DNA of 54,796 nt, taken from the IMG/VR virus record IMGVR_UViG_3300044820_000106, positions 1 through 54,796 of that record; one strand, written 5' to 3'. Both the position numbers and the translations under genes were made by a program. Positions 1-54,796 of this stretch are shown here, in pieces. The notes below the pieces were generated by a model. That model was not told the origin of the DNA. It searched no databases and saw only the letters and a program-made list of their open reading frames with translations. This DNA comes from a virus. Its lineage: Duplodnaviria > Caudoviricetes. How positions within the stretch are numbered: position 1 is the stretch's first letter; the number at the start of each line of letters is the position of its first letter.

Positions 1-233
1 TAGACCTGACGGCCCTTCTTGAGATATTCGCCCGCGATTTCGGCAATGCGGCCGAAGAACTCGATGCGGTGCCACTCGGTGCGTTCCTGCTGTTCGCCGG
101 TCGTCTTGTCCTTCCACGACTCGCTCGTCGCGATACGGATCGACGTGATCGCCGTGCCGCTAGGCGTGTAGCGCGTTTCCGGATCGGCTCCGAGATTGCC
201 GACGAGAATGACCTTGTTGATGCCTCTGCTCAT
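1..233 (-). CDS. ssb: Single-stranded DNA-binding protein (5' part; truncated by window edge)
   Basis: Not in ORF track. Hand translation [26 protein letters not shown]...[28 protein letters not shown] is the canonical SSB OB-fold N-terminus; ATGA overlap with upstream gene. Confidence 0.95.
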
Positions 234-850
234 GATGCTGCTCCGATGTAGTCGATGAATTGAAGCTTCGCGGCGGTGAGCTTTTTCAGGAACAGGTCCA
301 GCTCGCGCGCGAGATCCTTCGTGTAGTTGTTCGGCGTGGTGCGCACGATGAACGGCTTGTAGCCCGGGCAGTACGAGATGAAGTCCCAAAACGCGCGCCC
401 GGTGATCAGCAGGTTGCCGTGCACCTGCGCCTTGTGCTCGTCCGGCAGCTCGTCGTCGACCAGCCACTTCACGTGCTTCTTGCCCTCGGGCGCCTTCGCC
501 TCGACGCCGCCGTCGTCGCCGATCAGGCTGTCGGGCGAGCACCCAGCCAGACGATCGTCGCGCAGCACCAGACCGCATTGCTGCGTCTTCACGCGACGCG
601 TGAACTCGTAGTAGGCCCTGGCCTTGGGCTCGAGCCGATTGCCGCGCTCGGTGTGCTCGTTGCCCAGCCACTCGTTGTACGCGTTGGGATTGACGAGCTG
701 GTCGATCAGCTCGCCGATGTAGGCCGACTGTCCGGCCGATGCCTTGCCGGTCTTGGGCGTGATGATGCGATCGAATTCGGACGCGGTCGGGATCCCCCGC
801 CGCGCCGCGAACCATTCGGGGCTGCCTTGTTCGTGGTCGAGGATGATCAT
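230..850 (-). CDS. YqaJ/lambda-exonuclease family recombination nuclease
   Basis: [37 protein letters not shown] motifs; start trimmed to ATG 850 (ATGA overlap with recT). Confidence 0.92.
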
Positions 851-1731
851 GCGGTCTCGTCCCGCTCCTTGACGGTGTCGATGAACTCCTGATACCGCGA
901 CGCAGGCAGCTGCTCGACGGCTTCGATGTCGAACAGCTTGAACAGCTCGTCCGCATTGACGTCTGGCGATTCCAGCCACTCGCGGATGGTAGCGGCCTGC
1001 TCGGCCGAGACGAGCCGCACGGACTCGCCCTCGAGGTCGTATCCGCCCTCGGCATCGTTCGCCAGCTCGATCGACTCAAGCAGCTTGTCCATGCGAGACG
1101 AGTACGGCCACGTCTTCGCGGCGCGCTTGATGACGGCCTTGCGACACATCATCTCGAACCACTCTTCCCACGGACCCTTCTTGCCTTTGTCGCCTTTGAT
1201 GAACGCCGTCGACTTGCTACGAATTTTGTGTATCTCCTCGAGATCCATGATCTCGGTGAGGATGTCGCCGCCCGACGTCTTCGCGATGCAGTACGCGCCG
1301 ACCACCTCGCCACGCTCCTTGGCGAACGGATTCTTGCGGTTGATCTCGGGCGCCTGCGCCGCGCCGCGGTAAACGAACTCGTCGGTGTCGTATACGACGT
1401 CGGCCCGGGCCCACTCGACCGCGCCGGCATCTGTCGCGATCTTGATCAGGCCCTTGTACGAGATGTCGAGCACGATCTTGTTGTCGCGCGGCACGAGGTA
1501 CGCATAGCCGTTCGCCGGGTTCAACGTGAGCCCGGTCGACGCGGCGTTGATCATCGCGTTGCGCACGCTCGCGGGATCGTTGTTCGCGACCTTGAACGCG
1601 TAGTCGTTCTTGGTCAGCGCCTGCATCGCGAAGACGCTTTCGGCTTGGTAGGCCCTGTCGTCCCACAGTTCGACGAATCGTTCTTTCGACGACGCGATCG
1701 CCTTTTCGTACGGTTTCAGTTCGCGGGTCAT
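847..1731 (-). CDS. recT: RecT-family single-strand annealing protein
   Basis: [48 protein letters not shown]; adjacent to exonuclease and ssb. Confidence 0.92.
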
Positions 1732-2012
1732 GCCGTTTGCTCCTCTTCGATATCGTTGTTGCAGGTGAAGGACGCCGGTTCTTCGGGCGGCTTCTTTTTG
1801 CGCAGCTGGTAGTCGGCGACGATCAGCGCGGTGCCATCCGAAAAGATGACGCCGTAGTCGCCCGTTACAGCGGCCCATCGGCCGCCGACGAAATCACCCA
1901 TGCGCGGGTGAATCACCTTGACCTCGCACTCCTGCCCGGTGAGCGGCGCGCACCTCGGGCAGTTGCACTTGTTCACCGCGAAGATCGCGATCTCGCCAAC
2001 TGAAAATCTCAT
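1728..2012 (-). CDS. Hypothetical protein
   Basis: 94-aa ORF coupled (ATGA) to recT. Confidence 0.65.
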   Translation of the reverse strand: MRFSVGEIAIFAVNKCNCPRCAPLTGQECEVKVIHPRMGDFVGGRWAAVTGDYGVIFSDGTALIVADYQLRKKKPPEEPASFTCNNDIEEEQTA

Positions 2013-2023
2013 GGCAGCGTCTC

Positions 2024-2566
2024 CTATCCTGCGACGAGCCTGCGCTCGATCTTGGCCAAAAGCTCCATGGCCGCGGCATCGACGTCTGGCGGCAGGTTGC
2101 CGTCGACTTCGATCAGCCGATCGATTACTAGCTTCACCATTGTCCGGCTGACGATCATGCTGCCGAACACAGGGATCAGCGCCGGCTCCGGTTGGCGCTG
2201 CGCCGCTGCCACTGTCGCCATTTCGCGAAAGGTCAGTGACGGCTGCGCCGCGGGCTCCGGTGCGCGCTGCGCTTGGTCGACGGTCGTGCTGACCTCGTGG
2301 CCGCCGGTCACGACCACGTCCGGCTTTTGCTTGCGCGCCAGCGAGTAGACCGCGTGGTGACCGTGGATCTTGTTGATGTCGACGACGCGCTTGTTTATGA
2401 GCGAGCCGAGTCGGCTGTCGATGATGCGGATGTTGTCCTTGTACTTGTGCGACAGCAGCGCGCGCAGGCTGGTGAGCGTGAGCGGATCACGATGCTGGCG
2501 CATCGTGCTGATGATGTCCTGCTCGCACTCGAGCAGCTGCTCATTGGTGTTGCGACGGTGTTTCAC
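2024..2566 (-). CDS. Hypothetical protein, possible N-terminal winged helix
   Basis: GAGGAG RBS; PLTLTSLRALL...IDSRLGSLINKRVV...VYSL resembles a wHTH pattern. Confidence 0.65.
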   Translation of the reverse strand: MKHRRNTNEQLLECEQDIISTMRQHRDPLTLTSLRALLSHKYKDNIRIIDSRLGSLINKRVVDINKIHGHHAVYSLARKQKPDVVVTGGHEVSTTVDQAQRAPEPAAQPSLTFREMATVAAAQRQPEPALIPVFGSMIVSRTMVKLVIDRLIEVDGNLPPDVDAAAMELLAKIERRLVAG

Positions 2567-2587
2567 TTCGGGTTCTCCTCGTGATTA

Positions 2588-2615
2588 GAAAAGCCGCCGG
2601 CATTCCCCGGCGGCT
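2588..2615 (-). terminator. Rho-independent terminator
   Basis: AGCCGCCGG-6nt-CCGGCGGCT stem followed by a T-run on the minus strand, just after the stop of ORF 2626..3360. Confidence 0.65.
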
Positions 2616-2625
2616 GTGGTAACGA

Positions 2626-3360
2626 TCAAGCAGCCTTGTCGCTGAGGCCTGCGAGCGACGAGATCATGCTACGGAGCGTGCGCGAATTGACCGCCCTCTC
2701 GAACGCCTGCAGGTTCACGTCGAGGTCTTCCGGCTTGCTCTGCACCATGACCTTCTTCATGTACGAGATCGCGATGCCGGCGCCGCCGAGGAAGACCGCC
2801 TCGAGCGCGCCGCCGACAAGATGGCCGGCCGAGCCATCGGGAGCCGGAATGCTCTTCATCTTCTTGAGCTTTCCGAACATGTCTTCCGCGAGCATCACAC
2901 CCAAACTGCCAGCGTTCGAGTCGGCCTCGTCATCGCCGTCTTCGTCGACGTCCCCCACCCGTACGTCTTCGTCCTTGACCGGCTTGAGGTTGAACGCCGA
3001 CAACAGGGAAGCCAGCTGCTCGCTGGTGTGGCCCGGCCACGTCTGGCTGCTGATGCGCAGGCTCTCGCCCTTGAACGACAGCACGAGCTGCAGATCGCGC
3101 CCGTCGAGGTGCTCGACCGACTGCGTCGACTCGGCCCCTTCCTTGTGCGCGGTGACGAAAATCTCACGCACGACCGTGTTGAGCGCTTCGTCTTCGATCG
3201 TGGCGTACACCAGTCGCGCCAGCGGACCCAGCTTCGGGCTCGGGCCGGTGATCTCCCATGCCTTGCGGATGAGATCTTGCAGTTTGATATCGCTGATCTC
3301 GACGTCGAACTTCATGCCGACGACGTCTTCGATTTTCGTTTTGACTTGTGGCTTGTTCAC
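2626..3360 (-). CDS. Hypothetical protein
   Basis: 244-aa ORF, AAGGAG RBS. Confidence 0.75.
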   Translation of the reverse strand: MNKPQVKTKIEDVVGMKFDVEISDIKLQDLIRKAWEITGPSPKLGPLARLVYATIEDEALNTVVREIFVTAHKEGAESTQSVEHLDGRDLQLVLSFKGESLRISSQTWPGHTSEQLASLLSAFNLKPVKDEDVRVGDVDEDGDDEADSNAGSLGVMLAEDMFGKLKKMKSIPAPDGSAGHLVGGALEAVFLGGAGIAISYMKKVMVQSKPEDLDVNLQAFERAVNSRTLRSMISSLAGLSDKAA

Positions 3361-3399
3361 GGATAACTCCTTCGTAGGTTTTGGGTTTTGGTTTTGCGG

Positions 3400-3948
3400 C
3401 TAGTTGTGGCAATCCACGACTACCGCGTACGTACCGTGTTGCTTGACCCACTCGAGCGGGGGTCTCTCGCGCCTTTGAAACTTCTCGCCATCTTCTTTCC
3501 ACGGCGTGTAGTCTTCCCCGCCGCACCACTTGAACGCGCCGTCCGGCACGATCGCAAAAAACTTGTCGAGCTGTTCTTGCGTCAGCTGCTCGAGCGGCAT
3601 GATGTCGCCATCGTGAGGCTTGAACTCGGTCGGCCACGCCGTGGCCACGCCGTTCTCACACGCGTTGCACTTACGTGCGCCTTGGGGCCAGATCCGAGTG
3701 CCGGTGCCGGCGCAGTACGTGCACTTGCTCTTGTGGGCCGGATCCTTGTGCGGGTCGTAGCCGTCGAACAGCCCGGTCCACCGCCCGCCAATTTGATACC
3801 AGTCCCACTCGCAGCCGTCGCCATACGGTGCAAGGATCGACTCGACTGCGTTGTCGAGCGCGCCACGATGCGACTGACCCTTTGCGATGGCCTGCCTGTA
3901 CGCGTCGTTCTCGTCGGGGTTCACGGTCACCAGTACTGAATAGTGCAT
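3400..3948 (-). CDS. Hypothetical phage protein with DnaJ-type CxxCxGxG zinc-finger insert
   Basis: AAGGAG RBS; WDWYQIGGRW motif, CTYCAGTG...CNACENG, C-terminal VVVDCHN. Confidence 0.75.
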   Translation of the reverse strand: MHYSVLVTVNPDENDAYRQAIAKGQSHRGALDNAVESILAPYGDGCEWDWYQIGGRWTGLFDGYDPHKDPAHKSKCTYCAGTGTRIWPQGARKCNACENGVATAWPTEFKPHDGDIMPLEQLTQEQLDKFFAIVPDGAFKWCGGEDYTPWKEDGEKFQRRERPPLEWVKQHGTYAVVVDCHN

Positions 3949-3958
3949 ATCGATCTCC

Positions 3959-4042
3959 TTAGCGGAAGAGCCACGCGTAGAACGCGAGGCAGAACACAAA
4001 CTCCACCCACAGGTAAAGCGCAAACGTCTTGAGGTGTTTCAT
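3959..4042 (-). CDS. 27-aa hydrophobic peptide
   Basis: Below ORF-track cutoff; TAGGAG RBS; MKHLKTFALYLWVEFVFCLAFYAWLFR. Confidence 0.6.
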   Translation of the reverse strand: MKHLKTFALYLWVEFVFCLAFYAWLFR

Positions 4043-4080
4043 GGTTGGCTTCTCCTACCTATGGGTGATGTTATCATCGT

Positions 4081-4671
4081 TCAAGCGTCGGCGCACGCGT
4101 TATTCATCGCGTCGACCATCTTCTCCGGCGTCAGGTCGTTGACGAAGTCGAACTCCAGCGCGAGCGCGACGCCCGCGTACTCACCCCTCGCACTGAGCGC
4201 GGCGTAGCGACCGGGCGCGTTCCGGTCTTTATTGAAGCCCTTGTAAAACTCGAGCTTGCCGGTGTCGAAGTTAAACAGGTACGCGTACTCGCAGAAGAGC
4301 GAATCGAGCAGGAACGCCTCGTCGTTTTCGACGTACGGAATGCGCCCGTCGAGGAACGCGTCGACATCGCCCTGCGCATTCCTGAGCAGGCAGTACCAGT
4401 CGCTCGTGGACTGATTGCCGACCTTGAGGTCGACCGTGCCGGCCGCCTCGCAGCGCGCGATCTGCTCGGGCGTCGGCGGAACTTCCGTGTCGATGATGCC
4501 GATGCCGGTGACCTTTGCCTTCACGGCCGCGGCCAGCTCCGGCGTCTTGAGCTTGCTCTTGAGCGCCTTCGCAACTTCCAGACCGAGATGATCCGGGTAG
4601 CTGTCGAAGTGGTTGTAGACGGCGACGGTCTTGCCGTCGGCCACGTATCCGATTGCACCGCGTGTTCCCAT
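4081..4671 (-). CDS. Hypothetical phage protein
   Basis: GAGGAG RBS before MGTRGAIG; YNHFDSYP and CEYAYLFNFD motifs. Confidence 0.75.
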   Translation of the reverse strand: MGTRGAIGYVADGKTVAVYNHFDSYPDHLGLEVAKALKSKLKTPELAAAVKAKVTGIGIIDTEVPPTPEQIARCEAAGTVDLKVGNQSTSDWYCLLRNAQGDVDAFLDGRIPYVENDEAFLLDSLFCEYAYLFNFDTGKLEFYKGFNKDRNAPGRYAALSARGEYAGVALALEFDFVNDLTPEKMVDAMNNACADA

Positions 4672-4735
4672 TTTGTTCTCCTCGTTGTGGTGTGAGCCTC
4701 TTGCTGCCGCCTCGTGAGAAGCGGCAGCGGGTGGA

Positions 4736-5599
4736 TCACGCGGCCTGCTGGAACCGCACCTCACGACCGGACTTGATGTCGGCCATGCCCTGCGCCAGAC
4801 CCCAGAGCGCCTGATTCAGCTTGACGTTCTGGTCGATGCCCGTGATGGCGCGGGTCGTGGTGCGGCGACCGACCGAGCTGAAACCGCGCTGGCCGCCGCG
4901 GACCAGATGCTCCTGCGTGCGGTTGAACACGGTCCACAGGTCGTTGAACTTGTCGGCCCCGCGCATCGGGCGCAGCACGTCGTTGACGTTGATCGGCGCC
5001 TTGTTGGGCTCGTACCGCAGAGCCAGCGCATGCTGGGCGAACAGCGCCTGCTCGCGCGCATCCAGTTCGATGGACTTCATCTCGTCCTTGTTCTCGTCGA
5101 TCAGCTTCAGCTGGTCGAGCACGCGGTAGGAGCCCTCGATCACCTTGTCGACCACGTTGCCGGTGTGGCGCACGCGGATCTCGTCGGTGCCTTCCCATGC
5201 GATCAGGCCGTTCGAGCAGACCATGCGGAAGATGCCGGCCATCATGCGGTAGCTCGCGCTGCCGTCGTGACCGTTGACCAGCACGACCTCGTTGATCTCC
5301 GGCGCGTACACGCCGAGGTCTTCCTGACGACGGAACTTGATCATGTGCTTGGCGAACTCGCGCTTGCCCGGGATGCGCGTGCGGGACTGCACGACCTCGA
5401 AGGGCAGGAAGCCTTCCTTGCGCATCGCCTCGACCACGTCGATCGTGGTGATGTGTGCGTAGCGCTCGCTGCGCGATTCGTGCTTCTCGGTCTGCAGCAC
5501 GCTCGGCGCGTACTTCTGGATCATCGCGTTCGACAGCGGCTCGGCGCCGCGGTACTGGGAGTCGACGCGGGAAGCGGTGTGGCGGGTGGTCATGTACAT
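4736..5599 (-). CDS. DUF932/DUF945 family protein
   Basis: HESRSERYAHITT, KHMIKFR, NGHDGSASY, FRMVCSNG, DLWTVFNRTQE, LNQALW. Confidence 0.9.
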   Translation of the reverse strand: MYMTTRHTASRVDSQYRGAEPLSNAMIQKYAPSVLQTEKHESRSERYAHITTIDVVEAMRKEGFLPFEVVQSRTRIPGKREFAKHMIKFRRQEDLGVYAPEINEVVLVNGHDGSASYRMMAGIFRMVCSNGLIAWEGTDEIRVRHTGNVVDKVIEGSYRVLDQLKLIDENKDEMKSIELDAREQALFAQHALALRYEPNKAPINVNDVLRPMRGADKFNDLWTVFNRTQEHLVRGGQRGFSSVGRRTTTRAITGIDQNVKLNQALWGLAQGMADIKSGREVRFQQAA

Positions 5600-5665
5600 C
5601 GGGTTATCTCCTTGGTTGGTCGGGTGGTTCTCTCACTGCCGCCTTAGCAGGCGGCAGTAGGCGAA

Positions 5666-5893
5666 TCACTTCACCATGGCCTTCAACTCGGCCTTGATGC
5701 GCTTGGCATCTTCGCCGCGCCACGAGGCCGCGTTGCTCAGGAAGTACAGGACGACCGACTCACCGCTGTCGGCGTAGTAGTTTTCCTTCGGGCTGTTCAG
5801 CGTGGCCATCGCATCCAAGTACGGCTTGGCCGCGTAGTTGACTTTCGGCCACGTGGCCCGGACTTCTGCAGCGATCTCTTTCAGGGTTCTCAT
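5666..5893 (-). CDS. Small hypothetical phage protein
   Basis: GAGGAG RBS before MRTLKEIAAE; downstream of promoter at 5922-5950. Confidence 0.75.
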   Translation of the reverse strand: MRTLKEIAAEVRATWPKVNYAAKPYLDAMATLNSPKENYYADSGESVVLYFLSNAASWRGEDAKRIKAELKAMVK

Positions 5894-5921
5894 TTCAGCT
5901 TCTCCTCTCTTGTCGTAGACG

Positions 5922-5950
5922 AGTATATCATCGATAACTTGGGATTGCAA
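5922..5950 (-). promoter_or_regulatory. sigma70-type early promoter with TATCATCGATA operator-like site
   Basis: TTGCAA-17bp-TATACT. Confidence 0.8.
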
Positions 5951-5955
5951 CTACC

Positions 5956-6213
5956 TCAGTACGCGCCTTCCCAGTTCGACTGCTCGATGCCGCGCGCGTG
6001 GACGCGGACGATGGCTTGCACGGCGTCCCAGTCTTCGTCGGTGTACGGGTGCACGCGCAGCTCACCGGTTGAGTTAGACCAGCTCACCTGCACCTCGGTG
6101 CTGGGGTAGGCCTTCTCGAGCACGCTCTGGATCGTGTCGCAGTACGCGCCGCCGTCCGTGCAGCCGACCGGGAAGTCGATGCCGTTCAGGGTGATGTCGA
6201 TCAGGTTCAGCAT
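5956..6213 (-). CDS. Small acidic hypothetical protein
   Basis: AGGAG RBS, 85 aa. Confidence 0.7.
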   Translation of the reverse strand: MLNLIDITLNGIDFPVGCTDGGAYCDTIQSVLEKAYPSTEVQVSWSNSTGELRVHPYTDEDWDAVQAIVRVHARGIEQSNWEGAY

Positions 6214-6240
6214 GTTCGTGTCTCCTGTGTCTTCGCAGCG

Positions 6241-6271
6241 AGTATATCACCGATATATAATCAAGCTGCAA
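6241..6271 (-). promoter_or_regulatory. sigma70-type early promoter with TATCACCGATA site
   Basis: TTGCAG-19bp-TATACT; same GGTAG-TTGCA context as the other two early promoters; spacer is long. Confidence 0.6.
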
Positions 6272-6524
6272 CTACCCGCTTCGGATCAGTCAGGCTCGCG
6301 ATGTCCGTGTACTCGCGCAGACCCCAGTTTGCGATCTGCTCCGGCAACTCGCTCAGTGGGTACTGGAACGCGAACCGGTTGCTGCCGCGCCAGCGCATCA
6401 GGATCTCGCGCGCGTCGTTGAAGTCCGGGTTGCGCACGATCACGAACCGGTCGCCCAGCGACATGCCGCTGCTGTCGACGTGATTCGTGCCGAAGGTGAA
6501 GAACCACCCGCTCTCGGCGATCAT
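6261..6524 (-). CDS. Hypothetical protein
   Basis: ATGA-coupled 87-aa ORF; WFFTFG and FAFQY motifs. Confidence 0.7.
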   Translation of the reverse strand: MIAESGWFFTFGTNHVDSSGMSLGDRFVIVRNPDFNDAREILMRWRGSNRFAFQYPLSELPEQIANWGLREYTDIASLTDPKRVVAA

Positions 6525-6727
6525 GGCGTCACCGCCTGCAGCGCGTCATTGACCCACGCGTAGTTCACCGGCTCGTTGCTCTCGACCACGCGCGTCTCGC
6601 GCACAGCGAACCATCGGTCGCGCAGGCCGCGAACGTTGGCCTCGGCCTCTTCGCGCGTCGCGAACGCGAGCGCGTTGCCGTACCACTTGCCGGTGTTGTC
6701 GGTTGTTACCTCGGGTTTGAAACTCAT
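6521..6727 (-). CDS. Hypothetical phage protein
   Basis: AAGGAG RBS; MSFKPEV...WYGNALAFATREEAEA...PVNYAW. Confidence 0.75.
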   Translation of the reverse strand: MSFKPEVTTDNTGKWYGNALAFATREEAEANVRGLRDRWFAVRETRVVESNEPVNYAWVNDALQAVTP

Positions 6728-7047
6728 GCGCCTTCTCCTTGCTCGAGCATCGCCAGCCACTCCGCGCCCATGCGCTCGCTGACGAACTCAGGTGAACCTT
6801 TCGTGCCCGGGCGCACTTCGCCGCGCGCCGGGATATAGTTGCCGTAGTAGTCGCGGTGACCGACCTTGCCGAGCATGCACTTCCCGGACTCGATCATATC
6901 CATCATCCCGCGGCCGACCGAACCTTGCATGCTCCAGCCGCTGCCGCCGTTGATCATCACCTGATAGTTCACCGCGGCCTGCTCGGCGCTCTCGCACTCG
7001 CCGCCTTCCAGTTCCAGAATTGCATCGATCTCTCTCATCTCGTTCAC
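6724..7047 (-). CDS. Hypothetical phage protein
   Basis: 107 aa, overlaps neighbours by 4 nt; WSMQGSVGR and RDYYGNYIP motifs. Confidence 0.72.
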   Translation of the reverse strand: MNEMREIDAILELEGGECESAEQAAVNYQVMINGGSGWSMQGSVGRGMMDMIESGKCMLGKVGHRDYYGNYIPARGEVRPGTKGSPEFVSERMGAEWLAMLEQGEGA

Positions 7048-7127
7048 TCCTTCGGATTTTTGGGATCGGGGCGGCGCAAGGCCGACCCGACAACGAACAT
7101 GTACAGCACGATGAAGAGGCAGCCCAT
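7044..7127 (-). CDS. Small hydrophobic peptide
   Basis: GGAG RBS; MGCLFIVLYMFVVGSALRRPDPKNPKE; GTGA-coupled to next gene. Confidence 0.5.
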   Translation of the reverse strand: MGCLFIVLYMFVVGSALRRPDPKNPKE

Positions 7128-7129
7128 GG

Positions 7130-7417
7130 TCACTCTCCCGACGCTCCGACCGACGCGACGACCGACTCGATGTACGGAACCGTGCCGAACGCGTGGATCA
7201 GGTAGCCCACACCGTCGGTCAGGAACGAGACCGACTCGAGGACCGGGAAGAACACCGCGCTATGCGCGATGCCGACACCGGTCGCCATGACGACCGCGCC
7301 CGCGACGAGGCGGTGGCGGTGCGTGTGATCCTTGCCCACGACGTGGTCGCAGACGACGTGCAGAACGTTGACCTTGCGCAGGACGCGCAGGACGGGGAGG
7401 ACACGGGGGTTCGTCAT
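7130..7417 (-). CDS. Putative membrane protein, first gene of the leftward operon
   Basis: AAGGAG RBS; hydrophobic stretches; no HTH or S24 peptidase motifs. Confidence 0.7.
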   Translation of the reverse strand: MTNPRVLPVLRVLRKVNVLHVVCDHVVGKDHTHRHRLVAGAVVMATGVGIAHSAVFFPVLESVSFLTDGVGYLIHAFGTVPYIESVVASVGASGE

Positions 7418-7479
7418 AGCACTCTTCTCCTTTGTTGCGGGGTTGTTGTGGTTGGGTCTTGATCTCGTGGCTCGCGGCT

Positions 7480-7508
7480 ATTATATCACCGATAACATTA
7501 ACGTGCAA
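7480..7508 (-). promoter_or_regulatory. Leftward early promoter (PL-like) with TATCACCGATA site
   Basis: TTGCAC-17bp-TATAAT. Confidence 0.85.
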
Positions 7509-7531
7509 CTACCCGCTTTCGTACCGAGGGA

Positions 7532-7560
7532 TTGCGCCTCACGAATCGCGATGATAGTGT
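7532..7560 (+). promoter_or_regulatory. Rightward promoter (PR-like) for the cro-like gene
   Basis: TTGCGC-17bp-TAGTGT, overlapped by TGATA-N6-TATCA inverted repeat. Confidence 0.65.
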
Positions 7561-7596
7561 GTTATCAATGTTCACCCAACTGGAGTTACTACAGAC

Positions 7597-7914
7597 ATGA
7601 CGTACAAGGCATACCGACCGCACGGCCGCAAAGGTTCGACGAAAGCGAAGAAGGCCACCGCGCGACCGCGGCGCGCGCCCGCGATGCCGGTCGACAAAAT
7701 GATCGTCAAGGCGATCGAGTCGGCCTACGGCAAGGAGACGATCAACGGTCGCGAACTGCTCGCGCAGGATCTGGGCGTGACCGTCGGCCTGATCTCGCAC
7801 TGGGCACGCGGCTACCGCCCGATCGCGGCGCACCACGCGATGAAGATCGAAAAGCTGTCGAAGGGCGCGGTGACCGCGGCGCAGATCGCGCCGAAGGTGT
7901 TCGGTGTCGTATGA
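7597..7914 (+). CDS. Cro/YdaS-like HTH transcriptional regulator
   Basis: LLAQDLGVTVGLISHWARG HTH and KIEKLSKGAVTAAQIAP tail; first gene of rightward operon. Confidence 0.88.
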   Translation: MTYKAYRPHGRKGSTKAKKATARPRRAPAMPVDKMIVKAIESAYGKETINGRELLAQDLGVTVGLISHWARGYRPIAAHHAMKIEKLSKGAVTAAQIAPKVFGVV

Positions 7915-8168
7915 ACGCCGCCATCGTCGTCGGTGTCACCCTTCTGCTCGTCGGCGTCTGGCTCGGCGTGATCTACGTCTGGCCAGACGTCACGCAGCGG
8001 TTCCGAGACTGGAGCCTCGAGCAGCAGATTCGCGCCTACCGTTCTGACTTGCGCCGGATGCTCGACGCTCGGGCGCCGGCCAACGAAATCACGACCGTTA
8101 TCTGGATGCTGAACCACTTGAAGAGCAAGCGCACGCCCGCCGCGCGCGAGCGCGCACGCACGTCATGA
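7911..8168 (+). CDS. Small membrane-anchored protein
   Basis: ATGA-coupled; N-terminal TM segment AAIVVGVTLLLVGVWLGVIYVW. Confidence 0.65.
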   Translation: MNAAIVVGVTLLLVGVWLGVIYVWPDVTQRFRDWSLEQQIRAYRSDLRRMLDARAPANEITTVIWMLNHLKSKRTPAARERARTS

Positions 8169-8581
8169 CGGTCGACCTCGACGAAGACATCTATCGCAAG
8201 CTGCCCGGGAGCTGGGACCGAGATCGACGTATCGACCGCGGCGCGATCTTGTCGGCCGGTGAGGTGCACATGACCAGAAAAATCGGTGGCGGCAGCCCGC
8301 GTGTGCGGCACGAGGGCCCGTCGTCGATCGTGCCAGCCCGGGAAGTCGCGCCACCACCCGAGGAGATCGTCATGCCGGCGGTTATTTACGGGAATCTACG
8401 CACCGACTGGCGAGACCGCGAACTGAGGCGCGCCCTCCTCATCGGCAGTTTCGCCATCACAGACGTCCCGCCGCCGGCCTTCAAGCCGGTCACGCGGCTC
8501 GAGCGCTGGCGCCTTCGGGTTGTATTGGGATTCGCACGGCTCCTGCTGTGGCTCGGTCGAGAGCCACGGGCACGACCATAA
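8165..8581 (+). CDS. Hypothetical protein
   Basis: ATGA-coupled ORF. Confidence 0.5.
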   Translation: MTVDLDEDIYRKLPGSWDRDRRIDRGAILSAGEVHMTRKIGGGSPRVRHEGPSSIVPAREVAPPPEEIVMPAVIYGNLRTDWRDRELRRALLIGSFAITDVPPPAFKPVTRLERWRLRVVLGFARLLLWLGREPRARP

Positions 8582-8673
8582 CGTCCTCGTCGTCCAGCTC
8601 CGGCTGGTCGACAAGGGTCAGGTGACCGGCGAATTCGAAAAGCTGCATGTTCATGCGCAAAACGTTACACTCT

Positions 8674-8710
8674 TGTCACAAGTGACGCAAGTGACGTCAC
8701 AGTGTCACAA
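8674..8710. repeat. GTGAC/GTCAC repeat cluster upstream of initiator gene
   Basis: tgtcacaagtgacgcaagtgacgtcacagtgtcacaa. Confidence 0.6.
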
Positions 8711-8726
8711 CAACCCGAGGGACACC

Positions 8727-9554
8727 ATGGCAACGAAGGGGCACTTCACCAAGCTCGATCACGGCATCACGGGCTCGACCCTGTGGAAGCGTCCGGACGA
8801 CGTGCTGCGAGTCTGGATTTTCATGCTCGCAAAGGCAGACATCAGGGACGGTGTCGTGAGGTATTCGATCCCGATGCTTGCGCACGACTGCTTCATGACG
8901 ATCGAGCGGGCAGTGGAGATCATCGCCGAGCTTTCATCGCCAGATACTTATTCAAGAACAAAGACTTACGAAGGAAGAAGGATCGCAGAGGTTGAGGGTG
9001 GTTGGCGCATCCTGAACTTCGAAAGCTACCGAGATGGGCTCGAAGAGCCGCTGTCGCCGGGCGCGGCCAGAACGCGTAAGTGGCGAGAAAAAAAGGCTGC
9101 TGCGCCGGAACCGAAAAAGCCTGTGACGTCACCAACGTCACCGTGTGACGAAGATGTAGATGTAGACGGAGACGTAGAGACGAAGCAAAAGCAAGAAAAA
9201 AAGCAACGCGCGCCTGCGCGCGCTCTTGAGTTGAGCCCGATCCCGTTCGACGTCTGGGTCGAGTGGAACGCGTACCGCGCCGCACGCGGCAAGGGCTGGA
9301 CCGAGCACGCCAAGTCGCTGTCCCTGAGCACCCTGAAGAAACTGCACGCCGAGGGTCACGACCCGCGTGCCGTCGTCAACCAATCGATCGAGCGCGGGTG
9401 GACCGGGCTCTTCGCAATCAAACCGGAGAATGGCAATGGTGGCCCACGTAAACTCAGCGTCGTCGAGCGCATCGAGAAAAACATCCGAGACCGTCGCGAG
9501 CGCGAAGACGCCGCGAGCACCTTCAACCTCGAGGCTCCCGGCGCAGATACTTGA
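8727..9554 (+). CDS. Replication initiator protein (lambda O-like architecture)
   Basis: N-terminal wHTH-like region, AARTRKWREKK, low-complexity linker, C-terminal VVNQSIERGWTGLF; lies after cro. Confidence 0.8.
   Translation: MATKGHFTKLDHGITGSTLWKRPDDVLRVWIFMLAKADIRDGVVRYSIPMLAHDCFMTIERAVEIIAELSSPDTYSRTKTYEGRRIAEVEGGWRILNFESYRDGLEEPLSPGAARTRKWREKKAAAPEPKKPVTSPTSPCDEDVDVDGDVETKQKQEKKQRAPARALELSPIPFDVWVEWNAYRAARGKGWTEHAKSLSLSTLKKLHAEGHDPRAVVNQSIERGWTGLFAIKPENGNGGPRKLSVVERIEKNIRDRREREDAASTFNLEAPGADT
9121..9208. repeat. Putative replication origin (iterons plus A-rich tract) inside initiator gene
   Basis: GTGACGTCAC, CGTCAC, GTGACG followed by purine/A-rich gaagcaaaagcaagaaaaaaagc. Confidence 0.55.
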
Positions 9555-10110
9555 CCGGATCTGGATGCGCATGGGCGCCCGCTACGGGCACGCGTGGGCA
9601 TCCCAGTACGGCGACAAGCCGGACAGCATCGCCGGGGCCGAGTGGGCCGAGACACTGCACGGGCTCACGCTCGACCAGCTCGCGACCGGGGTCACCGCGG
9701 ACGCCGCGCGCGGCGCGGAGTTCCCGCCCAGCTCGCCGAGCTTTCGCGCCATGTGCCTCGAGATCCCGAGCTACGCGCGGCTGCGTGCCGCGATCGGCAA
9801 GCCGTGCCCGTCACGGTTCGTGATGCTGGTCCGCATGAACCTCGACATGTACCGCTTCGCTCGCGCCGAGCAGTCCATGGCCGACCGCATGCTGCGCGAC
9901 GCGTACGAGGCCGCGCGCGAGCACGTGATGGCCGGCGGCGCACTGCCGGAGCCGCCCGTGGCCCAGCTGGCCGCGCCGACGCGCAAGCGCACCGACGAGG
10001 AGCGTGCGCGCGACGATGCCGCCGCCGCCGCGCACATCGCGACGCTCGCCGACTTGTTCGGATCCATGCAAAACGCCACCGCAGAAAAGCCGATCGCTGA
10101 AAATGCTTGA
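9436..10110 (+). CDS. Helicase loader (lambda P-like)
   Basis: IWMRMGARYGHAWASQYG, EWAETLHGL, FPPSSPSFRAMC; follows the initiator; start uncertain (GGAG RBS before ATG 9436). Confidence 0.75.
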   Translation: MVAHVNSASSSASRKTSETVASAKTPRAPSTSRLPAQILDRIWMRMGARYGHAWASQYGDKPDSIAGAEWAETLHGLTLDQLATGVTADAARGAEFPPSSPSFRAMCLEIPSYARLRAAIGKPCPSRFVMLVRMNLDMYRFARAEQSMADRMLRDAYEAAREHVMAGGALPEPPVAQLAAPTRKRTDEERARDDAAAAAHIATLADLFGSMQNATAEKPIAENA

Positions 10111-10135
10111 CAGGCTGCCGCATAGAACCTATACG
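10107..10135 (+). promoter_or_regulatory. Putative late promoter (PR'-like)
   Basis: TTGACA-17bp-TATACG ahead of a long leader and the lysis/structural genes. Confidence 0.6.
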
Positions 10136-10352
10136 GTCGGGTAACTTGCCCAAGGTGCCCACCAAAGGCGCAAGCCACGCGACGAGTCGGCTAGACTTCT
10201 CCCGTGCACCGACGACCTCCCCGGGACTCGGAAGCCCATGCGCGAGCATCGGCGCACGCTCAACGATGTTTTCTCCTCAAAGGTTGGTTACCTCCCGTCG
10301 CCGCTCGTCGCGGCCACCAAATTCCTAAAACCTCACACGAGAACCCGCCGCA

Positions 10353-10946
10353 ATGGATCTGAAAAACCTCAAGCACTGGATCGACACGATTTTCCATCAC
10401 CATGGCAACGGCACACTACCGCCCGCGCCGACGAACGCGCCGGTATCGATCAACCCGGCTCCGAGTGGCGGCGGCATGTGGACGCACGGCATGAGCCAGC
10501 CCGACGATCGCGGCGCGGTCATGCTGCAGGCGGTCGAAGCCAAGCGCGCGTCCGACCCGAAGTGGGCCGGCGTCACGAAGTGGTTTTTCATCAAGGACGC
10601 GGTCACGACGTTCTACACCGGCAAGGACGTGCCGCTCGACCTGAGCGCGAACCTCGAGGACGCGGCCCTGATGCTTTCCCCGGCGATCTCCGGCGGCGCG
10701 TATCACCTCGACGGGCGCGGCCTGTATAGCGCCTACGCCTACACCGCGGCCGAGCCCGGCAGCGGCGCGAAGTTCGTGCGCGGCGCCGAGATGACCGACG
10801 CGCAGGCGTTCCCGGGCGACAACGTCGTCAACGGCGTGGTGCTCAAGGCCGGTCCAGATATCTCGGTCATCGACGCGTTCATCGCGAACTGCGACGCGAC
10901 CGGCAACTTGCCGGTTGTCGCGCACTCGCAGGCGAACGTAGCCTAA
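10353..10946 (+). CDS. Hypothetical protein
   Basis: 197-aa ORF with strong GC3 bias. Confidence 0.7.
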   Translation: MDLKNLKHWIDTIFHHHGNGTLPPAPTNAPVSINPAPSGGGMWTHGMSQPDDRGAVMLQAVEAKRASDPKWAGVTKWFFIKDAVTTFYTGKDVPLDLSANLEDAALMLSPAISGGAYHLDGRGLYSAYAYTAAEPGSGAKFVRGAEMTDAQAFPGDNVVNGVVLKAGPDISVIDAFIANCDATGNLPVVAHSQANVA

Positions 10947-10949
10947 GCC

Positions 10950-11123
10950 GTGGGCCTCAAGCCGAACTATGACACCCGCCCCGGGTTTGTTCAGTGGGGC
11001 GGGGTCATTATCGCGCTGCTCACCCTCTTCAACACTGTCGTGATGCACGCTTACGATTCGACGCTCGCGACGCTGCGGTATGAGATCGAACGAGGTCAGC
11101 ATCCATGCTCGGAAAAGAAGTAA
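10950..11123 (+). CDS. Small single-TM protein (possible holin component)
   Basis: Below cutoff; MGLKPNYDTRPGFVQWGGVIIALLTLFNTVV...; fills the gap and abuts the next ATG. Confidence 0.55.
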   Translation: MGLKPNYDTRPGFVQWGGVIIALLTLFNTVVMHAYDSTLATLRYEIERGQHPCSEKK

Positions 11124-11504
11124 ATGCCACGGGACGCACTGGAGCTGGAACTTCAGCTCGACCGCCTGATCATGCAGGCGCGCGCGGACACGCAACTTCC
11201 GCCACTGGACAGATCACGAGTCGCGAAACTGATCGTCAATCACGGCCAGTTCCTCACGCTGGCGCCGGCTACACTGGCGTCGATCCGTGGTCAACGCGAC
11301 GTGATGCAGAGGCTCGTGAAGCTGGTCGACGACTTGCTCTATCTCTGCTATGTCGACCCTCATACGAGGTTGCAATGGCCAACGCTGCTGCAGCCGCCGA
11401 CGCCGGAGCCGGGCAGGCTGACACCAGCACAACGGGTGCGTAAAGCGCTCGACGAACTTCGAACATTCAGATCGCTTGTAAGCGACGATAAAACAATAAC
11501 TTAG
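11124..11504 (+). CDS. Hypothetical protein
   Basis: 126-aa ORF in operon. Confidence 0.55.
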   Translation: MPRDALELELQLDRLIMQARADTQLPPLDRSRVAKLIVNHGQFLTLAPATLASIRGQRDVMQRLVKLVDDLLYLCYVDPHTRLQWPTLLQPPTPEPGRLTPAQRVRKALDELRTFRSLVSDDKTIT

Positions 11505-11512
11505 GTGACGAC

Positions 11513-12223
11513 ATGCTGATCGGGAACAATCCCCTGAATCTTCGCCCGATGCTGGGCGGCAAAACGTGGGACGGCCAAGCTGCGGGCGATGCGGGCGTCG
11601 TCGAAATCGCGGGAATCGGCGCCTTCTGCAAGTTCAACACGGTTGTCAACGGCTTCCGCGCCGCGGCGAAAAACGTGTGGGCCTACAAGCGCGTCGGATG
11701 GGTCACCCCGGCCCAGATCATCACGCACTGGGCGCCGAGCACCGAGAACAACACCGCCGCGTACATCGCGCACGTCAAGGAACTGTCCGGTCTCGACATG
11801 GACGCGCCGCTGCCGCTGACGCCATCGGGCGCGCTCGCCTACGACGGCATGTACCCGCTGCTGTGGGCCATGGCGCAGCACGAGCAGGGCGTGAAGTTCG
11901 ATAAGCTGTTCAAGCCGGAGCAGCTGAATCAGGGCCTGCGCCTTGCCGGCGTCGGCGACGTGCCCACGACCGGCGTGCACGCGGTCATCGCGACCGTCGG
12001 TGGCGTGGCCAGCGGCGCCGCGGCGCTCGCGCCGGACATTCAGGGCGGGCTCAACGCGATCGGCGCGCCGGTCAACGCGATCCCCTCACCGACCCTGCAC
12101 ACGGTCTACAACGTGCTGCTGATCGTCGGCGGCGCCATCGCGGCGTACGGCACATACCGCAGGTTCCGCAGTGGCGGCAGCGCGAACACGACCACGGCAC
12201 CGATCCCGGCGTCCGGGGCGTGA
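11513..12223 (+). CDS. Putative endolysin (lysozyme-like fold) with C-terminal hydrophobic segments
   Basis: NNPLNLR, IITHWAPSTENNTAAYI, AMAQHE motifs; precedes spanins. Confidence 0.75.
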   Translation: MLIGNNPLNLRPMLGGKTWDGQAAGDAGVVEIAGIGAFCKFNTVVNGFRAAAKNVWAYKRVGWVTPAQIITHWAPSTENNTAAYIAHVKELSGLDMDAPLPLTPSGALAYDGMYPLLWAMAQHEQGVKFDKLFKPEQLNQGLRLAGVGDVPTTGVHAVIATVGGVASGAAALAPDIQGGLNAIGAPVNAIPSPTLHTVYNVLLIVGGAIAAYGTYRRFRSGGSANTTTAPIPASGA

Positions 12224-12226
12224 GTC

Positions 12227-12415
12227 GTGGCCACCACGATCGAGGAGATCGCGGGCGGCTCGCTGTGCGTGTCGGTCATCGGCCTGATCTGGGCGATCAT
12301 CCTGCACGCGCGCAACGACGCGGCGACCGCGCGCCGAGTTCGAAAACTGGAAAAGAGGTTCGCCCGACATGAGTATCGTCACGATAGCCGAGACCGCGAT
12401 CGAGAACGGCGCTAA
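12227..12415 (+). CDS. Small TM protein, holin candidate
   Basis: One TM segment and a highly charged C-terminus, inside lysis cassette. Confidence 0.5.
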   Translation: MATTIEEIAGGSLCVSVIGLIWAIILHARNDAATARRVRKLEKRFARHEYRHDSRDRDRERR

Positions 12416-12731
12416 GCTGGTCTGGAAGGTCACGCCCGGCAAGATCTGGATCATCCTCGGGCTCGCCATCGCGCTCGTCGGCGCGTACCTTGCGTGGGAC
12501 GAGCACGTGTTCAACCGCGGCTACAACAAGCGCGCGGCCGAGGACAAGGCCTACAACGACGCCGTGGCGCTGAAGCTCAAGGCGCTGCAGGATCCCAAGC
12601 ACAACCCGCTGCTGGCCAAGCGCAGCGAAATCGAGGACGAGATCAATGCACCGCCGCCGCCGCTTACCGTGGACCCTCTGGATCCCTGCACTCCTGTTGA
12701 CCTTGCCCGGTTGCGCGCCGCAAAACCTTAG
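12369..12731 (+). CDS. i-spanin (Rz-like)
   Basis: N-terminal TM, helical region, C-terminal Cys; overlaps a lipoprotein ORF. Confidence 0.7.
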   Translation: MSIVTIAETAIENGAKLVWKVTPGKIWIILGLAIALVGAYLAWDEHVFNRGYNKRAAEDKAYNDAVALKLKALQDPKHNPLLAKRSEIEDEINAPPPPLTVDPLDPCTPVDLARLRAAKP

Positions 12732-12951
12732 GTCGGAACCGGGCACCTGCAGCGCGGCCTGCTTCGAGCCGTGCAAGCCGCTCGTGCAGTGGAACGGGCG
12801 ACGCGACGTGCCGTACGATATCGACCTCCTCGGCGACGGTCAGGACGTGCACAAAGGCCGTCACAATCTGGGCCTTGACGAGTGCGACAACGCGCGCGCA
12901 TTATGCGCCCAGTGCCTGCGCACTATCGGTGTTCAACCGGAGAAACCGTGA
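12646..12951 (+). CDS. o-spanin lipoprotein (Rz1-like)
   Basis: MHRRRR-hydrophobic-LPGC lipobox; Cys/Pro-rich; overlaps Rz in another frame. Confidence 0.75.
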   Translation: MHRRRRLPWTLWIPALLLTLPGCAPQNLRSEPGTCSAACFEPCKPLVQWNGRRDVPYDIDLLGDGQDVHKGRHNLGLDECDNARALCAQCLRTIGVQPEKP

Positions 12952-13391
12952 TTGTGATCCACGTGGAACCTTCGCACGAACGAGAACGGCTGCTCGCTTA
13001 CCTGCGAGATCGCGGCTGGCTGCCGACTAGCGACGAACGTCTGCACGACATCGAGCGCAAGCTCAACCACCTCACCCAAATTCTTCTGGAGAAAATCATG
13101 CCTCTCATTGATGACATCAAGGCCGCACAGGACGACGTCGACGCCAAGCTCGATCTCGTCGGCCAAGCCGTCACGGCCGACGCCGCCGAGCTGGTCAAGC
13201 TCGCCACCGCGGTCGCCGCGATCAGCACCAGCACCGTGACCGATGCCCAGCTGACCGACATCAAGACCCGCACGCAGGCCGCCGCGCAGCGCCTGCAGGC
13301 CATCGCCGACGCGATCAACACCGCCGACGCCACGGCCGACGCCGCGGCGTTCCCGGGCGCGACCGGTGCCACGGCGGCGGCTGGCGCGTGA
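12948..13391 (+). CDS. Hypothetical coiled-coil protein
   Basis: GTGA-coupled; possible internal start MPLIDDIK with GGAG RBS. Confidence 0.65.
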   Translation: MIVIHVEPSHERERLLAYLRDRGWLPTSDERLHDIERKLNHLTQILLEKIMPLIDDIKAAQDDVDAKLDLVGQAVTADAAELVKLATAVAAISTSTVTDAQLTDIKTRTQAAAQRLQAIADAINTADATADAAAFPGATGATAAAGA

Positions 13392-13861
13392 AGCGGCGCG
13401 GCTTCCTCGGTATCGCGGCCACGGCCACGACGGCCGCGGTCGCCGTGTCTGTCTTGCCGTGCACCTCCGACGCCGCGTTGCCGGCGTCGGAGCCACCTAC
13501 GCCTTGCCATGAAGGCCTCGCGTTCCCGCCGCAGCTTACGATCTACCTGCGCGGGACCGGCGTGTTCGATCCACGCGGCGGCCGCGGCTACCCGGTGACG
13601 CTCGACCTACACCGCGATCTCGTTTACCGCGGCAACGTCAAGGACGTCATGTACGTCGAGGAATTCTACGACCACGGTATGGACGGCAGCCAAGCGCTGA
13701 CCGGCAGTGAAATGGTGTTGCGCAGCCGCCCGGGTGACGGGAGTTGCAGTGAGATCATGTCCATCGTCAACGGCCGCGAGCTGATCAAAAAGCTCGACCG
13801 CCCCAAATATCTCATGCCGGGCGACACGCTCGCGATCGAGTACAAGGCAGGCCTGCAGTGA
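13388..13861 (+). CDS. Hypothetical protein with twin-arginine signal-like N-terminus
   Basis: MKRRGFLGIAATATTAAVAVSVLP. Confidence 0.65.
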   Translation: MKRRGFLGIAATATTAAVAVSVLPCTSDAALPASEPPTPCHEGLAFPPQLTIYLRGTGVFDPRGGRGYPVTLDLHRDLVYRGNVKDVMYVEEFYDHGMDGSQALTGSEMVLRSRPGDGSCSEIMSIVNGRELIKKLDRPKYLMPGDTLAIEYKAGLQ

Positions 13862-14205
13862 GCGAAGAATTGGATCGTAGCTCAGAGGTAGAGCAGCGCC
13901 CTGTTAAGGCGCCCGTCGTAGGTTCGACCCCTACCGATCCAGCCACCTTCGTGGCCGAGGTCGCGCCGCCGCGCTCGTACACCGACGTCATGCGCCTGCT
14001 GCGCGACCACAAGCGCGCGTCCGACCCGCTGAGGTACGGCCGCCCGTCGAAGATGCGTGTGGGCATCGCAGTCTGGACGCAGCTCAAGGCCGAGCCCGGC
14101 AGCTTCAGCTGGATCACGCCGAGCCTGCGCGAGCCGAACCGCGTGTTCTACGCCGGGCTCGAGGTGTTTCAGCATGCCGACCAAAACCATTTTTCGTTTG
14201 AATAA
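13858..14205 (+). CDS. Hypothetical protein (5' part overlaps the tRNA; true start may be downstream)
   Basis: GTGA-coupled ORF that stays open through the tRNA. Confidence 0.5.
   Translation: MSEELDRSSEVEQRPVKAPVVGSTPTDPATFVAEVAPPRSYTDVMRLLRDHKRASDPLRYGRPSKMRVGIAVWTQLKAEPGSFSWITPSLREPNRVFYAGLEVFQHADQNHFSFE
13871..13945 (+). tRNA. trnN: tRNA-Asn (GTT) with encoded CCA
   Basis: Acceptor TGGATCG/CGATCCA, D arm GCTC/GAGC, anticodon stem GCGCC/GGCGC with loop CTGTTAA, T arm GTAGG-TTCGACC-CCTAC, discriminator G, CCA. Confidence 0.9.
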
Positions 14206-14225
14206 CCTGTGCAGAAGGTGTTGAT

Positions 14226-14414
14226 ATGCCACTGCAAAAGGGCAAGAGCAAGACCGTAATCCAAGCGAACATCCGTGAGATGTTGCGCGCCTACGCGACG
14301 ACCGGGCAGATCGGCAACACCTCGCCGACGAGCATGAAAAAGGCGAAAGCCATCGCGGTCGCTGCGGCCTACCACAACGCAGGAAAGACGACCCGTGCGC
14401 GATCCTCGAAATAA
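14226..14414 (+). CDS. Small basic phage protein
   Basis: MPLQKGKSKTVIQANIRE...KAIAVAAAY; AAGGTG RBS. Confidence 0.75.
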   Translation: MPLQKGKSKTVIQANIREMLRAYATTGQIGNTSPTSMKKAKAIAVAAAYHNAGKTTRARSSK

Positions 14415-15141
14415 AGACTGGAACGACGTCCCGCTGCCGCCCGTGCCGGGCTTCTACATCGTCGGCTGGGTAGGCGGCGGCGTGGGCGTCGTGCGCGTCA
14501 ATCACGACGGTCTCAGCGTCACGCACGGCATCCACGACGGCGGCAGGGCGTACGAGATCTGGCGTAATCCGCGCGAGCCGGGCGAACCTTACGGCGACCT
14601 TGACAGCAAGGCCATCGCAGAATTTGCCGCGTCGCTGCATGTTTTGCCGGTGCCAATGCCGATGAAAAAGCCGGGAATCGACCTGCAGGACAAGATCGAC
14701 GAGTACACCAAGCGCGTCGAGGAATTCGGCAAGCGCGTCGATGCGTTAGAGGCCAAGTTCGAGCAGCGCGAGGTCGAGGATTCGCTCGAGAGATTCAGGA
14801 AAATCGAAGCCTACGCGGCCGAAGCCTACGCGATAAACGCATCGGCGATATCGCTGACCGACTACAGCTTTCCAACAAAACCGAATCCGTACAGGCACGT
14901 CTGCGCGTGGCACGAAATGCCCGGCGGGGCAGAGCTGACGTGCCTGTGCGGCGCGATGATGCCGGCGCCACCGCGCAAGGCTAAAGCGCAAGAGGGCTGC
15001 GGCAAGCACAACTCGATCGTCGTATTTCAGCCACGCGTGTCGGTTTTCTTCGCCTACCCACCGCCGCGTTCGCGCGTGTGCCTGTGCTGCGGCAGCCGCG
15101 CAGACGGCGACGACGTCCTTTTACACGGAGCACGCTCATGA
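14395..15141 (+). CDS. Hypothetical protein (coiled coil plus Cys/His clusters)
   Basis: 248-aa ORF. Confidence 0.6.
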   Translation: MRDPRNKDWNDVPLPPVPGFYIVGWVGGGVGVVRVNHDGLSVTHGIHDGGRAYEIWRNPREPGEPYGDLDSKAIAEFAASLHVLPVPMPMKKPGIDLQDKIDEYTKRVEEFGKRVDALEAKFEQREVEDSLERFRKIEAYAAEAYAINASAISLTDYSFPTKPNPYRHVCAWHEMPGGAELTCLCGAMMPAPPRKAKAQEGCGKHNSIVVFQPRVSVFFAYPPPRSRVCLCCGSRADGDDVLLHGARS

Positions 15142-15380
15142 TTCCCAAGATCGGCGACATCGTTCACCTGCGCCTGCTCAACCCGTCGAACGGCACCGAG
15201 TTCGCGCCGGCCATCGTGACCCGCGTGTGGAGCAACATCGACACGCGCAACGGCCCGTCCTGCGTCAACGTCACCTCTTTCCCCGACAATGCCGCGGCGC
15301 AGCTGTTCACGAGCGTGCCGCTGTACGATCAATGGGAAGACGCGCCGGCCGGGCTGGCCGCGTGGTGGCCGAAGCCGTGA
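15138..15380 (+). CDS. Hypothetical phage protein
   Basis: GGAG RBS; MIPKIGDIVH...PAIVTRVW...WWP. Confidence 0.75.
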   Translation: MIPKIGDIVHLRLLNPSNGTEFAPAIVTRVWSNIDTRNGPSCVNVTSFPDNAAAQLFTSVPLYDQWEDAPAGLAAWWPKP

Positions 15381-15652
15381 ACACGTGGGTCACCATGCAG
15401 TTCGCGCGCAGTATCCCGCTGGGCGTCAACGACAGGCTGACCCTGAGCGGCGACCGCGCCTACGTTCATCGCCCGGGCGGCATCGACGAGATCGTGCGCT
15501 GCGTGCCCAGAACGGCCGAGGTAGAGCCGGCGCCAGCCAGCTTCACCTACCGCGTCGACGGACGCGTCATCGATGGCTCGCACTCTCCCCTGTGGGGCAC
15601 GGTCATCATGAAAGACGGCAGCGTCATCGAGTACGGGAGCTTCAAGCCGTGA
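15377..15652 (+). CDS. Hypothetical protein
   Basis: GTGA-coupled at both ends. Confidence 0.6.
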   Translation: MNTWVTMQFARSIPLGVNDRLTLSGDRAYVHRPGGIDEIVRCVPRTAEVEPAPASFTYRVDGRVIDGSHSPLWGTVIMKDGSVIEYGSFKP

Positions 15653-15903
15653 GCTTGGCCGAACAGATCGCGCACCACATCGACGAGCAGGCGTTCATCG
15701 CGCTCGGCCGTCCTGACCGCTGCCTGCGCTGCCGCAAGGTGCTCGAGGCCGGGCCCATGGGCGCGACCAAGGTCTGCTGCACCAGCGCAGGCTACCTGAG
15801 CGCGGTCAAACCGCTACCGAGCGACAACCTGATCGTCCCGCGCGAGACCAGCGTCGAAGGCAAGGCCTACCGCGTCTACCGCAACTACTTCCGTCACTTG
15901 TAA
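15649..15903 (+). CDS. Hypothetical protein (CxxC)
   Basis: GTGA-coupled. Confidence 0.55.
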   Translation: MSLAEQIAHHIDEQAFIALGRPDRCLRCRKVLEAGPMGATKVCCTSAGYLSAVKPLPSDNLIVPRETSVEGKAYRVYRNYFRHL

Positions 15904-15909
15904 CAGCCC

Positions 15910-16407
15910 ATGAGCGTCAAAGCGAAGACCAAAAAAGCAGGCCGACCCTCGGTGTTCAAACCCGAGTACGTCGAGCAGGCCGGCAAGCTCGCACACTTCG
16001 GCGCCACTGTGCGCGAGATCGGCGAATTCTTCGACGTCAACGAGGTGACCATCACTCGCTGGATGCAGCAGAACGAGGCATTTTGCACTGCCATAAAGGT
16101 CGGCCGTGAAGCCAGCGACGATCGCGTGGAACAGTCCCTGTACCGCCGGGCAGTCGGCTACACGCACAACGCGACGAAGATCATGCAGCACATGGGCGAG
16201 CCTGTGATCGTGCCGTACGTCGAGCACGTGCCGCCTGACGTGGCGGCCTGCATCTTCTGGCTGAAGAACCGCAGGCGCACCCAGTGGCGCGAGAAGGTCG
16301 AGGTCGAGCATTCGGCTGTGGGCGACCTTGCCGACGTGCTGCGGGCCGCGCGTCAACGCGTAACGCTGGGACGGGAACCGTTGCCGGCGATCGAACATCA
16401 ACCGTGA
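15910..16407 (+). CDS. terS: Terminase small subunit
   Basis: GRPSVFKPEY, HTH, RVEQSLYRRAVGY, PPDVAACIFWLKNR. Confidence 0.9.
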   Translation: MSVKAKTKKAGRPSVFKPEYVEQAGKLAHFGATVREIGEFFDVNEVTITRWMQQNEAFCTAIKVGREASDDRVEQSLYRRAVGYTHNATKIMQHMGEPVIVPYVEHVPPDVAACIFWLKNRRRTQWREKVEVEHSAVGDLADVLRAARQRVTLGREPLPAIEHQP

Positions 16408-16417
16408 GGAGATAGCC

Positions 16418-16792
16418 GTGACCACCGACACCGAGATCGAGCAAGAGATCCAAAACCGCGGACTGACCGCGCGACGCGTGACCGCGGACGACGTCGAAGC
16501 GAACGTCGCCAGCGAGCACTACTTCGGCGGCCTCGACACGATCGGGCCTGCCAAATTTGCACAGGACTGGGATTCGATGCGGTCGATGCAGGCGCTGGGT
16601 GTGCTGACGTTCTGCGTGCTCGTGCTGCGCAACGGCTTCACGGTAACCGGAGAGAGCGCGCCCGCGAGCCCGGAGAACTTCGACCCCGAACTGGGTCGCG
16701 CCATCGCCCGCGGCAAAGCGCTGGCCAAGGTCTGGACGCTGATGGGCTACGCGCTCAAGAACGAACTATCCGCCAAGGCGAATTCGAAATGA
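16418..16792 (+). CDS. Phage Gp49/66 family protein
   Basis: LTFCVLVLRNGFTVTGESAPASPENFDPELGRAIA...WTLMGYALK. Confidence 0.88.
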   Translation: MTTDTEIEQEIQNRGLTARRVTADDVEANVASEHYFGGLDTIGPAKFAQDWDSMRSMQALGVLTFCVLVLRNGFTVTGESAPASPENFDPELGRAIARGKALAKVWTLMGYALKNELSAKANSK

Positions 16793-17948
16793 GCCAACTG
16801 GCCCTGTACGTCGCTCAGAGCATGCTGGTGCAGCTGCTGATCATCGGCGTGGCATTCGGTGTGGCGCGCCTGCTGCGGCCGCGGTGAGCGATTTCGGCAC
16901 GATTCCCGAGGCGACCAAGATCGTCTGGTCGAATCAGCTGCGCGAGGCCATGCTGCGCAGCTACTTCTGTATGCCGGCCGGGCCGCCGCCGACTCGCGCT
17001 GAGCGCGCGCGGATGGCGGTACGCCGCGCAGTCTGGCGCGTGCGCGACGCGTGGCGCGTACTGATCGGCAAGGCCGAGGTGGACTGATGTGCTACGGCTG
17101 CTACGAAGAGTGCGGCAAGCCTGAGATCGTCAACCGCAAGCACGAATTACTGCAAGGGTGCGCGACGCACTACAGGCCGGTGATTCGCAACATGCTGGCG
17201 GGCCCGCTTTTTGGTTATTGCCGTGAGTGATCCGCGGCCCGACGTCATCAAGACGGTGCAGATCACGGCGCCACACATGTGCGCGGCGGTGACGGCGAAG
17301 AACGGCAAGATCGTGCAGGCTGCGCCGATCCTGCGCACGATGATCGGATGGGACGGCAGAATGCTCGCGAACTATTGCAAGAAGCGCGGCTGGTCGTGGC
17401 AAGTCGTGCCGTGAACACAATTTTCGCCGCGATCATGTTCGTCGCGATCGAAGCGCACGCGGTTGTCGTTGCCCTGTTCGGCTGGGAAGATCCGTGGCTC
17501 GAGACGTTCCGCAAGTGCAACGGTCGGCGGAATCGCGGCTCAGTATGAGCAGCCGCGGCCGCGACTATCACGGCCGACACTACGGCCGGCGCAAGTCGTG
17601 GCGCCAGTACGCAGGTGGCAAGGCAAGCCCGGCGTGGCAGGCTCGACGCGAGCGTCCGCGCTACTCTCTGATCGGCTGGATTCGAAAGGTGCTCGGGCTA
17701 TGAAAACTGGTATCGCGCAGCGCATGTTCACCGACGCCACGCTGCGCATGAGTCGGCTCTGCCTCCCGCGCATCCGCAAATACACCGGCTACGACCCGCG
17801 CTTCGCCGGCAAGTGGGTCTGCATCCCAAACTATTACGCAGTGCGCCGCACGGGCTGTGTCGGCCATGGCTGGATTGGCGATTCCCCGCGGGACGCGTAT
17901 GCTCAGGCCAGTTTGGCCTACGCCCCTGCGATTCCATGCCCGCTGTAG
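16789..17948 (+). other. Run of about seven small coupled hypothetical ORFs between terS and terL
   Basis: 16789-16887, 16884-17087, 17087-17230, 17223-17414, 17411-17548, 17545-17703, 17700-17948; nearly all overlap at start/stop codons. Confidence 0.6.
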
Positions 17949-19441
17949 AGCACGAAGACCCTCAGCTCGCGCTTGCCCGCGAGATCGCCCAGTTCACGCA
18001 CGACCCGCTTGGGTACGTGCTGTTCGTCTTCCCGTGGGGCACGGGCGAATTGTCCGACTCGACCGGGCCGCGCGCGTGGCAGCGCAAGGTGCTCAACGAG
18101 ATCGGCGAGAAGTTGAAAGCTGGTGCAACGGCAGGGGAGGTGATCCGAAAGGCGGTCGCGTCGGGCCACGGCGTCGGTAAATCGGCGCTCGTGGCTTGGC
18201 TCATCAAGTGGGCGCTCGACACGTTTGAGGACACCCGCGGCGTCGTGACCGCGAACACGGACACCCAGCTGCGCACGAAGACGTGGGCCGAGCTGTCGAA
18301 GTGGCACCGGCTGTCGCTGACCAAGCCGTGGTTCAACCTCACCGCGACCGCGCTGATCTCGACGCTCAAGGATCACGACAAGGACTGGCGCATCGACGCC
18401 GTGCCGTGGTCGGAGAACAACACCGAGGCCTTCGCCGGACTGCACAACAAGGGCAAGCGCCTGCTGCTCGTGTTCGACGAGGCGTCCGCGATTCCGCCGT
18501 CCGTGTGGGAGACCGCCGAGGGCGCGCTCACCGACGAGGGCACCGAGATCATCTGGTGCGCGTTCGGCAACCCGACACGCCGCAAGTCGAAATTCTTCGA
18601 GTGCTTCAACGGGCAGCGACATCGCTGGTCGTGCCTCAATCTCGACAGCCGCACGGTCGAAGGCACGAACAAGAAACAACTGGGCCAGTGGGTCGAAGAC
18701 TTCGGCGAGGACTCAGACTTCGTGCGCATTCGCGTGCGCGGCGAGTTCCCGAAGTCCGACGCGAGCCAGCTGATCAGTGGCGCGGCGATCGACGCGGCCA
18801 AGCTGCGCGTGCCGCTCGAGGCCGCCTACCGCCATGCGCCGCGCGTGCTCGGCGTCGACATCGCGCGACACGGCGACGACTCGACCGTGATCATCAAGCG
18901 GCAGGGCATCAAGTGCGAGGCGCCCTACCAGATCCGCATTCCGGACCTCATGCAGATCGCGGCCGAGGTGGTCGAGATCATCGAGAACTGGGACCCCGAC
19001 GCGGTGTTCATCGACGCGACCGGCATCGGCTGGGGCGTCGTCGATCGCTTGCGTCAAGTCGGATATGGCGACATCATCTACCCCGTTCAGACAGGGGAGC
19101 GGGCCTTCAGCGAGGCCAAGTACTTCAATCGCCGCGCGGAACTGTGGTGCTTGATGCGCGACTGGATCGTCGAATCCGGTTGCTTGCCCGAGGCACGAGA
19201 TCTCGAGACGGACCTGACCGCGCCAGAGTACTGGTTCGACGGTCGCAACCGTTACGTGCTCGAGAAAAAAGAGGACATGAAGGAGCGCGGTCTGGCGAGC
19301 CCGGACAATGCCGACGCGCTCGCGCTCACGTTCCACGCTGCAATCGCACCACGCAAAAAAGTAGACGAGCCGGACTGGACCAAGCGCCTGACCGGTATCC
19401 GCACGCGCGGCCGCCCGCGCAAACACCCGATGCTGTCATGA
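17936..19441 (+). CDS. terL: Terminase large subunit
   Basis: Walker A ASGHGVGKS, Walker B LLVFDEAS, GNP coupling motif, nuclease LGVDIARHGDD and SPDNADAL. Confidence 0.95.
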   Translation: MPAVEHEDPQLALAREIAQFTHDPLGYVLFVFPWGTGELSDSTGPRAWQRKVLNEIGEKLKAGATAGEVIRKAVASGHGVGKSALVAWLIKWALDTFEDTRGVVTANTDTQLRTKTWAELSKWHRLSLTKPWFNLTATALISTLKDHDKDWRIDAVPWSENNTEAFAGLHNKGKRLLLVFDEASAIPPSVWETAEGALTDEGTEIIWCAFGNPTRRKSKFFECFNGQRHRWSCLNLDSRTVEGTNKKQLGQWVEDFGEDSDFVRIRVRGEFPKSDASQLISGAAIDAAKLRVPLEAAYRHAPRVLGVDIARHGDDSTVIIKRQGIKCEAPYQIRIPDLMQIAAEVVEIIENWDPDAVFIDATGIGWGVVDRLRQVGYGDIIYPVQTGERAFSEAKYFNRRAELWCLMRDWIVESGCLPEARDLETDLTAPEYWFDGRNRYVLEKKEDMKERGLASPDNADALALTFHAAIAPRKKVDEPDWTKRLTGIRTRGRPRKHPMLS

Positions 19442-19635
19442 GCGCGATCAGGATGACCTTGAGCTTCACGATGCCGAACGGCGAGACGCGCGAGCTGTCG
19501 CTCGAGACCGAGCACGGCGATGGCGTGTCGTATGCCGGCGCGATCCTGACGACGCTCAACGTGCTGTCCGACGCGATGATCGCCGAGGCGAACTTCCTGT
19601 CGATCCCACAAAAACCCGCGAGCCACGTGAATTAG
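19438..19635 (+). CDS. Hypothetical protein
   Basis: ATGA-coupled to terL. Confidence 0.55.
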   Translation: MSAIRMTLSFTMPNGETRELSLETEHGDGVSYAGAILTTLNVLSDAMIAEANFLSIPQKPASHVN

Positions 19636-19638
19636 AAG

Positions 19639-21900
19639 ATGGACGATCTGCTGGTCAACACGGTCCCACCGGACTCCGATCTCAAACGCATCGGCACGCA
19701 AACGGGCGACGTTGCCGACGCGGCCGCCGCGCTCTCGCCCGAAGAGATCGCGCGCCAAAACTGGCGCCGCTATCGGTACGTGAAGTCGCGCGGTCACCAG
19801 AACTATCTCGCCGAAGCGCGACGCAACGAAAACTACTATCTCGGCGGCGGCCTGCAGTGGCCCGCCGAGATCAAGCAGTACATGGAAGAGGTCGAAGGCC
19901 GGCCGGCGTCCGAGTGCAACGAGATCATGGGCGCGGTCAACAGCGCGGTCGGCTACCAGATCGCGAACCGCATGGACGTGCAGTTCATCCCGAGCAGCAG
20001 CGACGCGCTCGACACGACGGCCAAGGTGCTGTCGATGGTCACCAAGCAGATCTTCGAGTCGGCGCACTACAAGTGGCACGAGACCCAGCTGTTCACCGAC
20101 GGGCTCGTGCAGCAGCGCGGCTATCTCGACATCCGCATCGACATGAACGACAACCTGCAGGGCGAGCTGGTGTTCGACACGCTCGATCCGATGGACGTCA
20201 TTCCGGATCCGGACGCGAAGAGCTACGACCCGAAGGACTGGCTCGACGTCACCGTGACGCGCTGGCTCACGAAGAACGAAGCGATGGAACGCTACGGCCA
20301 CGACATCAAGGCCAAGCTCGACGCGCTCAGCCTGCCGCGCGAGGGCGACTTCGGCGATGGCGATGCGGACGACGGCATCTGGCGCTCGCGCTTCGGCGAC
20401 CCGCGCACGACGTCGGCCGAATTCTCGCCGGACCTGTCCGACGACAGCGATATGCGGTATCGCTTCATCGATCGCCAGCATCATCGCTACGACTTCGCAT
20501 GGGTCGCGGTGTACCCGACCGGCGAGATCCGCAGCATCGAAAACATAACCGAGGACGAGCTGTCCGCGCTGCGCGCGCAGCCCGGCGTGCAGCTCACTAA
20601 GCGTCGCATCAAGCGCGTGCGCTGGACCGTGAGCGCCGGGCAGGACGTGCTCATTCTCGACGTGTGGTCGCCGTGGAAGACGTTCTCGATCGTGCCGTAC
20701 TTCCCGTACTTCCGCCGCGGACGCACGCGCGGTCTCGTCGACAACGCGATCTCGCCGCAGGACACGCTCAACAAGGGCATCTCGCAGTCGATCGCGATCA
20801 CGAACGGTGTGTCGAATTCCGGCATGATGGTCGAGCAAAACTCGCTCACCAACATGTCGACCGCGGACCTCGAGGCGAAGGGCGCGCAGAACGGCCTGAT
20901 CCTCGAGTACAAGGAAGGCGCCACCAAGCCGGAGAAGATCGAGCCGAATCAGGTGCCGGCCGGCATCGTGCAGATCATCCAGCTGGCCAGCCAGAACATC
21001 AAGGCAACGACCGGCATCAACGAAGCGCTCACCGGGCAGGGGCAGCAGCAGGACATGTCCGGCGTCGCGATCCAGAGCCGCCAGTTCATGGCGCAGCAAC
21101 AGCTCGCGCTGCCGCTCGACAACCTGAGCCGCTCGCGCTACATGGTCGCGGAGAAGTCGCTCGAGTTCATCCAGAAGTTCATGATCGACGAGCGCGTGAT
21201 CCGCAGCGCGCCGAAGGATCCGAGCCAGTCGGCGATGTCGATCACGGTCAACAAGGTGCAGCCCGACGGCTCGATCCTGCACGACCTGACGGTCGGCACC
21301 TACGACGTCGTCGTCACCGACCAGCCGATGCAGATCACGTTCGACAATTCGCAGTTCGAGCAGATCAAGGCGTTCCGCGAGATCTTCGGGTTCAACGTAC
21401 CGCCCAGCGTCGCGCTGCGCTACTCGAACCTGCCCGACAAGGCCGAGATCGGCCCGCTGCTCGATCAGGCGAACGGCGGCCAGAGCGACCCGGTCAAGGA
21501 CGCCGAGGCCAAGCTCAAGGACTCGCAGGCCGGGCTCGCCGACGCGAACGCCGCGCTCACCAAGGCCAAGACGGTGCAGACGCTCGCGACCGCGATCTAC
21601 TCGGGCACGCAGGCCGCCGCACAGGCCGCGGCGATCCCGCACCTCGCGCCGGTTGCCGACGAGATCCTTGCCGCCGCCGGGTTCGAATCCGCGAGCGGCG
21701 GGCAGCCGATCCCGGCTGATGCCGGCCCGCCGTCCGGGCTCGCTGAGCCGCCGCTGTCGCCCGGGCAAGTGCCGGGCAAGACCACGATGCCGGGCGACCC
21801 GCCCGCGTCGCTCGCGCGCCTGCCGCATAACACCGATCCGCTGACCCCGGCTCATCCTGACCGTGGCGTCGACGCTGGCATCGAAGGAGGTCATCCGTGA
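19639..21900 (+). CDS. Portal protein (P22-like)
   Basis: YYLGGGLQW, RGLVDNAISPQDTLNK, SGVAIQSRQ, GTYDVVV; follows terL. Confidence 0.9.
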   Translation: MDDLLVNTVPPDSDLKRIGTQTGDVADAAAALSPEEIARQNWRRYRYVKSRGHQNYLAEARRNENYYLGGGLQWPAEIKQYMEEVEGRPASECNEIMGAVNSAVGYQIANRMDVQFIPSSSDALDTTAKVLSMVTKQIFESAHYKWHETQLFTDGLVQQRGYLDIRIDMNDNLQGELVFDTLDPMDVIPDPDAKSYDPKDWLDVTVTRWLTKNEAMERYGHDIKAKLDALSLPREGDFGDGDADDGIWRSRFGDPRTTSAEFSPDLSDDSDMRYRFIDRQHHRYDFAWVAVYPTGEIRSIENITEDELSALRAQPGVQLTKRRIKRVRWTVSAGQDVLILDVWSPWKTFSIVPYFPYFRRGRTRGLVDNAISPQDTLNKGISQSIAITNGVSNSGMMVEQNSLTNMSTADLEAKGAQNGLILEYKEGATKPEKIEPNQVPAGIVQIIQLASQNIKATTGINEALTGQGQQQDMSGVAIQSRQFMAQQQLALPLDNLSRSRYMVAEKSLEFIQKFMIDERVIRSAPKDPSQSAMSITVNKVQPDGSILHDLTVGTYDVVVTDQPMQITFDNSQFEQIKAFREIFGFNVPPSVALRYSNLPDKAEIGPLLDQANGGQSDPVKDAEAKLKDSQAGLADANAALTKAKTVQTLATAIYSGTQAAAQAAAIPHLAPVADEILAAAGFESASGGQPIPADAGPPSGLAEPPLSPGQVPGKTTMPGDPPASLARLPHNTDPLTPAHPDRGVDAGIEGGHP

Positions 21901-22070
21901 GATGGATTTTCCCGATCGCGTTCGCGCTGCTGTCGGCGTTCTTCTTCTACGGCGTGACCGTCGATAACTACGAGTCGCGCGAGACCGACAAACTCAACGC
22001 AGCATGCTGGTCGACCGTGTTCGCGTTTGCCACGGTGCTCTCGATCATTGCCGCGACGATCACAGCGTGA
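21897..22070 (+). CDS. Small two-TM protein
   Basis: Below cutoff; AAGGAGG RBS; MRWIFPIAFALLSAFFFYG...WSTVFAFATVLSIIAATITA. Confidence 0.6.
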   Translation: MRWIFPIAFALLSAFFFYGVTVDNYESRETDKLNAACWSTVFAFATVLSIIAATITA

Positions 22071-22306
22071 GCGCGAACATCAACGTCGTCGACTGGCCGA
22101 TCACGCCGCTGTCGGACATCCCGGCGCGCCTGCGCAAACTGGCCGACGAACTGGAAGCGTCGAACGAATTCTCACAGCTCGTGCTCGTCGGCGTGCGCGA
22201 AGACAAGTCGATCAGCGCGTTCGGCTTCGGCGAGTACCACGGGTGCTTCCACTGCGCCGGTATACTTTTGAGCGCGGCCAATTCATTCACCACACCACGA
22301 AATTAG
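22067..22306 (+). CDS. Hypothetical protein
   Basis: GTGA-coupled; DIPARLRKLADELE. Confidence 0.65.
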   Translation: MSANINVVDWPITPLSDIPARLRKLADELEASNEFSQLVLVGVREDKSISAFGFGEYHGCFHCAGILLSAANSFTTPRN

Positions 22307-22345
22307 GCGACCGATTCCCGGTTGGCCACAAACGAGAGAAACGAC

Positions 22346-22708
22346 ATGACCGACAACAACAGCCCGCAAGAGATCAGCAACGGCCAGATGTTTTTCACGC
22401 TGTGCAACATCGGCGCGAACATGCTGATGAGCGATGTCGCGCGCCTGCTCGCGATCGGCGCCGAGGCCGACCTTGCGAAGATCCCGCTCGATCGCCTGCA
22501 GTGGGCCAGCGACTACGCCAAGCTCAGCGCGACGATGCGTCAGGAGCAGAAGGATCTGGGCGACACCGACCAAGACGACCACATCGCGCGCTGCATCGAT
22601 CAGGCGAACGCGATCGACACGCTCATCGATCAACGCACGAACCCGAACCTCATCACTGTTCCGACCAAACCCAAACTGTCCGTAGTCAAACGAGGAATCT
22701 CAAAATGA
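22346..22708 (+). CDS. Hypothetical protein
   Basis: ORF ATGA-coupled to next gene. Confidence 0.65.
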   Translation: MTDNNSPQEISNGQMFFTLCNIGANMLMSDVARLLAIGAEADLAKIPLDRLQWASDYAKLSATMRQEQKDLGDTDQDDHIARCIDQANAIDTLIDQRTNPNLITVPTKPKLSVVKRGISK

Positions 22709-23013
22709 AATCGAAAGGGCTCGCTTCGAAGCCGCCGTCCACCAAGGGCAGCAACTTGCCTGCGGCGCCGCGCGCAATGCTCGCGTCCGACAACGACGGC
22801 GACGAGGGCTACAAGATCCGCGACGACGCACGTACACTCGTGCGCGCGCACCAGATCAAGTCAGACAAGAAACGGCACAAGAAGGCCAAGGCGCACATCG
22901 CGGCCATGGCGAAAATCATGCAGGGCGCAGCGAGCGAGCAGTCGACGAACCAGAACGGCTACCGCGGCCCGAACACCAACGGCGACGCTGACGCCGCCGG
23001 ACTCGGAGTATAA
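22705..23013 (+). CDS. Small basic head-module protein
   Basis: GAGGA RBS; DDARTLVRAHQIKSDKKR. Confidence 0.7.
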   Translation: MKSKGLASKPPSTKGSNLPAAPRAMLASDNDGDEGYKIRDDARTLVRAHQIKSDKKRHKKAKAHIAAMAKIMQGAASEQSTNQNGYRGPNTNGDADAAGLGV

Positions 23014-23018
23014 GCACC

Positions 23019-24077
23019 ATGGATCCAAAGCGGGCCATCCCGGCCGACGACCAAGATCTCGACGCACACCGCAAGGCGCTTGCCGGTGTGGTCGAGGACG
23101 CCGACGACAACAACGAAAAGGACGAGGACGATGAAAAAGACGACGAAACTGCCGACGGCGAGACGGATGCCGATGCTGCCGAAACCGAAGAAGGTGACGG
23201 CAAGTCCGACGAAGAAGACGGCGATGAAGAGCCCGAATTCACGGCCGAGGAGCTTGCCGCCGCGCTAGCCGATGACGACGACAGTCGCATCCCGGCCGGC
23301 CGGTTCAAGGAAGTCAACTCGCTCTACAAGCTGACCCGGGCTGAGCTGGCCGAGGCCAAGGCGCGGCTCGCGTTGCTCGAGCAGCGTCAGCTCAAGGCCG
23401 ACGAGACGCCGCCCGCGAAGGCGCGCGACTTCGACGCCGAGATGAAGGAACTGCGCAAGAGGTGGCAGGATCCGGAAGACACGATGACGCAGGACGAATA
23501 CGACGAGCTGCGCGACAAGCTCGTGTCCGAGCGCACCGAGGCCGCGGTACTCGCCCGTCTCGAGCCGGAGGTCAACAAGCTCAAGGAGACCGCCGCGCAA
23601 GCGCGTCGTCAGACCGAACAGCAGCGGCTCAGCGCCGCGGCCGAGAAGGTCTACGAGGTGTTCCCGTTCCTCAACATCAACGACAAGGCGAACCTCAACG
23701 AGGACGCGCTCGATGCCGTGATGACCGAGCGCGACGACCTCATCGAACGCGGCGTCGACCCGGTGCGCGCACTGAACCTCGCGGTCTCCACGATCGCGCC
23801 ACAGTTCGGCAAGCCGGTGCTGAAGAAGGCCAAGACCGACGAGACCGACGACGCGGCCGCTGCGAAGCCGAACGCCGACGAGATCGCCGCGAAGCGCAAG
23901 GCACTCGCGCGCAAGGCCGCGATGGCCGCCACCGAGGCGCAGCCGCCGAGCCTGAGCAAGGCCGGCACCGGTACGAAGGAAACCGGCGACGTGATCTCGC
24001 TCACGCGATCGGTCGAAGACTTCGCGCGCTGGGAAAAGCTGTCGCCGGCCGATCAGAAAAAAGTTCAGTGGCGGTAA
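23019..24077 (+). CDS. Capsid scaffolding protein
   Basis: Very acidic N-terminus, RIPAGRFKEVN, coiled coil; directly before capsid gene. Confidence 0.82.
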   Translation: MDPKRAIPADDQDLDAHRKALAGVVEDADDNNEKDEDDEKDDETADGETDADAAETEEGDGKSDEEDGDEEPEFTAEELAAALADDDDSRIPAGRFKEVNSLYKLTRAELAEAKARLALLEQRQLKADETPPAKARDFDAEMKELRKRWQDPEDTMTQDEYDELRDKLVSERTEAAVLARLEPEVNKLKETAAQARRQTEQQRLSAAAEKVYEVFPFLNINDKANLNEDALDAVMTERDDLIERGVDPVRALNLAVSTIAPQFGKPVLKKAKTDETDDAAAAKPNADEIAAKRKALARKAAMAATEAQPPSLSKAGTGTKETGDVISLTRSVEDFARWEKLSPADQKKVQWR

Positions 24078-24084
24078 AGAAAAC

Positions 24085-24115
24085 ACTTGCGCCGACTTTC
24101 GGGTCGGCGTAAGTT
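24085..24115. promoter_or_regulatory. Hairpin/palindrome coinciding with a promoter-like element upstream of capsid gene
   Basis: ACTTGCGCCGACT-TTCG-GGTCGGCGTAAGT; also reads TTGCGC-17bp-TAAGTT. Confidence 0.55.
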
Positions 24116-24327
24116 CCGCGTTGCGTAGGACGCCTATCCCGCGCTCAGTCCCGCTGGCGACGCAAGCCCAGCAAGGTCAGACCGCCTTCAACGTGTCCGC
24201 CTCTCAGTGAGCGTATCACTGTGCCAATGAGCCGATCCGCAGGGCGTGACAAGCGGAAAACAAAACGGGCCACACCGGCCTTCGCTGTTTTCACTCTTCT
24301 CACTCACCCCTACGAGGACATGCTGTC

Positions 24328-25449
24328 ATGGCACAGACCGATTTCGGCGCACAGAAGCCGCAGGTAATTTTCAACTGGGAGCACAAGGCCTACAAAGCCT
24401 ACCGCGACGCTCTCTTCTTCAAGAACTATCAGGGCCAGAACGGCTCGAACGTTGTCGAGCGCATCACCAAGCCGACCAAGAACGACAAGGGTCAGACGGG
24501 CGCGATGCTGCACCTCATCGCCGATCTGCCGACCGGCGGTATTCTCGGTGACAACCAAGTGCTCGGTCGCCAGTCGCGACTGCAGAGCTACTGGATCTCG
24601 GTCGAGATCGACCAGATCACGAACGCCTGCGTCAACACCGGCCGACTCGACGATCAGGCGTCGGTCGACAACTTCCGCGACGAGTCCAAGGACCGTCTCG
24701 GCCGCGTCGACGCGCAGACGATCGACGAGCTGTCGTTCCTCACGCTGTCGGGCATCTCGTACGGTCTCAACACCGACGGCTCGACCCGCGCGATCCTGCC
24801 CACGCAGGACGACCTGACCACGCTGCGCTACGCCGCGAGCGTGTCCGCTCCCACCGCCAACCGCTATTTCGTCTGGAACGGCACCGCGCTGCTGAAGGGC
24901 GTGTCGAACTCGACGATCACCTCGTCGTACGTCCCGACGTACTCGATGATCGTCAAGACGATGGCACAGGCGCGCACGCAGCGTCTGCCCCCGCTTCGCG
25001 TCGGCGGCCGCGAGTACTACGTGTTCCTGATCCACCCGCTCACGTACGCCGCGCTCAAGCTCGACACGATGTTCAACCAAGCGGTCGTGCACGGCATGCC
25101 GCGCAGTTCGGACAACCCGGTCTTCACGGGCGCGACGATCACGATCGACGGCGCGGTCATCGCCACGCACAACTACGTGTTCAACACGCTGGGTGCGGCC
25201 CCCGGTTCCAAGTGGGGCGCTGGCGGCGCGGTCGACGGCACGCGTTCGCTGCTGCTCGGTGCGCAGGCCCTCGGCTTCGTCGACATGGAGATGCCGGTCT
25301 GGGGTGAGCAGGAGCTCGATCACGGGCGTCAGCAGTCGATCGCGATCCAGCACATGTCCGGCCTGATCAAGCCGCAGTTCTATTCGATCTACACCAAGAC
25401 GACCGAAGACTTCGGCGTCATGGCGATCGACCACTTCATCAGCAACTAA
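24328..25449 (+). CDS. Major capsid protein (N4-gp56/DUF4043-like)
   Basis: YYVFLIHP, NPVFTG, RSLLLGAQAL, EDFGVMAID; follows scaffold. Confidence 0.9.
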   Translation: MAQTDFGAQKPQVIFNWEHKAYKAYRDALFFKNYQGQNGSNVVERITKPTKNDKGQTGAMLHLIADLPTGGILGDNQVLGRQSRLQSYWISVEIDQITNACVNTGRLDDQASVDNFRDESKDRLGRVDAQTIDELSFLTLSGISYGLNTDGSTRAILPTQDDLTTLRYAASVSAPTANRYFVWNGTALLKGVSNSTITSSYVPTYSMIVKTMAQARTQRLPPLRVGGREYYVFLIHPLTYAALKLDTMFNQAVVHGMPRSSDNPVFTGATITIDGAVIATHNYVFNTLGAAPGSKWGAGGAVDGTRSLLLGAQALGFVDMEMPVWGEQELDHGRQQSIAIQHMSGLIKPQFYSIYTKTTEDFGVMAIDHFISN

Positions 25450-25463
25450 GGAGCTGACGAGCC

Positions 25464-25892
25464 ATGACCAACTACGTAGCCAAAAGCGTCATCGCCTACC
25501 AGCAGCAGTTTGCTCGTGTGGCGGTGATTCCGTTCACGTTCCAGACCGCGATCAACGCGGGTGCGACGTTCATCCCGGGCCTGCAGCTTCCGCCCGGCGC
25601 CATCCCCTTCGGTGCACCGTCGCTCTCCGTTACCACGGCGTTCGACAGCACGACCGCGACCGTCTCGGTCGGCACGGTGGGCTCTCCCGCGGCGAACCTC
25701 GCCGCGACGAGCGTCAAGGCCGTTGCCGTCACCGCGCTGACGGTCGCCGCGGCCACCACCACCCAGAACCTCGGCCTCACCTTCGCCGTCACCGGCACGC
25801 CCACCGTGGGCGCGGGCGTCGTGTACATCCCGTACATCCAGCCTTACGGTGCCGATTTCAACGTCGGTAACAACCAGCAGCCGACTCTGTAA
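25464..25892 (+). CDS. Capsid decoration/cement-like protein
   Basis: AAGGAG RBS; Thr/Ala/Val-rich; directly after capsid gene. Confidence 0.7.
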   Translation: MTNYVAKSVIAYQQQFARVAVIPFTFQTAINAGATFIPGLQLPPGAIPFGAPSLSVTTAFDSTTATVSVGTVGSPAANLAATSVKAVAVTALTVAAATTTQNLGLTFAVTGTPTVGAGVVYIPYIQPYGADFNVGNNQQPTL

Positions 25893-25930
25893 TCGAACGG
25901 TCTCTCGTTGTTGTGGTAGTAACACGGATT

Positions 25931-25961
25931 GGGCGGGGGATTTTCTCCCGCCCCTTTTTTT
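25931..25961 (+). terminator. Rho-independent terminator
   Basis: GGGCGGG...CCCGCCC stem followed by T7. Confidence 0.85.
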
Positions 25962-25973
25962 GGAGACTCGCAA

Positions 25974-26375
25974 ATGTTGATGTTCAAAAGCAAAGACGGC
26001 ACGCCGATCCACGTCGCCAGCACCAATAGCCATGTCGCTACGGTGGGTGGTGAGTGGACCGAAATTCCCGAGCAACTACACACGATGGCCATGCAGCTGG
26101 GCTGCATGTGCGCGGACTCAGAGATGATTGAGCTGGCCGAGAAACACAAGGCCACGCTCAACGCGATCGGCGGCGAGAAGCAGGCGCCGCCCGAAAAGAA
26201 CAGCCCCGAGGACAAGCTGCGCGAGACGCTTCAGCTGGTCGTCGAAACCGATGACAAGTCGCTGCTGACCCAAGCCGGCATTCCCAACGTCGAGAAGGTC
26301 AACAAGATGCTCGGTTTCGGCTTCAAGCGCGAGGACGTGCTGCGCGTGTGGTCCGAGGTTCAGCCCAAGGAGTAA
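25974..26375 (+). CDS. Hypothetical head-module protein
   Basis: GGAG RBS; LTQAGIPNVEKVNKMLGF. Confidence 0.7.
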   Translation: MLMFKSKDGTPIHVASTNSHVATVGGEWTEIPEQLHTMAMQLGCMCADSEMIELAEKHKATLNAIGGEKQAPPEKNSPEDKLRETLQLVVETDDKSLLTQAGIPNVEKVNKMLGFGFKREDVLRVWSEVQPKE

Positions 26376-26378
26376 CGC

Positions 26379-27152
26379 GTGAACCTCAGCGAGCTTCGCG
26401 GCCGCGTTCGGCAAAAGACCAACGACGGAGTCGCGCCGTACCTCAACGGCGACGACTACCTCAACTCGCTGCTCAACGAAGCCGCCGACGAGGCGTGCAT
26501 TCGCGCGAAGCTCATTTTCGAAGAGGGCACACCGCTGTGCCAATTCGACTTGGTCAACGGTCAGGGCGTGTACGCCGTCGACCCGTCGATCATCGAGATC
26601 AAGGACGTGTGGCTGTTCGCGACGAACCCGATGTTCCCGAACAACGGGCGTCAGCTGCTCGGCGTCGACCAGACGCTGCTCGACGATCAGCGGCAGAGCC
26701 CGCTGCGCCTGAGCTACACCGCGTACCCGTATTCGTACGGCGCGGTGCCGACGTTCGCCTACACGAACTGGCGCAACTGGAAGGGCGACCCGCTGTACTT
26801 CCTGCAAGACACGACCGGCGCCGCGGTGCGGATGCAGCTCGTGCCGATCCCGGTGATCTCGAGCCCGACGTACGCGCAGCAGGCGCGCATGTCCGTGTAT
26901 CGCACGCCGAACGATGCCGAGCACATGGACACCGATCAGGACGAGCCGGCGATCAATCGTCGCTGGCACAAGAACCTGATCGACTGGGCGCTGTACCAGA
27001 TCTATGACGACTTCGACGGCGAAATGGCCGACCCGGTCAAGGCGGCCGCCGCGCTCGATCGATTCGAGAAGGCGTTTGGCAAACGCGATGACGCGAACGT
27101 CGAGCGCAAGCGCGCCGAGCGCTCGCGCCGCACAATCAGGATTGCGTGGTAA
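26379..27152 (+). CDS. Head-tail adaptor protein
   Basis: MNLSELRGRVR, LLNEAADEAC, HKNLIDWALY; position after capsid module. Confidence 0.78.
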   Translation: MNLSELRGRVRQKTNDGVAPYLNGDDYLNSLLNEAADEACIRAKLIFEEGTPLCQFDLVNGQGVYAVDPSIIEIKDVWLFATNPMFPNNGRQLLGVDQTLLDDQRQSPLRLSYTAYPYSYGAVPTFAYTNWRNWKGDPLYFLQDTTGAAVRMQLVPIPVISSPTYAQQARMSVYRTPNDAEHMDTDQDEPAINRRWHKNLIDWALYQIYDDFDGEMADPVKAAAALDRFEKAFGKRDDANVERKRAERSRRTIRIAW

Positions 27153-27577
27153 TGGCCAACACCTTCGGTTCCTACTCACCGATCGTCCCGCTCGGCACCA
27201 ACTGGCAGGAGTCGATCTCGCTGGTCGACGCCAACGGCGCGCCGATCGATCTCACCGGTCTCAAGGTGCACGCGCAGCTGCGCGCGCTCGTGCCGGTCGC
27301 GGCCGCGTTCGTGCCGACGACGGTGCCGATCCTCGAGCTGACGACGCCGTCGTTCTACACGGTGCTGCCGTCGTGGCCGGTGCGCGCGTCGTTCTCGATC
27401 GGCACGCCGACGCTGGGCGTGATCACGCTCAACTGCGCGCCCGACTACTCGGCGATCGTGAGCCCGCTCAACGCCAAGGTGAAACTGTACTGGGAGATCC
27501 GCCTCGTCGCGGCCGATGGCACGGTGCAGCCGGTCGTGAGCGGCAAGGTCGTGTTCCTGCCGGCGGTGACCTTCTGA
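27152..27577 (+). CDS. Virion structural protein
   Basis: PIDLTG...AQLR and VSGKVVFLPAVT pattern. Confidence 0.65.
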   Translation: MANTFGSYSPIVPLGTNWQESISLVDANGAPIDLTGLKVHAQLRALVPVAAAFVPTTVPILELTTPSFYTVLPSWPVRASFSIGTPTLGVITLNCAPDYSAIVSPLNAKVKLYWEIRLVAADGTVQPVVSGKVVFLPAVTF

Positions 27578-28125
27578 TGGGCGTCGTCGTTCAACAGCAG
27601 GGCGGCCAGACGATCGTGCTGTCGAAGAGCGTGGTCGCGACGATCGCGGCGCTCAAGCGCGACACGAACGTCGTCGGCGGCAACGTCGTGCAGGTGGTCG
27701 CGCGCGATGCGAACGTCACACCCGTCGATCGCCCGACCGACGTCACGATCAACCGGCAAGGTCTGCAGGGCCCGAAGGGCGACCCCGGCGTGTCCGGCGG
27801 CGGCGCGCTGCCACCGATCAACTTCAGCTACGGCGACGCCGCGCACGTCGTGTATACCGCGCCCAGCAACGGCGTGTTCACGATCTGTCGCGTGGACGTT
27901 TCCACCGCATTCAACGGCACGGGCGCGGCGATCCACGTCGGCCTCGTGGGCAACATCGATGTACTGATCCCATCGAACCACATCGACCCGACGTCGGTCG
28001 GCGGCTACGAACAGACCGCCGACTACACGGTTTCAACTGGCGCGCAGGTGTGGCTGCAGATCGCACCCGGCGCTGGCGCCACGCAAGGCGCCGGCCAGCT
28101 CTTCCTCACCTTCATTCCGGAGTAG
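27577..28125 (+). CDS. Structural protein with short collagen repeat
   Basis: GLQGPKGDPG; C-terminal domain resembles 25464 and 28129 products. Confidence 0.7.
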   Translation: MGVVVQQQGGQTIVLSKSVVATIAALKRDTNVVGGNVVQVVARDANVTPVDRPTDVTINRQGLQGPKGDPGVSGGGALPPINFSYGDAAHVVYTAPSNGVFTICRVDVSTAFNGTGAAIHVGLVGNIDVLIPSNHIDPTSVGGYEQTADYTVSTGAQVWLQIAPGAGATQGAGQLFLTFIPE

Positions 28126-28128
28126 CAC

Positions 28129-28830
28129 ATGGGCGTAATGAAAGACTTGCTGGGCACCGTCTTCGCCAAGTTTCAGGTTGGCATCGGCGGCCCGCAGATC
28201 AAGAACAGCACCGGCACGCTCGAAGTCCGCAATGCGGCCGACTCGGCGTACGCGGCGCTGCGCGCGTCCGGCATCCTCGTTGCCGGCGACAGCATCATCC
28301 TGAACGAGCAATCGACCGGATCCGGCGCGAGCTGGAAGATGACGGTCTCGCGCCCGTCAACCGGCATGACGCACGATCTCACGATCATCTGGCCGTCGGC
28401 CGACCCGTCGGTCGGACAGGCGCTCACGGTCGCGAGCTTCGCGTCGAACATCGTCACGCTGCAGTGGTCGTCGGTCACGGCCGGCGCGCAGCTGATGAGC
28501 GTCGACACGACCTCTCTCGCGTTCGGTACGGCCTCGCCCATCGCGATGTACACCGCGCCCGCGAACGCGGTCGAGTACATGTTCGAGATCATCATCGATA
28601 CCCCGTTCTCGGGCGGCACACCGACGCTGTCGATCGGCATCACCGGCACGACGTCGAAATACGTGTCGACCGGACAGGTCGATCTCACCGCCGCGGCCGG
28701 CACCATCTTCCAAGTCGAGCCGGGCGTCATCCCGCCGGGCACGACCGAGAACGTGATCGCCACGTACTCTGCCGGCGGCGCGACCGCTGGCGCTGCGCGC
28801 ATCCTCGGTTACTACTCGGTCCCGAGCTAA
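28129..28830 (+). CDS. Fiber/spike-like structural protein
   Basis: Ser/Thr/Gly-rich; GGAG RBS. Confidence 0.7.
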   Translation: MGVMKDLLGTVFAKFQVGIGGPQIKNSTGTLEVRNAADSAYAALRASGILVAGDSIILNEQSTGSGASWKMTVSRPSTGMTHDLTIIWPSADPSVGQALTVASFASNIVTLQWSSVTAGAQLMSVDTTSLAFGTASPIAMYTAPANAVEYMFEIIIDTPFSGGTPTLSIGITGTTSKYVSTGQVDLTAAAGTIFQVEPGVIPPGTTENVIATYSAGGATAGAARILGYYSVPS

Positions 28831-28833
28831 TCG

Positions 28834-30168
28834 ATGTCGAAAGTCATCTCCGATCTGGTCGCGACGCTCGCGAATTTCTCCGCGCCGAACCTGTCGTTCA
28901 AAACGGCAGCGCTCGGCGGGAAGGGAACGACGTGCTCGCTCAACTTTTCGGCAGCTGGCTTTCAAACGTTCACGCTGACGAGCCCGCTCACGTGCGTGGT
29001 CTCCTTCACCGGCAGCCCGCCGAACAATTCGTTTTGCGGGTTCCGCGTCACGTGGCCCGCGTCCGGCTCGGCGTCGGTGACGCTGCCGGCCATGATCGGC
29101 GCAAACCCGGCCATCACGGTGAACCAGCCGGCGACGTCGACAACGCGCGATTTCGTGATGTGGTTCAGCAACGGCGTGTTCACGCTGCTGCCGACCCCGG
29201 CGGCGTTCGACAACGCGCTCAGCTTGTACGGCATTCTCTATGCCTACAAGGACATCAGCATGTACGGCAACCTGCTGATGACGAACGGATCGAATCAGTA
29301 TCAGGCGCTGAACGGATTGGCCGCCGGAACGCTGCCGACGACGCCGGGTGGATCGGTGTCGAACCTGTTCGCGTCGCTGCTCGCGAACCGTGGCTTCGAC
29401 ACGGTGCAGAACGCGACCGGCCAGCCGAGCTTCGCCCAATCGTTCCTCGGTCGCGCGCGCGTGCGCCGTCTGCGCTATCCGAACAACTCGGTAACGCCGA
29501 CGCTCGACGGCGCGATCAACTTCAATCTCACCAACGGCCTCGCCGCTACCGCGGTCAGCACGGGCAACGGCGTGTTCGGCCGCGCGCTTCGCGCATCGCT
29601 GTCGACGACGGCCACGGCCGGCTCGCTCGCGTACGCGGCATACAACACCTCGGGCGACATCACGGTTTCGCCGAACAGTGGTGGGCAGGGTGGCTTCTTC
29701 TTCGTCACGCACTTCGGTCCTGCGGACGCGAACGCGTCGCAGCGCAAGTTTGCCGGGCTGTCAAGTTCGACCGCGACGCCGACCAACGTCGATCCCGCGG
29801 CCGGGTTGAACCAGATCGGCTGTGCCGAAGTTGCCGCCAGCAACAACGTCAACATCGTGTACGGCGGCTCAACCGCGCAGACCGCGATCGACCTTGGTAG
29901 CAGCTTTCCGATCAACACCGCGAACACGGACTGGTACGAGCTTGCACTCTTCGCGCCGACGAACTCGAGCAACACCGTCTACTACCAAGTCACGCGACTT
30001 AACAGCCTCGGCACGACGCCAGCGACCGGCACGCTCACCGGCACTGCCGGCGTCGCGCTGCCGGCGTCGACGACGTTCCTCGCGCCGCGCTACTGGATCA
30101 CGAACAACGCCACGGCCGCGATCAGCGCCATGGGCGTCGGCGATTACTACTACGAGACCGATCTCTGA
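28834..30168 (+). CDS. Tail fiber / receptor-binding protein candidate
   Basis: 444 aa, Thr/Ser/Asn-rich beta-type sequence. Confidence 0.7.
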   Translation: MSKVISDLVATLANFSAPNLSFKTAALGGKGTTCSLNFSAAGFQTFTLTSPLTCVVSFTGSPPNNSFCGFRVTWPASGSASVTLPAMIGANPAITVNQPATSTTRDFVMWFSNGVFTLLPTPAAFDNALSLYGILYAYKDISMYGNLLMTNGSNQYQALNGLAAGTLPTTPGGSVSNLFASLLANRGFDTVQNATGQPSFAQSFLGRARVRRLRYPNNSVTPTLDGAINFNLTNGLAATAVSTGNGVFGRALRASLSTTATAGSLAYAAYNTSGDITVSPNSGGQGGFFFVTHFGPADANASQRKFAGLSSSTATPTNVDPAAGLNQIGCAEVAASNNVNIVYGGSTAQTAIDLGSSFPINTANTDWYELALFAPTNSSNTVYYQVTRLNSLGTTPATGTLTGTAGVALPASTTFLAPRYWITNNATAAISAMGVGDYYYETDL

Positions 30169-31484
30169 TGGCCATCGACGACAAGCAGCTGATCAAGATC
30201 GGCCCATGGTCGGCCGGCATCAATAACCTCGCGAGCGAGAATTCGGTGCCGGAAGACGCGATCCGCGCCGGGCTCAACATCGACATCGACAACGCGGGAC
30301 AGCCGTCGACGCGCGCAGGTTACGTGCAGCGCATCGCCGGCACGCGCTGTCACTCCGGCTGGCACGACGGCAAGTTCCCGTTCGCGCTGTTCGTGCGCAA
30401 CGGCACGCTGACCGCGATGCAGTCCGACCTCACGACGTTCAACCTCGTGACCGGGCTCAACCCGCTGTTCGAGCTGTCGTACGTGCTGATGAACGACCGC
30501 GCGTACTACGCGAGCCTGCGCCGGAACGGCGTGGTGACGTCCGGCGGCGCGGCGCTGGAATGGGGCGTCGAGACGCCGCACGGCGCGCCAGCGCTCACCT
30601 ACGCGGCCGGCGGGGCATTCCCGGCGGGAACGATCCAAGTCGCGGTCACGTTCTTCAACGCGTCCGGCGAAGAGTCCGGTGCGTTCATGGGCGCGCCGAT
30701 CACGGTGCCGAATAACTCGCGCGTGCTCGTCTCGAGCATCCCGCAGCCGACGTCGGCCGAAGTGGTGCGCGTGCGCATCTACCGCACCGAGCCCGACGAC
30801 GCGGTCTTCCGTATGGCGGTCGATCTGCCGGTCGGCATGACGACGACGACGCTCAACCCGGGCATCCTCGGCCGCCCGCTCGACACGATGTTCCTCGAAC
30901 GCGTGCCGTGCGCGTACCGCCTGACGACGCTCAACGGACGCATCTACTTCGGCTATGAGCAAGTGCCCGGTGTGCACGCAGTGGGCTGGACCGAGGCGAT
31001 CCGCTACGGCCTGTGGAAACCGTCCGAGAACTACATCGGCTTCAACGCATCGATCGACATGATCGCGGGCGTCGGCGACGGCACGGACGGCGCCGGCATG
31101 TACGTCGGCGCGGGCGAGCGCACCTACTACCTCGACGGTGCGGATCCGAAAGACTTCAAGCAGAAGATCATCTACCCGTTCGGCGTGATCCCCGGGACGA
31201 TGGTCCGCGTCGCGGGCTCGATCCTCGGCATCGAGACGACGGCAACGGTGGCCTACTGGATCGCGCGCAACGGTTTCGCGTGCATCGGCCTACCGAGCGG
31301 ACAGATGGTCGTCATCCGCGAGAACGAAGCGCAGGCGCCGATCGCCATGAAGGGCGCATCGATCCTGCGTCAGCTCGACGGCGCGCGCCACATCCTCACC
31401 TCGCTCTCGCAGCAGACCGGCGGCGGCATGCGCGTCGCCGATCGCGCGAGTGCAAAAGTATACCGAAACGGAGTGGAAGTATGA
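30168..31484 (+). CDS. Tail structural protein (nozzle-like candidate)
   Basis: GINN...NIDIDNAG...RAGY N-terminus; 438 aa. Confidence 0.65.
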   Translation: MAIDDKQLIKIGPWSAGINNLASENSVPEDAIRAGLNIDIDNAGQPSTRAGYVQRIAGTRCHSGWHDGKFPFALFVRNGTLTAMQSDLTTFNLVTGLNPLFELSYVLMNDRAYYASLRRNGVVTSGGAALEWGVETPHGAPALTYAAGGAFPAGTIQVAVTFFNASGEESGAFMGAPITVPNNSRVLVSSIPQPTSAEVVRVRIYRTEPDDAVFRMAVDLPVGMTTTTLNPGILGRPLDTMFLERVPCAYRLTTLNGRIYFGYEQVPGVHAVGWTEAIRYGLWKPSENYIGFNASIDMIAGVGDGTDGAGMYVGAGERTYYLDGADPKDFKQKIIYPFGVIPGTMVRVAGSILGIETTATVAYWIARNGFACIGLPSGQMVVIRENEAQAPIAMKGASILRQLDGARHILTSLSQQTGGGMRVADRASAKVYRNGVEV

Positions 31485-31651
31485 CCCCGATGCTTGCCAC
31501 GGCAGAAGAAAAACAACGACGTCTGACGATCTGTTCCGAGTGCCCGTTTCGTGAGAAGCGGCTTCACTTCGACATGTGCAACAAGTGCGGCTGCGTCCTT
31601 GCAGCGAAAACGAGTCTTCAGGGCGCATCGTGCCCGCTCAATAAATGGTGA
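31481..31651 (+). CDS. Small Cys-rich protein (DUF6171-like)
   Basis: RRLTICSECP...CNKCGCVLAAK...SCPLNKW. Confidence 0.75.
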   Translation: MTPMLATAEEKQRRLTICSECPFREKRLHFDMCNKCGCVLAAKTSLQGASCPLNKW

Positions 31652-31665
31652 ACTGGAGTATACAA

Positions 31666-32262
31666 ATGAACATTGGCATCAAAGAACTGCTGCAGCACCG
31701 TGCCGAGCTGGGTCGTGCGCTGCGTAACTTCCACTTCGAGCACACCGACGACGGCCGCATCCTGCTCGCGCAGCAGGGCCTCTTCATCGGCGGCGCGTTC
31801 ACGCACACGCTCAACGGCGCAGACAAGCGCGTCGATCCGAACCTGTATGTGAACGAAGGCCTGATGGACGTGCTCGCCGTCTACTTCACCGCGGCGACCG
31901 CGCCGACTGGCTTCAGCGTCGCGACGTTCATCAACAACGTCGCGCCGGTTGCCACGCTGACCGCGGCCACGTTCACGGGCACGATGGGCGAGTTCACGAA
32001 CTACACGCAGTCGACGCGTCCGGCGTGGACGCCCGGCGCACCGTCGGCACAGACGATCGGCAACAGCGCGAGCGTCGCCAACTTCACGATCAACACGGGC
32101 GGCGGTTCGGTATGGGGTGCGGCACTCATCGTCGGCGCCAACGCGAAGTCGGCCACGTCCGGCAAGCTCGCCGCGTGCACGCAGTTCACCGCGCAGCGCT
32201 CGGGCCTGCTCGCTGGCGACACGCTCGCGATCGAGTACGACATCCTCGCCCAGAGCACCTGA
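31666..32262 (+). CDS. Virion structural protein
   Basis: GGAG RBS; NLYVNEGL, GDTLAIEY. Confidence 0.7.
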   Translation: MNIGIKELLQHRAELGRALRNFHFEHTDDGRILLAQQGLFIGGAFTHTLNGADKRVDPNLYVNEGLMDVLAVYFTAATAPTGFSVATFINNVAPVATLTAATFTGTMGEFTNYTQSTRPAWTPGAPSAQTIGNSASVANFTINTGGGSVWGAALIVGANAKSATSGKLAACTQFTAQRSGLLAGDTLAIEYDILAQST

Positions 32263-35261
32263 TGACGGCAAAGTACACCGGGGTCGCGCGCATCCGTGGG
32301 TTCGACGGAAGTGCGTCTGCGGTCGCACAGTTCGAGGGGCGCAAGCTCCTCGCACTCGTGATGCACGACGTCATGCGCGGCCTGAGCCACGTGGTGCGCA
32401 CGCAAGTGCTGCCGGGTGGTGGTGTATTGCGCGCGTCGTTCGACGGCACGATGCCGATCCTCGAGTACACGCCGCCGCCCGCGCCGCCGGGCAAGGGCAT
32501 CGAACAGCCGGGCAACATATGGGTGCCGCGCGGATTCGTCGTCTGGCCGGCGACCGACTCGGCGAAGTTCGGCTGGGGCTTTCCGATCGTATCGAACGGC
32601 AAGGGCGCCTACGACATCGGCAACCTCGCGCCCGGGCTCGACGTAACCCGGTGGACCGCCGCGGGCCCGCTGCAGGACGTGCTGATCACCGCGGTGCCGA
32701 ATGCCGGCTACCCGAGCGTCAACGCGCCGATCTCGCCGATGATGTTCGTCAATAACCCGGTCATCAACCGCCTGCCGATCCCGCGTAAAGACGGGCAGCG
32801 GCCTGATGAGGTGGCCGACCAGTACAAGGCCGAATACAAAGCATACCGGCCCGAGGTGTTCGCGTTCACCGACTCGACCAACAACAGCACCGGGCAGCGC
32901 CGCATCGGGTTCGAACTGCTCAACAAGCACCGCACGGACATGGCGCTCGATGCGATCAACCTGCCGCTGCGCGGGTTTTATCCGATCGCGCAGGCCTACG
33001 TGAACATGTGCAACGCGACCGGCGCGTACGGTCACTACAACCCGCGCTTCTACAGCAACTACTACACGCCCGGCGACCGCATTTGCCACGACGGCGTGCC
33101 GGATCTGCAGGGCGTCACCAGCGCGAACGACCGCAACTTTTACGGCTACACCAACGAGAACCTGCTCGTCACCGCCACCGAGTTCGATCCGCTCGGCACC
33201 GACCCAGTCGGCGAAGACTACGGTCTCGTCACGGGTGTCACGACGACGTCTCCCGGTGACGCGTTCGCGGGCTGGCTCGCGTCGACGCCACACCGCGCGA
33301 CGATCGAGAACACCGTGTGGAACGGTCACTCGTCGTTCGCCGACATCGGCGTCAACAACTTCTGGGCGCAGGACTTCCAGCGGCGCAACCAGTGGCTTGG
33401 CTGCGGCAACGCGTACTGGATCTCGCGGTACACGGAAATTCCGCCGCTGTCGTGGCACGCGCCGCCGACGCGCAACCTGTCGTACGAGATGTGGCCGCTC
33501 AATCTCGACACGACCGGCGTGAGCGCCGATCGCGTCGTGTCGTGGCCGTATCCGGCTGGCACGAGTTTCGAGGACAACATCCTCTGGACCGACCCGCACA
33601 CGATCTCCGACATCGCCGCGATCTTGATCACGGCCGAGGCGCCGCTGACCGACATCAACGGCGTCTTCTGGCGCGCGACACGCAACACGAACACGACCAG
33701 TCAAGACTACGAATACGCGCAGCCGTTCCTCACCAGCTCGATCTTCATGCGCGGCCGCTGCATCGGTGTCGCGCCGAACGGCGCGCTGGTGCTCGGCGCC
33801 GGCATCCAGAAGATCGTCGGCAACCTCACGACGACCAAGACGAAGTACCGGCTGCAGATCATCGTGCACGACCCGGCCGACAACGCGGGCGACGTGATCG
33901 CGAACGGCGGCATGGCCGTGGCGCACGTCTACCACGTCGATCTGGATGACGTTCGCGGGTTCGCGTGCCACTCTGAGAACGTGATCAAGGGCGTGCGCGG
34001 GCATCCGCCGACCACGTGGCCGTGGACGAATGCCGACGACCCGTGGGCATGGGTCGACGATGGCATGATCGCCGTCAACCGCACGCCGTCCGCTGGCGCG
34101 AACGATCTGCTTCGCTACGCTAGCCTGTGGCGCTTCAACGACCTCGGCACCGAAGCGGTGTGCCTGCGCGAGAAGGCGACGCTGGTCGACATCAAGCGCC
34201 GGCTCTACAAGTGGGGCCTGAGCGCGACGATCACAGCGTCGACGGTCAGCACGCGCACGTTCACGTACGATTCGACGCCGGTCAACCTGTTCGCGTCGAT
34301 CGGGCCGACGGTCGCGCTCACGCTGTCGTACGGCACCAGTGGCGCGCCGACGCTGGCGATCAGCGACCCGCCGCCGCTCGCGACGCTCACGCAAATTGCT
34401 AGCGGCTCGTTCGCGGCGCCAGAAGGCCTCGAGGGCGATCAGTATCTGGGCGGCGCGGCGATTGCCGCCGACTACGACGGCACGACGCAGAAGTTCATCT
34501 GGCGCGCGACGGCCGCGATCAACTCATCGGTGTTCTACGACCACACCGACGGGCGCACGCCGATCAGTACGTTTCTGGCCAAGGGCAACTACAACGTCAG
34601 CACGTTCGCCGGGTTCGACTCGACCGCGTTCGTGCAGGACTTCGCGTCGACGTGGAACCGATCGATCCTGTTCGGCGTTGTCGACGTCACCGACTTCGTG
34701 TTCGCACAGGTCACGTATGACCTGTACGAGTACGCGCCGTGGGGCACGCTGCCGAACTACAACAACAACGGCAACTGCTGGACTGGCAGGTTCGCGGTCG
34801 AGTCGTGGCGTGATGGCGCCATACTCAACAAGAGCGTGTATACAAATAACAATTTTATCTTCGACTCGTTGCCGACGTGCGTGCCGTCGACGCTAGACTC
34901 CGCGGTCGGCTTCATCGGTTTCGCGCAGTGCATGAGCGCGATCGTGCAGCCCGGTTACGCCAAGCAGCGCAACGGCGACTGGGTGTTTTCGTACAACGTC
35001 TCGCCGCAGCCCGACACGCTGCAGTACACGGGCGGCGCCGCGCTGTGCGCGCCGGGCGTGCCGAACCCGTGCTGGCCGAGCCAAGGCCAGATCTACGGCA
35101 ACGCGGCATTCCCAACTGGCAACACGCGACGCACCGTGAACACCGACGTCTCACCGATCGGCGGCTGGATGACGTCGTCGTTCGCAGATCAAGACGGGCT
35201 CGCAACGATGATGAAGGTCGCCGGCAACAACCCGCGTCTGCTGACGGTGAGGATCGTATGA
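32262..35261 (+). CDS. Large tail protein containing a CAP/SCP-like domain
   Basis: LLNKHR...AQAYVNMC...GH...ENL...AFAGWLASTPHRATI...IGV...WAQDF at about 32900-33380. Confidence 0.72.
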   Translation: MTAKYTGVARIRGFDGSASAVAQFEGRKLLALVMHDVMRGLSHVVRTQVLPGGGVLRASFDGTMPILEYTPPPAPPGKGIEQPGNIWVPRGFVVWPATDSAKFGWGFPIVSNGKGAYDIGNLAPGLDVTRWTAAGPLQDVLITAVPNAGYPSVNAPISPMMFVNNPVINRLPIPRKDGQRPDEVADQYKAEYKAYRPEVFAFTDSTNNSTGQRRIGFELLNKHRTDMALDAINLPLRGFYPIAQAYVNMCNATGAYGHYNPRFYSNYYTPGDRICHDGVPDLQGVTSANDRNFYGYTNENLLVTATEFDPLGTDPVGEDYGLVTGVTTTSPGDAFAGWLASTPHRATIENTVWNGHSSFADIGVNNFWAQDFQRRNQWLGCGNAYWISRYTEIPPLSWHAPPTRNLSYEMWPLNLDTTGVSADRVVSWPYPAGTSFEDNILWTDPHTISDIAAILITAEAPLTDINGVFWRATRNTNTTSQDYEYAQPFLTSSIFMRGRCIGVAPNGALVLGAGIQKIVGNLTTTKTKYRLQIIVHDPADNAGDVIANGGMAVAHVYHVDLDDVRGFACHSENVIKGVRGHPPTTWPWTNADDPWAWVDDGMIAVNRTPSAGANDLLRYASLWRFNDLGTEAVCLREKATLVDIKRRLYKWGLSATITASTVSTRTFTYDSTPVNLFASIGPTVALTLSYGTSGAPTLAISDPPPLATLTQIASGSFAAPEGLEGDQYLGGAAIAADYDGTTQKFIWRATAAINSSVFYDHTDGRTPISTFLAKGNYNVSTFAGFDSTAFVQDFASTWNRSILFGVVDVTDFVFAQVTYDLYEYAPWGTLPNYNNNGNCWTGRFAVESWRDGAILNKSVYTNNNFIFDSLPTCVPSTLDSAVGFIGFAQCMSAIVQPGYAKQRNGDWVFSYNVSPQPDTLQYTGGAALCAPGVPNPCWPSQGQIYGNAAFPTGNTRRTVNTDVSPIGGWMTSSFADQDGLATMMKVAGNNPRLLTVRIV

Positions 35262-35725
35262 GCGAGATCGATGTCACGAGCAACACCTACTGGACGATCG
35301 GCACGGGCGGCAACGGCTCGTACACGGCCGGCGTTGGCTGGACCGCTTCGCTCAACACCTACTACAAGCTCGACCTCAAGCCGACGGCCACGCTGCTCGC
35401 TGCGCTGGCCGCTGTCGGCGCGACGCACGTCAAGCTGTACATCTCGTTTCCGACAGGCCTGTCTGGCTTTTGTGGCGGCACAGCGATCCTGCTTGGCCCT
35501 TCCGGAAATTTGAACGGCGGCGCCGCGTGCACGAACCCGACGACGTATACCACCGCGGCCGCCGACTCCACCGACCCGTCTTCTGGCGTCACCGTTGAGT
35601 ATCACACCGAGGACGGTTTCGGTTGCCGAACGAACGGCACCTTCATCGTCTACGCCATCACGTACACGGTCGGCGGCGGCAGCGGCGGATTCTGGACCGA
35701 CCTCATTGGAACTGCCGACACATGA
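35258..35725 (+). CDS. Virion structural protein
   Basis: ATGA-coupled; Thr/Gly-rich. Confidence 0.6.
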   Translation: MSEIDVTSNTYWTIGTGGNGSYTAGVGWTASLNTYYKLDLKPTATLLAALAAVGATHVKLYISFPTGLSGFCGGTAILLGPSGNLNGGAACTNPTTYTTAAADSTDPSSGVTVEYHTEDGFGCRTNGTFIVYAITYTVGGGSGGFWTDLIGTADT

Positions 35726-36192
35726 CCACTCAAGTTTCCACCGGCTACAAGACGATCGACATGCTCACGTGGATCGCTGCGTTCACGGGCGGCCACATTC
35801 GTGTCTTCCAAGGCGCGCAGCCCGCGTCGGCCGACATGTCCGAATCGGGCAGCACGCTCGTCGGCTACATCACGCGCTTCGGTATTCCGTTTGGAATTCC
35901 CGGCTACGCACTGAACTTCTCGCCAGCCGGTCCCGCGGTCGTCAACCCGCCGTTCGACACGTGGGCACTGACGCCGATCGCGAACGGCGAGGCGAACTGG
36001 TATCGGCTGTGCGCGGACCCGAACGACGACGGCTCGACCTCGTACAACTACGTGCGCATGGACGGATTGATCGGCACCGATGCCGACGATCCGAACAGCA
36101 TCGATCTCGTTCTTCCATCCACGACGCTGGCGTTCGGCACTGTCGTGGCGCCGCTGTCGTTCTACTACTCCATCCCGCCAATCGTTCGATAA
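35722..36192 (+). CDS. Tail structural protein (paralog A)
   Basis: IRVFQGAQPASAD, GEANWYRL, RMDG. Confidence 0.7.
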   Translation: MTTQVSTGYKTIDMLTWIAAFTGGHIRVFQGAQPASADMSESGSTLVGYITRFGIPFGIPGYALNFSPAGPAVVNPPFDTWALTPIANGEANWYRLCADPNDDGSTSYNYVRMDGLIGTDADDPNSIDLVLPSTTLAFGTVVAPLSFYYSIPPIVR

Positions 36193-36205
36193 AGGAAATC
36201 TGCAA

Positions 36206-36688
36206 ATGAGCGCTCTGATCATCCCCTCCACCAACCTCGTCACGGCCATGATGACGACGGGCTCGATGAAGAGCCTGCTCGACAACTGCCGATTCAACAT
36301 CTACAGCGGCACCGTGCCGGCGAGCGCCGATGCGGCCAACGCGGGCAACACGCTGCTCGCGGTCATCTGCCTCACCAACGCGACCGCGGCGTACAACTGC
36401 GTGTGGGACACCCCGGCCGTTGCCGGCGTGCTGTCGAAGCCGGCCGCGGCGACGTGGCAGACTCCGACCACGGGCGGCGCGGTTGCAACCGGTGTCGCAT
36501 CCTTCTGGCGCGCGAACCTGACCGGCGACGACAACTCGCTGGCCGCGAGCGGCACGAACTATCGCCTGCAGGGCAGCATCGGCACGAACATCTCGTTCGC
36601 GATGATCCTCGCCAGCACGTCGATCAACTCGGGCGACTCGATCCAGTTCCCGTCGATCTTCCAGATCCGTCTGCCGACCGGCGCGTAA
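36206..36688 (+). CDS. Tail structural protein (paralog B)
   Basis: FNIYSGTVPASAD, GVASFWRA, RLQG. Confidence 0.72.
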   Translation: MSALIIPSTNLVTAMMTTGSMKSLLDNCRFNIYSGTVPASADAANAGNTLLAVICLTNATAAYNCVWDTPAVAGVLSKPAAATWQTPTTGGAVATGVASFWRANLTGDDNSLAASGTNYRLQGSIGTNISFAMILASTSINSGDSIQFPSIFQIRLPTGA

Positions 36689-36691
36689 GCC

Positions 36692-36949
36692 ATGCTCACG
36701 CGTCTCGACCTCGTCACCGTTATCCCGGCGATCGTATCGACCAGCTGCGGCACGCGCACGTCGTGCCCGCCGCCGGCCTCGCCGAACGCGCCGCCGTACG
36801 CGCCGAATACGGATGCGCCGATGAACTGGCGCAACACGCAGGACAAGACGCAGGTGGGCGGCGACGCGACGGCCATTGCGTGCGGCGCCGTGACGTGCAA
36901 CGGCTTCGTTTCTGACGTCAACCCGATTCAACCTTGCTGCGGTGGATAA
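36692..36949 (+). CDS. Small Cys/Pro-rich protein
   Basis: 85-aa ORF in operon. Confidence 0.6.
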   Translation: MLTRLDLVTVIPAIVSTSCGTRTSCPPPASPNAPPYAPNTDAPMNWRNTQDKTQVGGDATAIACGAVTCNGFVSDVNPIQPCCGG

Positions 36950-37416
36950 TGACTACGACGTGCGTTACCGAGCCGAACGGGTGCGTGGTCTGCGAGATCT
37001 GCACCGAGGTCATCATCAAGCCCGGCTACATCGATCGCGGGATCGGTGCTGGCTGGGGCGCTGGCGGTAACAGCGCGTTCGCGCTAGACGGGAACCTCAG
37101 CCTCAACAACATCAAGCCGAACGCGCACTGCTCTGGCGTGGTCGTCGGCCTGCGCACGCAGCGCGATGTCAACTACGATCCGGCGCTCATCGAGCACGGA
37201 TTTTTTTTCACGAAAGGCGGCGGGTCTGTGGTCGAATCGGGCGAGACGCCGATCGGCTTCGGCTACGGATCGACCGACACGTTCGAAATTCGCAGGACGA
37301 ATGGCACCGTCTCGTACTTCCAGAACACCACGCTCATTTATACCTCGTCGGTGCCCAGCCTTGGCGTGAAGATCGCAACGGCGTGCTTGTACGTGACCGG
37401 TGACGAAGTCCAATGA
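36949..37416 (+). CDS. Virion structural protein
   Basis: Coupled ORF; GWGAGGNS, FEIRRTNGTVSYF. Confidence 0.65.
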   Translation: MTTTCVTEPNGCVVCEICTEVIIKPGYIDRGIGAGWGAGGNSAFALDGNLSLNNIKPNAHCSGVVVGLRTQRDVNYDPALIEHGFFFTKGGGSVVESGETPIGFGYGSTDTFEIRRTNGTVSYFQNTTLIYTSSVPSLGVKIATACLYVTGDEVQ

Positions 37417-39023
37417 CTGACCTGATTGTTTTCCAGCCGTACGCCGGGGCGCTGACGCAGTCCGGTTCCGTCGACGGCTGCCTGCTGCGCCTCAACGCGC
37501 TCGCGTCGATCGCGTCGCTGGCCAGTCACCACGGCATCGTGTCCGGCAACCTGTCGCCGCTCGATGCCGGCAAAAAGCCGCCGGACAATGTCGGCACCGT
37601 GTCTGGCACGTTCCCGGCGTGGGACGCGCTCGCGACGATCAGTAGCAGTGTCGTCGCGGCGCTGTTGCCGCGCCCGGCGGCGGCGGCCTCGAGCCTGTTC
37701 TTCTACATCCCAGACATCACGGTTTCCTACGGCGAGCTGCCGCTGTTCACCGGTAAAGCCGTCGGTGTATACCACCGCATCGGCACCGTCGACGGTGCGC
37801 TGCGTCGCTTCGATGGCTTCGCAACGGTGCGCAGCAAGCCGGTCATGCGCGCGTTCATGCGCGTGCCGGACGCGAGCGCGATTGCGGCGATCCCGTACGT
37901 CGGCGGTTTCTACCTCGGCCGCTCGCCGGGCGTCACGTGGATGATCGACAGCGATCCGTCGCGAGAAGTCGTGCTCGAGCGATTCGGCCTGCACGCCGCG
38001 ACCAAGGGCCAGCCGATCTTCACGATCATGGAACACCTCAAGCTGGTCGATCAGCCGCACACGACCGCGGCGATAAAGAACACGATCGTCGACGATCTGC
38101 AGATGGGCGACACGCTCGCGGTCATCTGGAAGCTGCTCGTTCAAGAGCATCTGCAGTTCCACCCGTCGGTCAACCCGGCGACGATCCACGCCGCGAAGAT
38201 CGTCGAGATCCTGACGCTGATCGCCGGCCCGAAGTCCAGCCTCGCCGCGCGCAACGCGGTCGCCGCCGCGCTCGCGCTGATCGATCACGCGGGCGTCGTG
38301 TTCAAGTTCACCGTCTCAGAACACCTCGGCCTGCATGAAACCGTCAAGGCATCGCTGGCCGCGTACGCGAACATCCTCGACACGATCATCCTGCGCGACA
38401 ACCCGAAGCAGGGCGTCGTCTTCTCGGCGATCGTCAAGGAAGGCCTGAACCTGCACGACAGCAGCGTGACGAAGATGACGATGCGCAACCTGATCGCCGA
38501 GGGTCTGTACCTTGGCGCGCAGATCAGGCTCGGCGACGACGTCTACACGGCATGGGTCGTCAACACCTCGAACCGCGCCGCGACCGAGTACGACAATTTC
38601 CCGTTCAACAGCTTCTTCGAAATCGGCGGCCGGTACTTCGGCGTGTCCGACACGGGCGTCAACGAACTGACCGGCACCGACGACAACGCGGTCAACATCG
38701 AGAGCTACATGCGCACCGGTCTGACCGACTTCGGCACCGGAAAAATGAAGCGCGTGCCGTCGGTTTATTGGGGCTATACTTCTGACGGAACGATGGTGCT
38801 CAAGGCCATCACGACGTCGCCTGAAGGCGAGAAGATCGAGAACTGGTACAAGATGACGCAGCGCACCGCTGACGTCACGCGGGAAGCTCGGATCTCTCTT
38901 GGCCGCGGTATGGAATCCGTGTACTGGCAGTTCGAACTGCACAACGTCGACGGCTCGACGTTCGACATCAACACGATGGAATTGCTCCCGGTCATTCTTG
39001 ACCGCCGTATCCGTAGTAACTAG
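37413..39023 (+). CDS. Tail structural protein
   Basis: 536 aa; YDNFPFNS, TGLTDFG, GRGMESVYWQF. Confidence 0.7.
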   Translation: MTDLIVFQPYAGALTQSGSVDGCLLRLNALASIASLASHHGIVSGNLSPLDAGKKPPDNVGTVSGTFPAWDALATISSSVVAALLPRPAAAASSLFFYIPDITVSYGELPLFTGKAVGVYHRIGTVDGALRRFDGFATVRSKPVMRAFMRVPDASAIAAIPYVGGFYLGRSPGVTWMIDSDPSREVVLERFGLHAATKGQPIFTIMEHLKLVDQPHTTAAIKNTIVDDLQMGDTLAVIWKLLVQEHLQFHPSVNPATIHAAKIVEILTLIAGPKSSLAARNAVAAALALIDHAGVVFKFTVSEHLGLHETVKASLAAYANILDTIILRDNPKQGVVFSAIVKEGLNLHDSSVTKMTMRNLIAEGLYLGAQIRLGDDVYTAWVVNTSNRAATEYDNFPFNSFFEIGGRYFGVSDTGVNELTGTDDNAVNIESYMRTGLTDFGTGKMKRVPSVYWGYTSDGTMVLKAITTSPEGEKIENWYKMTQRTADVTREARISLGRGMESVYWQFELHNVDGSTFDINTMELLPVILDRRIRSN

Positions 39024-39036
39024 AGGATCTGAAAAC

Positions 39037-40923
39037 ATGGCCGTTGGTGATTGCCCGATCATCGTGGGCGACCCCGCGCTCGGCATGGTCGAACAGGCGT
39101 ACGACAAGTACTCGCTGTATGCCACGAGCGCGTTCAACAAGGCGCTCGAGCAAGCCAGCGCGCTGCAGACGTTCGCGCTCACGCCGATCAATTTCACGGT
39201 CGACTACTCGCCGCCGCAGGCGTGGTATCAGTACCAGCGCCCGATCCAGCCCGCGAGCCCGAAGGACACTGCGTTCCACCCGACCGACATGACGAAGGGC
39301 CTGCCCAACGTCGACGTCCCGGACGTGCTGTTCGATACCGCGCCGGATGATGATACCGCCAGCCTGCGTCCGACGATCACGTATCCGAGCTTCACGCCGC
39401 AGCTGACGGCGCAACCTCCCGGCGCGATGCCCGCGCTGAAGTCGGTCACGGTGCCGGCCGCGCCGACGCCGACGCTGCCGGCGGATCCGTCGCTCATCGC
39501 GATCAACCTGCCGACCGCCTCGTTCTCGCCGTTGCCGACGTTCAACGGCGTGCGCCCGGTGATGAACATCTCGGCGCCCGCGCAAAACTTTTCGTTCACG
39601 CCGACCGAGTTCGTCGACGCGTTACTCGACAAGACGAAGGCCACGATCAGCACGATGCTCGACGGCGGCACCGGGCTGCCGAACGCCATCGCCGCGGCGA
39701 TGCGCGCGCGCGCGTTCGCGCAGGCCGACATCGAAGAGTCGCGCGCCGTGCAAACGACGTGGGAAGAATCCAGCTCGCGCGGCTTCACCAACGTCAACGG
39801 CGTCATCGACCGCAAGCTGCGCGAGACGCACCAGACGGCGATCACCGCGCGCACCGGTCTCAATCGCGACATCGTGATCAACGACTTCCAGATCTCGGTG
39901 GAGAACCTTCGCTTCGCGGTCACGAGCGGTATCACGCTCGAAGGCCAGCTGATGCAGAACCACATCGAGATGATGAAGCTCTCGCTGCAGGCCGCGCAGT
40001 TCGCGCTGCAGGCGTCGATCGAGATCTTCAACGCACGCGTGTCGCTGTTCAACGCGCAGATGCAGGCGTATTCGATCGACGCGCAGGTGTTCCGCGACCA
40101 GCTGCTCGCGCTGCAGGCCGAGGTCGACATCTACAAGGCCAAGATCGACGCGCAGAGATTGATCGGCGAGATCAACCAGCAGACGGTCGCGATCTACGAG
40201 GCGAAGGTTCGCGCGCTGCTCGTCGGCGTGCAGATCTACACCGCGCAGATCGAAGGCGTGAAGGCACAGGTCGAGGTCAACACGCAGCTGATCGAAGGCT
40301 TCCGCGCACAGGTGGCCGCGTACGGTGAGTCGGTCAACGCGTACACCGCCGAGTGGGGCGGCTACAAGGCCGCGGTCGACGCGCAGGTGGCGAAGGAACA
40401 GGTGTACGCCACGGCGGTCACCGCGTTCGGACAGCGCGTACAGGCCTACAGTGCCAAGACGGCCGCGCAGATCGACCAGCGCAAACTGACGATCCAGTCG
40501 CGCGAACTAGCGCTCGACGCGTGGAAGGCGCAGCTTACCGCGCAAACCGCGTCGATCGATTCCGAGGTCAAGCGCATCGACTCGGTCGTGCGCGTGTTCG
40601 AAGGTCAGGTCGAGCTGTACAAGGCGAACGCATCGGTCGAAGAGAGCGCGAGCGCCGCGCACGATCGCCTGTCGACGCACCAGATCGAAGCGGAGAATCA
40701 GCGCACGCAGGTGGCGCTGAAGAACGCCGAGCTGGCGATCAACCAGCTCGTGCAGACCGCGAACCTGCTCGTCGAGGCCAAGCGCTCCGCGGCGACCGTG
40801 CTGCAGCAGCTCGCCGGCTCCGCGCTGTCGACCGTCAACTTCCACGCAGGTGTGCAGAGTTCGGTGTCGCAGGCGCAGTCGTGCGGTGTCGAAACCAGCT
40901 ACCAGATCTTCCCGTCTTCCTAA
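39037..40923 (+). CDS. Virion protein with Pro-rich N-terminus and long coiled coil
   Basis: GAGG RBS; Ala/Gln-rich helical C-terminal half. Confidence 0.72.
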   Translation: MAVGDCPIIVGDPALGMVEQAYDKYSLYATSAFNKALEQASALQTFALTPINFTVDYSPPQAWYQYQRPIQPASPKDTAFHPTDMTKGLPNVDVPDVLFDTAPDDDTASLRPTITYPSFTPQLTAQPPGAMPALKSVTVPAAPTPTLPADPSLIAINLPTASFSPLPTFNGVRPVMNISAPAQNFSFTPTEFVDALLDKTKATISTMLDGGTGLPNAIAAAMRARAFAQADIEESRAVQTTWEESSSRGFTNVNGVIDRKLRETHQTAITARTGLNRDIVINDFQISVENLRFAVTSGITLEGQLMQNHIEMMKLSLQAAQFALQASIEIFNARVSLFNAQMQAYSIDAQVFRDQLLALQAEVDIYKAKIDAQRLIGEINQQTVAIYEAKVRALLVGVQIYTAQIEGVKAQVEVNTQLIEGFRAQVAAYGESVNAYTAEWGGYKAAVDAQVAKEQVYATAVTAFGQRVQAYSAKTAAQIDQRKLTIQSRELALDAWKAQLTAQTASIDSEVKRIDSVVRVFEGQVELYKANASVEESASAAHDRLSTHQIEAENQRTQVALKNAELAINQLVQTANLLVEAKRSAATVLQQLAGSALSTVNFHAGVQSSVSQAQSCGVETSYQIFPSS

Positions 40924-40932
40924 GGAACCAAC

Positions 40933-42378
40933 ATGGCCACCGACGATTTTTCGCCAGACGCCAACACGCCGACTCGCCGCAAGACGAAGGCGCTGGACAA
41001 CACCGCGTACCTCAACAGCCCGGTGCCGGGCCCGCCGACGAGCGCCTACGATTACGGCCAGTCCGCGCGCGCGGGCGTCGGCACCATTGCGAGCACGGTC
41101 GTCGACGCCAACAAGGCCGTCGGTGGCGCCATGCTTGATCAGGCCAAACTGCAGGCCGCGCCGGTCGTAGAGGGTGCGCGCGGGCTCGCTGATTTTGCGC
41201 GCGGCGCCGCCGGCATCTCGCCCGCGCCGGCCGCGCCCGCGCCGACCGCACAGAGCAATCCCGCGCCGGCCGCGCCGCCCGTCATGTCAGGCGTGACCTC
41301 GACCGCCGTGTCCCAGCCCGCGAACCGATTCTCAAACGTGGGCGCGGCCGCGTCGACGCAGCCCGGCGCCTCGAGTCGCGCGTCGTTCGCGCGCAGCCCG
41401 GGCGACAGCTCGAAGGGCATCGACAACCTGATCGGCAGCGGCGTGGGCGCGGTCGTCAACGGCGTGCCGACCTTCACCTATGACCCGAAGACCGGCGGCA
41501 ATATCGGCCAGCCGTACGTCGACCGCACAAGCGCCAGCCCGTCGACGCCGTACACGGGACCCGAGGGCGGCGTCGCATCGGCCGCCACCGGCCGCGGCGG
41601 GCTCGCCGGCACGATCACGCAGGAACAGGGCGTGCGCGCCGCCGGGCTCGGCTCGCTCCCGGGCGGCAGCTCGACCGTGCAAGGCGGCAACGAATACGAT
41701 CCGGAGGCCGCGCAGCGCGGCGCCGCGTCCGACGTGGCCAGCATCCTCAGTAAGGATCCGCGGTCGACGCTGGGCCGGGCCGCGTGGAACGCTGGCGTCG
41801 ACCTGAACCACCACGGCGCGCGCTCGCGCTCCGGCTCGGCGCCGTCCGAGTACCAGACCGCGATCGGCGGCCTGCTCGGGCAGGTGCAGTCGAACCTGCA
41901 GGCCGGCCATCAGGGCGCGCTCGCCACACAGGCCGAGGGCGCGGCCGCCGGGCGCCAGAATTCGCAGCAGAACTTCGATCTCGCCAAGCTCAACACCGAG
42001 ATCGCGGCCAAGCAGGGCGAGCAGGGCACCTACCAGACCGACGCGAACGGCAACCTGTTCCGCGTGTCCGGCACGAGCGCGACGCCCGTGTCCGGTATCG
42101 GCGCGCTGCCGACGCAGCAGGGCAAGGGCTTCACCGAGGCCCACGCCAAGCTGTGGGATTCGCTCAACAACGAAACCAAGCAGGACGAGACCGGCAAGAC
42201 GGTGCCGCTGAGCTATGATGAACGCGTGCAGAAGTTCAACGCTCTGCTGAACAACGGCACCGCTGGAAGCGGCGCCACGACCTCGAAGACCGCCGGGACC
42301 GCGACCGCAACCGCGAAGGACGGTACGAAATTGAAACTCTCCGCTGACGGCAAGTCGTGGGTGAAGGCGAATGGCTGA
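40933..42378 (+). CDS. Internal virion / ejection protein candidate
   Basis: Gly/Ala/Ser-rich; precedes the giant protein. Confidence 0.7.
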   Translation: MATDDFSPDANTPTRRKTKALDNTAYLNSPVPGPPTSAYDYGQSARAGVGTIASTVVDANKAVGGAMLDQAKLQAAPVVEGARGLADFARGAAGISPAPAAPAPTAQSNPAPAAPPVMSGVTSTAVSQPANRFSNVGAAASTQPGASSRASFARSPGDSSKGIDNLIGSGVGAVVNGVPTFTYDPKTGGNIGQPYVDRTSASPSTPYTGPEGGVASAATGRGGLAGTITQEQGVRAAGLGSLPGGSSTVQGGNEYDPEAAQRGAASDVASILSKDPRSTLGRAAWNAGVDLNHHGARSRSGSAPSEYQTAIGGLLGQVQSNLQAGHQGALATQAEGAAAGRQNSQQNFDLAKLNTEIAAKQGEQGTYQTDANGNLFRVSGTSATPVSGIGALPTQQGKGFTEAHAKLWDSLNNETKQDETGKTVPLSYDERVQKFNALLNNGTAGSGATTSKTAGTATATAKDGTKLKLSADGKSWVKANG

Positions 42379-45300
42379 CAACGGCCTGCCGCCGCTGCCC
42401 GACGGCGCCACGCTCGACACGCACGACAGCCTGCCCCCGCTGCCGTCCGGCGCGTCGCTCGACAGCGCGCCCGCCAAGCCCCGCGCGCGCGGCGCGCTGG
42501 ATACGCTGAGCGATCTCGGCCAGAGCGCGTACGGCGCGGCCCAGCACGGTCTCGGTTCGATCGTGCGCGGCGTCGGCGAGTACACCGGGCTCAACGGCGT
42601 GCGCGACGTCGGCAAGGGCATGGCCGAGTCCGGCACGATCAATCAGGAAACGACCTCGCCGGAATTCCGCGCCGAGACGTCGAAGGGTCTGCTCGACTCG
42701 GGCGGATTCACCGGCACGAACGTCGCGCGCAAGTCGCTCGATTCGCTGGGCGAAATGTTCGCTCCGGTGGCCGCGTCGGCGATCACCGGCCCCGCTGCCG
42801 CTCCCGTCGGCGCCGCACTGTTCGGCGCGCAGGGCCGTGGCGCTGGCGCGGAAGAGGGCGAGAAGCAAGTCGCCGCCATGAAGGACGAGCAGCTGGCCGC
42901 GGTCCCGCGGTATCAGGAACTGCTGAAGTCCGGTCTCGACCCGGCGGCCGCGCGCGCGCAACTCTCCGACGAAGTCGCGAGCCGCGTCGGCAACGTGCAG
43001 GGCGCGTTCGGCGCCGCGCTCGGTCTCGCCGGCAAGATCCCGGGCATCTCGCAGCTGTCGTCCGCGGTGGGCTCGAAGCTTGTGCAGCCGCTGGCGCGCG
43101 GACTCGGCGGCGAACTGGCGCGCCCGGTCGCGCGCACGCTCGGCGAGGCCGCCGGCCAAGGCGTCGCGTTCCCGGCGATCAACGCCGCCGGCTCGGTCGT
43201 CGGCAACGTCACGAATCCGATCGACACCGACCCCGGGCAGGGCGCGCTTGAGTCGGCCGCATCCGGCGTCATCCCCGGTATCGTCACCGGCCTGACCCAC
43301 GGCCTCCTCAACGAGCGCGCCATGGGCGCGCGCACGCGCAAGGCCCTGAGCGACCTCCCGCCGCCCGCCGCCCCGCCTGCGCCGCTACAGCTCGGCTACG
43401 AGCCGGATTACACGGTCGACAGCCAAGGCCGCGCGATCTACAACAAGGGCGACCGCAACCTCGGCCGCCCGCTCGGCGGCAAGGGCATGGAAGAGCAGGC
43501 CCCGACGCCGGTCACCGGATTCGCCGGCATGGGCACGCTCTCCGGCCAGACGCCGGCCGAGTCCGCGCTCAGCTATCTGCGCGACTTGCACGCGAGCACG
43601 CCGCCCGGCGGCGCTGTCTCCGACGACACGCAGGCCGCCATCGCGCGCACGACCGCCATGGCGAAAGCCGCGGGCGCCAGCGACGAGGACATCGCCGCCG
43701 CGCACAGCACGCCGCCGACGCCGGCTGACGTGGAGCGCGCGCAGGGAAAGCCGGTCGGCCCGATCGCCGGAGCGCTCGAGGCCGTTCCCGAGTCGACGAT
43801 CGAGTCGCAAGCGGTCGAGGCGAACACGCCCGAGCCGACGCCGGAAGAGCAGAAGGCCGCCGCGGCCGCCGCGCCGTTCAAGAGCAACTATCTCGACGGC
43901 GCGCCCGCGCGCGCGGAAGGCGAGGACGACAAGGCCTACGTCAACCGCGTCGTGCGCAACCTGCCGACGCCGACCGCCGAGCACCTGCCCGACGACCCGT
44001 CGCTGTACTTCAACGAGCAGGACTCGCACCGCGAGCCGATCAACAACCTCAAGCCGAGCAGGCCGCAGGATCTACTCGATCAGCGGCAGGGCCCGGCGAA
44101 GATCATGGCGTCTGCCGCGGCCGGCGCGATTGCCAAGCGCGAGCCGCTGTCCGTGCGTCAGGAAGCGGACGGTTCGTACACCGTGCTCGACGGCAACGGC
44201 ACCTACAACGCGGCGAAGAACGCCGGGTTCAAGGAGCTGCCGATCCGCGTCGATCAGGTGGCGGCCGAGGACGGCTGGCGCGACGCCATCGCGGCGCACA
44301 AGGATCTGACCCCGGACGCGAAGAATGGGCTCATCGCCAAGTTCGAAGAAGCCGAAGCGGTCAAGCCCGTGTTCGATCGCACGCTGGTCGACCTGACGCA
44401 CGAGCTGGGCCTGCCGGATCCGAAGCTCGCGCCGATCAAGGGCGTCGCGCGCACGGCAGAGAAGACCGCGACCGAGTACGACAACGACCCGTCGCGGATG
44501 CGCGACATCGTGCGCGGCACGATCACGGCCAACACGCCCGAGCAGGCCAAGTCGCTGATCGACACGCTCAGGCAGCGGTTCAAGGTGACGGCGGTCAAGG
44601 ATTCGATTTCGCCCGGCACCGAACCGCGCGGCGCGACCGGATACCGTGACGCGAACCTGACGGTCGAGATCAACGGTCACCCGACCGAGATTCAGATCTC
44701 GACGCCGGAGATGCTGGCCGCGAAGAAGCTCGGCCACAAGCTCTACAAAGAGCAGCGCGCGATTGAAGCGCAGGCCAAGCTCGAGAAGCGCCCGCTCAAC
44801 GATGACGAGCAGGCGCAGGTGACGCGTCTGGCGCAGCAGCAGACGAAGCTGTACGCGGACGCCTATGCCGGCGCGCGCGGCGCCGAATCGAACCCGGCTG
44901 CCTTGAAGGCCGACTCGCGCTCGCCGGGCGACGTCAACTCGGACGTGCCGCCTGTTTTGGACAACGGCGAGTCGCGCTTGACCGGCCAAGACTTGCCGCC
45001 CTCGAAGCCGAGCATGTCGACGCCGTCTCCGAAGCCGGAAGGGTTGAACGCGAGCAAGCCCACCGCGTCGTCCGAAAAGAACCGGGTGCCGGCGGGCAGC
45101 GAGCGTGGATCTGCTGAGCGTGGATCGAATGACATTGGTAAATCCTCTGAAGGAAGTGTACCACAAAATACCGATGATAAACTGTCTGTCGCCAGTTCTG
45201 GCGGCATTATTCCGCCTGTGCGTGGCGGCAAAAACGAGCCCGCGCACGTGGAGCGCCTGCGCAATTCGCTGTTCAAGGATAGCAAGATCGGCAACGCGCT

Positions 45301-48300
45301 GCGCCGTCTCGAGCTGAGCGGCGGCCTGCGCATTGTCGACGAGCCCAGCAACGTATATTCGGGCAAGTTCGAAAACGGCAAGCTGATCCTTAACGCGCCG
45401 TACCTCAACGACCGCACCGCGCTGGGCGTCGCCCTGCACGAAGCCGGCCATGCTGAGAAGGCCGGCGGCTCGCTGCGCGCGTTCGTCGGCCACGGCGAGT
45501 TCGACAAGCTCACCGCGCGGCTCGACGAGATCAAGAAGGCCGGCGGCCGTGACGCCGATCTCGTCCGCAAGGCCGAGGCCCGCGTCGAGAAGGCGGGCAC
45601 GAAGCCCGAGCACGCAGCTGAAGAGCGGCTGATGTACTTCATCGAAGAGGCCCGCAATGCCGAGACGGGCGGCACGATCAGTGATAAAGTGCGCGGTACT
45701 CTGCGGCAGATTTACGCGTCGATCAAGGCGGCGCTGTACAACTCGCCGCTCGGCAAGTACCTGAAGAAGGCCGGCATCGAGCTGAACGCGAGCGACTACG
45801 TTGCGCTCGCCGAGGCGGCCGTGCGTCGTCAGGCCAACGAATCGATGCGCGCGAACGGCCTGACGCCCGAGCCGCTGTACAGCAAGGGAGCTACCAGTGA
45901 AAAACGAACCGACGCAGGACGAGGATCTGATGCTGCCGGCGCACGAGGCGTATCTGAAGTGGGCAAAGGGCAAGGGAAGGGATGGAACGAAAAGCCCGTC
46001 CACCCCAGCGCCATCGCCGTCGACGCCGTCCACTACTCAACCCAAGCAGGACTGACCAAGCTCCTCGGCCGCAAGTACGGCACGAACCACGCGGGCGCCG
46101 AGCGCGCGCGTGTGTCCGATGGCGGCATTGCGAACCGCGTGTACTTCTACCCGAAGGATTCGCCGCTGGCCGCGCGCGGCGAGTCGATGGTCGGTCGCGC
46201 CGCAAAGTACGAGCAGCGGCTCAACAACATGTACGACATGCGCACCGATCCGCTGGATCTGCGCGACAAGGCCGACGCGGCCGAGAAGCGCGGCAAGGAC
46301 TGGAACAACGCGCTCGACAAGGCCGTGGTCGATGCCGGCTTCGACGGCTTCCGCACGCACGACATGGCCGTCGTGCTCGGCTCGAAAAACGGCGTCGACG
46401 TCAGCGCGCCGAAGTACTCGAAGCCGACCAAGGAAACGGTCGCCGAGGTGCTGGGCGAGCGCGCGAAGTACCTGACGTCTGACGAATTCGCCAAGCAGCG
46501 CGTGGGCACCGCGAAGAAACTCGTCGAGCTGATGAGCAAGCTGCCGGATGCGAAAGAGATGGCCAGCGTCGCGCTCGCCGGCAAGGCCAAGCGCGGCTGG
46601 TACAAGGACAGCGCCGACGCGATCCTGTCGACCTTCGGCACGAAGGACGCGCCGCGCTTCGCCGCGCTGCTGTCCGCGCTGTCGCCGCAGACGAGCGTCG
46701 AGAACAACCTGCTCAACGCGCTGCACACGTGGAAGAACTGGGACGCCGCCGGCCGGCCGACCGACAAGGCCGCGATCGTGCGCGTGCTCGGCAAGTCGGT
46801 GCAGGGCAACAAGGGCGAGGACAGCGTGCTCGGCGCGTGGATCAACAACAGCGTGCGCGCGCTCGGCGATCCGGATCCGAGCAAGACGACGCTGTCCGGC
46901 CCGAAGGTCAACAGCTTCATGAACAACCTGCGCGGCGTCGTCGACGAAGTGACGAACGATGCGTGGATGGCCAACTACGCGCTCGTCGACCAGACGATGT
47001 TCTCGGGCTCCCTGCTGCCCGGCTCGAACGATCCCGGCAAGCGCCCGGGCTACGTGGCCATGAGCGCGCGCACGCGCGAGGCCGCGGCGCACCTGACGAA
47101 GATCACGGGCGAGAAGTGGACGCCGGCCGAGGTGCAAGAGACCGTGTGGTCGTGGGCCAAGACCGCCTACGAGCTGGCGTCGAAGACCGGCGAGTCGGTC
47201 GCCGACCTCGTGAAGTCGGGCAAGATCACCGACGACCTGATCAAGTCCACCCCCGCTTTCGGAGAGCTGTTCAATGCAGACCAATACCGATCCATCCTCG
47301 AGTCCGCAGGACTCAACCCAACTCGCGGTGCAGATCATGCAGCGAGCGGACAAGCCGAACCCCGCGCTGCAGGCGAAGCAAAAGCGGCTGCTGACGTTGC
47401 TCCGAAAGCAAAGCACCTCCAGCAAGCCGCCGGCCGCCTCGACGCTCTGAGGGCGCAGCGCGCGTCCGCAGAGGCCAAGTTCTCGATCCCCGACACGGTC
47501 GGTATCGCCTACCCGGGCGACATCGGGAAAGAGAAGGACCGCATCGCGCAGCGGCTGTTCGAACAGCCGTACAGGCAACTGGCGCCGGACGATCGCGAAC
47601 TGGTCGACCAAGCGCACCAGACGTCGTCGGCCGAGGCCAACCGCATGTACTCGGTGCCCGCGGTCGCGACGCCCGCACGCGCGCAGCAGACCGGCTCGAA
47701 CCTCAAGGACGCGATGGCGAAGATGCGCGAGATCGGCCGCGGCATCATCCGCTCGTCGCTCGCGATTCAGGACCGCGCGATCGGCACGGCCGACGCAGCG
47801 CTTGAGGGCTGGCGCACGGCGTTCGACAAGCGCGCGCGCAGCATCCTCAACGACCCGAAGCTCGCGCTCGCCCCGGTCATCGACTACCAGAACGGGCGCC
47901 CGGTCGACGCGCGCGTGAAGCCGTTCTTCGACACGATGTCGAACATGCTCGACAAGCAGGTGGCCGAGATCCACTCGTTCGGCAAGGGCTACCTCGAGGG
48001 CCTGATCGAAAACTACTACCCGCAGCAGTGGAAAGATCCCGCGCGCGCCGAAGACTTCTACAAGACCTTCCTCGGCAAGCGCCCGATCGCGGGCGACAAG
48101 TCGTTCATGAAAGAGCGCGTGTTCAAGGACTACGAGGCCGGCATCGACGCGGGCTTCGAGCCGGTGTCGCACAACCCGGTCGACATGCTCATGGCGCGCT
48201 ACCAGAGCGGCGAGAAGCTGCTCACGTCGCTGCGCATCATGAAGGAGATGGAAGACCGCGGCCTCGCGAAGAAACTCGCGAACGACGAGCGCGTGCCGAA

Positions 48301-50107
48301 AGGTTGGTCTCGCGTGAACGATCACACGTTCGACACGTACATCGTGCCCGACCAGATCGCGCGCGACCTCAACAACTACCTCGACCCCGGGCTTAACCGG
48401 TTCGCCGCGTGGCGCGGCTTCCGCTGGATGCAGAATTTCCTGCTGACCTCGCGACTCGGCCTGTCGGCGTTCCACGCCGGCATGACGACGCTCGACTCGC
48501 TCTCGAGCCACATGGATCTCGCGTGGCGCGGCGCGCTGCGCGGCGACCTCGGCGGCTCCCTGCGTCAGCTCGGGCATGCCGCGCTCGCGCCTGTGACGGC
48601 CGTACGCGAGCTTGCCGGCAAGGGCGAGGGCAGCAAGCTGCTTCGCCAGTGGTACGGCAAGGCCGCGATGGACGTGCACACCGAGGCGATTCTGCGCGCG
48701 CTCACCGAGGGCGGCGCGAATGCGAAGATGAGCGCGACCGACTACAACAACAGCCTGCACCAGTTCACCCGGGCGTGGAGCCAGCGCGACCTGAAAAACC
48801 TGACGTACACGTCGGTGCCGGCCGCGATGGAAGCCACGACCGCGCTGATCGCGCACCGGCTCGTCCCGGCGCAGAAGATGATCGCGCGCGTGCACCTGCT
48901 GAAGTTCGAACTGGACCGCATCGCCGGCCAGCTCGGCACGGCGAAGGGCGACTACGCCGACACGATCGCGAAGATGAACACCGACACGCTGCGTCAGGTC
49001 GCGTATCGCGTGAACGCCGACGTCGACGATCGCCTCGGCCAGTTCAACTACAACAACCTATTCTGGAATAAAACGTTCCGCGACGCGCTGCACGCGTCGG
49101 TGCAGTCGGTCGGCTGGAACTTCGGCACCCTGCGCCTGCTCCTCGCGGGCGGCGCCGACGCGCGCGACATCGTCAAGGGCGGCAAGGACTACGTCGCGCC
49201 GCTCGACAAGGCCGGCAACATCACCGACAAGAAGATGAGCCGGCTCACGAACCGGCTGGGCTACCTGATCACGCTCAACGCGGTCGTCGCCTCGCTCGGC
49301 GCGATGACGCAGTACGCGCTCACGGGCAAGGGTCCCGAGGAAATCCGCGACTACTTCTTCCCGAAGACCGGCCGCAAAAACAACGACGATACCGACGAGC
49401 GTCTGTCGTTCCCGTCGTACGTGAAGGACGAATGGGAATTCCGCCACCACCCGATCACGACGCTGCAGCACAAGCTGCACCCGTCGCTGTCGATGATGGC
49501 CGAGCTGTACAACAACAAGGACTTCTACGGCAACCAGATCTACGATCCGGAAGCGAACATCCCCGAAGAGGCCAAGCAGTTCATGACCTACCTCGGCAAG
49601 AGCATGCTGCCGTATTCGGTCACGGGCGCGGCCAAGAACGCGTCGACCGGCAAGTCGACCGCGATGACGATCGCGCCGTTCTTCGGCGTCACGCCCGCGC
49701 CGGGCTCGGTCACGAAGTCGGAATTCCAGCAGTACGTCGCCGATCGCCACTTCGGCCAGCAGAGCAACGAGGGCCGCTCGGTGAAGAGTGCCGAGTCGAG
49801 CCACGCGTTCAGCGACGCGCTGCAGGCGATGCGTCTGGGTCAGCCGGTCGACAAGACGCAGTTCTCGAGGGGCCAGCTCGAGGCGATGCAGCGGATGATC
49901 AGGACGCCGATGCCGCAGTCGTATTTCGGCAAGCTGCCGTTCGATCAGCAGATGCACGCGCTCGAGATCGCGACGCCGCTCGAGCGTCAGAAGTACGGGC
50001 TCGAGCGCACGATGCGCAAGGGCCTGTCGAGCTACCTGTCGAAGCTGCCGCCGTCGCAGCGCGCCGAGGTGCGCGACAAATTCAACGAACTGGTATCGAA
50101 CCGCTAA
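42371..50107 (+). CDS. Giant polyvalent virion/ejection protein: ParB-like, RelA/SpoT-like nucleotidyltransferase, zincin peptidase, HhH-glycosylase-like and helical C-terminal domains
   Basis: YTVLDGNGTYNAA (about 44020-44260); IKGVARTAEK, RDIVRG, GYRD, EIQI, HKLYK (about 44340-44860); LHEAGH (about 45435); GWY, ALSPQ, GPKVNSF, VTNDAW, EVQETVW (about 46560-47250). Confidence 0.88.
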   Translation: MADNGLPPLPDGATLDTHDSLPPLPSGASLDSAPAKPRARGALDTLSDLGQSAYGAAQHGLGSIVRGVGEYTGLNGVRDVGKGMAESGTINQETTSPEFRAETSKGLLDSGGFTGTNVARKSLDSLGEMFAPVAASAITGPAAAPVGAALFGAQGRGAGAEEGEKQVAAMKDEQLAAVPRYQELLKSGLDPAAARAQLSDEVASRVGNVQGAFGAALGLAGKIPGISQLSSAVGSKLVQPLARGLGGELARPVARTLGEAAGQGVAFPAINAAGSVVGNVTNPIDTDPGQGALESAASGVIPGIVTGLTHGLLNERAMGARTRKALSDLPPPAAPPAPLQLGYEPDYTVDSQGRAIYNKGDRNLGRPLGGKGMEEQAPTPVTGFAGMGTLSGQTPAESALSYLRDLHASTPPGGAVSDDTQAAIARTTAMAKAAGASDEDIAAAHSTPPTPADVERAQGKPVGPIAGALEAVPESTIESQAVEANTPEPTPEEQKAAAAAAPFKSNYLDGAPARAEGEDDKAYVNRVVRNLPTPTAEHLPDDPSLYFNEQDSHREPINNLKPSRPQDLLDQRQGPAKIMASAAAGAIAKREPLSVRQEADGSYTVLDGNGTYNAAKNAGFKELPIRVDQVAAEDGWRDAIAAHKDLTPDAKNGLIAKFEEAEAVKPVFDRTLVDLTHELGLPDPKLAPIKGVARTAEKTATEYDNDPSRMRDIVRGTITANTPEQAKSLIDTLRQRFKVTAVKDSISPGTEPRGATGYRDANLTVEINGHPTEIQISTPEMLAAKKLGHKLYKEQRAIEAQAKLEKRPLNDDEQAQVTRLAQQQTKLYADAYAGARGAESNPAALKADSRSPGDVNSDVPPVLDNGESRLTGQDLPPSKPSMSTPSPKPEGLNASKPTASSEKNRVPAGSERGSAERGSNDIGKSSEGSVPQNTDDKLSVASSGGIIPPVRGGKNEPAHVERLRNSLFKDSKIGNALRRLELSGGLRIVDEPSNVYSGKFENGKLILNAPYLNDRTALGVALHEAGHAEKAGGSLRAFVGHGEFDKLTARLDEIKKAGGRDADLVRKAEARVEKAGTKPEHAAEERLMYFIEEARNAETGGTISDKVRGTLRQIYASIKAALYNSPLGKYLKKAGIELNASDYVALAEAAVRRQANESMRANGLTPEPLYSKGATSEKRTDAGRGSDAAGARGVSEVGKGQGKGWNEKPVHPSAIAVDAVHYSTQAGLTKLLGRKYGTNHAGAERARVSDGGIANRVYFYPKDSPLAARGESMVGRAAKYEQRLNNMYDMRTDPLDLRDKADAAEKRGKDWNNALDKAVVDAGFDGFRTHDMAVVLGSKNGVDVSAPKYSKPTKETVAEVLGERAKYLTSDEFAKQRVGTAKKLVELMSKLPDAKEMASVALAGKAKRGWYKDSADAILSTFGTKDAPRFAALLSALSPQTSVENNLLNALHTWKNWDAAGRPTDKAAIVRVLGKSVQGNKGEDSVLGAWINNSVRALGDPDPSKTTLSGPKVNSFMNNLRGVVDEVTNDAWMANYALVDQTMFSGSLLPGSNDPGKRPGYVAMSARTREAAAHLTKITGEKWTPAEVQETVWSWAKTAYELASKTGESVADLVKSGKITDDLIKSTPAFGELFNADQYRSILESAGLNPTRGADHAASGQAEPRAAGEAKAAADVAPKAKHLQQAAGRLDALRAQRASAEAKFSIPDTVGIAYPGDIGKEKDRIAQRLFEQPYRQLAPDDRELVDQAHQTSSAEANRMYSVPAVATPARAQQTGSNLKDAMAKMREIGRGIIRSSLAIQDRAIGTADAALEGWRTAFDKRARSILNDPKLALAPVIDYQNGRPVDARVKPFFDTMSNMLDKQVAEIHSFGKGYLEGLIENYYPQQWKDPARAEDFYKTFLGKRPIAGDKSFMKERVFKDYEAGIDAGFEPVSHNPVDMLMARYQSGEKLLTSLRIMKEMEDRGLAKKLANDERVPKGWSRVNDHTFDTYIVPDQIARDLNNYLDPGLNRFAAWRGFRWMQNFLLTSRLGLSAFHAGMTTLDSLSSHMDLAWRGALRGDLGGSLRQLGHAALAPVTAVRELAGKGEGSKLLRQWYGKAAMDVHTEAILRALTEGGANAKMSATDYNNSLHQFTRAWSQRDLKNLTYTSVPAAMEATTALIAHRLVPAQKMIARVHLLKFELDRIAGQLGTAKGDYADTIAKMNTDTLRQVAYRVNADVDDRLGQFNYNNLFWNKTFRDALHASVQSVGWNFGTLRLLLAGGADARDIVKGGKDYVAPLDKAGNITDKKMSRLTNRLGYLITLNAVVASLGAMTQYALTGKGPEEIRDYFFPKTGRKNNDDTDERLSFPSYVKDEWEFRHHPITTLQHKLHPSLSMMAELYNNKDFYGNQIYDPEANIPEEAKQFMTYLGKSMLPYSVTGAAKNASTGKSTAMTIAPFFGVTPAPGSVTKSEFQQYVADRHFGQQSNEGRSVKSAESSHAFSDALQAMRLGQPVDKTQFSRGQLEAMQRMIRTPMPQSYFGKLPFDQQMHALEIATPLERQKYGLERTMRKGLSSYLSKLPPSQRAEVRDKFNELVSNR
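44863..45135 (-). CDS. Nested antisense gene (90 aa) directly after the RelA/SpoT domain; candidate antitoxin
   Basis: AGAGGA RBS 7 nt before ATG; upstream extended -10; host frame becomes Ser/Pro-rich with TCG/CCG/TTG codons. Confidence 0.65.
   Translation of the reverse strand: MSFDPRSADPRSLPAGTRFFSDDAVGLLAFNPSGFGDGVDMLGFEGGKSWPVKRDSPLSKTGGTSELTSPGERESAFKAAGFDSAPRAPA
45155..45180 (-). promoter_or_regulatory. Intragenic promoter with early-type operator
   Basis: TGTGG-TACACT extended -10 and TATCATCGGTA (45169-45179) in an AT-rich island. Confidence 0.6.
45897..46055 (+). CDS. Nested +1-frame gene (52 aa) after the zincin domain
   Basis: AAGGGAG RBS then GTG; MKNEPTQDEDLMLPAHEAYLKWAKGKG...; GC3 bias switches to the +1 frame. 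Confidence 0.6.
   Translation: MKNEPTQDEDLMLPAHEAYLKWAKGKGRDGTKSPSTPAPSPSTPSTTQPKQD
47274..47450 (+). CDS. Nested +1-frame gene (58 aa) after the glycosylase-like domain
   Basis: GGAGAG RBS then ATG; MQTNTDPSSSPQDSTQLAVQIMQRADKPNPALQAKQKRLLTLLRKQ...; GC3 bias switches to the +1 frame. Confidence 0.6.
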   Translation: MQTNTDPSSSPQDSTQLAVQIMQRADKPNPALQAKQKRLLTLLRKQSTSSKPPAASTL

Positions 50108-50241
50108 AGTCTACGGCGCCGCGCCTGCAACAGGCGCGAGCAACCCCACACGGCGCCGCAGACCAATCCCCAGAGCAACACCCAGTACCCACCATAGCCG
50201 AGCACGATCGGCACCATGATCGCCGCGAGGACCGCGTACAT
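50104..50241 (-). CDS. 45-aa membrane peptide
   Basis: Below cutoff; TGATG-coupled to rtcB; MYAVLAAIMVPIVLGYGGYWVLLWGLVCGAVWGCSRLLQARRRRL. Confidence 0.6.
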   Translation of the reverse strand: MYAVLAAIMVPIVLGYGGYWVLLWGLVCGAVWGCSRLLQARRRRL

Positions 50242-51455
50242 CACCCTTTTACGCAGACGACTTGCTTGAGCGTGTGCACGACCTCGACCAGATCTTCCTG
50301 CGCGGCCATCACGGCGTCGATATCCTTGTACGCGGCCGGCGTCTCGTCAAGCACGCCCTCGTCCTTGCGGCACTCGACGCCCGCCGTTGCGGTCGCGTGA
50401 TCCTCGAGCGTGAACTTGCGCTTCGCCTCGCCTCGTGACATCGCGCGCCCGGCGCCGTGCGAGCACGAGTGAAACGAATCGCGGTTGCCCTTACCGCGGA
50501 CGATGAACGACTTCGCGCCCATGCTGCCGGGGATGATGCCCAGCTCGCCCGCGGCCGCGCTCACCGCGCCCTTGCGGGTGACGTGCACACGCTCGCCGAA
50601 GTGCTTCTCTTCGGAGATGTAGTTGTGGTGGCAGTTCACCGCGGACTCTTCTGCGACGAAGACCTTGCGCACGGTCGCCGCGAGCGCATTCATTGCGGCG
50701 TCCATCATCTCCTCGCGGTTCGCGCGCGCGAAGCGCTGTGCCCACGCAACGGCTCTGCGATAGTCGTCGTAGTTCTTCGTGCCCTCCGGCAAATAGGCAA
50801 GGTCTTCGTCAGGCAGATTGATGAACCACCTGCGCATATCTTCCTTGGCGCGCTCGATGAAGTACGAGCCGATTCGGTTGCCGATGCCGCGCGATCCGGA
50901 GTGCAGCATCACCCAGACCCGCTGCTCTTCGTCTAGGCAGACCTCGACAAAATGGTTGCCCGTGCCGAGCGTGCCAAGTTGATGGCCAGCGCGGTCAGCG
51001 GCTTTCGATATCGACGGGTGCATCATGACGATGTCATCGAGATCTGCGATCAGATCTCCGGTGTTGACACTCCACTTCGAGACTCTCCACGCGCCGCGAT
51101 CGTTCACGCCGCCGTTGTCGGTCCTGCCGTGCGGGATCGCCTTTTCGATCGCGGTGCGAAGACCGAGCAGGTTGTCCGGCAAGTCGGAAGCGGTCAGCGT
51201 CGTGCGCAAGGCCATCATGCCGCAGCCGATGTCGACGCCCACGGCCGCTGGGATAATCGCGCCCTTCGTCGCGATCACGCTGCCGACGGTCGCGCCCATA
51301 CCCCAGTGCACGTCCGGCATCGCGGCCACGTGCCGGTGGATGAACGGCATGTTCGCAAGGTTGAGCAGCTGCTGCTTGGCCGAATCCTCGACCTGTACGC
51401 CGCGCGTCCACGCCTTGATCGGCAGCCGGGCGCCATCGAAAATTTCAAACGACAT
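50241..51455 (-). CDS. rtcB: RtcB RNA ligase
   Basis: MPDVH, VGVDIGCGM, LGTLGTGNHF, HSGSRG, HHNY, IPGSMG, SCSHGAGR, DETPAAYK. Confidence 0.97.
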   Translation of the reverse strand: MSFEIFDGARLPIKAWTRGVQVEDSAKQQLLNLANMPFIHRHVAAMPDVHWGMGATVGSVIATKGAIIPAAVGVDIGCGMMALRTTLTASDLPDNLLGLRTAIEKAIPHGRTDNGGVNDRGAWRVSKWSVNTGDLIADLDDIVMMHPSISKAADRAGHQLGTLGTGNHFVEVCLDEEQRVWVMLHSGSRGIGNRIGSYFIERAKEDMRRWFINLPDEDLAYLPEGTKNYDDYRRAVAWAQRFARANREEMMDAAMNALAATVRKVFVAEESAVNCHHNYISEEKHFGERVHVTRKGAVSAAAGELGIIPGSMGAKSFIVRGKGNRDSFHSCSHGAGRAMSRGEAKRKFTLEDHATATAGVECRKDEGVLDETPAAYKDIDAVMAAQEDLVEVVHTLKQVVCVKG

Positions 51456-51540
51456 CGACCTTCTCCTCGAACCTACTGCGCGACGAATCCTTGGGGAAGG
51501 ACTGCGCGGCCTACCTGCCGCGCATCAGGGGATCGAACGA

Positions 51541-51569
51541 ACAGTACCACTGATAACATCACTTCACAA
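51541..51569 (-). promoter_or_regulatory. Promoter for rtcB with operator-like TGATGTTATCA
   Basis: TTGTGA-17bp-TACTGT with extended TG. Confidence 0.6.
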
Positions 51570-51807
51570 GTGTGATGAGGATCGATTCGTTGCCTTCCTG
51601 ATACTGCCCGGTGATGTTCTGCAGGTGTCCGTGAATCGTGCCCGGCGCGCCCGTGTTCGGGTCGACGTACTTCACTGTGACCGACACCATCTGCGGCGTC
51701 TTCGTCGTGTGCGTCCACGACGTCTGCGCGAACGTGAGTCCCGCGAACGTCGTCGCGAATGACATCGCGGCCGCGAACGACAGAAGTTTAATCTGGTACA
51801 TTTGCAT
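51559..51807 (-). CDS. Small exported protein
   Basis: AAGGAG RBS; signal peptide ending ...LTFA-QT. Confidence 0.7.
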   Translation of the reverse strand: MQMYQIKLLSFAAAMSFATTFAGLTFAQTSWTHTTKTPQMVSVTVKYVDPNTGAPGTIHGHLQNITGQYQEGNESILITLVK

Positions 51808-51818
51808 TTGTATACTCC

Positions 51819-52304
51819 TTATGCGGCCCTGCTGCGCAACATGCTTCGTAGCGACGTGACGCCCGTCATCAGGAGTTCGTCAAGCCACGATCCAGAGAGG
51901 CGAATCGCGGCCTCGAGTACGCGGCGGTGCGTGACGATCATCCACGCATAGTCGTCTAGATCTCGAGACGTATGCCGTGAGCCCGCCAGCTCGCGCACCG
52001 CAAGCGCGCACGACAGGCGTGAAAGTGTTTTCGTTTGCCGATCCTGATGCGGATCTACGCTGCCGCAAAATGATTCCCACGCCTTGCGCAACGGCACCTC
52101 GTGCATCAGGGTGCGGCCGTAGTGCGTCTCCATGGCCATGACCGGCAGTTGTCCCGCGCTGCCGCAGACCTTGCCGAGCGCGTGCGCGACGTCGGAATGG
52201 TTGAGCTGAAGCGACCCGCCGATGCCGTCGCGGATATCGCGATAGCCGGCCTTGCCGAAGATCTCGGCCACCCGCTCTTCGATCGGCTTGAGCTTGCTGT
52301 TCAT
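51819..52304 (-). CDS. Putative Q-like late regulator/antiterminator
   Basis: Last gene of nin-like block after rusA; LNHSDVAHALG; function inferred from position. Confidence 0.5.
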   Translation of the reverse strand: MNSKLKPIEERVAEIFGKAGYRDIRDGIGGSLQLNHSDVAHALGKVCGSAGQLPVMAMETHYGRTLMHEVPLRKAWESFCGSVDPHQDRQTKTLSRLSCALAVRELAGSRHTSRDLDDYAWMIVTHRRVLEAAIRLSGSWLDELLMTGVTSLRSMLRSRAA

Positions 52305-52552
52305 GTCGGGCGCTTCCGAAGGAAAGGGGCAGGCTGCCGCGCCCATCCGTTTTTCTTTCCCTTGAGCGCTCCCGCTCGCTGCGCGGCGCGGGGATTGTAC
52401 GTCAGCATCGCCTGCGCCGTGCAGCGGCCTTGCTCGAGGTGCATCTTGATCGAGCCGTTATCCAGACGCGGCACGCGCTTGCGGATCTCGGAGAGCGTCA
52501 TCATGGCGCCTTCGAATTCGTACTTCTTCCCCGGCGGCCGCCCCGTTCTCAC
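52301..52552 (-). CDS. Small basic hypothetical protein
   Basis: Coupled ORF; YEFEGAMMTLSEI. Confidence 0.6.
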   Translation of the reverse strand: MRTGRPPGKKYEFEGAMMTLSEIRKRVPRLDNGSIKMHLEQGRCTAQAMLTYNPRAAQRAGALKGKKNGWARQPAPFLRKRPT

Positions 52553-52959
52553 ATGTCCTCCAGTTCCCCGGTGATCTCGCGCACGATCGCACGGATCTTG
52601 CCGTGCCCGGGCTTGCAGCGCACGACCGTGTGCACGTCGATCTGGCTGTCGTTCGCGAGCAGGGCGAGCTTCTGCAGCGCGTCGAACGCGGCCTTGACCC
52701 GGTTGTCGGTGTCGTAAAGCCGGCCATCAGGCGCCGACAGCCGCAGCTCGACGGCGACCCGCCCGGCTACCTGCGGGAACGGCGCACGCATCTGCAGGTA
52801 CAGCGCACCCTTCACGTCCTCGTAGAACGCCTTGGCGGCCTCGCTGAGGCACTGCGACGGCACGCGCTTGCCGGTCTTGCTGTTCTTCGGCACGCGCATC
52901 GTGGCGCGCCACAGGCGGTTTGCCGAGGGCGGCCACGGCAGGATGATCTCAAACCCCAT
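52549..52959 (-). CDS. rusA: RusA Holliday junction resolvase
   Basis: LPWPPSANRLWR, DTDNRVKAAFDAL, NDSQI. Confidence 0.92.
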   Translation of the reverse strand: MGFEIILPWPPSANRLWRATMRVPKNSKTGKRVPSQCLSEAAKAFYEDVKGALYLQMRAPFPQVAGRVAVELRLSAPDGRLYDTDNRVKAAFDALQKLALLANDSQIDVHTVVRCKPGHGKIRAIVREITGELEDM

Positions 52960-53206
52960 ACAACCTCTCGAGTGTCTGGTTGACCGCGGGCCACTCGTCG
53001 GTCCACTTCCTGATCCGCCACATCGGGCCGAACAGGTTCACGTGGCACGAGCGGCACAATGGTATCGCGCAGAACCACAGGCCCTGTCGCGGCTCGTGCG
53101 CGTCGCTCGGCGGTGACGCGTCGCAGACGGCGCACGGCGTCATCTTGACACGCTCGACGTGCGCGCGCTCGGCGGCCGTCATCGGCTTTTTATTCTTTGA
53201 GTGCAA
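52949..53206 (-). CDS. Ref/DUF968-like HNH zinc-finger protein
   Basis: PCAVC...DAHE...IPLCRSCH. Confidence 0.75.
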   Translation of the reverse strand: MHSKNKKPMTAAERAHVERVKMTPCAVCDASPPSDAHEPRQGLWFCAIPLCRSCHVNLFGPMWRIRKWTDEWPAVNQTLERLYGV

Positions 53207-53390
53207 AGGCTACTTCCAGCGGCGTCATGTCCATCTCGCGTGTGACCCAGTCCAAGCCGTAACCGTCGACAAACGAGTACGTGCCGCGCGGTGTCTGCCA
53301 CACTACGTTTCCCTCCCGGTCCTTGACGACCGAGCTACCGTCGGCGCGGATCGTTTCGACCAAGCGAACGGTGTCGTCGGTGTGCTTCAT
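53190..53390 (-). CDS. Hypothetical protein
   Basis: ATGA-coupled; MKHTDDTVRLV. Confidence 0.55.
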   Translation of the reverse strand: MKHTDDTVRLVETIRADGSSVVKDREGNVVWQTPRGTYSFVDGYGLDWVTREMDMTPLEVAFALKE

Positions 53391-53833
53391 AGTTCGCGGG
53401 TCTCTTTCCAGAGCGGTGATGGGTCGGGAATGTAGTGGCCGCCGCCGGCCGCTTCGCGCTGCACGCGATCGAAGAATTCGGCGAACTCCACGGTGCCGAT
53501 CACGTCGCGCGCGCCGCGCTCGTTGGTCGTCGTCGTGCGCCGCGGCTTGGTCTTCCGGCTGCCGTCGAGCATGCCCAGCTCGACGACACCGAAGTGGCGA
53601 CCGCAAAAGTACTCGTGCCAGTCTTCCTTGTCGATCCCGGTGGCCTTCTCGAGGATCGGGTAGGCCAGACCGAAGAGCGCCTTGTTCTGCTTGGTGGTGC
53701 GTTCCTTGACGTGCGGGCCGATCTCGATTTCCCACGACTTGTTCGCCGGCAAGCTGGTCGCGAACGCGATCAGGTTCTGCAGAATTTGCGGGCGATCCGC
53801 GTCGTCTTTTCTCAATACGAATGTGCTGCTCAT
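53387..53833 (-). CDS. NinB/YbcN-like recombination protein
   Basis: ERTTKQNKALF, EDWHEYF, EFAEFFDRV. Confidence 0.8.
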   Translation of the reverse strand: MSSTFVLRKDDADRPQILQNLIAFATSLPANKSWEIEIGPHVKERTTKQNKALFGLAYPILEKATGIDKEDWHEYFCGRHFGVVELGMLDGSRKTKPRRTTTTNERGARDVIGTVEFAEFFDRVQREAAGGGHYIPDPSPLWKETREL

Positions 53834-53840
53834 CGTGGTA

Positions 53841-54062
53841 TTACCCTGAAGATTCGCGATGGGAGCGGGGTGCCGGGATAAGACTTAGCTGTGGTGCGCT
53901 TCCACGGATGACCTGAAGGCGCTGGCGCATAGTGTCGAGGTACGCGCGGCACTCGTCCCGGCATGTCGCCGGGACAAGGCGAAGAGCTTCGTCCCACTTC
54001 TCCGGCGGCAGGAACCGCTGGATTTTTGTTGCGTGACGCAGGCATGTCGTTACTCCGGTCAC
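53841..54062 (-). CDS. Hypothetical protein
   Basis: GTGA-coupled; GC3 bias favours this frame over 53830..54045. Confidence 0.5.
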   Translation of the reverse strand: MTGVTTCLRHATKIQRFLPPEKWDEALRLVPATCRDECRAYLDTMRQRLQVIRGSAPQLSLIPAPRSHRESSG

Positions 54063-54190
54063 GTGATCGTCGTCGTCAGCACGAGCGACATGCCCACGCA
54101 CATGAGCGCGAGCCCGGGATGCCTGTGCTCGGCCAAGAAAAGGGCAGAGACGATCAAGCACAGTTGAACAATGATGGCAAAAAGAATCAC
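54059..54190 (-). CDS. Small two-TM peptide
   Basis: AAGGAG RBS; MILFAIIVQLCLIVSALFL... Confidence 0.55.
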   Translation of the reverse strand: MILFAIIVQLCLIVSALFLAEHRHPGLALMCVGMSLVLTTTIT

Positions 54191-54493
54191 CTATTTCTCC
54201 TTGTTGGGAAGAGTGTCGTATAACTTTGCCTTTTCGATGTGATCGATCAGCTGAGGCAGTATGTCCGCCAGACGCGGATCTTTCGCTGCGGCGTCACCGT
54301 TCATGCGCATGTCGAGCAAGCGCACGCCCGCGCTGATGTCGCGCGCCGCGATCCACGTGCCGTGCTTCGGGCACGTGCACGTGTCCCGATCCTCAAGCAC
54401 GTCAAGCGCAACGAGCACGTTCGACTGAGCCGGCCGACCTTTGTCACGAAGGCATCGAATCGCGAGGTCGATTTTTTCCTGCAGTGTAAGCAC
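54191..54493 (-). CDS. Hypothetical protein
   Basis: AAGGAG RBS before GTG 54493. Confidence 0.6.
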   Translation of the reverse strand: MLTLQEKIDLAIRCLRDKGRPAQSNVLVALDVLEDRDTCTCPKHGTWIAARDISAGVRLLDMRMNGDAAAKDPRLADILPQLIDHIEKAKLYDTLPNKEK

Positions 54494-54795
54494 TACTTCA
54501 CTCCTTGCTTGGCGAGAATTGCTTCGAGTTCGTCGAGCCATTCGCCGAGCTCCCGGTCGTCGTAAGCGTGACCCAAGCGGTCTGGTATCGCCGCGCGCAT
54601 TCTGGCGATCAACGCCCGCAACTCTGCCGGCGCGGAACTACTATCCCCTGTGGCGGGTTGCTTGGCTAGGGCGGCTTCGAGTTCATTGGCGAATGCGTTA
54701 GCGACGAGAGCTACGCTAATGTTCGCGCCAGCTGCTTCGTGCCGCCACTTCGACACCAGCGCCTGCAACCCCGGCGCCTGTGCGGGCGGGGATGG
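54493..54795 (-). CDS. Hypothetical protein (5' end outside window)
   Basis: Frame open to the window edge. Confidence 0.55.
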   Translation of the reverse strand, partial: PSPPAQAPGLQALVSKWRHEAAGANISVALVANAFANELEAALAKQPATGDSSSAPAELRALIARMRAAIPDRLGHAYDDRELGEWLDELEAILAKQGVK

Positions 54796-54796
54796 G

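Follow-up and report, generated by a model that had tools for sequence, protein, structure and literature searches.

A conserved small-protein gene hidden antisense beside the Tas1-like domain of giant phage proteins probably encodes an inhibitor of that domain

Toxins that synthesize (p)ppApp are neutralized by small proteins that bind them and occlude their acceptor site (PMC11782079, PMC12226406), and toxSAS modules are presented as bicistronic operons in PMC7229694. Fusions of RelA/SpoT-like domains with phage head (MuF) or polyvalent proteins are already on record (PMC5576092, PMC5512222, and PMC12226406); in the last of these, the immunity genes follow apk2, their strand not being stated in the text. 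The literature searched yielded no account of a nested or antisense gene associated with RelA/SpoT-like domains, and the word "antisense" is absent from the main texts of PMC12226406, PMC5512222, PMC5576092, PMC11782079, and PMC7229694, the supplementary neighborhood tables of which might bear on the point.

The locus described here lies in a stretch of 54,796 nucleotides of phage DNA, which we refer to as a whole as the window. The features that concern us are the following.

42371..50107, + strand: giant polyvalent-type phage protein gene (2578 aa), which holds the domain, the linker, and further modules.
44396..44875, + strand: RelA/SpoT-like (Tas1-like) nucleotidyltransferase domain segment, residues 676-835 of the giant protein.
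44864..45136, + strand: codons 832-922 of the giant gene, the sense "linker" that lies complementary to the small gene.
44863..45135, - strand: antisense small-protein ORF of 90 codons plus TAG, very probably the window's divergent copy of the nested family described below (alignment A2).
45143..45148, - strand: Shine-Dalgarno-like AGAGGA, 7 nt upstream of the ATG of the small ORF.

A P22-like portal and capsid module ends with the giant gene, which has a GC content of 0.66, 0.48, and 0.89 at codon positions 1, 2, and 3, respectively. Pfam RelA_SpoT matched residues 690-795 of its product with an E value of 6e-3, under the gathering score. A profile of 10 domain homologues compared with the PDB gave Tas1 (6ox6) as the best match (E 3.4e-18), followed by SAS and Rel enzymes, and the invariant domain columns R19, K23, D37, R40, G82, Y83, D85, and E98 are retained in the window. 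The giant protein also carries DUF7178 at residues 1408-1594 and a weak ParB_N match at residues 591-635, and its homologues bear the polyvalent-protein Pfam families PF18760, PF18763, PF18834, PF18857, and PF23802. Opposite the small ORF, the sense linker is rich in Ser, Pro, Gly, and Glu, and the sense GC3 of the giant gene falls to 0.62-0.67. Two more GC3 dips occur elsewhere in the giant gene (45746-46150 and 47096-47500), with wobble-aligned antisense ATG ORFs for which no convincing Shine-Dalgarno motif was seen.

On the minus strand, the small ORF runs from the ATG at 45135..45133 to the TAG at 44865..44863 and encodes the 90-aa peptide MSFDPRSADPRSLPAGTRFF.... It lies entirely within the plus-strand ORF 42371..50107, facing sense residues 832-922, and the wobble position of its frame coincides with the sense wobble position. 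We confirmed the ORF as an earlier note on this DNA had described it, with AGAGGA 7 nt ahead of the ATG and the same 90-aa translation; what that note had missed is that the frame stays open beyond the ATG, with a GTG at 45675 and a stop-to-stop segment reaching 45711. The note was also correct in placing the stop where the last helix of the synthetase domain ends, since the stop precedes position 157 of the domain alignment by 3 nt, at the complement of the sense codons A-Y-A. A promoter scan returned 0 sigma-70-like sites upstream of the ORF, and a scan for terminator-like sites returned 3, against 2.0 expected by chance.

The openness of the window ORF is uninformative because about 93% of synonymous shuffles keep the frame open: the 90 antisense codons were stop-free in 1863 of 2000 shuffles of the whole sense gene and in 1883 of 2000 local shuffles. 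The earlier warning that openness alone proves nothing was thus right. In 23 GC3-rich genes of the window, antisense ORFs of at least 90 aa number 35 and span 50% of the sequence. Codon usage did not tell the two frames apart, the log-odds being +0.013 for the antisense frame and -0.076 for the sense frame, against 0.30 ± 0.11 for true frames. The start signal exceeds chance, only modestly: AGAGGA followed after 5-9 nt by ATG occurs 4 times in the window versus 0.93 expected, and a Shine-Dalgarno motif plus ATG would arise by chance within a 24-codon window at the family start position with a probability of about 0.037.

A family HMM was built from 33 antisense ORFs and used to search the six frames of 111 related loci and the window. 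These loci had all been fetched via the Tas1-like domain, and the counts given here cover loci with that domain. The HMM matched 73 of the 112 sequences, many of them outside the training set. All 73 matches lie on the minus strand relative to the domain, in the wobble-aligned frame, with a stop between -54 and +6 nt from the domain end; the window ORF fits this placement, with its stop at -3 nt. The ORFs are 68-99 aa long (60 unique ORFs), most of them spanning about 210-240 nt. An ATG is present within -14 to +9 codons of the model start in 60 of 60 unique ORFs, exactly at the start in 48, and an SD-like motif (GGAG, GAGG, or AGGA at -18 to -4) precedes 50 of the 60, leaving 10 that lack one, versus 340 of 9855 control windows (3.5%). 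The window ORF has both the ATG at the model start and the SD-like motif. The family consensus reads MKxPxxFPxGxxF...PDGxxFxL...EAxF, and the loci range from 34 to 72% GC and include MAGs labeled Alphaproteobacteria, Burkholderiales, Planctomycetaceae, and Bifidobacteriaceae.

Among 64 unique family ORFs, 61 are nested and 3 overlap the sense ORF only at the tail. These three unique copies, found at seven loci (L021 4423..4638(-) and L003 2790..3008(-) among them), are stand-alone convergent genes at which the sense frame is closed, and their tails overlap the toxin gene by 37-49 nt. The L021 copy is the last gene of a leftward gene cluster and is not within the toxin operon. No family match was found at 39 of the 112 loci with a related domain; at one of these, in Bordetella phage PHB04, a small ORF and an HD phosphohydrolase follow the domain on the same strand. 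A search of 5.8 billion clusters with the family profile yielded just 28 called proteins, for the most part from short contigs. The small-protein gene family is almost certainly real, and it is a previously unannotated one, a conserved gene hidden within giant phage protein genes.

Selection on the antisense frame was assessed with 39 representatives less than 60% identical to one another, the sequence pairs among them not being independent. When synonymous codons were permuted in the linkers, antisense stops rose from the 9 observed to 25.3 ± 3.5 and antisense identity fell from the 0.2611 observed to 0.2393 ± 0.0014, with 0 of 300 permutations reaching as few stops or as high an identity. 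The domain, used as a control under the same permutation, showed no such effect (154 stops against 135.1; identity 0.3204 against 0.3214). The wobble transversion fraction in the linker was 0.157 at sites 4-fold degenerate in sense and 2-fold in antisense, 0.475 at 4-fold/4-fold sites, and 0.343 at sites 2-fold in sense and 4-fold in antisense; in the domain, the pattern was reversed (0.467, 0.433, and 0.122 for the same three classes). The linker pattern persisted in pairs with less than 35% domain identity (0.251 against 0.502) and was missing in seven representatives without a family match (0.44-0.55). A sense-only constraint and a general nucleotide constraint are both excluded because the purging of transversions tracks antisense degeneracy and 4-fold/4-fold sites are saturated. 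The sense frame is itself weakly constrained in the linker, as judged from the 0.343 at sense-only two-fold sites versus 0.12 in the domain. An antisense Trp is kept at 20 of 20 homologous sites, at loci whose GC3 ranges from 0.38 to 0.87, while the sense residue there varies among S, N, and T and is G in the window. In a crude count over the 300 nt that follow the domain, 41 of 65 sequences had at least one antisense stop and 24 had none, a misleading figure because 300 nt exceeds most family ORFs; the aligned core holds only 9 antisense stops across the 39 representatives.

At the family level, then, purifying selection acts on the antisense frame of the linker; the wobble comparison of the window with the others offers only 4 informative sites. 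The core proposal of the earlier note, that the opposite strand carries a genuine gene linked to the RelA/SpoT-like domain, is upheld by strand, frame, and position, by the ATG and SD, by selection, by the stand-alone copies, and by the fold of a canonical member; the window copy is so divergent that profiles built without it gave it no significant score. The Ser/Pro-rich sense text is, as the note had supposed, largely a shadow of the opposite-strand gene. The note further proposed that read-through RNA would be antisense to the toxin-domain mRNA. The note had also suggested conservation of the ORF as a check; the family adjoins the domain in 73 of 112 sequences, whereas a search with the single 90-aa peptide matched nothing.

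Searches with family members gave few clues to what the product might resemble. Ten members compared with Pfam, PHROGs, NCBIfam, and PADLOC gave sub-threshold matches only (EKR at E 0.026 for L055 and phrog_12327 at E 0.33 for L010). Four canonical members had no tblastn match at E ≤ 0.01 in 50,697 phage records, and the A2 profile matched 0 PDB sequences at E ≤ 10. AF2 predicted the canonical member L031 with a pLDDT of 96.3 and a pTM of 0.84, as five strands followed by a C-terminal helix. Foldseek against the PDB gave no significant match (best E 0.31), and 6ox6, which holds Tis1, was not among the matches listed; against BFVD, it gave weak matches only, to uncharacterized small phage proteins (best E 0.013, TM 0.55).

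Given its linkage to the adjoining alarmone-synthetase toxin-like domain, the small gene probably encodes an inhibitor of that domain. We mildly favor the overall explanation that a previously unannotated small-gene family lies on the strand opposite the Tas1-like domain and that its product is the cognate immunity protein. To the function itself, the neutralization of the adjacent domain, we likewise give somewhat better than even odds, and the evidence for it is the invariant linkage to the Tas1-like domain. According to this explanation, a small gene of about 70-90 aa occupies the strand opposite the Tas1-like domain and ends at the last helix of the domain. In a few phages, it is a separate convergent gene; in most, the window included, the ORF of the toxin domain would have been extended through the small gene into further modules of a polyvalent virion protein, and the complement of the small gene, in the wobble-aligned frame, would then act as an interdomain linker rich in Ser, Thr, and Pro. 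The immunity protein may bind the synthetase domain and block it during synthesis of the giant protein or, alternatively, may do so in lysogens that receive the giant protein from a superinfecting phage, and the small gene would be transcribed from its own minus-strand promoter. The toxin domain and its inhibitor would travel as one inseparable DNA cassette. A fuller picture, to which we give slightly less than even weight, has the toxin domain and the immunity gene on the two strands of one stretch, the complement doubling as a flexible linker of an injected giant protein, so that recombination could never part poison from antidote, and convergent transcription possibly timing the antidote, which would be on in lysogens or early in infection and overridden by transcription of the late giant gene; "linkers" could then hide conserved genes.

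It is also conceivable, although we regard it as unlikely, that the family is real and its product is not an inhibitor of the synthetase at all but a chaperone that helps to package or assemble the giant virion protein, a factor that controls late transcription by way of convergent transcription, or a hitch-hiking anti-defense or moron protein. All of the evidence for the gene is silent on function, the product bears no likeness to Tis1-type or any solved antitoxin, the L021 copy ends a leftward cluster outside the toxin operon, and the giant gene lies within a structural module, each of which would suit such a protein; yet in 73 of 73 family matches, at loci fetched via the domain, the small gene adjoins the 3' edge of the Tas1-like domain irrespective of what lies downstream, and an unrelated protein would be expected to part from the domain under the extensive domain shuffling of polyvalent proteins described in the main text of PMC5512222. 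Moreover, where the family is missing, other candidate immunity genes lie next to the related domain, for example, the HD hydrolase in PHB04.

Compared with the other members of the family, the window ORF is a very divergent copy. With the family HMM built without the window, the window ORF was the top of 800 six-frame segments, at an E value of 3.3 (4.0 bits), which is not significant; an HMM of the closest subgroup gave an E value of 0.36. Comparison by hhalign aligned the ORF with the family over 14 columns only, covering the N-terminal motif (P 7e-4, probability 25.6%), and the window motif P.SLPAGTRFF agrees with that of the family. It also keeps the Trp and, toward the C terminus, the helix segment with its Phe. 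A 15-nt tandem duplication is present near the start, and about 14 residues before the C-terminal helix have no counterpart in the other 32 sequences of alignment A2. The AF2 model of the window peptide has a pLDDT of 60.5 and a pTM of 0.43 and shows four strands and then a helix. The peptide had no match in Pfam, PHROGs, NCBIfam, or PADLOC, and none by tblastn (E ≤ 1) in the 50,697 phage records. A homologue search in the 5.8 billion protein clusters, restricted to proteins of 49-158 aa, yielded none among 4 candidates. Close relatives of the window were found neither in viral contigs, scanned with a single protein, nor among 144 candidate metagenome-contig stretches, and blastn and tblastn against phages for such relatives gave only matches of 99 nt and 153 aa, to Bordetella phage PHB04. 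The window ORF very likely descends from the family, and we judge it somewhat more likely than not that this copy is still functional.

Rather doubtful, and more so than a function other than inhibition, is the account in which the family is real elsewhere and the window copy is a decaying relic, the stretch persisting here only as a sense linker. Its start has kept the ATG and SD at the family position, as chance would do only at the rate given above, its stop is at the canonical place, and between them the N-terminal motif, the Trp, and the helix segment remain, all of which argues against decay; the insignificant E values of the leave-one-out and subgroup HMMs, the low pLDDT, the duplication and extra segment without counterparts, and a frame that chance would leave open anyway in most shuffles are what decay would leave. 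The AF2 model nonetheless retains the strands-then-helix layout, with four strands against five in the L031 model, and the synthetase has kept its invariant residues; if the domain is toxic, it would thus still call for an inhibitor.

By far the least probable account, already contradicted at the family level, is that of a chance shadow ORF of a GC-rich gene, here and in the relatives, whose conservation mirrors a sense linker motif or a nucleic-acid element: long antisense ORFs are plentiful in the window, the codon table turns a Ser/Thr/Asn/Gly/Pro-rich sense into a "globular-looking" antisense rich in Asp/Glu/Val/Phe/Pro/Gly in the wobble-aligned frame, and the single peptide is without a match in the protein clusters or phage genomes, but wobble transversions are purged according to antisense and not sense degeneracy with 4-fold/4-fold sites saturated, antisense stops are depleted relative to codon-preserving permutations, the motif is also found at loci with a closed sense frame, the ATG and SD are conserved, and a canonical member folds with high confidence. 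A shadow ORF is what we had at first strongly favored; we dropped it given the permutation, wobble, and stand-alone evidence.

If the immunity reading holds, this would be among the best-supported conserved antisense-nested protein genes in phages, with frame-specific selection across loci of 34-72% GC, copies that stand free, and a fold predicted with confidence. The selection, the free-standing copies, and the fold bear on whether long prokaryotic antisense ORFs are ever functional, a question raised in PMC7457138. It would enlarge alarmone-synthetase toxin systems by a small-protein family and a genetic layout that are both new, and would suggest how toxin-immunity cassettes get built into polyvalent virion proteins. 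It would also reveal an annotation blind spot, judging from the 28 called proteins versus the 73 of 112 related sequences with a six-frame match: conserved genes missed by gene callers could lie concealed in stretches of giant phage proteins that are written off as "linkers".

The closest described systems are the Tas1-Tis1 pair of type VI secretion and the prophage MuF-Apk2, IapK, and Aph1 sets, all built around (p)ppApp-synthetase toxins and their immunity proteins. The window domain is nearest to Tas1 among solved structures, and a small protein genetically locked to a toxin domain fits the immunity logic of these sets. Their immunity genes follow the toxin gene, according to PMC12226406, whereas the gene described here is antisense, either nested or overlapping at the tail, and its product has no likeness to any PDB sequence (E ≤ 10) and no significant fold match; no relationship to Tis1-like proteins emerged from these searches, nor to IapK as far as the PDB copy searched represents it.

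With the toxSAS group (FaRel, FaRel2, PhRel, PhRel2, and CapRel), as characterized in PMC7229694 and PMC11782079, the locus shares a RelA/SpoT-type synthetase as a growth-arresting effector and a dedicated neutralizer beside it, both the growth arrest and the neutralization being putative here. The window domain has the RelA/SpoT synthetase fold match and the catalytic motifs (R, K, D, R, GY, and E). In the same sources, toxSAS enzymes are small stand-alone SASs in co-directional bi- or tricistronic operons or in fusions with their antitoxins; here, the synthetase is embedded as one domain in a phage protein of 2578 aa, and the candidate neutralizer is encoded antisense. Domain, PDB, and fold searches detected no pZFD, Tis1-like, or Panacea domain in the family. 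The label of toxSAS antitoxin that the earlier note had put on the ORF is not apt in the classical sense, given that the synthetase is one domain of a virion-type polyvalent protein and that its partner is not co-directional and has no Tis1-type likeness.

The giant protein resembles the polyvalent proteins of Iyer et al. 2017 (PMC5512222) in being a giant multidomain phage protein with ParB-like (weak), RelA/SpoT (weak), and DUF/LPD modules, and its homologues bear the Pfam families of that report. Its main text contains 0 occurrences of "antisense" and 0 of "linker", and a hidden gene in an interdomain complement is not described in it. Antisense overlapping genes of Pseudomonas aeruginosa and E. 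coli O157 (PMC8850804 and PMC9927249) provide a parallel for an embedded antisense ORF in a wobble-coincident frame under purifying selection, which here applies at the family level. PMC8850804 calls its two ORFs "evolutionarily novel", whereas the family presented here spans loci of 34-72% GC and also occurs free-standing, which suggests that the large ORF overprinted the small gene and not the reverse.

The 90-aa minus-strand ORF (window ORF), which an earlier note had described as AGAGGA, 7 nt, an ATG and 90 codons, was confirmed by the sequence and lies within a much longer gene on the opposite strand (giant gene):

45148 to 45143, minus strand: Shine-Dalgarno (SD)-like AGAGGA, 7 nt before the ATG of the window ORF
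45135 to 44863, minus strand: window ORF, read from the sequence; ATG at 45135, 90 codons, TAG at 44865 to 44863
42371 to 50107, plus strand: giant gene, 2578 aa, wholly containing the window ORF; coding-typical GC1/2/3 of 0.66/0.48/0.89

The frame of the window ORF is open beyond its ATG, up to 45711, with a GTG upstream at 45675. The window, a viral sequence, also encodes a P22-like portal, a capsid protein and RecT. In Pfam, the giant protein has weak matches to ParB_N (residues 591-635) and RelA_SpoT (690-795) and a DUF7178 domain. With a ten-protein profile, the closest solved relative of its RelA/SpoT-like domain (residues 676-835) was the type VI toxin Tas1 (6ox6; E 3.4e-18), above SAS/Rel enzymes, and the columns invariant across the ten-protein alignment, which we take to include the catalytic residues, are all retained in the window. 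Relatives of the giant protein (27-36% identity) bear Pfam families defined, in the available portion of the source, for "polyvalent proteins" (PMC5512222). As at the window ORF, sense GC3 drops (to 0.64-0.79) in two more interdomain stretches of the giant gene, 45746-46150 and 47096-47500; wobble-aligned antisense ORFs with an ATG occur there too, 45829-46014 (61 aa) and 47509-47748 (79 aa), with no convincing SD seen upstream of either. After the linker (sense codons 832-922, following the domain) comes an H-E-x-x-H motif (ALHEAGHAEK; 45400-45480, plus strand; sense residues ~1010-1035), a region with no Pfam match; the motif suggests a putative peptidase module of zincin type, a class for which a role in polyvalent-protein processing has been proposed. 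An RtcB tRNA-splicing ligase gene (50244-51455, minus strand; Pfam E 1.6e-133) adjoins the giant gene, and in Bordetella phage vB_BbrM_PHB04 an annotated RtcB gene (318-1511, minus strand) lies within ~4 kb of the RelA/SpoT-like gene, a recurrence that might hint at tRNA-directed conflict.

We initially rated the window ORF as a shadow ORF, based on its openness, codon usage and null searches. Its codon third positions fall on sense third positions; in this wobble-aligned frame, as the codon table dictates, antisense stops require a sense Tyr, or a His or Gln after NNT, and sense stretch 832-922 holds only two Tyr/His/Gln residues. The 90 codons stayed open in most synonymous shuffles (1863/2000 for the whole gene, 1883/2000 local), so the earlier caution that an open antisense frame alone is no evidence holds; in 23 well-behaved genes, half of the length was covered by antisense ORFs of at least 90 aa. 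Codon usage was equivocal for both frames, and the window peptide alone had no match in Pfam, PHROGs, 5.8 billion protein clusters or 50,697 phage genomes. The shadow rating was overturned by comparison of related loci.

The domain alignment was used to fetch 80 viral and 30 genomic loci encoding relatives of the domain. Their downstream linkers are alignable, with recurring motifs that, translated from the opposite strand, give recurring protein-like text containing a Trp. At 20 of 20 homologous sites, a conserved sense Gln is preceded by a codon with C in third position, as the antisense TGG requires, and the sense residue at the antisense-Trp site varies (S, N, T) in loci whose GC3 ranges from 0.38 to 0.87; the single exception is locus L083, with Cys. 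An HMM built from 33 antisense ORFs, the window's included, was run on six frames of 111 loci and the whole window. It matched 73 of 112 sequences, all at the domain end (stops at -54 to +6 nt) and all 73 on the minus strand in the wobble-aligned frame. Among the 39 sequences without a match are PHB04 and a separate clade whose synthetases are short and stand-alone.

Among 60 unique family ORFs (68-99 aa), an ATG lies near the model start in all and exactly there in 48, and an SD-like motif occurs at -18 to -4 in 50, compared with 3.5% of control windows. Full nesting within the sense ORF was found for 61 of 64 unique ORFs. L003, L016 and L020 (seven loci, 34-42% GC) carry free-standing convergent genes overlapping the toxin-gene tail by 37-49 nt, and the family motif is kept there although the sense frame is closed. 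Loci carrying the family range from 34 to 72% GC and include MAGs from several phyla. For the L031 member, AlphaFold2 with the 33-row alignment predicted five strands and a C-terminal helix (pLDDT 96.3, pTM 0.84). No significant structural match was found in the PDB (best E 0.31), BFVD matches were weak only, and no relatives were found in Pfam, PHROG, NCBIfam, PADLOC or PDB sequences. Gene callers almost never report the family: 28 called proteins were present among 5.8 billion clusters, mostly on short contigs, none with a functional name. The stand-alone synthetases of L021 (3560-4471, plus strand) and L003 (559-2826, plus strand) are fused to head-morphogenesis-type N-terminal parts containing a D-H-P-R-D...G-x-F motif, presumably a hallmark of MuF/SPP1 gp7-like proteins; the small gene in L021 closes a leftward gene cluster.

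Selection was analyzed in 39 representatives (<60% identical) of 74 loci whose sense ORF continues for at least 240 nt, by shuffling synonymous codons inside each locus's linker, which preserves the protein and local codon usage. The linkers contained 9 antisense stops versus 25.3 ± 3.5 predicted, and their antisense pairwise identity was 0.2611 versus 0.2393 ± 0.0014 predicted, values reached in 0 of 300 permutations each. The same test had no effect in the domain-coding part (stops, 154 versus 135.1 ± 6.4; identity, 0.3204 versus 0.3214), and wobble resampling across the whole locus agreed with the codon permutation. Of the nine linker stops, four come from two representatives whose linkers are non-homologous, and five adjoin the domain end, near ORF ends. 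Wobble sites were also sorted by degeneracy in both frames, with the transversion fraction as the measure.

Transversion fraction at wobble sites, by degeneracy in the two frames
Region; sense 2-fold/antisense 4-fold; sense 4-fold/antisense 2-fold; both 4-fold
Domain; 0.122; 0.467; 0.433
Linker core; 0.343; 0.157; 0.475

In the domain, selection acts on the sense frame only. In the linker core, antisense-altering transversions are purged, and purging of changes affecting sense alone is far weaker; general nucleotide constraint is excluded there because sites unconstrained by either frame have reached saturation. The pattern persists in the most divergent pairs (<35% domain identity; 0.251 versus 0.502) and is absent in seven representatives without the nested family (0.44-0.55). 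Family conservation and frame-specific selection thus support the earlier claim of a real opposite-strand gene tied to the synthetase domain.

The earlier note had held that lack of conservation would speak against the ORF; the family ORF is conserved in those 73 sequences, of which the window copy is a divergent outlier. This copy matches the family in strand, frame, stop position, ATG and SD; its N-terminal P.SLPAGTRFF compares with the family P..FPxGxxF, and the Trp and the C-terminal Phe-containing helix are also present. When the HMM was built without the window, the copy ranked first of 800 segments, yet with E 3.3; the nearest subgroup HMM gave E 0.36, and hhalign aligned 14 columns only. 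AlphaFold2 predicted four strands and then a C-terminal helix (pLDDT 60.5). The copy has an extra segment unmatched in the 32 other aligned sequences and a 15-nt tandem duplication (45097-45126, minus strand; 11-mer GATCCACGCTC at 45126-45116 and 45111-45101), which the antisense peptide shows as DPRSA-DPRS and the sense linker as a repeated S-(A)-E-R-G. No close relatives of the window were found in the collections searched. Because layout and motifs are family-like, yet profile scores, fold and extra segments are weak points, we regard descent from the nested family as highly probable and, judging from sequence, present function as somewhat favored.

In the available portions of the sources, (p)ppApp-synthetase toxins are checked by small acceptor-site-occluding proteins and by hydrolases (PMC12226406, PMC11782079), and the immunity genes lie after the toxin gene (PMC12226406, PMC11782079, PMC7229694). 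No partner of this kind turned up on the toxin-coding strand in this domain clade; a small protein, predicted to be folded, is fixed at the domain's 3' edge on the opposite strand, whichever module comes next. By analogy, the simplest reading, and a plausible one, is that the nested small protein would be the cognate inhibitor of the domain, and the label "antitoxin" for the window ORF is likewise plausible. Ancestrally, the toxin gene and the small gene would have formed a convergent pair; polyvalent proteins would have arisen later, as the toxin ORF was extended across the small gene's complement. Such a complement is automatically open in the wobble-aligned frame whenever the small protein has few Tyr, His and Gln residues.

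The giant protein belongs to the polyvalent-protein class. The gene order in PHB04 (5080-7345), an isolate phage, resembles the published Apk2/IapK/Aph1 order, and the nested family is absent there; its RelA/SpoT-like gene comes straight after the portal gene, and downstream of it, on that strand, lie a 69-aa ORF, a metal-dependent (HD) phosphohydrolase and a NinI-like phosphatase. No earlier description of a nested antisense gene at RelA/SpoT-like domains was found in the literature, supplements aside; both the small-protein family and its nested layout are new. As in toxin-immunity and toxSAS pairs, a candidate small partner is tied to the synthetase domain and may work similarly, but the arrangement lacks what defines those families: a co-directional operon, a stand-alone SAS and an antitoxin of the Tis1, pZFD or Panacea fold. 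Antisense ORFs of P. aeruginosa are called evolutionarily novel in the available part of PMC8850804; compared with the ORFs described there, the nested family is widespread and also occurs as a free gene.

Follow-up and report, generated by a model that had tools for sequence, protein, structure and literature searches.

Genes nested in another reading frame of a larger gene have been described in several phages. In the lambda Rz/Rz1 pair, the larger gene encloses the whole of the smaller one, which is read from the same strand in the +1 frame and is equipped with a ribosome-binding site and a start codon of its own, and Rz1 is a secreted lipoprotein of the lysis cassette that carries a lipobox cysteine. 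Overprinting is also known from phiX174 (E in D, B in A, and K), in tiny genomes under size pressure. In the overprinted genes of small phages and viruses, a younger frame is laid over an older one, the new protein is encoded where the older one is disordered, and constraint alternates between the two. Small phage proteins directed against a DNA glycosylase are represented by Ugi of PBS2 and p56 of phi29, both of which are acidic DNA mimics acting on the host uracil-DNA glycosylase. The HhH-GPD superfamily of glycosylases is marked by a helix-hairpin-helix, a Gly/Pro-rich loop and a catalytic Asp, to which a Lys is added in the bifunctional enzymes. In polymorphic toxin systems, a toxin domain is reportedly accompanied by an adjacent immunity gene. 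Finally, polyvalent proteins are multidomain proteins of phages and plasmids that were proposed to be co-injected with the DNA (Iyer et al. 2017; PMC5512222).

The present analysis concerns positions 47274–47450 of the window, i.e., of the whole 54,796-nucleotide stretch of phage DNA under study, where the gene of a giant polyvalent protein very probably carries a real protein-coding gene overprinted in its +1 frame. The host gene (42371..50107, + strand) encodes a phage polyvalent, virion-type protein of 2578 aa and, as the last gene, closes the structural block, with terminase, portal and major head genes located upstream. Pfam scanning of the host gene detected DUF7178 at aa 1408–1594 (E 6e-9) and sub-threshold matches to ParB_N and RelA_SpoT, and a HEAGH motif is located at aa 1023 of the protein. 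The module-bearing proteins of relatives carry ART-PolyVal, LPD22/23/38, GNAT and InPase domains, all above threshold. With several unrelated effector-type domains, the host gene appears to fit the polyvalent class, its virion association being putative. The host gene and its relatives seem to be of the same class as the polyvalent proteins of PMC5512222, sharing ART-PolyVal, LPD, GNAT, InPase, RelA/SpoT-like and zincin-like parts; unlike here, neither a nested gene nor an HhH-GPD-like domain is described in the main text of that article, where the words “overlap,” “frameshift” and “glycosylase” do not occur. Literature searches on overprinting in phages, and on polyvalent proteins in connection with overlapping genes, also gave nothing about such a case.

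The small gene (47274..47450, + strand) consists of 58 codons and a TGA stop (47448–47450) and lies wholly inside 42371..50107. A Shine-Dalgarno-like GGAGAG (47261..47266, + strand), located within the F-G-E codons of the main frame, precedes its ATG by 7 nt; the spacer ctgttca occupies 47267–47273, and the ATG at 47274–47276 is derived from main-frame AAT-G. The open +1 stretch begins at 47241, and the ATG at 47274 is its first start codon. This arrangement of GGAGAG-ctgttca-ATG and a 58-aa +1 ORF at 47261–47450 had been described in the original prediction and was confirmed. Its placement of the ORF directly after the neighboring domain had to be corrected, since the ORF in fact overlaps a loop within the DUF7178 module, and a conserved C-terminal helix of the module comes after it. 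The module (46493..47485, + strand; main frame, aa 1375–1705) has an all-alpha core, a disordered loop and the C-terminal helix. In alignment A2 (23 modules, mean column identity 57%), the main-frame loop corresponds to residues 276–305 (47318..47407, + strand) and is predicted to be disordered, variable and weakly constrained, with a pLDDT below 50 at module residues 280–297 of the AF2 model. The main-frame C-terminal helix (47408..47482, + strand; helix 306–330, motif HLxRAAxRLExLR) reaches a pLDDT of 93–97. The part of the +1 gene that encodes the predicted helical hairpin (47304..47417, + strand; residues 11–48, containing the invariant Lys35) is written over the disordered DUF7178 loop, between the glycosylase-like core and the C-terminal helix, and the latter underlies the unconstrained Ser/Thr/Pro-rich tail of the +1 protein.

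This nested +1 layout, with an RBS-like site and a start of its own that are here read from the sequence, is the same as that of lambda Rz/Rz1. With phiX174-type overprinting, the locus has in common a younger frame over an older one, a disordered older protein and alternating constraint; phiX174-type genomes are tiny, however, whereas the phage genome considered here is at least 55 kb and the gene is located in a mobile domain shuffled among multidomain proteins.

The codon composition of the main frame changes sharply over the small gene. The main-frame GC3 is 0.887 for the whole giant ORF and 0.95–1.00 just upstream of the +1 ORF; between 47261 and 47440 (40-codon windows), it goes down to 0.42–0.47, and GC1 rises to 0.78–0.88. 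Read in the +1 frame, the GC1/2/3 values are 0.55/0.52/0.80, which corresponds to the normal coding phase of the phage (0.66/0.48/0.89). The earlier observation that main-frame codons turn A/T-ending over this interval was correct, with GC3 dropping from about 0.95 to 0.42–0.52. A GC3 drop of 0.26–0.44 was found in 16/16 ORF-bearing relatives with an upstream GC3 of at least 0.79, and it amounted to merely 0.05–0.12 in the modules L020, L021, L097 and L107, from which the ORF is absent (the search for a copy at another place covered flanks of 1.5–3 kb). Both the codon-phase switch and the conservation in relatives lie well outside what chance would produce. The original prediction had also cited a second independent instance of the same design, for which no support was obtained, as no coding phase was seen in any other frame. 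Two other GC3 dips of the host gene, at 45038–45320 and 45818–46070, show no phase shift, and their best other-frame GC3 values of 0.64 and 0.69 are not coding-like. The +1 ORFs of these dips, P0156 and P0155, as well as P0154, a +1 ORF that starts at the HEAGH motif and behaves as compositional junk, had no family and no credible relative among 124 loci, and a scan for relatives of 44288–46501 found one distant locus.

No match was obtained by blastn and tblastn against a phage collection, and all of the relatives compared have at most 67% module identity to the window. Among the first 24 distinct modules, 21 had alignable +1 peptides (alignment A1); after a metagenome scan, in which 325 module relatives were confirmed, such peptides were available from 55 diverged relatives (alignment A3) with a locus GC of 0.42–0.71. 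The core motif reads P-E/A-L-x-A-K-Q-x-R-L-L-x-x-L, with Lys35 present in 55/55 and Leu39 in 53/55 members of A3, and the conserved +1 residues use several synonymous codons (CTG/TTG/CTC, AAG/AAA and CGG/CGC/CGT). In a held-out test, the HMM built from A1 matched 72 of 80 new loci, and its domain matches were in the +1 frame in 89 cases out of 89, with none in the main or +2 frame. The 41 new module clusters, defined as less than 90% identical to the training modules, were divided into 34 positive, 2 weak and 5 negative ones. Homolog conservation, by which the original prediction had proposed to judge the ORF, is thus borne out in the 55 diverged relatives and in 34/41 held-out clusters. In a quick module tree, which is unrooted and of low support, the ORF-less modules are interspersed with ORF-bearing ones to either side of the midpoint root, and this scatter suggests losses of the ORF. 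When 1.84 billion representatives were considered, called versions of the small peptide made up 187 clusters (50% identity), and a word-index protein search with the peptide returned merely 2 called proteins. P0033 (197 aa), considered as a possible free-standing form of the small protein, has an unrelated N-terminal part, and a scan with P0033 recovered the motif part alone, at 13 further loci. The small protein has no family in Pfam or PHROGs, and the best score in a look-alike search of the ESM Atlas was 0.85, below the useful range.

Selection on the two frames was compared in 13 disjoint pairs, using alignments constructed from the +1 peptides, a choice that gives the +1 frame an advantage, and with a core block that is gapless in 53/55 members; over the loop core, the +1 dN/dS was about 0.40 (p=3.5e-9), and the differences at the three +1 codon positions numbered 53/69/107. 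Changes silent in the +1 frame only amounted to 0.331 per site, those silent in the main frame only to 0.198, and those altering both to 0.132, the excess of silent-in-+1 over silent-in-main changes having p=0.0012. The main-frame dN/dS in the loop was about 0.67; in the tail region, the main-frame value was 0.39 and the +1 value 1.01. Synonymous resampling, a test that is inflated by shared ancestry so that its 8 controls already gave z of 3.5–6.1, yielded z=12.3 for the +1 similarity at 47273–47452, where the +2 frame gave 5.4, and the observed +1 score was reached in 0/150 simulations in each of three sequence sets. All-pairs local alignment of 24 modules over the variable part gave per-residue scores of 0.92 (main), 0.98 (+1) and 0.85 (+2), which is not decisive; in the same test, +1 exceeded main in 147/276 pairs, compared with 0–2 of 253–276 in control blocks, and the main frame loses its usual lead in this part. 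Purifying selection on the +1 frame exceeds what the main frame demands. Since the conserved hairpin lies exactly over the disordered main-frame loop, constraint is seen to alternate along the DNA, the main frame ruling both ends and the +1 frame the middle.

The start codon was ATG in 54/55 family members, the start being taken, by the analyst's choice, as the ATG nearest to the first position of the profile. In the main frame, the source of these 54 ATGs is NAT-G (TAT 33, AAT 8, CAT 7 and GAT 6). At a conserved A-G-Y site, the Tyr codon is TAT in the 12 loci whose ORF starts there and TAC in 10 loci that start elsewhere or have no ORF. An SD-like tetramer was found within −18..−5 of the start in 40/55 members, against a frequency of 0.12 at random positions in the same loci. 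The gene appears to have its own start codon and ribosome-binding site, and, to judge from the sequence, ribosomes would initiate at these two signals within the long late transcript of the giant gene. The only terminator-like site detected is on the minus strand and at chance level.

The open frame as such was rejected as evidence in GC-rich loci. When synonymous codons were redrawn 5000 times according to the gene's own usage, with the main-frame protein fixed, the +1 frame was open with P=0.42 in the window and with P of 0.33–0.95 in other high-GC loci (18 loci scored). Off-frame ORFs are common in GC-rich DNA, and these values would suit a chance ORF, the apparent conservation of which would be a by-product of an Ala/Gly/Glu-rich linker, as would the 33 ORFs of at least 40 aa that overlap 44000–50000 and the junk-like character of the neighboring off-frame P0154. 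Such an origin is nevertheless highly improbable, given that the main-frame third positions over the ORF are AT-rich and the most conserved position, that the +1 frame is under the purifying selection described above, that held-out profile matches fall in the +1 frame only, that this frame is open in relatives of 42–53% GC, and that the deep GC3 dip is missing from ORF-less modules. The low P(open) values of L012 (0.012), L018 (0.016) and L006 (0.048) mean that the low-GC relatives keep the +1 frame open against the odds. It could also be supposed that the constraint is explained by a nucleic-acid element (an RNA structure, a regulatory or a packaging site) or by an antisense gene, since the region is crossed by a 952-codon antisense ORF (46037..48895), the wobble position of which coincides with that of the +1 frame; the probability of this is close to negligible. 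Both conservation and GC content show a three-base period in the +1 phase, and the region has no Rfam match, no promoter-like site near the +1 gene and no unusual RNA fold at the start (z −0.18). Over the core, in the same +1-based alignments, stops occur in 0/53 relatives in the +1 and main frames and in 13–38/53 in the antisense frames, on which ground antisense genes were rejected, and the core identity is 0.369 (+1), 0.241 (main) and 0.305 (best antisense frame). It is very unlikely that the +1 stretch lacks an independent start and is reached by programmed frameshifting out of the main frame, which would give a shortened polyvalent protein with the hairpin peptide at its end, although the +1 frame is open far 5′ of the ATG in some loci (stop-to-stop lengths of 137 codons in L001 and 106 in L028). 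A +1 stop is located just 4 codons before the ATG in L002, L003, L006, L012 and L018, the nearly universal ATG is obtained via otherwise rare T-ending codons and is mostly preceded by the SD-like site, and a conserved slippery site was not apparent among the aligned codons, nor does the RNA structure at the start point to frameshifting.

Along with the preferred reading, i.e., a separately initiated gene overprinted on the DUF7178 module, a structural assignment of the module itself was obtained. Its AF2 model has a pLDDT of 87.9 and a pTM of 0.85. In an all-against-all structural search (VIA-align), every one of rows 1–22 was an HhH-GPD-type enzyme (Z 9.7–5.8 over 151–217 aligned residues), with 3n0u_A in the top row (Z 9.7, rmsd 3.8, 185/209 residues aligned) and the first unrelated-looking row at rank 24 (Z 4.9), although the general arrangement alone can give helical models such Z values. 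The module is accordingly modeled with an HhH-GPD glycosylase-like fold, and the glycosylase-like neighboring domain of the original prediction holds at the level of fold. This predicted fold is like those of Tm1821 Ogg (3n0u), EndoIII-3 (8a5g), MagIII (1pu6), MutY and AlkA, but there is no sequence-level link: Pfam reports DUF7178 alone, and even with E values as high as 10 allowed, PDB sequence-profile searches with the module turned up no glycosylase. In a Foldseek comparison with the PDB, no row reached E ≤ 1e-3, and the highest-ranking glycosylase was 3knt_C (E 0.77, probability 0.82). The likeness belongs to the module and not to the small protein. An invariant Lys (46904..46906, + strand; A2 position 138, motif SGPKV), present in 23/23 modules, starts the second helix of the putative helix-hairpin-helix, and an Asp likewise invariant in A2 (46958..46960, + strand; position 156, motif TNDAWMA) stands at the N-terminus of helix 156–163, 18 residues past Lys138, around a helix-hairpin-helix-like element; SGPKV and TNDAW are invariant, and the model has helices at 114–125, 137–146 and 156–163. 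The two residues may be the counterparts of catalytic Lys120 and Asp138 of EndoIII. A literature search for DUF7178 found no mention of it.

For the small protein, AF2 run on 55 sequences gave a pLDDT of 72 and a pTM of 0.34, with the block of residues 31–40 reaching 90, and a two-helix hairpin (helix 11–25, a turn and helix 30–48) is predicted with moderate confidence. The product of about 58 aa, usually basic, would combine a disordered N-terminus with this hairpin and a loose tail rich in Ser, Thr and Pro. The basic amphipathic stretch LQAKQKRLLTLLRKQ that had been pointed out earlier is present and is also the most conserved part of the peptide. The family pI (n=55) has a median of 9.7, being above 8 in 36/55 members and below 6 in 11/55; Cys occurs in 0/55 members, and the longest hydrophobic run is 10 residues. 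In view of the last two properties, an identity as an Rz1-type o-spanin was rejected: Rz1 has a lipobox Cys, and the gene that hosts the small one codes for a polyvalent protein of virion type instead of a spanin. Ugi and p56 are, like the present product, small phage proteins, and an action on a DNA glycosylase is what the original prediction had proposed here. They are acidic and have a host enzyme as target, whereas the small-protein family is mostly basic and its putative target would be the phage's own enzyme; a DNA-mimic inhibitor of the Ugi or p56 type was rejected on the basis of the pI values.

The small protein may bind or guard the DUF7178 module, or the polyvalent protein to which it belongs, in the virion-making cell; this is the function that we prefer, tentatively, although we consider it less likely than not. 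Its more specific form, a built-in guard of an injected glycosylase-like effector by which the module would be kept harmless to phage DNA during virion making, is unlikely. Prediction of a complex between the small protein (A1) and the module (A2) gave scores of 0.01 and 0.11 at a mark of 0.32 and counts neither way. Mimicry of the module's C-terminal helix by helix 2 was rejected (hhalign of A3 vs A2, probability 0.15). The small gene resembles the genes of polymorphic toxin/immunity pairs in being physically tied to one enzymatic effector domain as the domain moves; in those systems, however, the immunity gene is adjacent, whereas here the overlap lies inside the coding sequence of the domain, some modules have no small gene, and the effector/antidote role is putative. 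Because the two overlap physically, co-inheritance with the module is unavoidable and carries no information on function. An antidote would be lacking in L020, L021, L097 and L107, in which the domain occurs without the ORF; L020 and L021 belong to A2 and hence share the invariant Lys138 and Asp156, and the retention of these residues by ORF-less lineages argues against an obligatory antidote. The same retention fits a real gene with a function unrelated to DUF7178, i.e., an accessory protein overprinted where the main frame is tolerant and acting elsewhere, e.g., on a host target or in late development, which is quite plausible, if somewhat short of probable. The conserved core sits on an unconstrained, disordered main-frame loop, in a profile comparison, the small protein resembled no segment of the module, and viral proteins that arose by overprinting frequently serve as accessory factors with no relation to the protein of the older frame. 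On the other hand, the gene is retained under purifying selection wherever the module was found, whatever the domain architecture and GC background, no positive sign of another target was seen, and a role travelling with the module is the simplest account.

Whichever function applies, the overprinted gene would represent a family missed by annotation in hundreds of uncultivated phages, the peptide being called by gene finders only occasionally. The gene was picked out by a main-frame GC3 that falls sharply over a short interval while another frame takes over the coding phase, and this combination could be used as a signature for detecting such genes in GC-rich genomes. The locus neatly illustrates how, in nature, constraint can pass back and forth between two frames, and in it an overprinted gene appears to ride within a single mobile protein domain into different multidomain architectures. 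The uncharacterised DUF7178 gains a predicted structural assignment, HhH-GPD glycosylase-like with an invariant Lys/Asp pair, as well as a candidate partner. If this partner regulates the enzyme, glycosylase regulators of a novel kind would be represented by it. If it is indeed a guard, the location of its gene inside the module would mean that domain shuffling among polyvalent proteins never parts the weapon from its safety catch.

The giant ORF (2578 codons, 42371..50107) closes the structural block of this phage genome of 65% GC content, with the terminase, portal and major head genes located at 17.8–25.4 kb. DUF7178 (aa 1408–1594) is the sole above-threshold Pfam domain in the giant protein; the ParB_N and RelA/SpoT matches were below threshold, and a zincin-like HExxH motif, HEAGH, is located at aa 1023 (45437–45451). 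The +1 ORF starting at this motif (45450–45632) was rejected as compositional junk: it is rich in Arg, Pro and Ser, and numerous loci match it, on both strands. An RtcB-type RNA ligase gene (50241–51455, minus strand; PHROG 1075, E 7e-151) adjoins the end of the giant gene, and homologues of RecT, RusA and NinB/Orf are present at other places in the window.

Within the DUF7178 module of the giant gene (46493..47485), GGAGAG at 47261–47266 is followed after 7 bases by ATG 47274, the earliest start codon within the open +1 stretch, and the resulting 58-codon +1 frame ends with TGA at 47450, exactly as originally noted. The open +1 frame alone is weak evidence here, because it was open in 42% of trials in which the main-frame protein was fixed and synonymous codons were redrawn, and because 33 ORFs of 40 aa or longer overlap the 44–50 kb region. 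The originally noted shift in main-frame codons was also confirmed: main-frame GC3, 0.887 over the whole giant ORF and 0.95–1.00 immediately upstream, goes down to 0.42–0.47 across 47261–47440, with GC1 up to 0.78–0.88. In the +1 frame, GC1/2/3 of the same stretch is 0.55/0.52/0.80, as is normal for coding frames in this phage. Main-frame GC3 also dips in two low-complexity linkers of the giant ORF, at 45038–45320 (to 0.33) and 45818–46070 (to 0.45); unlike the nested ORF, these have a lower overall GC content and a best other-frame GC3 (0.64 and 0.69, respectively) that is not coding-like, and no usable relatives of these regions were found. A 952-codon antisense ORF (46037–48895, minus strand), in register with the main-frame codons, was rejected as a gene; such a shadow is usual opposite a high-GC3 gene, and its frame has core stops in 13/53 relatives.

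blastn and tblastn searches of the phage collection gave no close relative of the window, and pattern scans yielded modules of 42–67% identity at 27 viral loci and 3 genomic ones, of which three short of the region and four duplicates were set aside, giving 24 distinct modules including that of the window. Main-frame conservation flanks the centre of the ORF (TPDFxxLF..YxxILExAGYG upstream and HLxRAAxRLExLR downstream, variable between); therefore, the main frame is genuine, and the ORF lies inside the module rather than directly after the domain, as had been supposed. The +1 peptides could be aligned for 21 of the 24 modules (alignment A1). The +1 translations are visibly homologous: a hydrophobic helix leads into the shared motif P-E/A-L-x-A-K-Q-x-R-L-L-x-x-L, and several synonymous codons are used for conserved residues. 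In all 16 loci that have the ORF and an upstream GC3 of 0.79 or higher, GC3 falls by 0.26–0.44, and even at loci of 42–53% GC, where the odds are 0.012–0.086, the +1 frame remains open or almost so. In a held-out test, the A1 profile matched 72 of the 80 loci kept from 325 confirmed metagenome relatives, and all 89 domain matches lay in frame +1 with respect to the module (main 0, +2 0). Clustering at 90% identity gave 41 new clusters: 34 positive (E<1e-3), every one with ATG, 2 weak and 5 negative, among which L074 and L086 look like divergent members. The positives and A1 together form the 55-member alignment A3.

Loci L020, L021, L097 and L107 carry the module without such a peptide (the L108 output was that of L020), and L011 has a short doubtful peptide only. 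These four keep a loop of similar length, 53–58 codons, with a GC3 dip of only 0.05–0.12, so the deep dip is tied to the ORF and not to the loop itself. In a quick, weakly supported module tree, the ORF-less lineages are scattered among ORF-bearing ones, which suggests ORF losses; invariant module residues are kept in some of them.

Selection on the two frames was compared over the loop core (window nt 47322–47411) in 13 disjoint pairs. Differences by +1 codon position were 53/69/107, and per-site changes were 0.331 for those silent in +1 alone, 0.198 for those silent in the main frame alone and 0.132 for those altering both; changes silent in +1 were significantly in excess of those silent in the main frame (p=0.0012). 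The +1 dN/dS was 0.40 (p=3.5e-9) and that of the main frame 0.67 (p=0.013); the tail of the ORF has the reversed pattern (1.01 and 0.39, respectively). Resampling of main-frame synonymous codons gave z=12.3 for +1 similarity at 47273–47452, against 5.4 for the +2 frame there and 3.5–6.1 in eight control tests, values indicating that this test is inflated by shared ancestry. The observed +1 score was reached by 0/150 simulations in each of three sequence sets. Only the +1 and main frames are stop-free over the core (0/53 with stops), and the antisense frames have stops in 13–38/53 and lower scores. A cruder comparison of all 24 modules did not settle the question.

ATG starts 54 of the 55 ORFs and is built from T-ending main-frame codons (TAT 33, AAT 8, CAT 7, GAT 6). 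At the conserved A-G-Y site, Tyr is TAT in 12/12 loci starting there and TAC in 10 loci starting elsewhere or devoid of the ORF. An SD-like tetramer occurs at −18..−5 in 40/55, against 12% at random positions, and a +1 stop four codons upstream of the ATG in five loci leaves almost no room for frameshift entry. Searches for a promoter-like site, an Rfam family or an unusual RNA fold found none, and we infer that ribosomes would start on the nested gene inside the giant gene's own mRNA.

The small protein has 45–112 aa (median 61), is mostly basic (median pI 9.7) and lacks Cys throughout the family; a helical hairpin is predicted (helices 11–25 and 30–48, pLDDT 72), the codons of which overlie the disordered loop of the module. 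The +1 ORF is extended to 110–140 codons in some lineages (L007:3749-4084, L079:2294-2626; proteins P0007, P0021, P0122), sharing a further stretch, …E-A-D-G-x-R-A-E-A-L-R-R-L-x-V-R-R-L-F…, and on this basis the nested protein may also occur in a longer form. A called protein of 197 aa from a public library, P0033, joins an unrelated, ordinary-looking N-terminal region of ~110 aa to the small-protein motif and may represent the protein in fused or free-standing form.

In the relatives, the module is carried by polyvalent proteins with differing domain sets and order (ART-PolyVal, LPD22/23/38, GNAT, InPase), a class proposed by Iyer et al. to be injected with DNA (PMC5512222), and the nested gene moves together with the module across these architectures. 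Solely because the gene is retained in every architecture, our tentative preference is for a small protein that partners or guards the module. The overlap itself forces the linkage between the two, some lineages that lost the ORF still have the invariant residues of the module, and an unrelated accessory role, taken as a whole class, is slightly more probable, if somewhat short of even. The model of the module is all-alpha and confident (pLDDT 87.9), with loop 280–297 disordered and the C-terminal helix 306–330 docked. The "glycosylase-like" label given to it originally holds at the level of fold only: rows 1–22 of the structure search were all HhH-GPD-type enzymes (best 3n0u_A, Z 9.7, rmsd 3.8, 185 residues aligned), with the earliest unrelated-looking row at Z 4.9, but Foldseek and sequence profiles gave no significant match to glycosylases. 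A helix-hairpin-helix-like element is flanked by an invariant Lys (46904–46906) and, 18 residues on, an invariant Asp (46958–46960); the two are a possible active site, in an arrangement presumably resembling that of endonuclease III.

Overprinted phage genes are well known, and Rz1 in Rz and those of phiX174 are of the same general kind as the gene described here. This small-protein family had no match in Pfam or PHROGs and no description in a literature search, and gene finders call it only sporadically. The modelled HhH-GPD glycosylase-like fold would give a structural assignment to DUF7178, which is so far an uncharacterised domain of phage polyvalent proteins.
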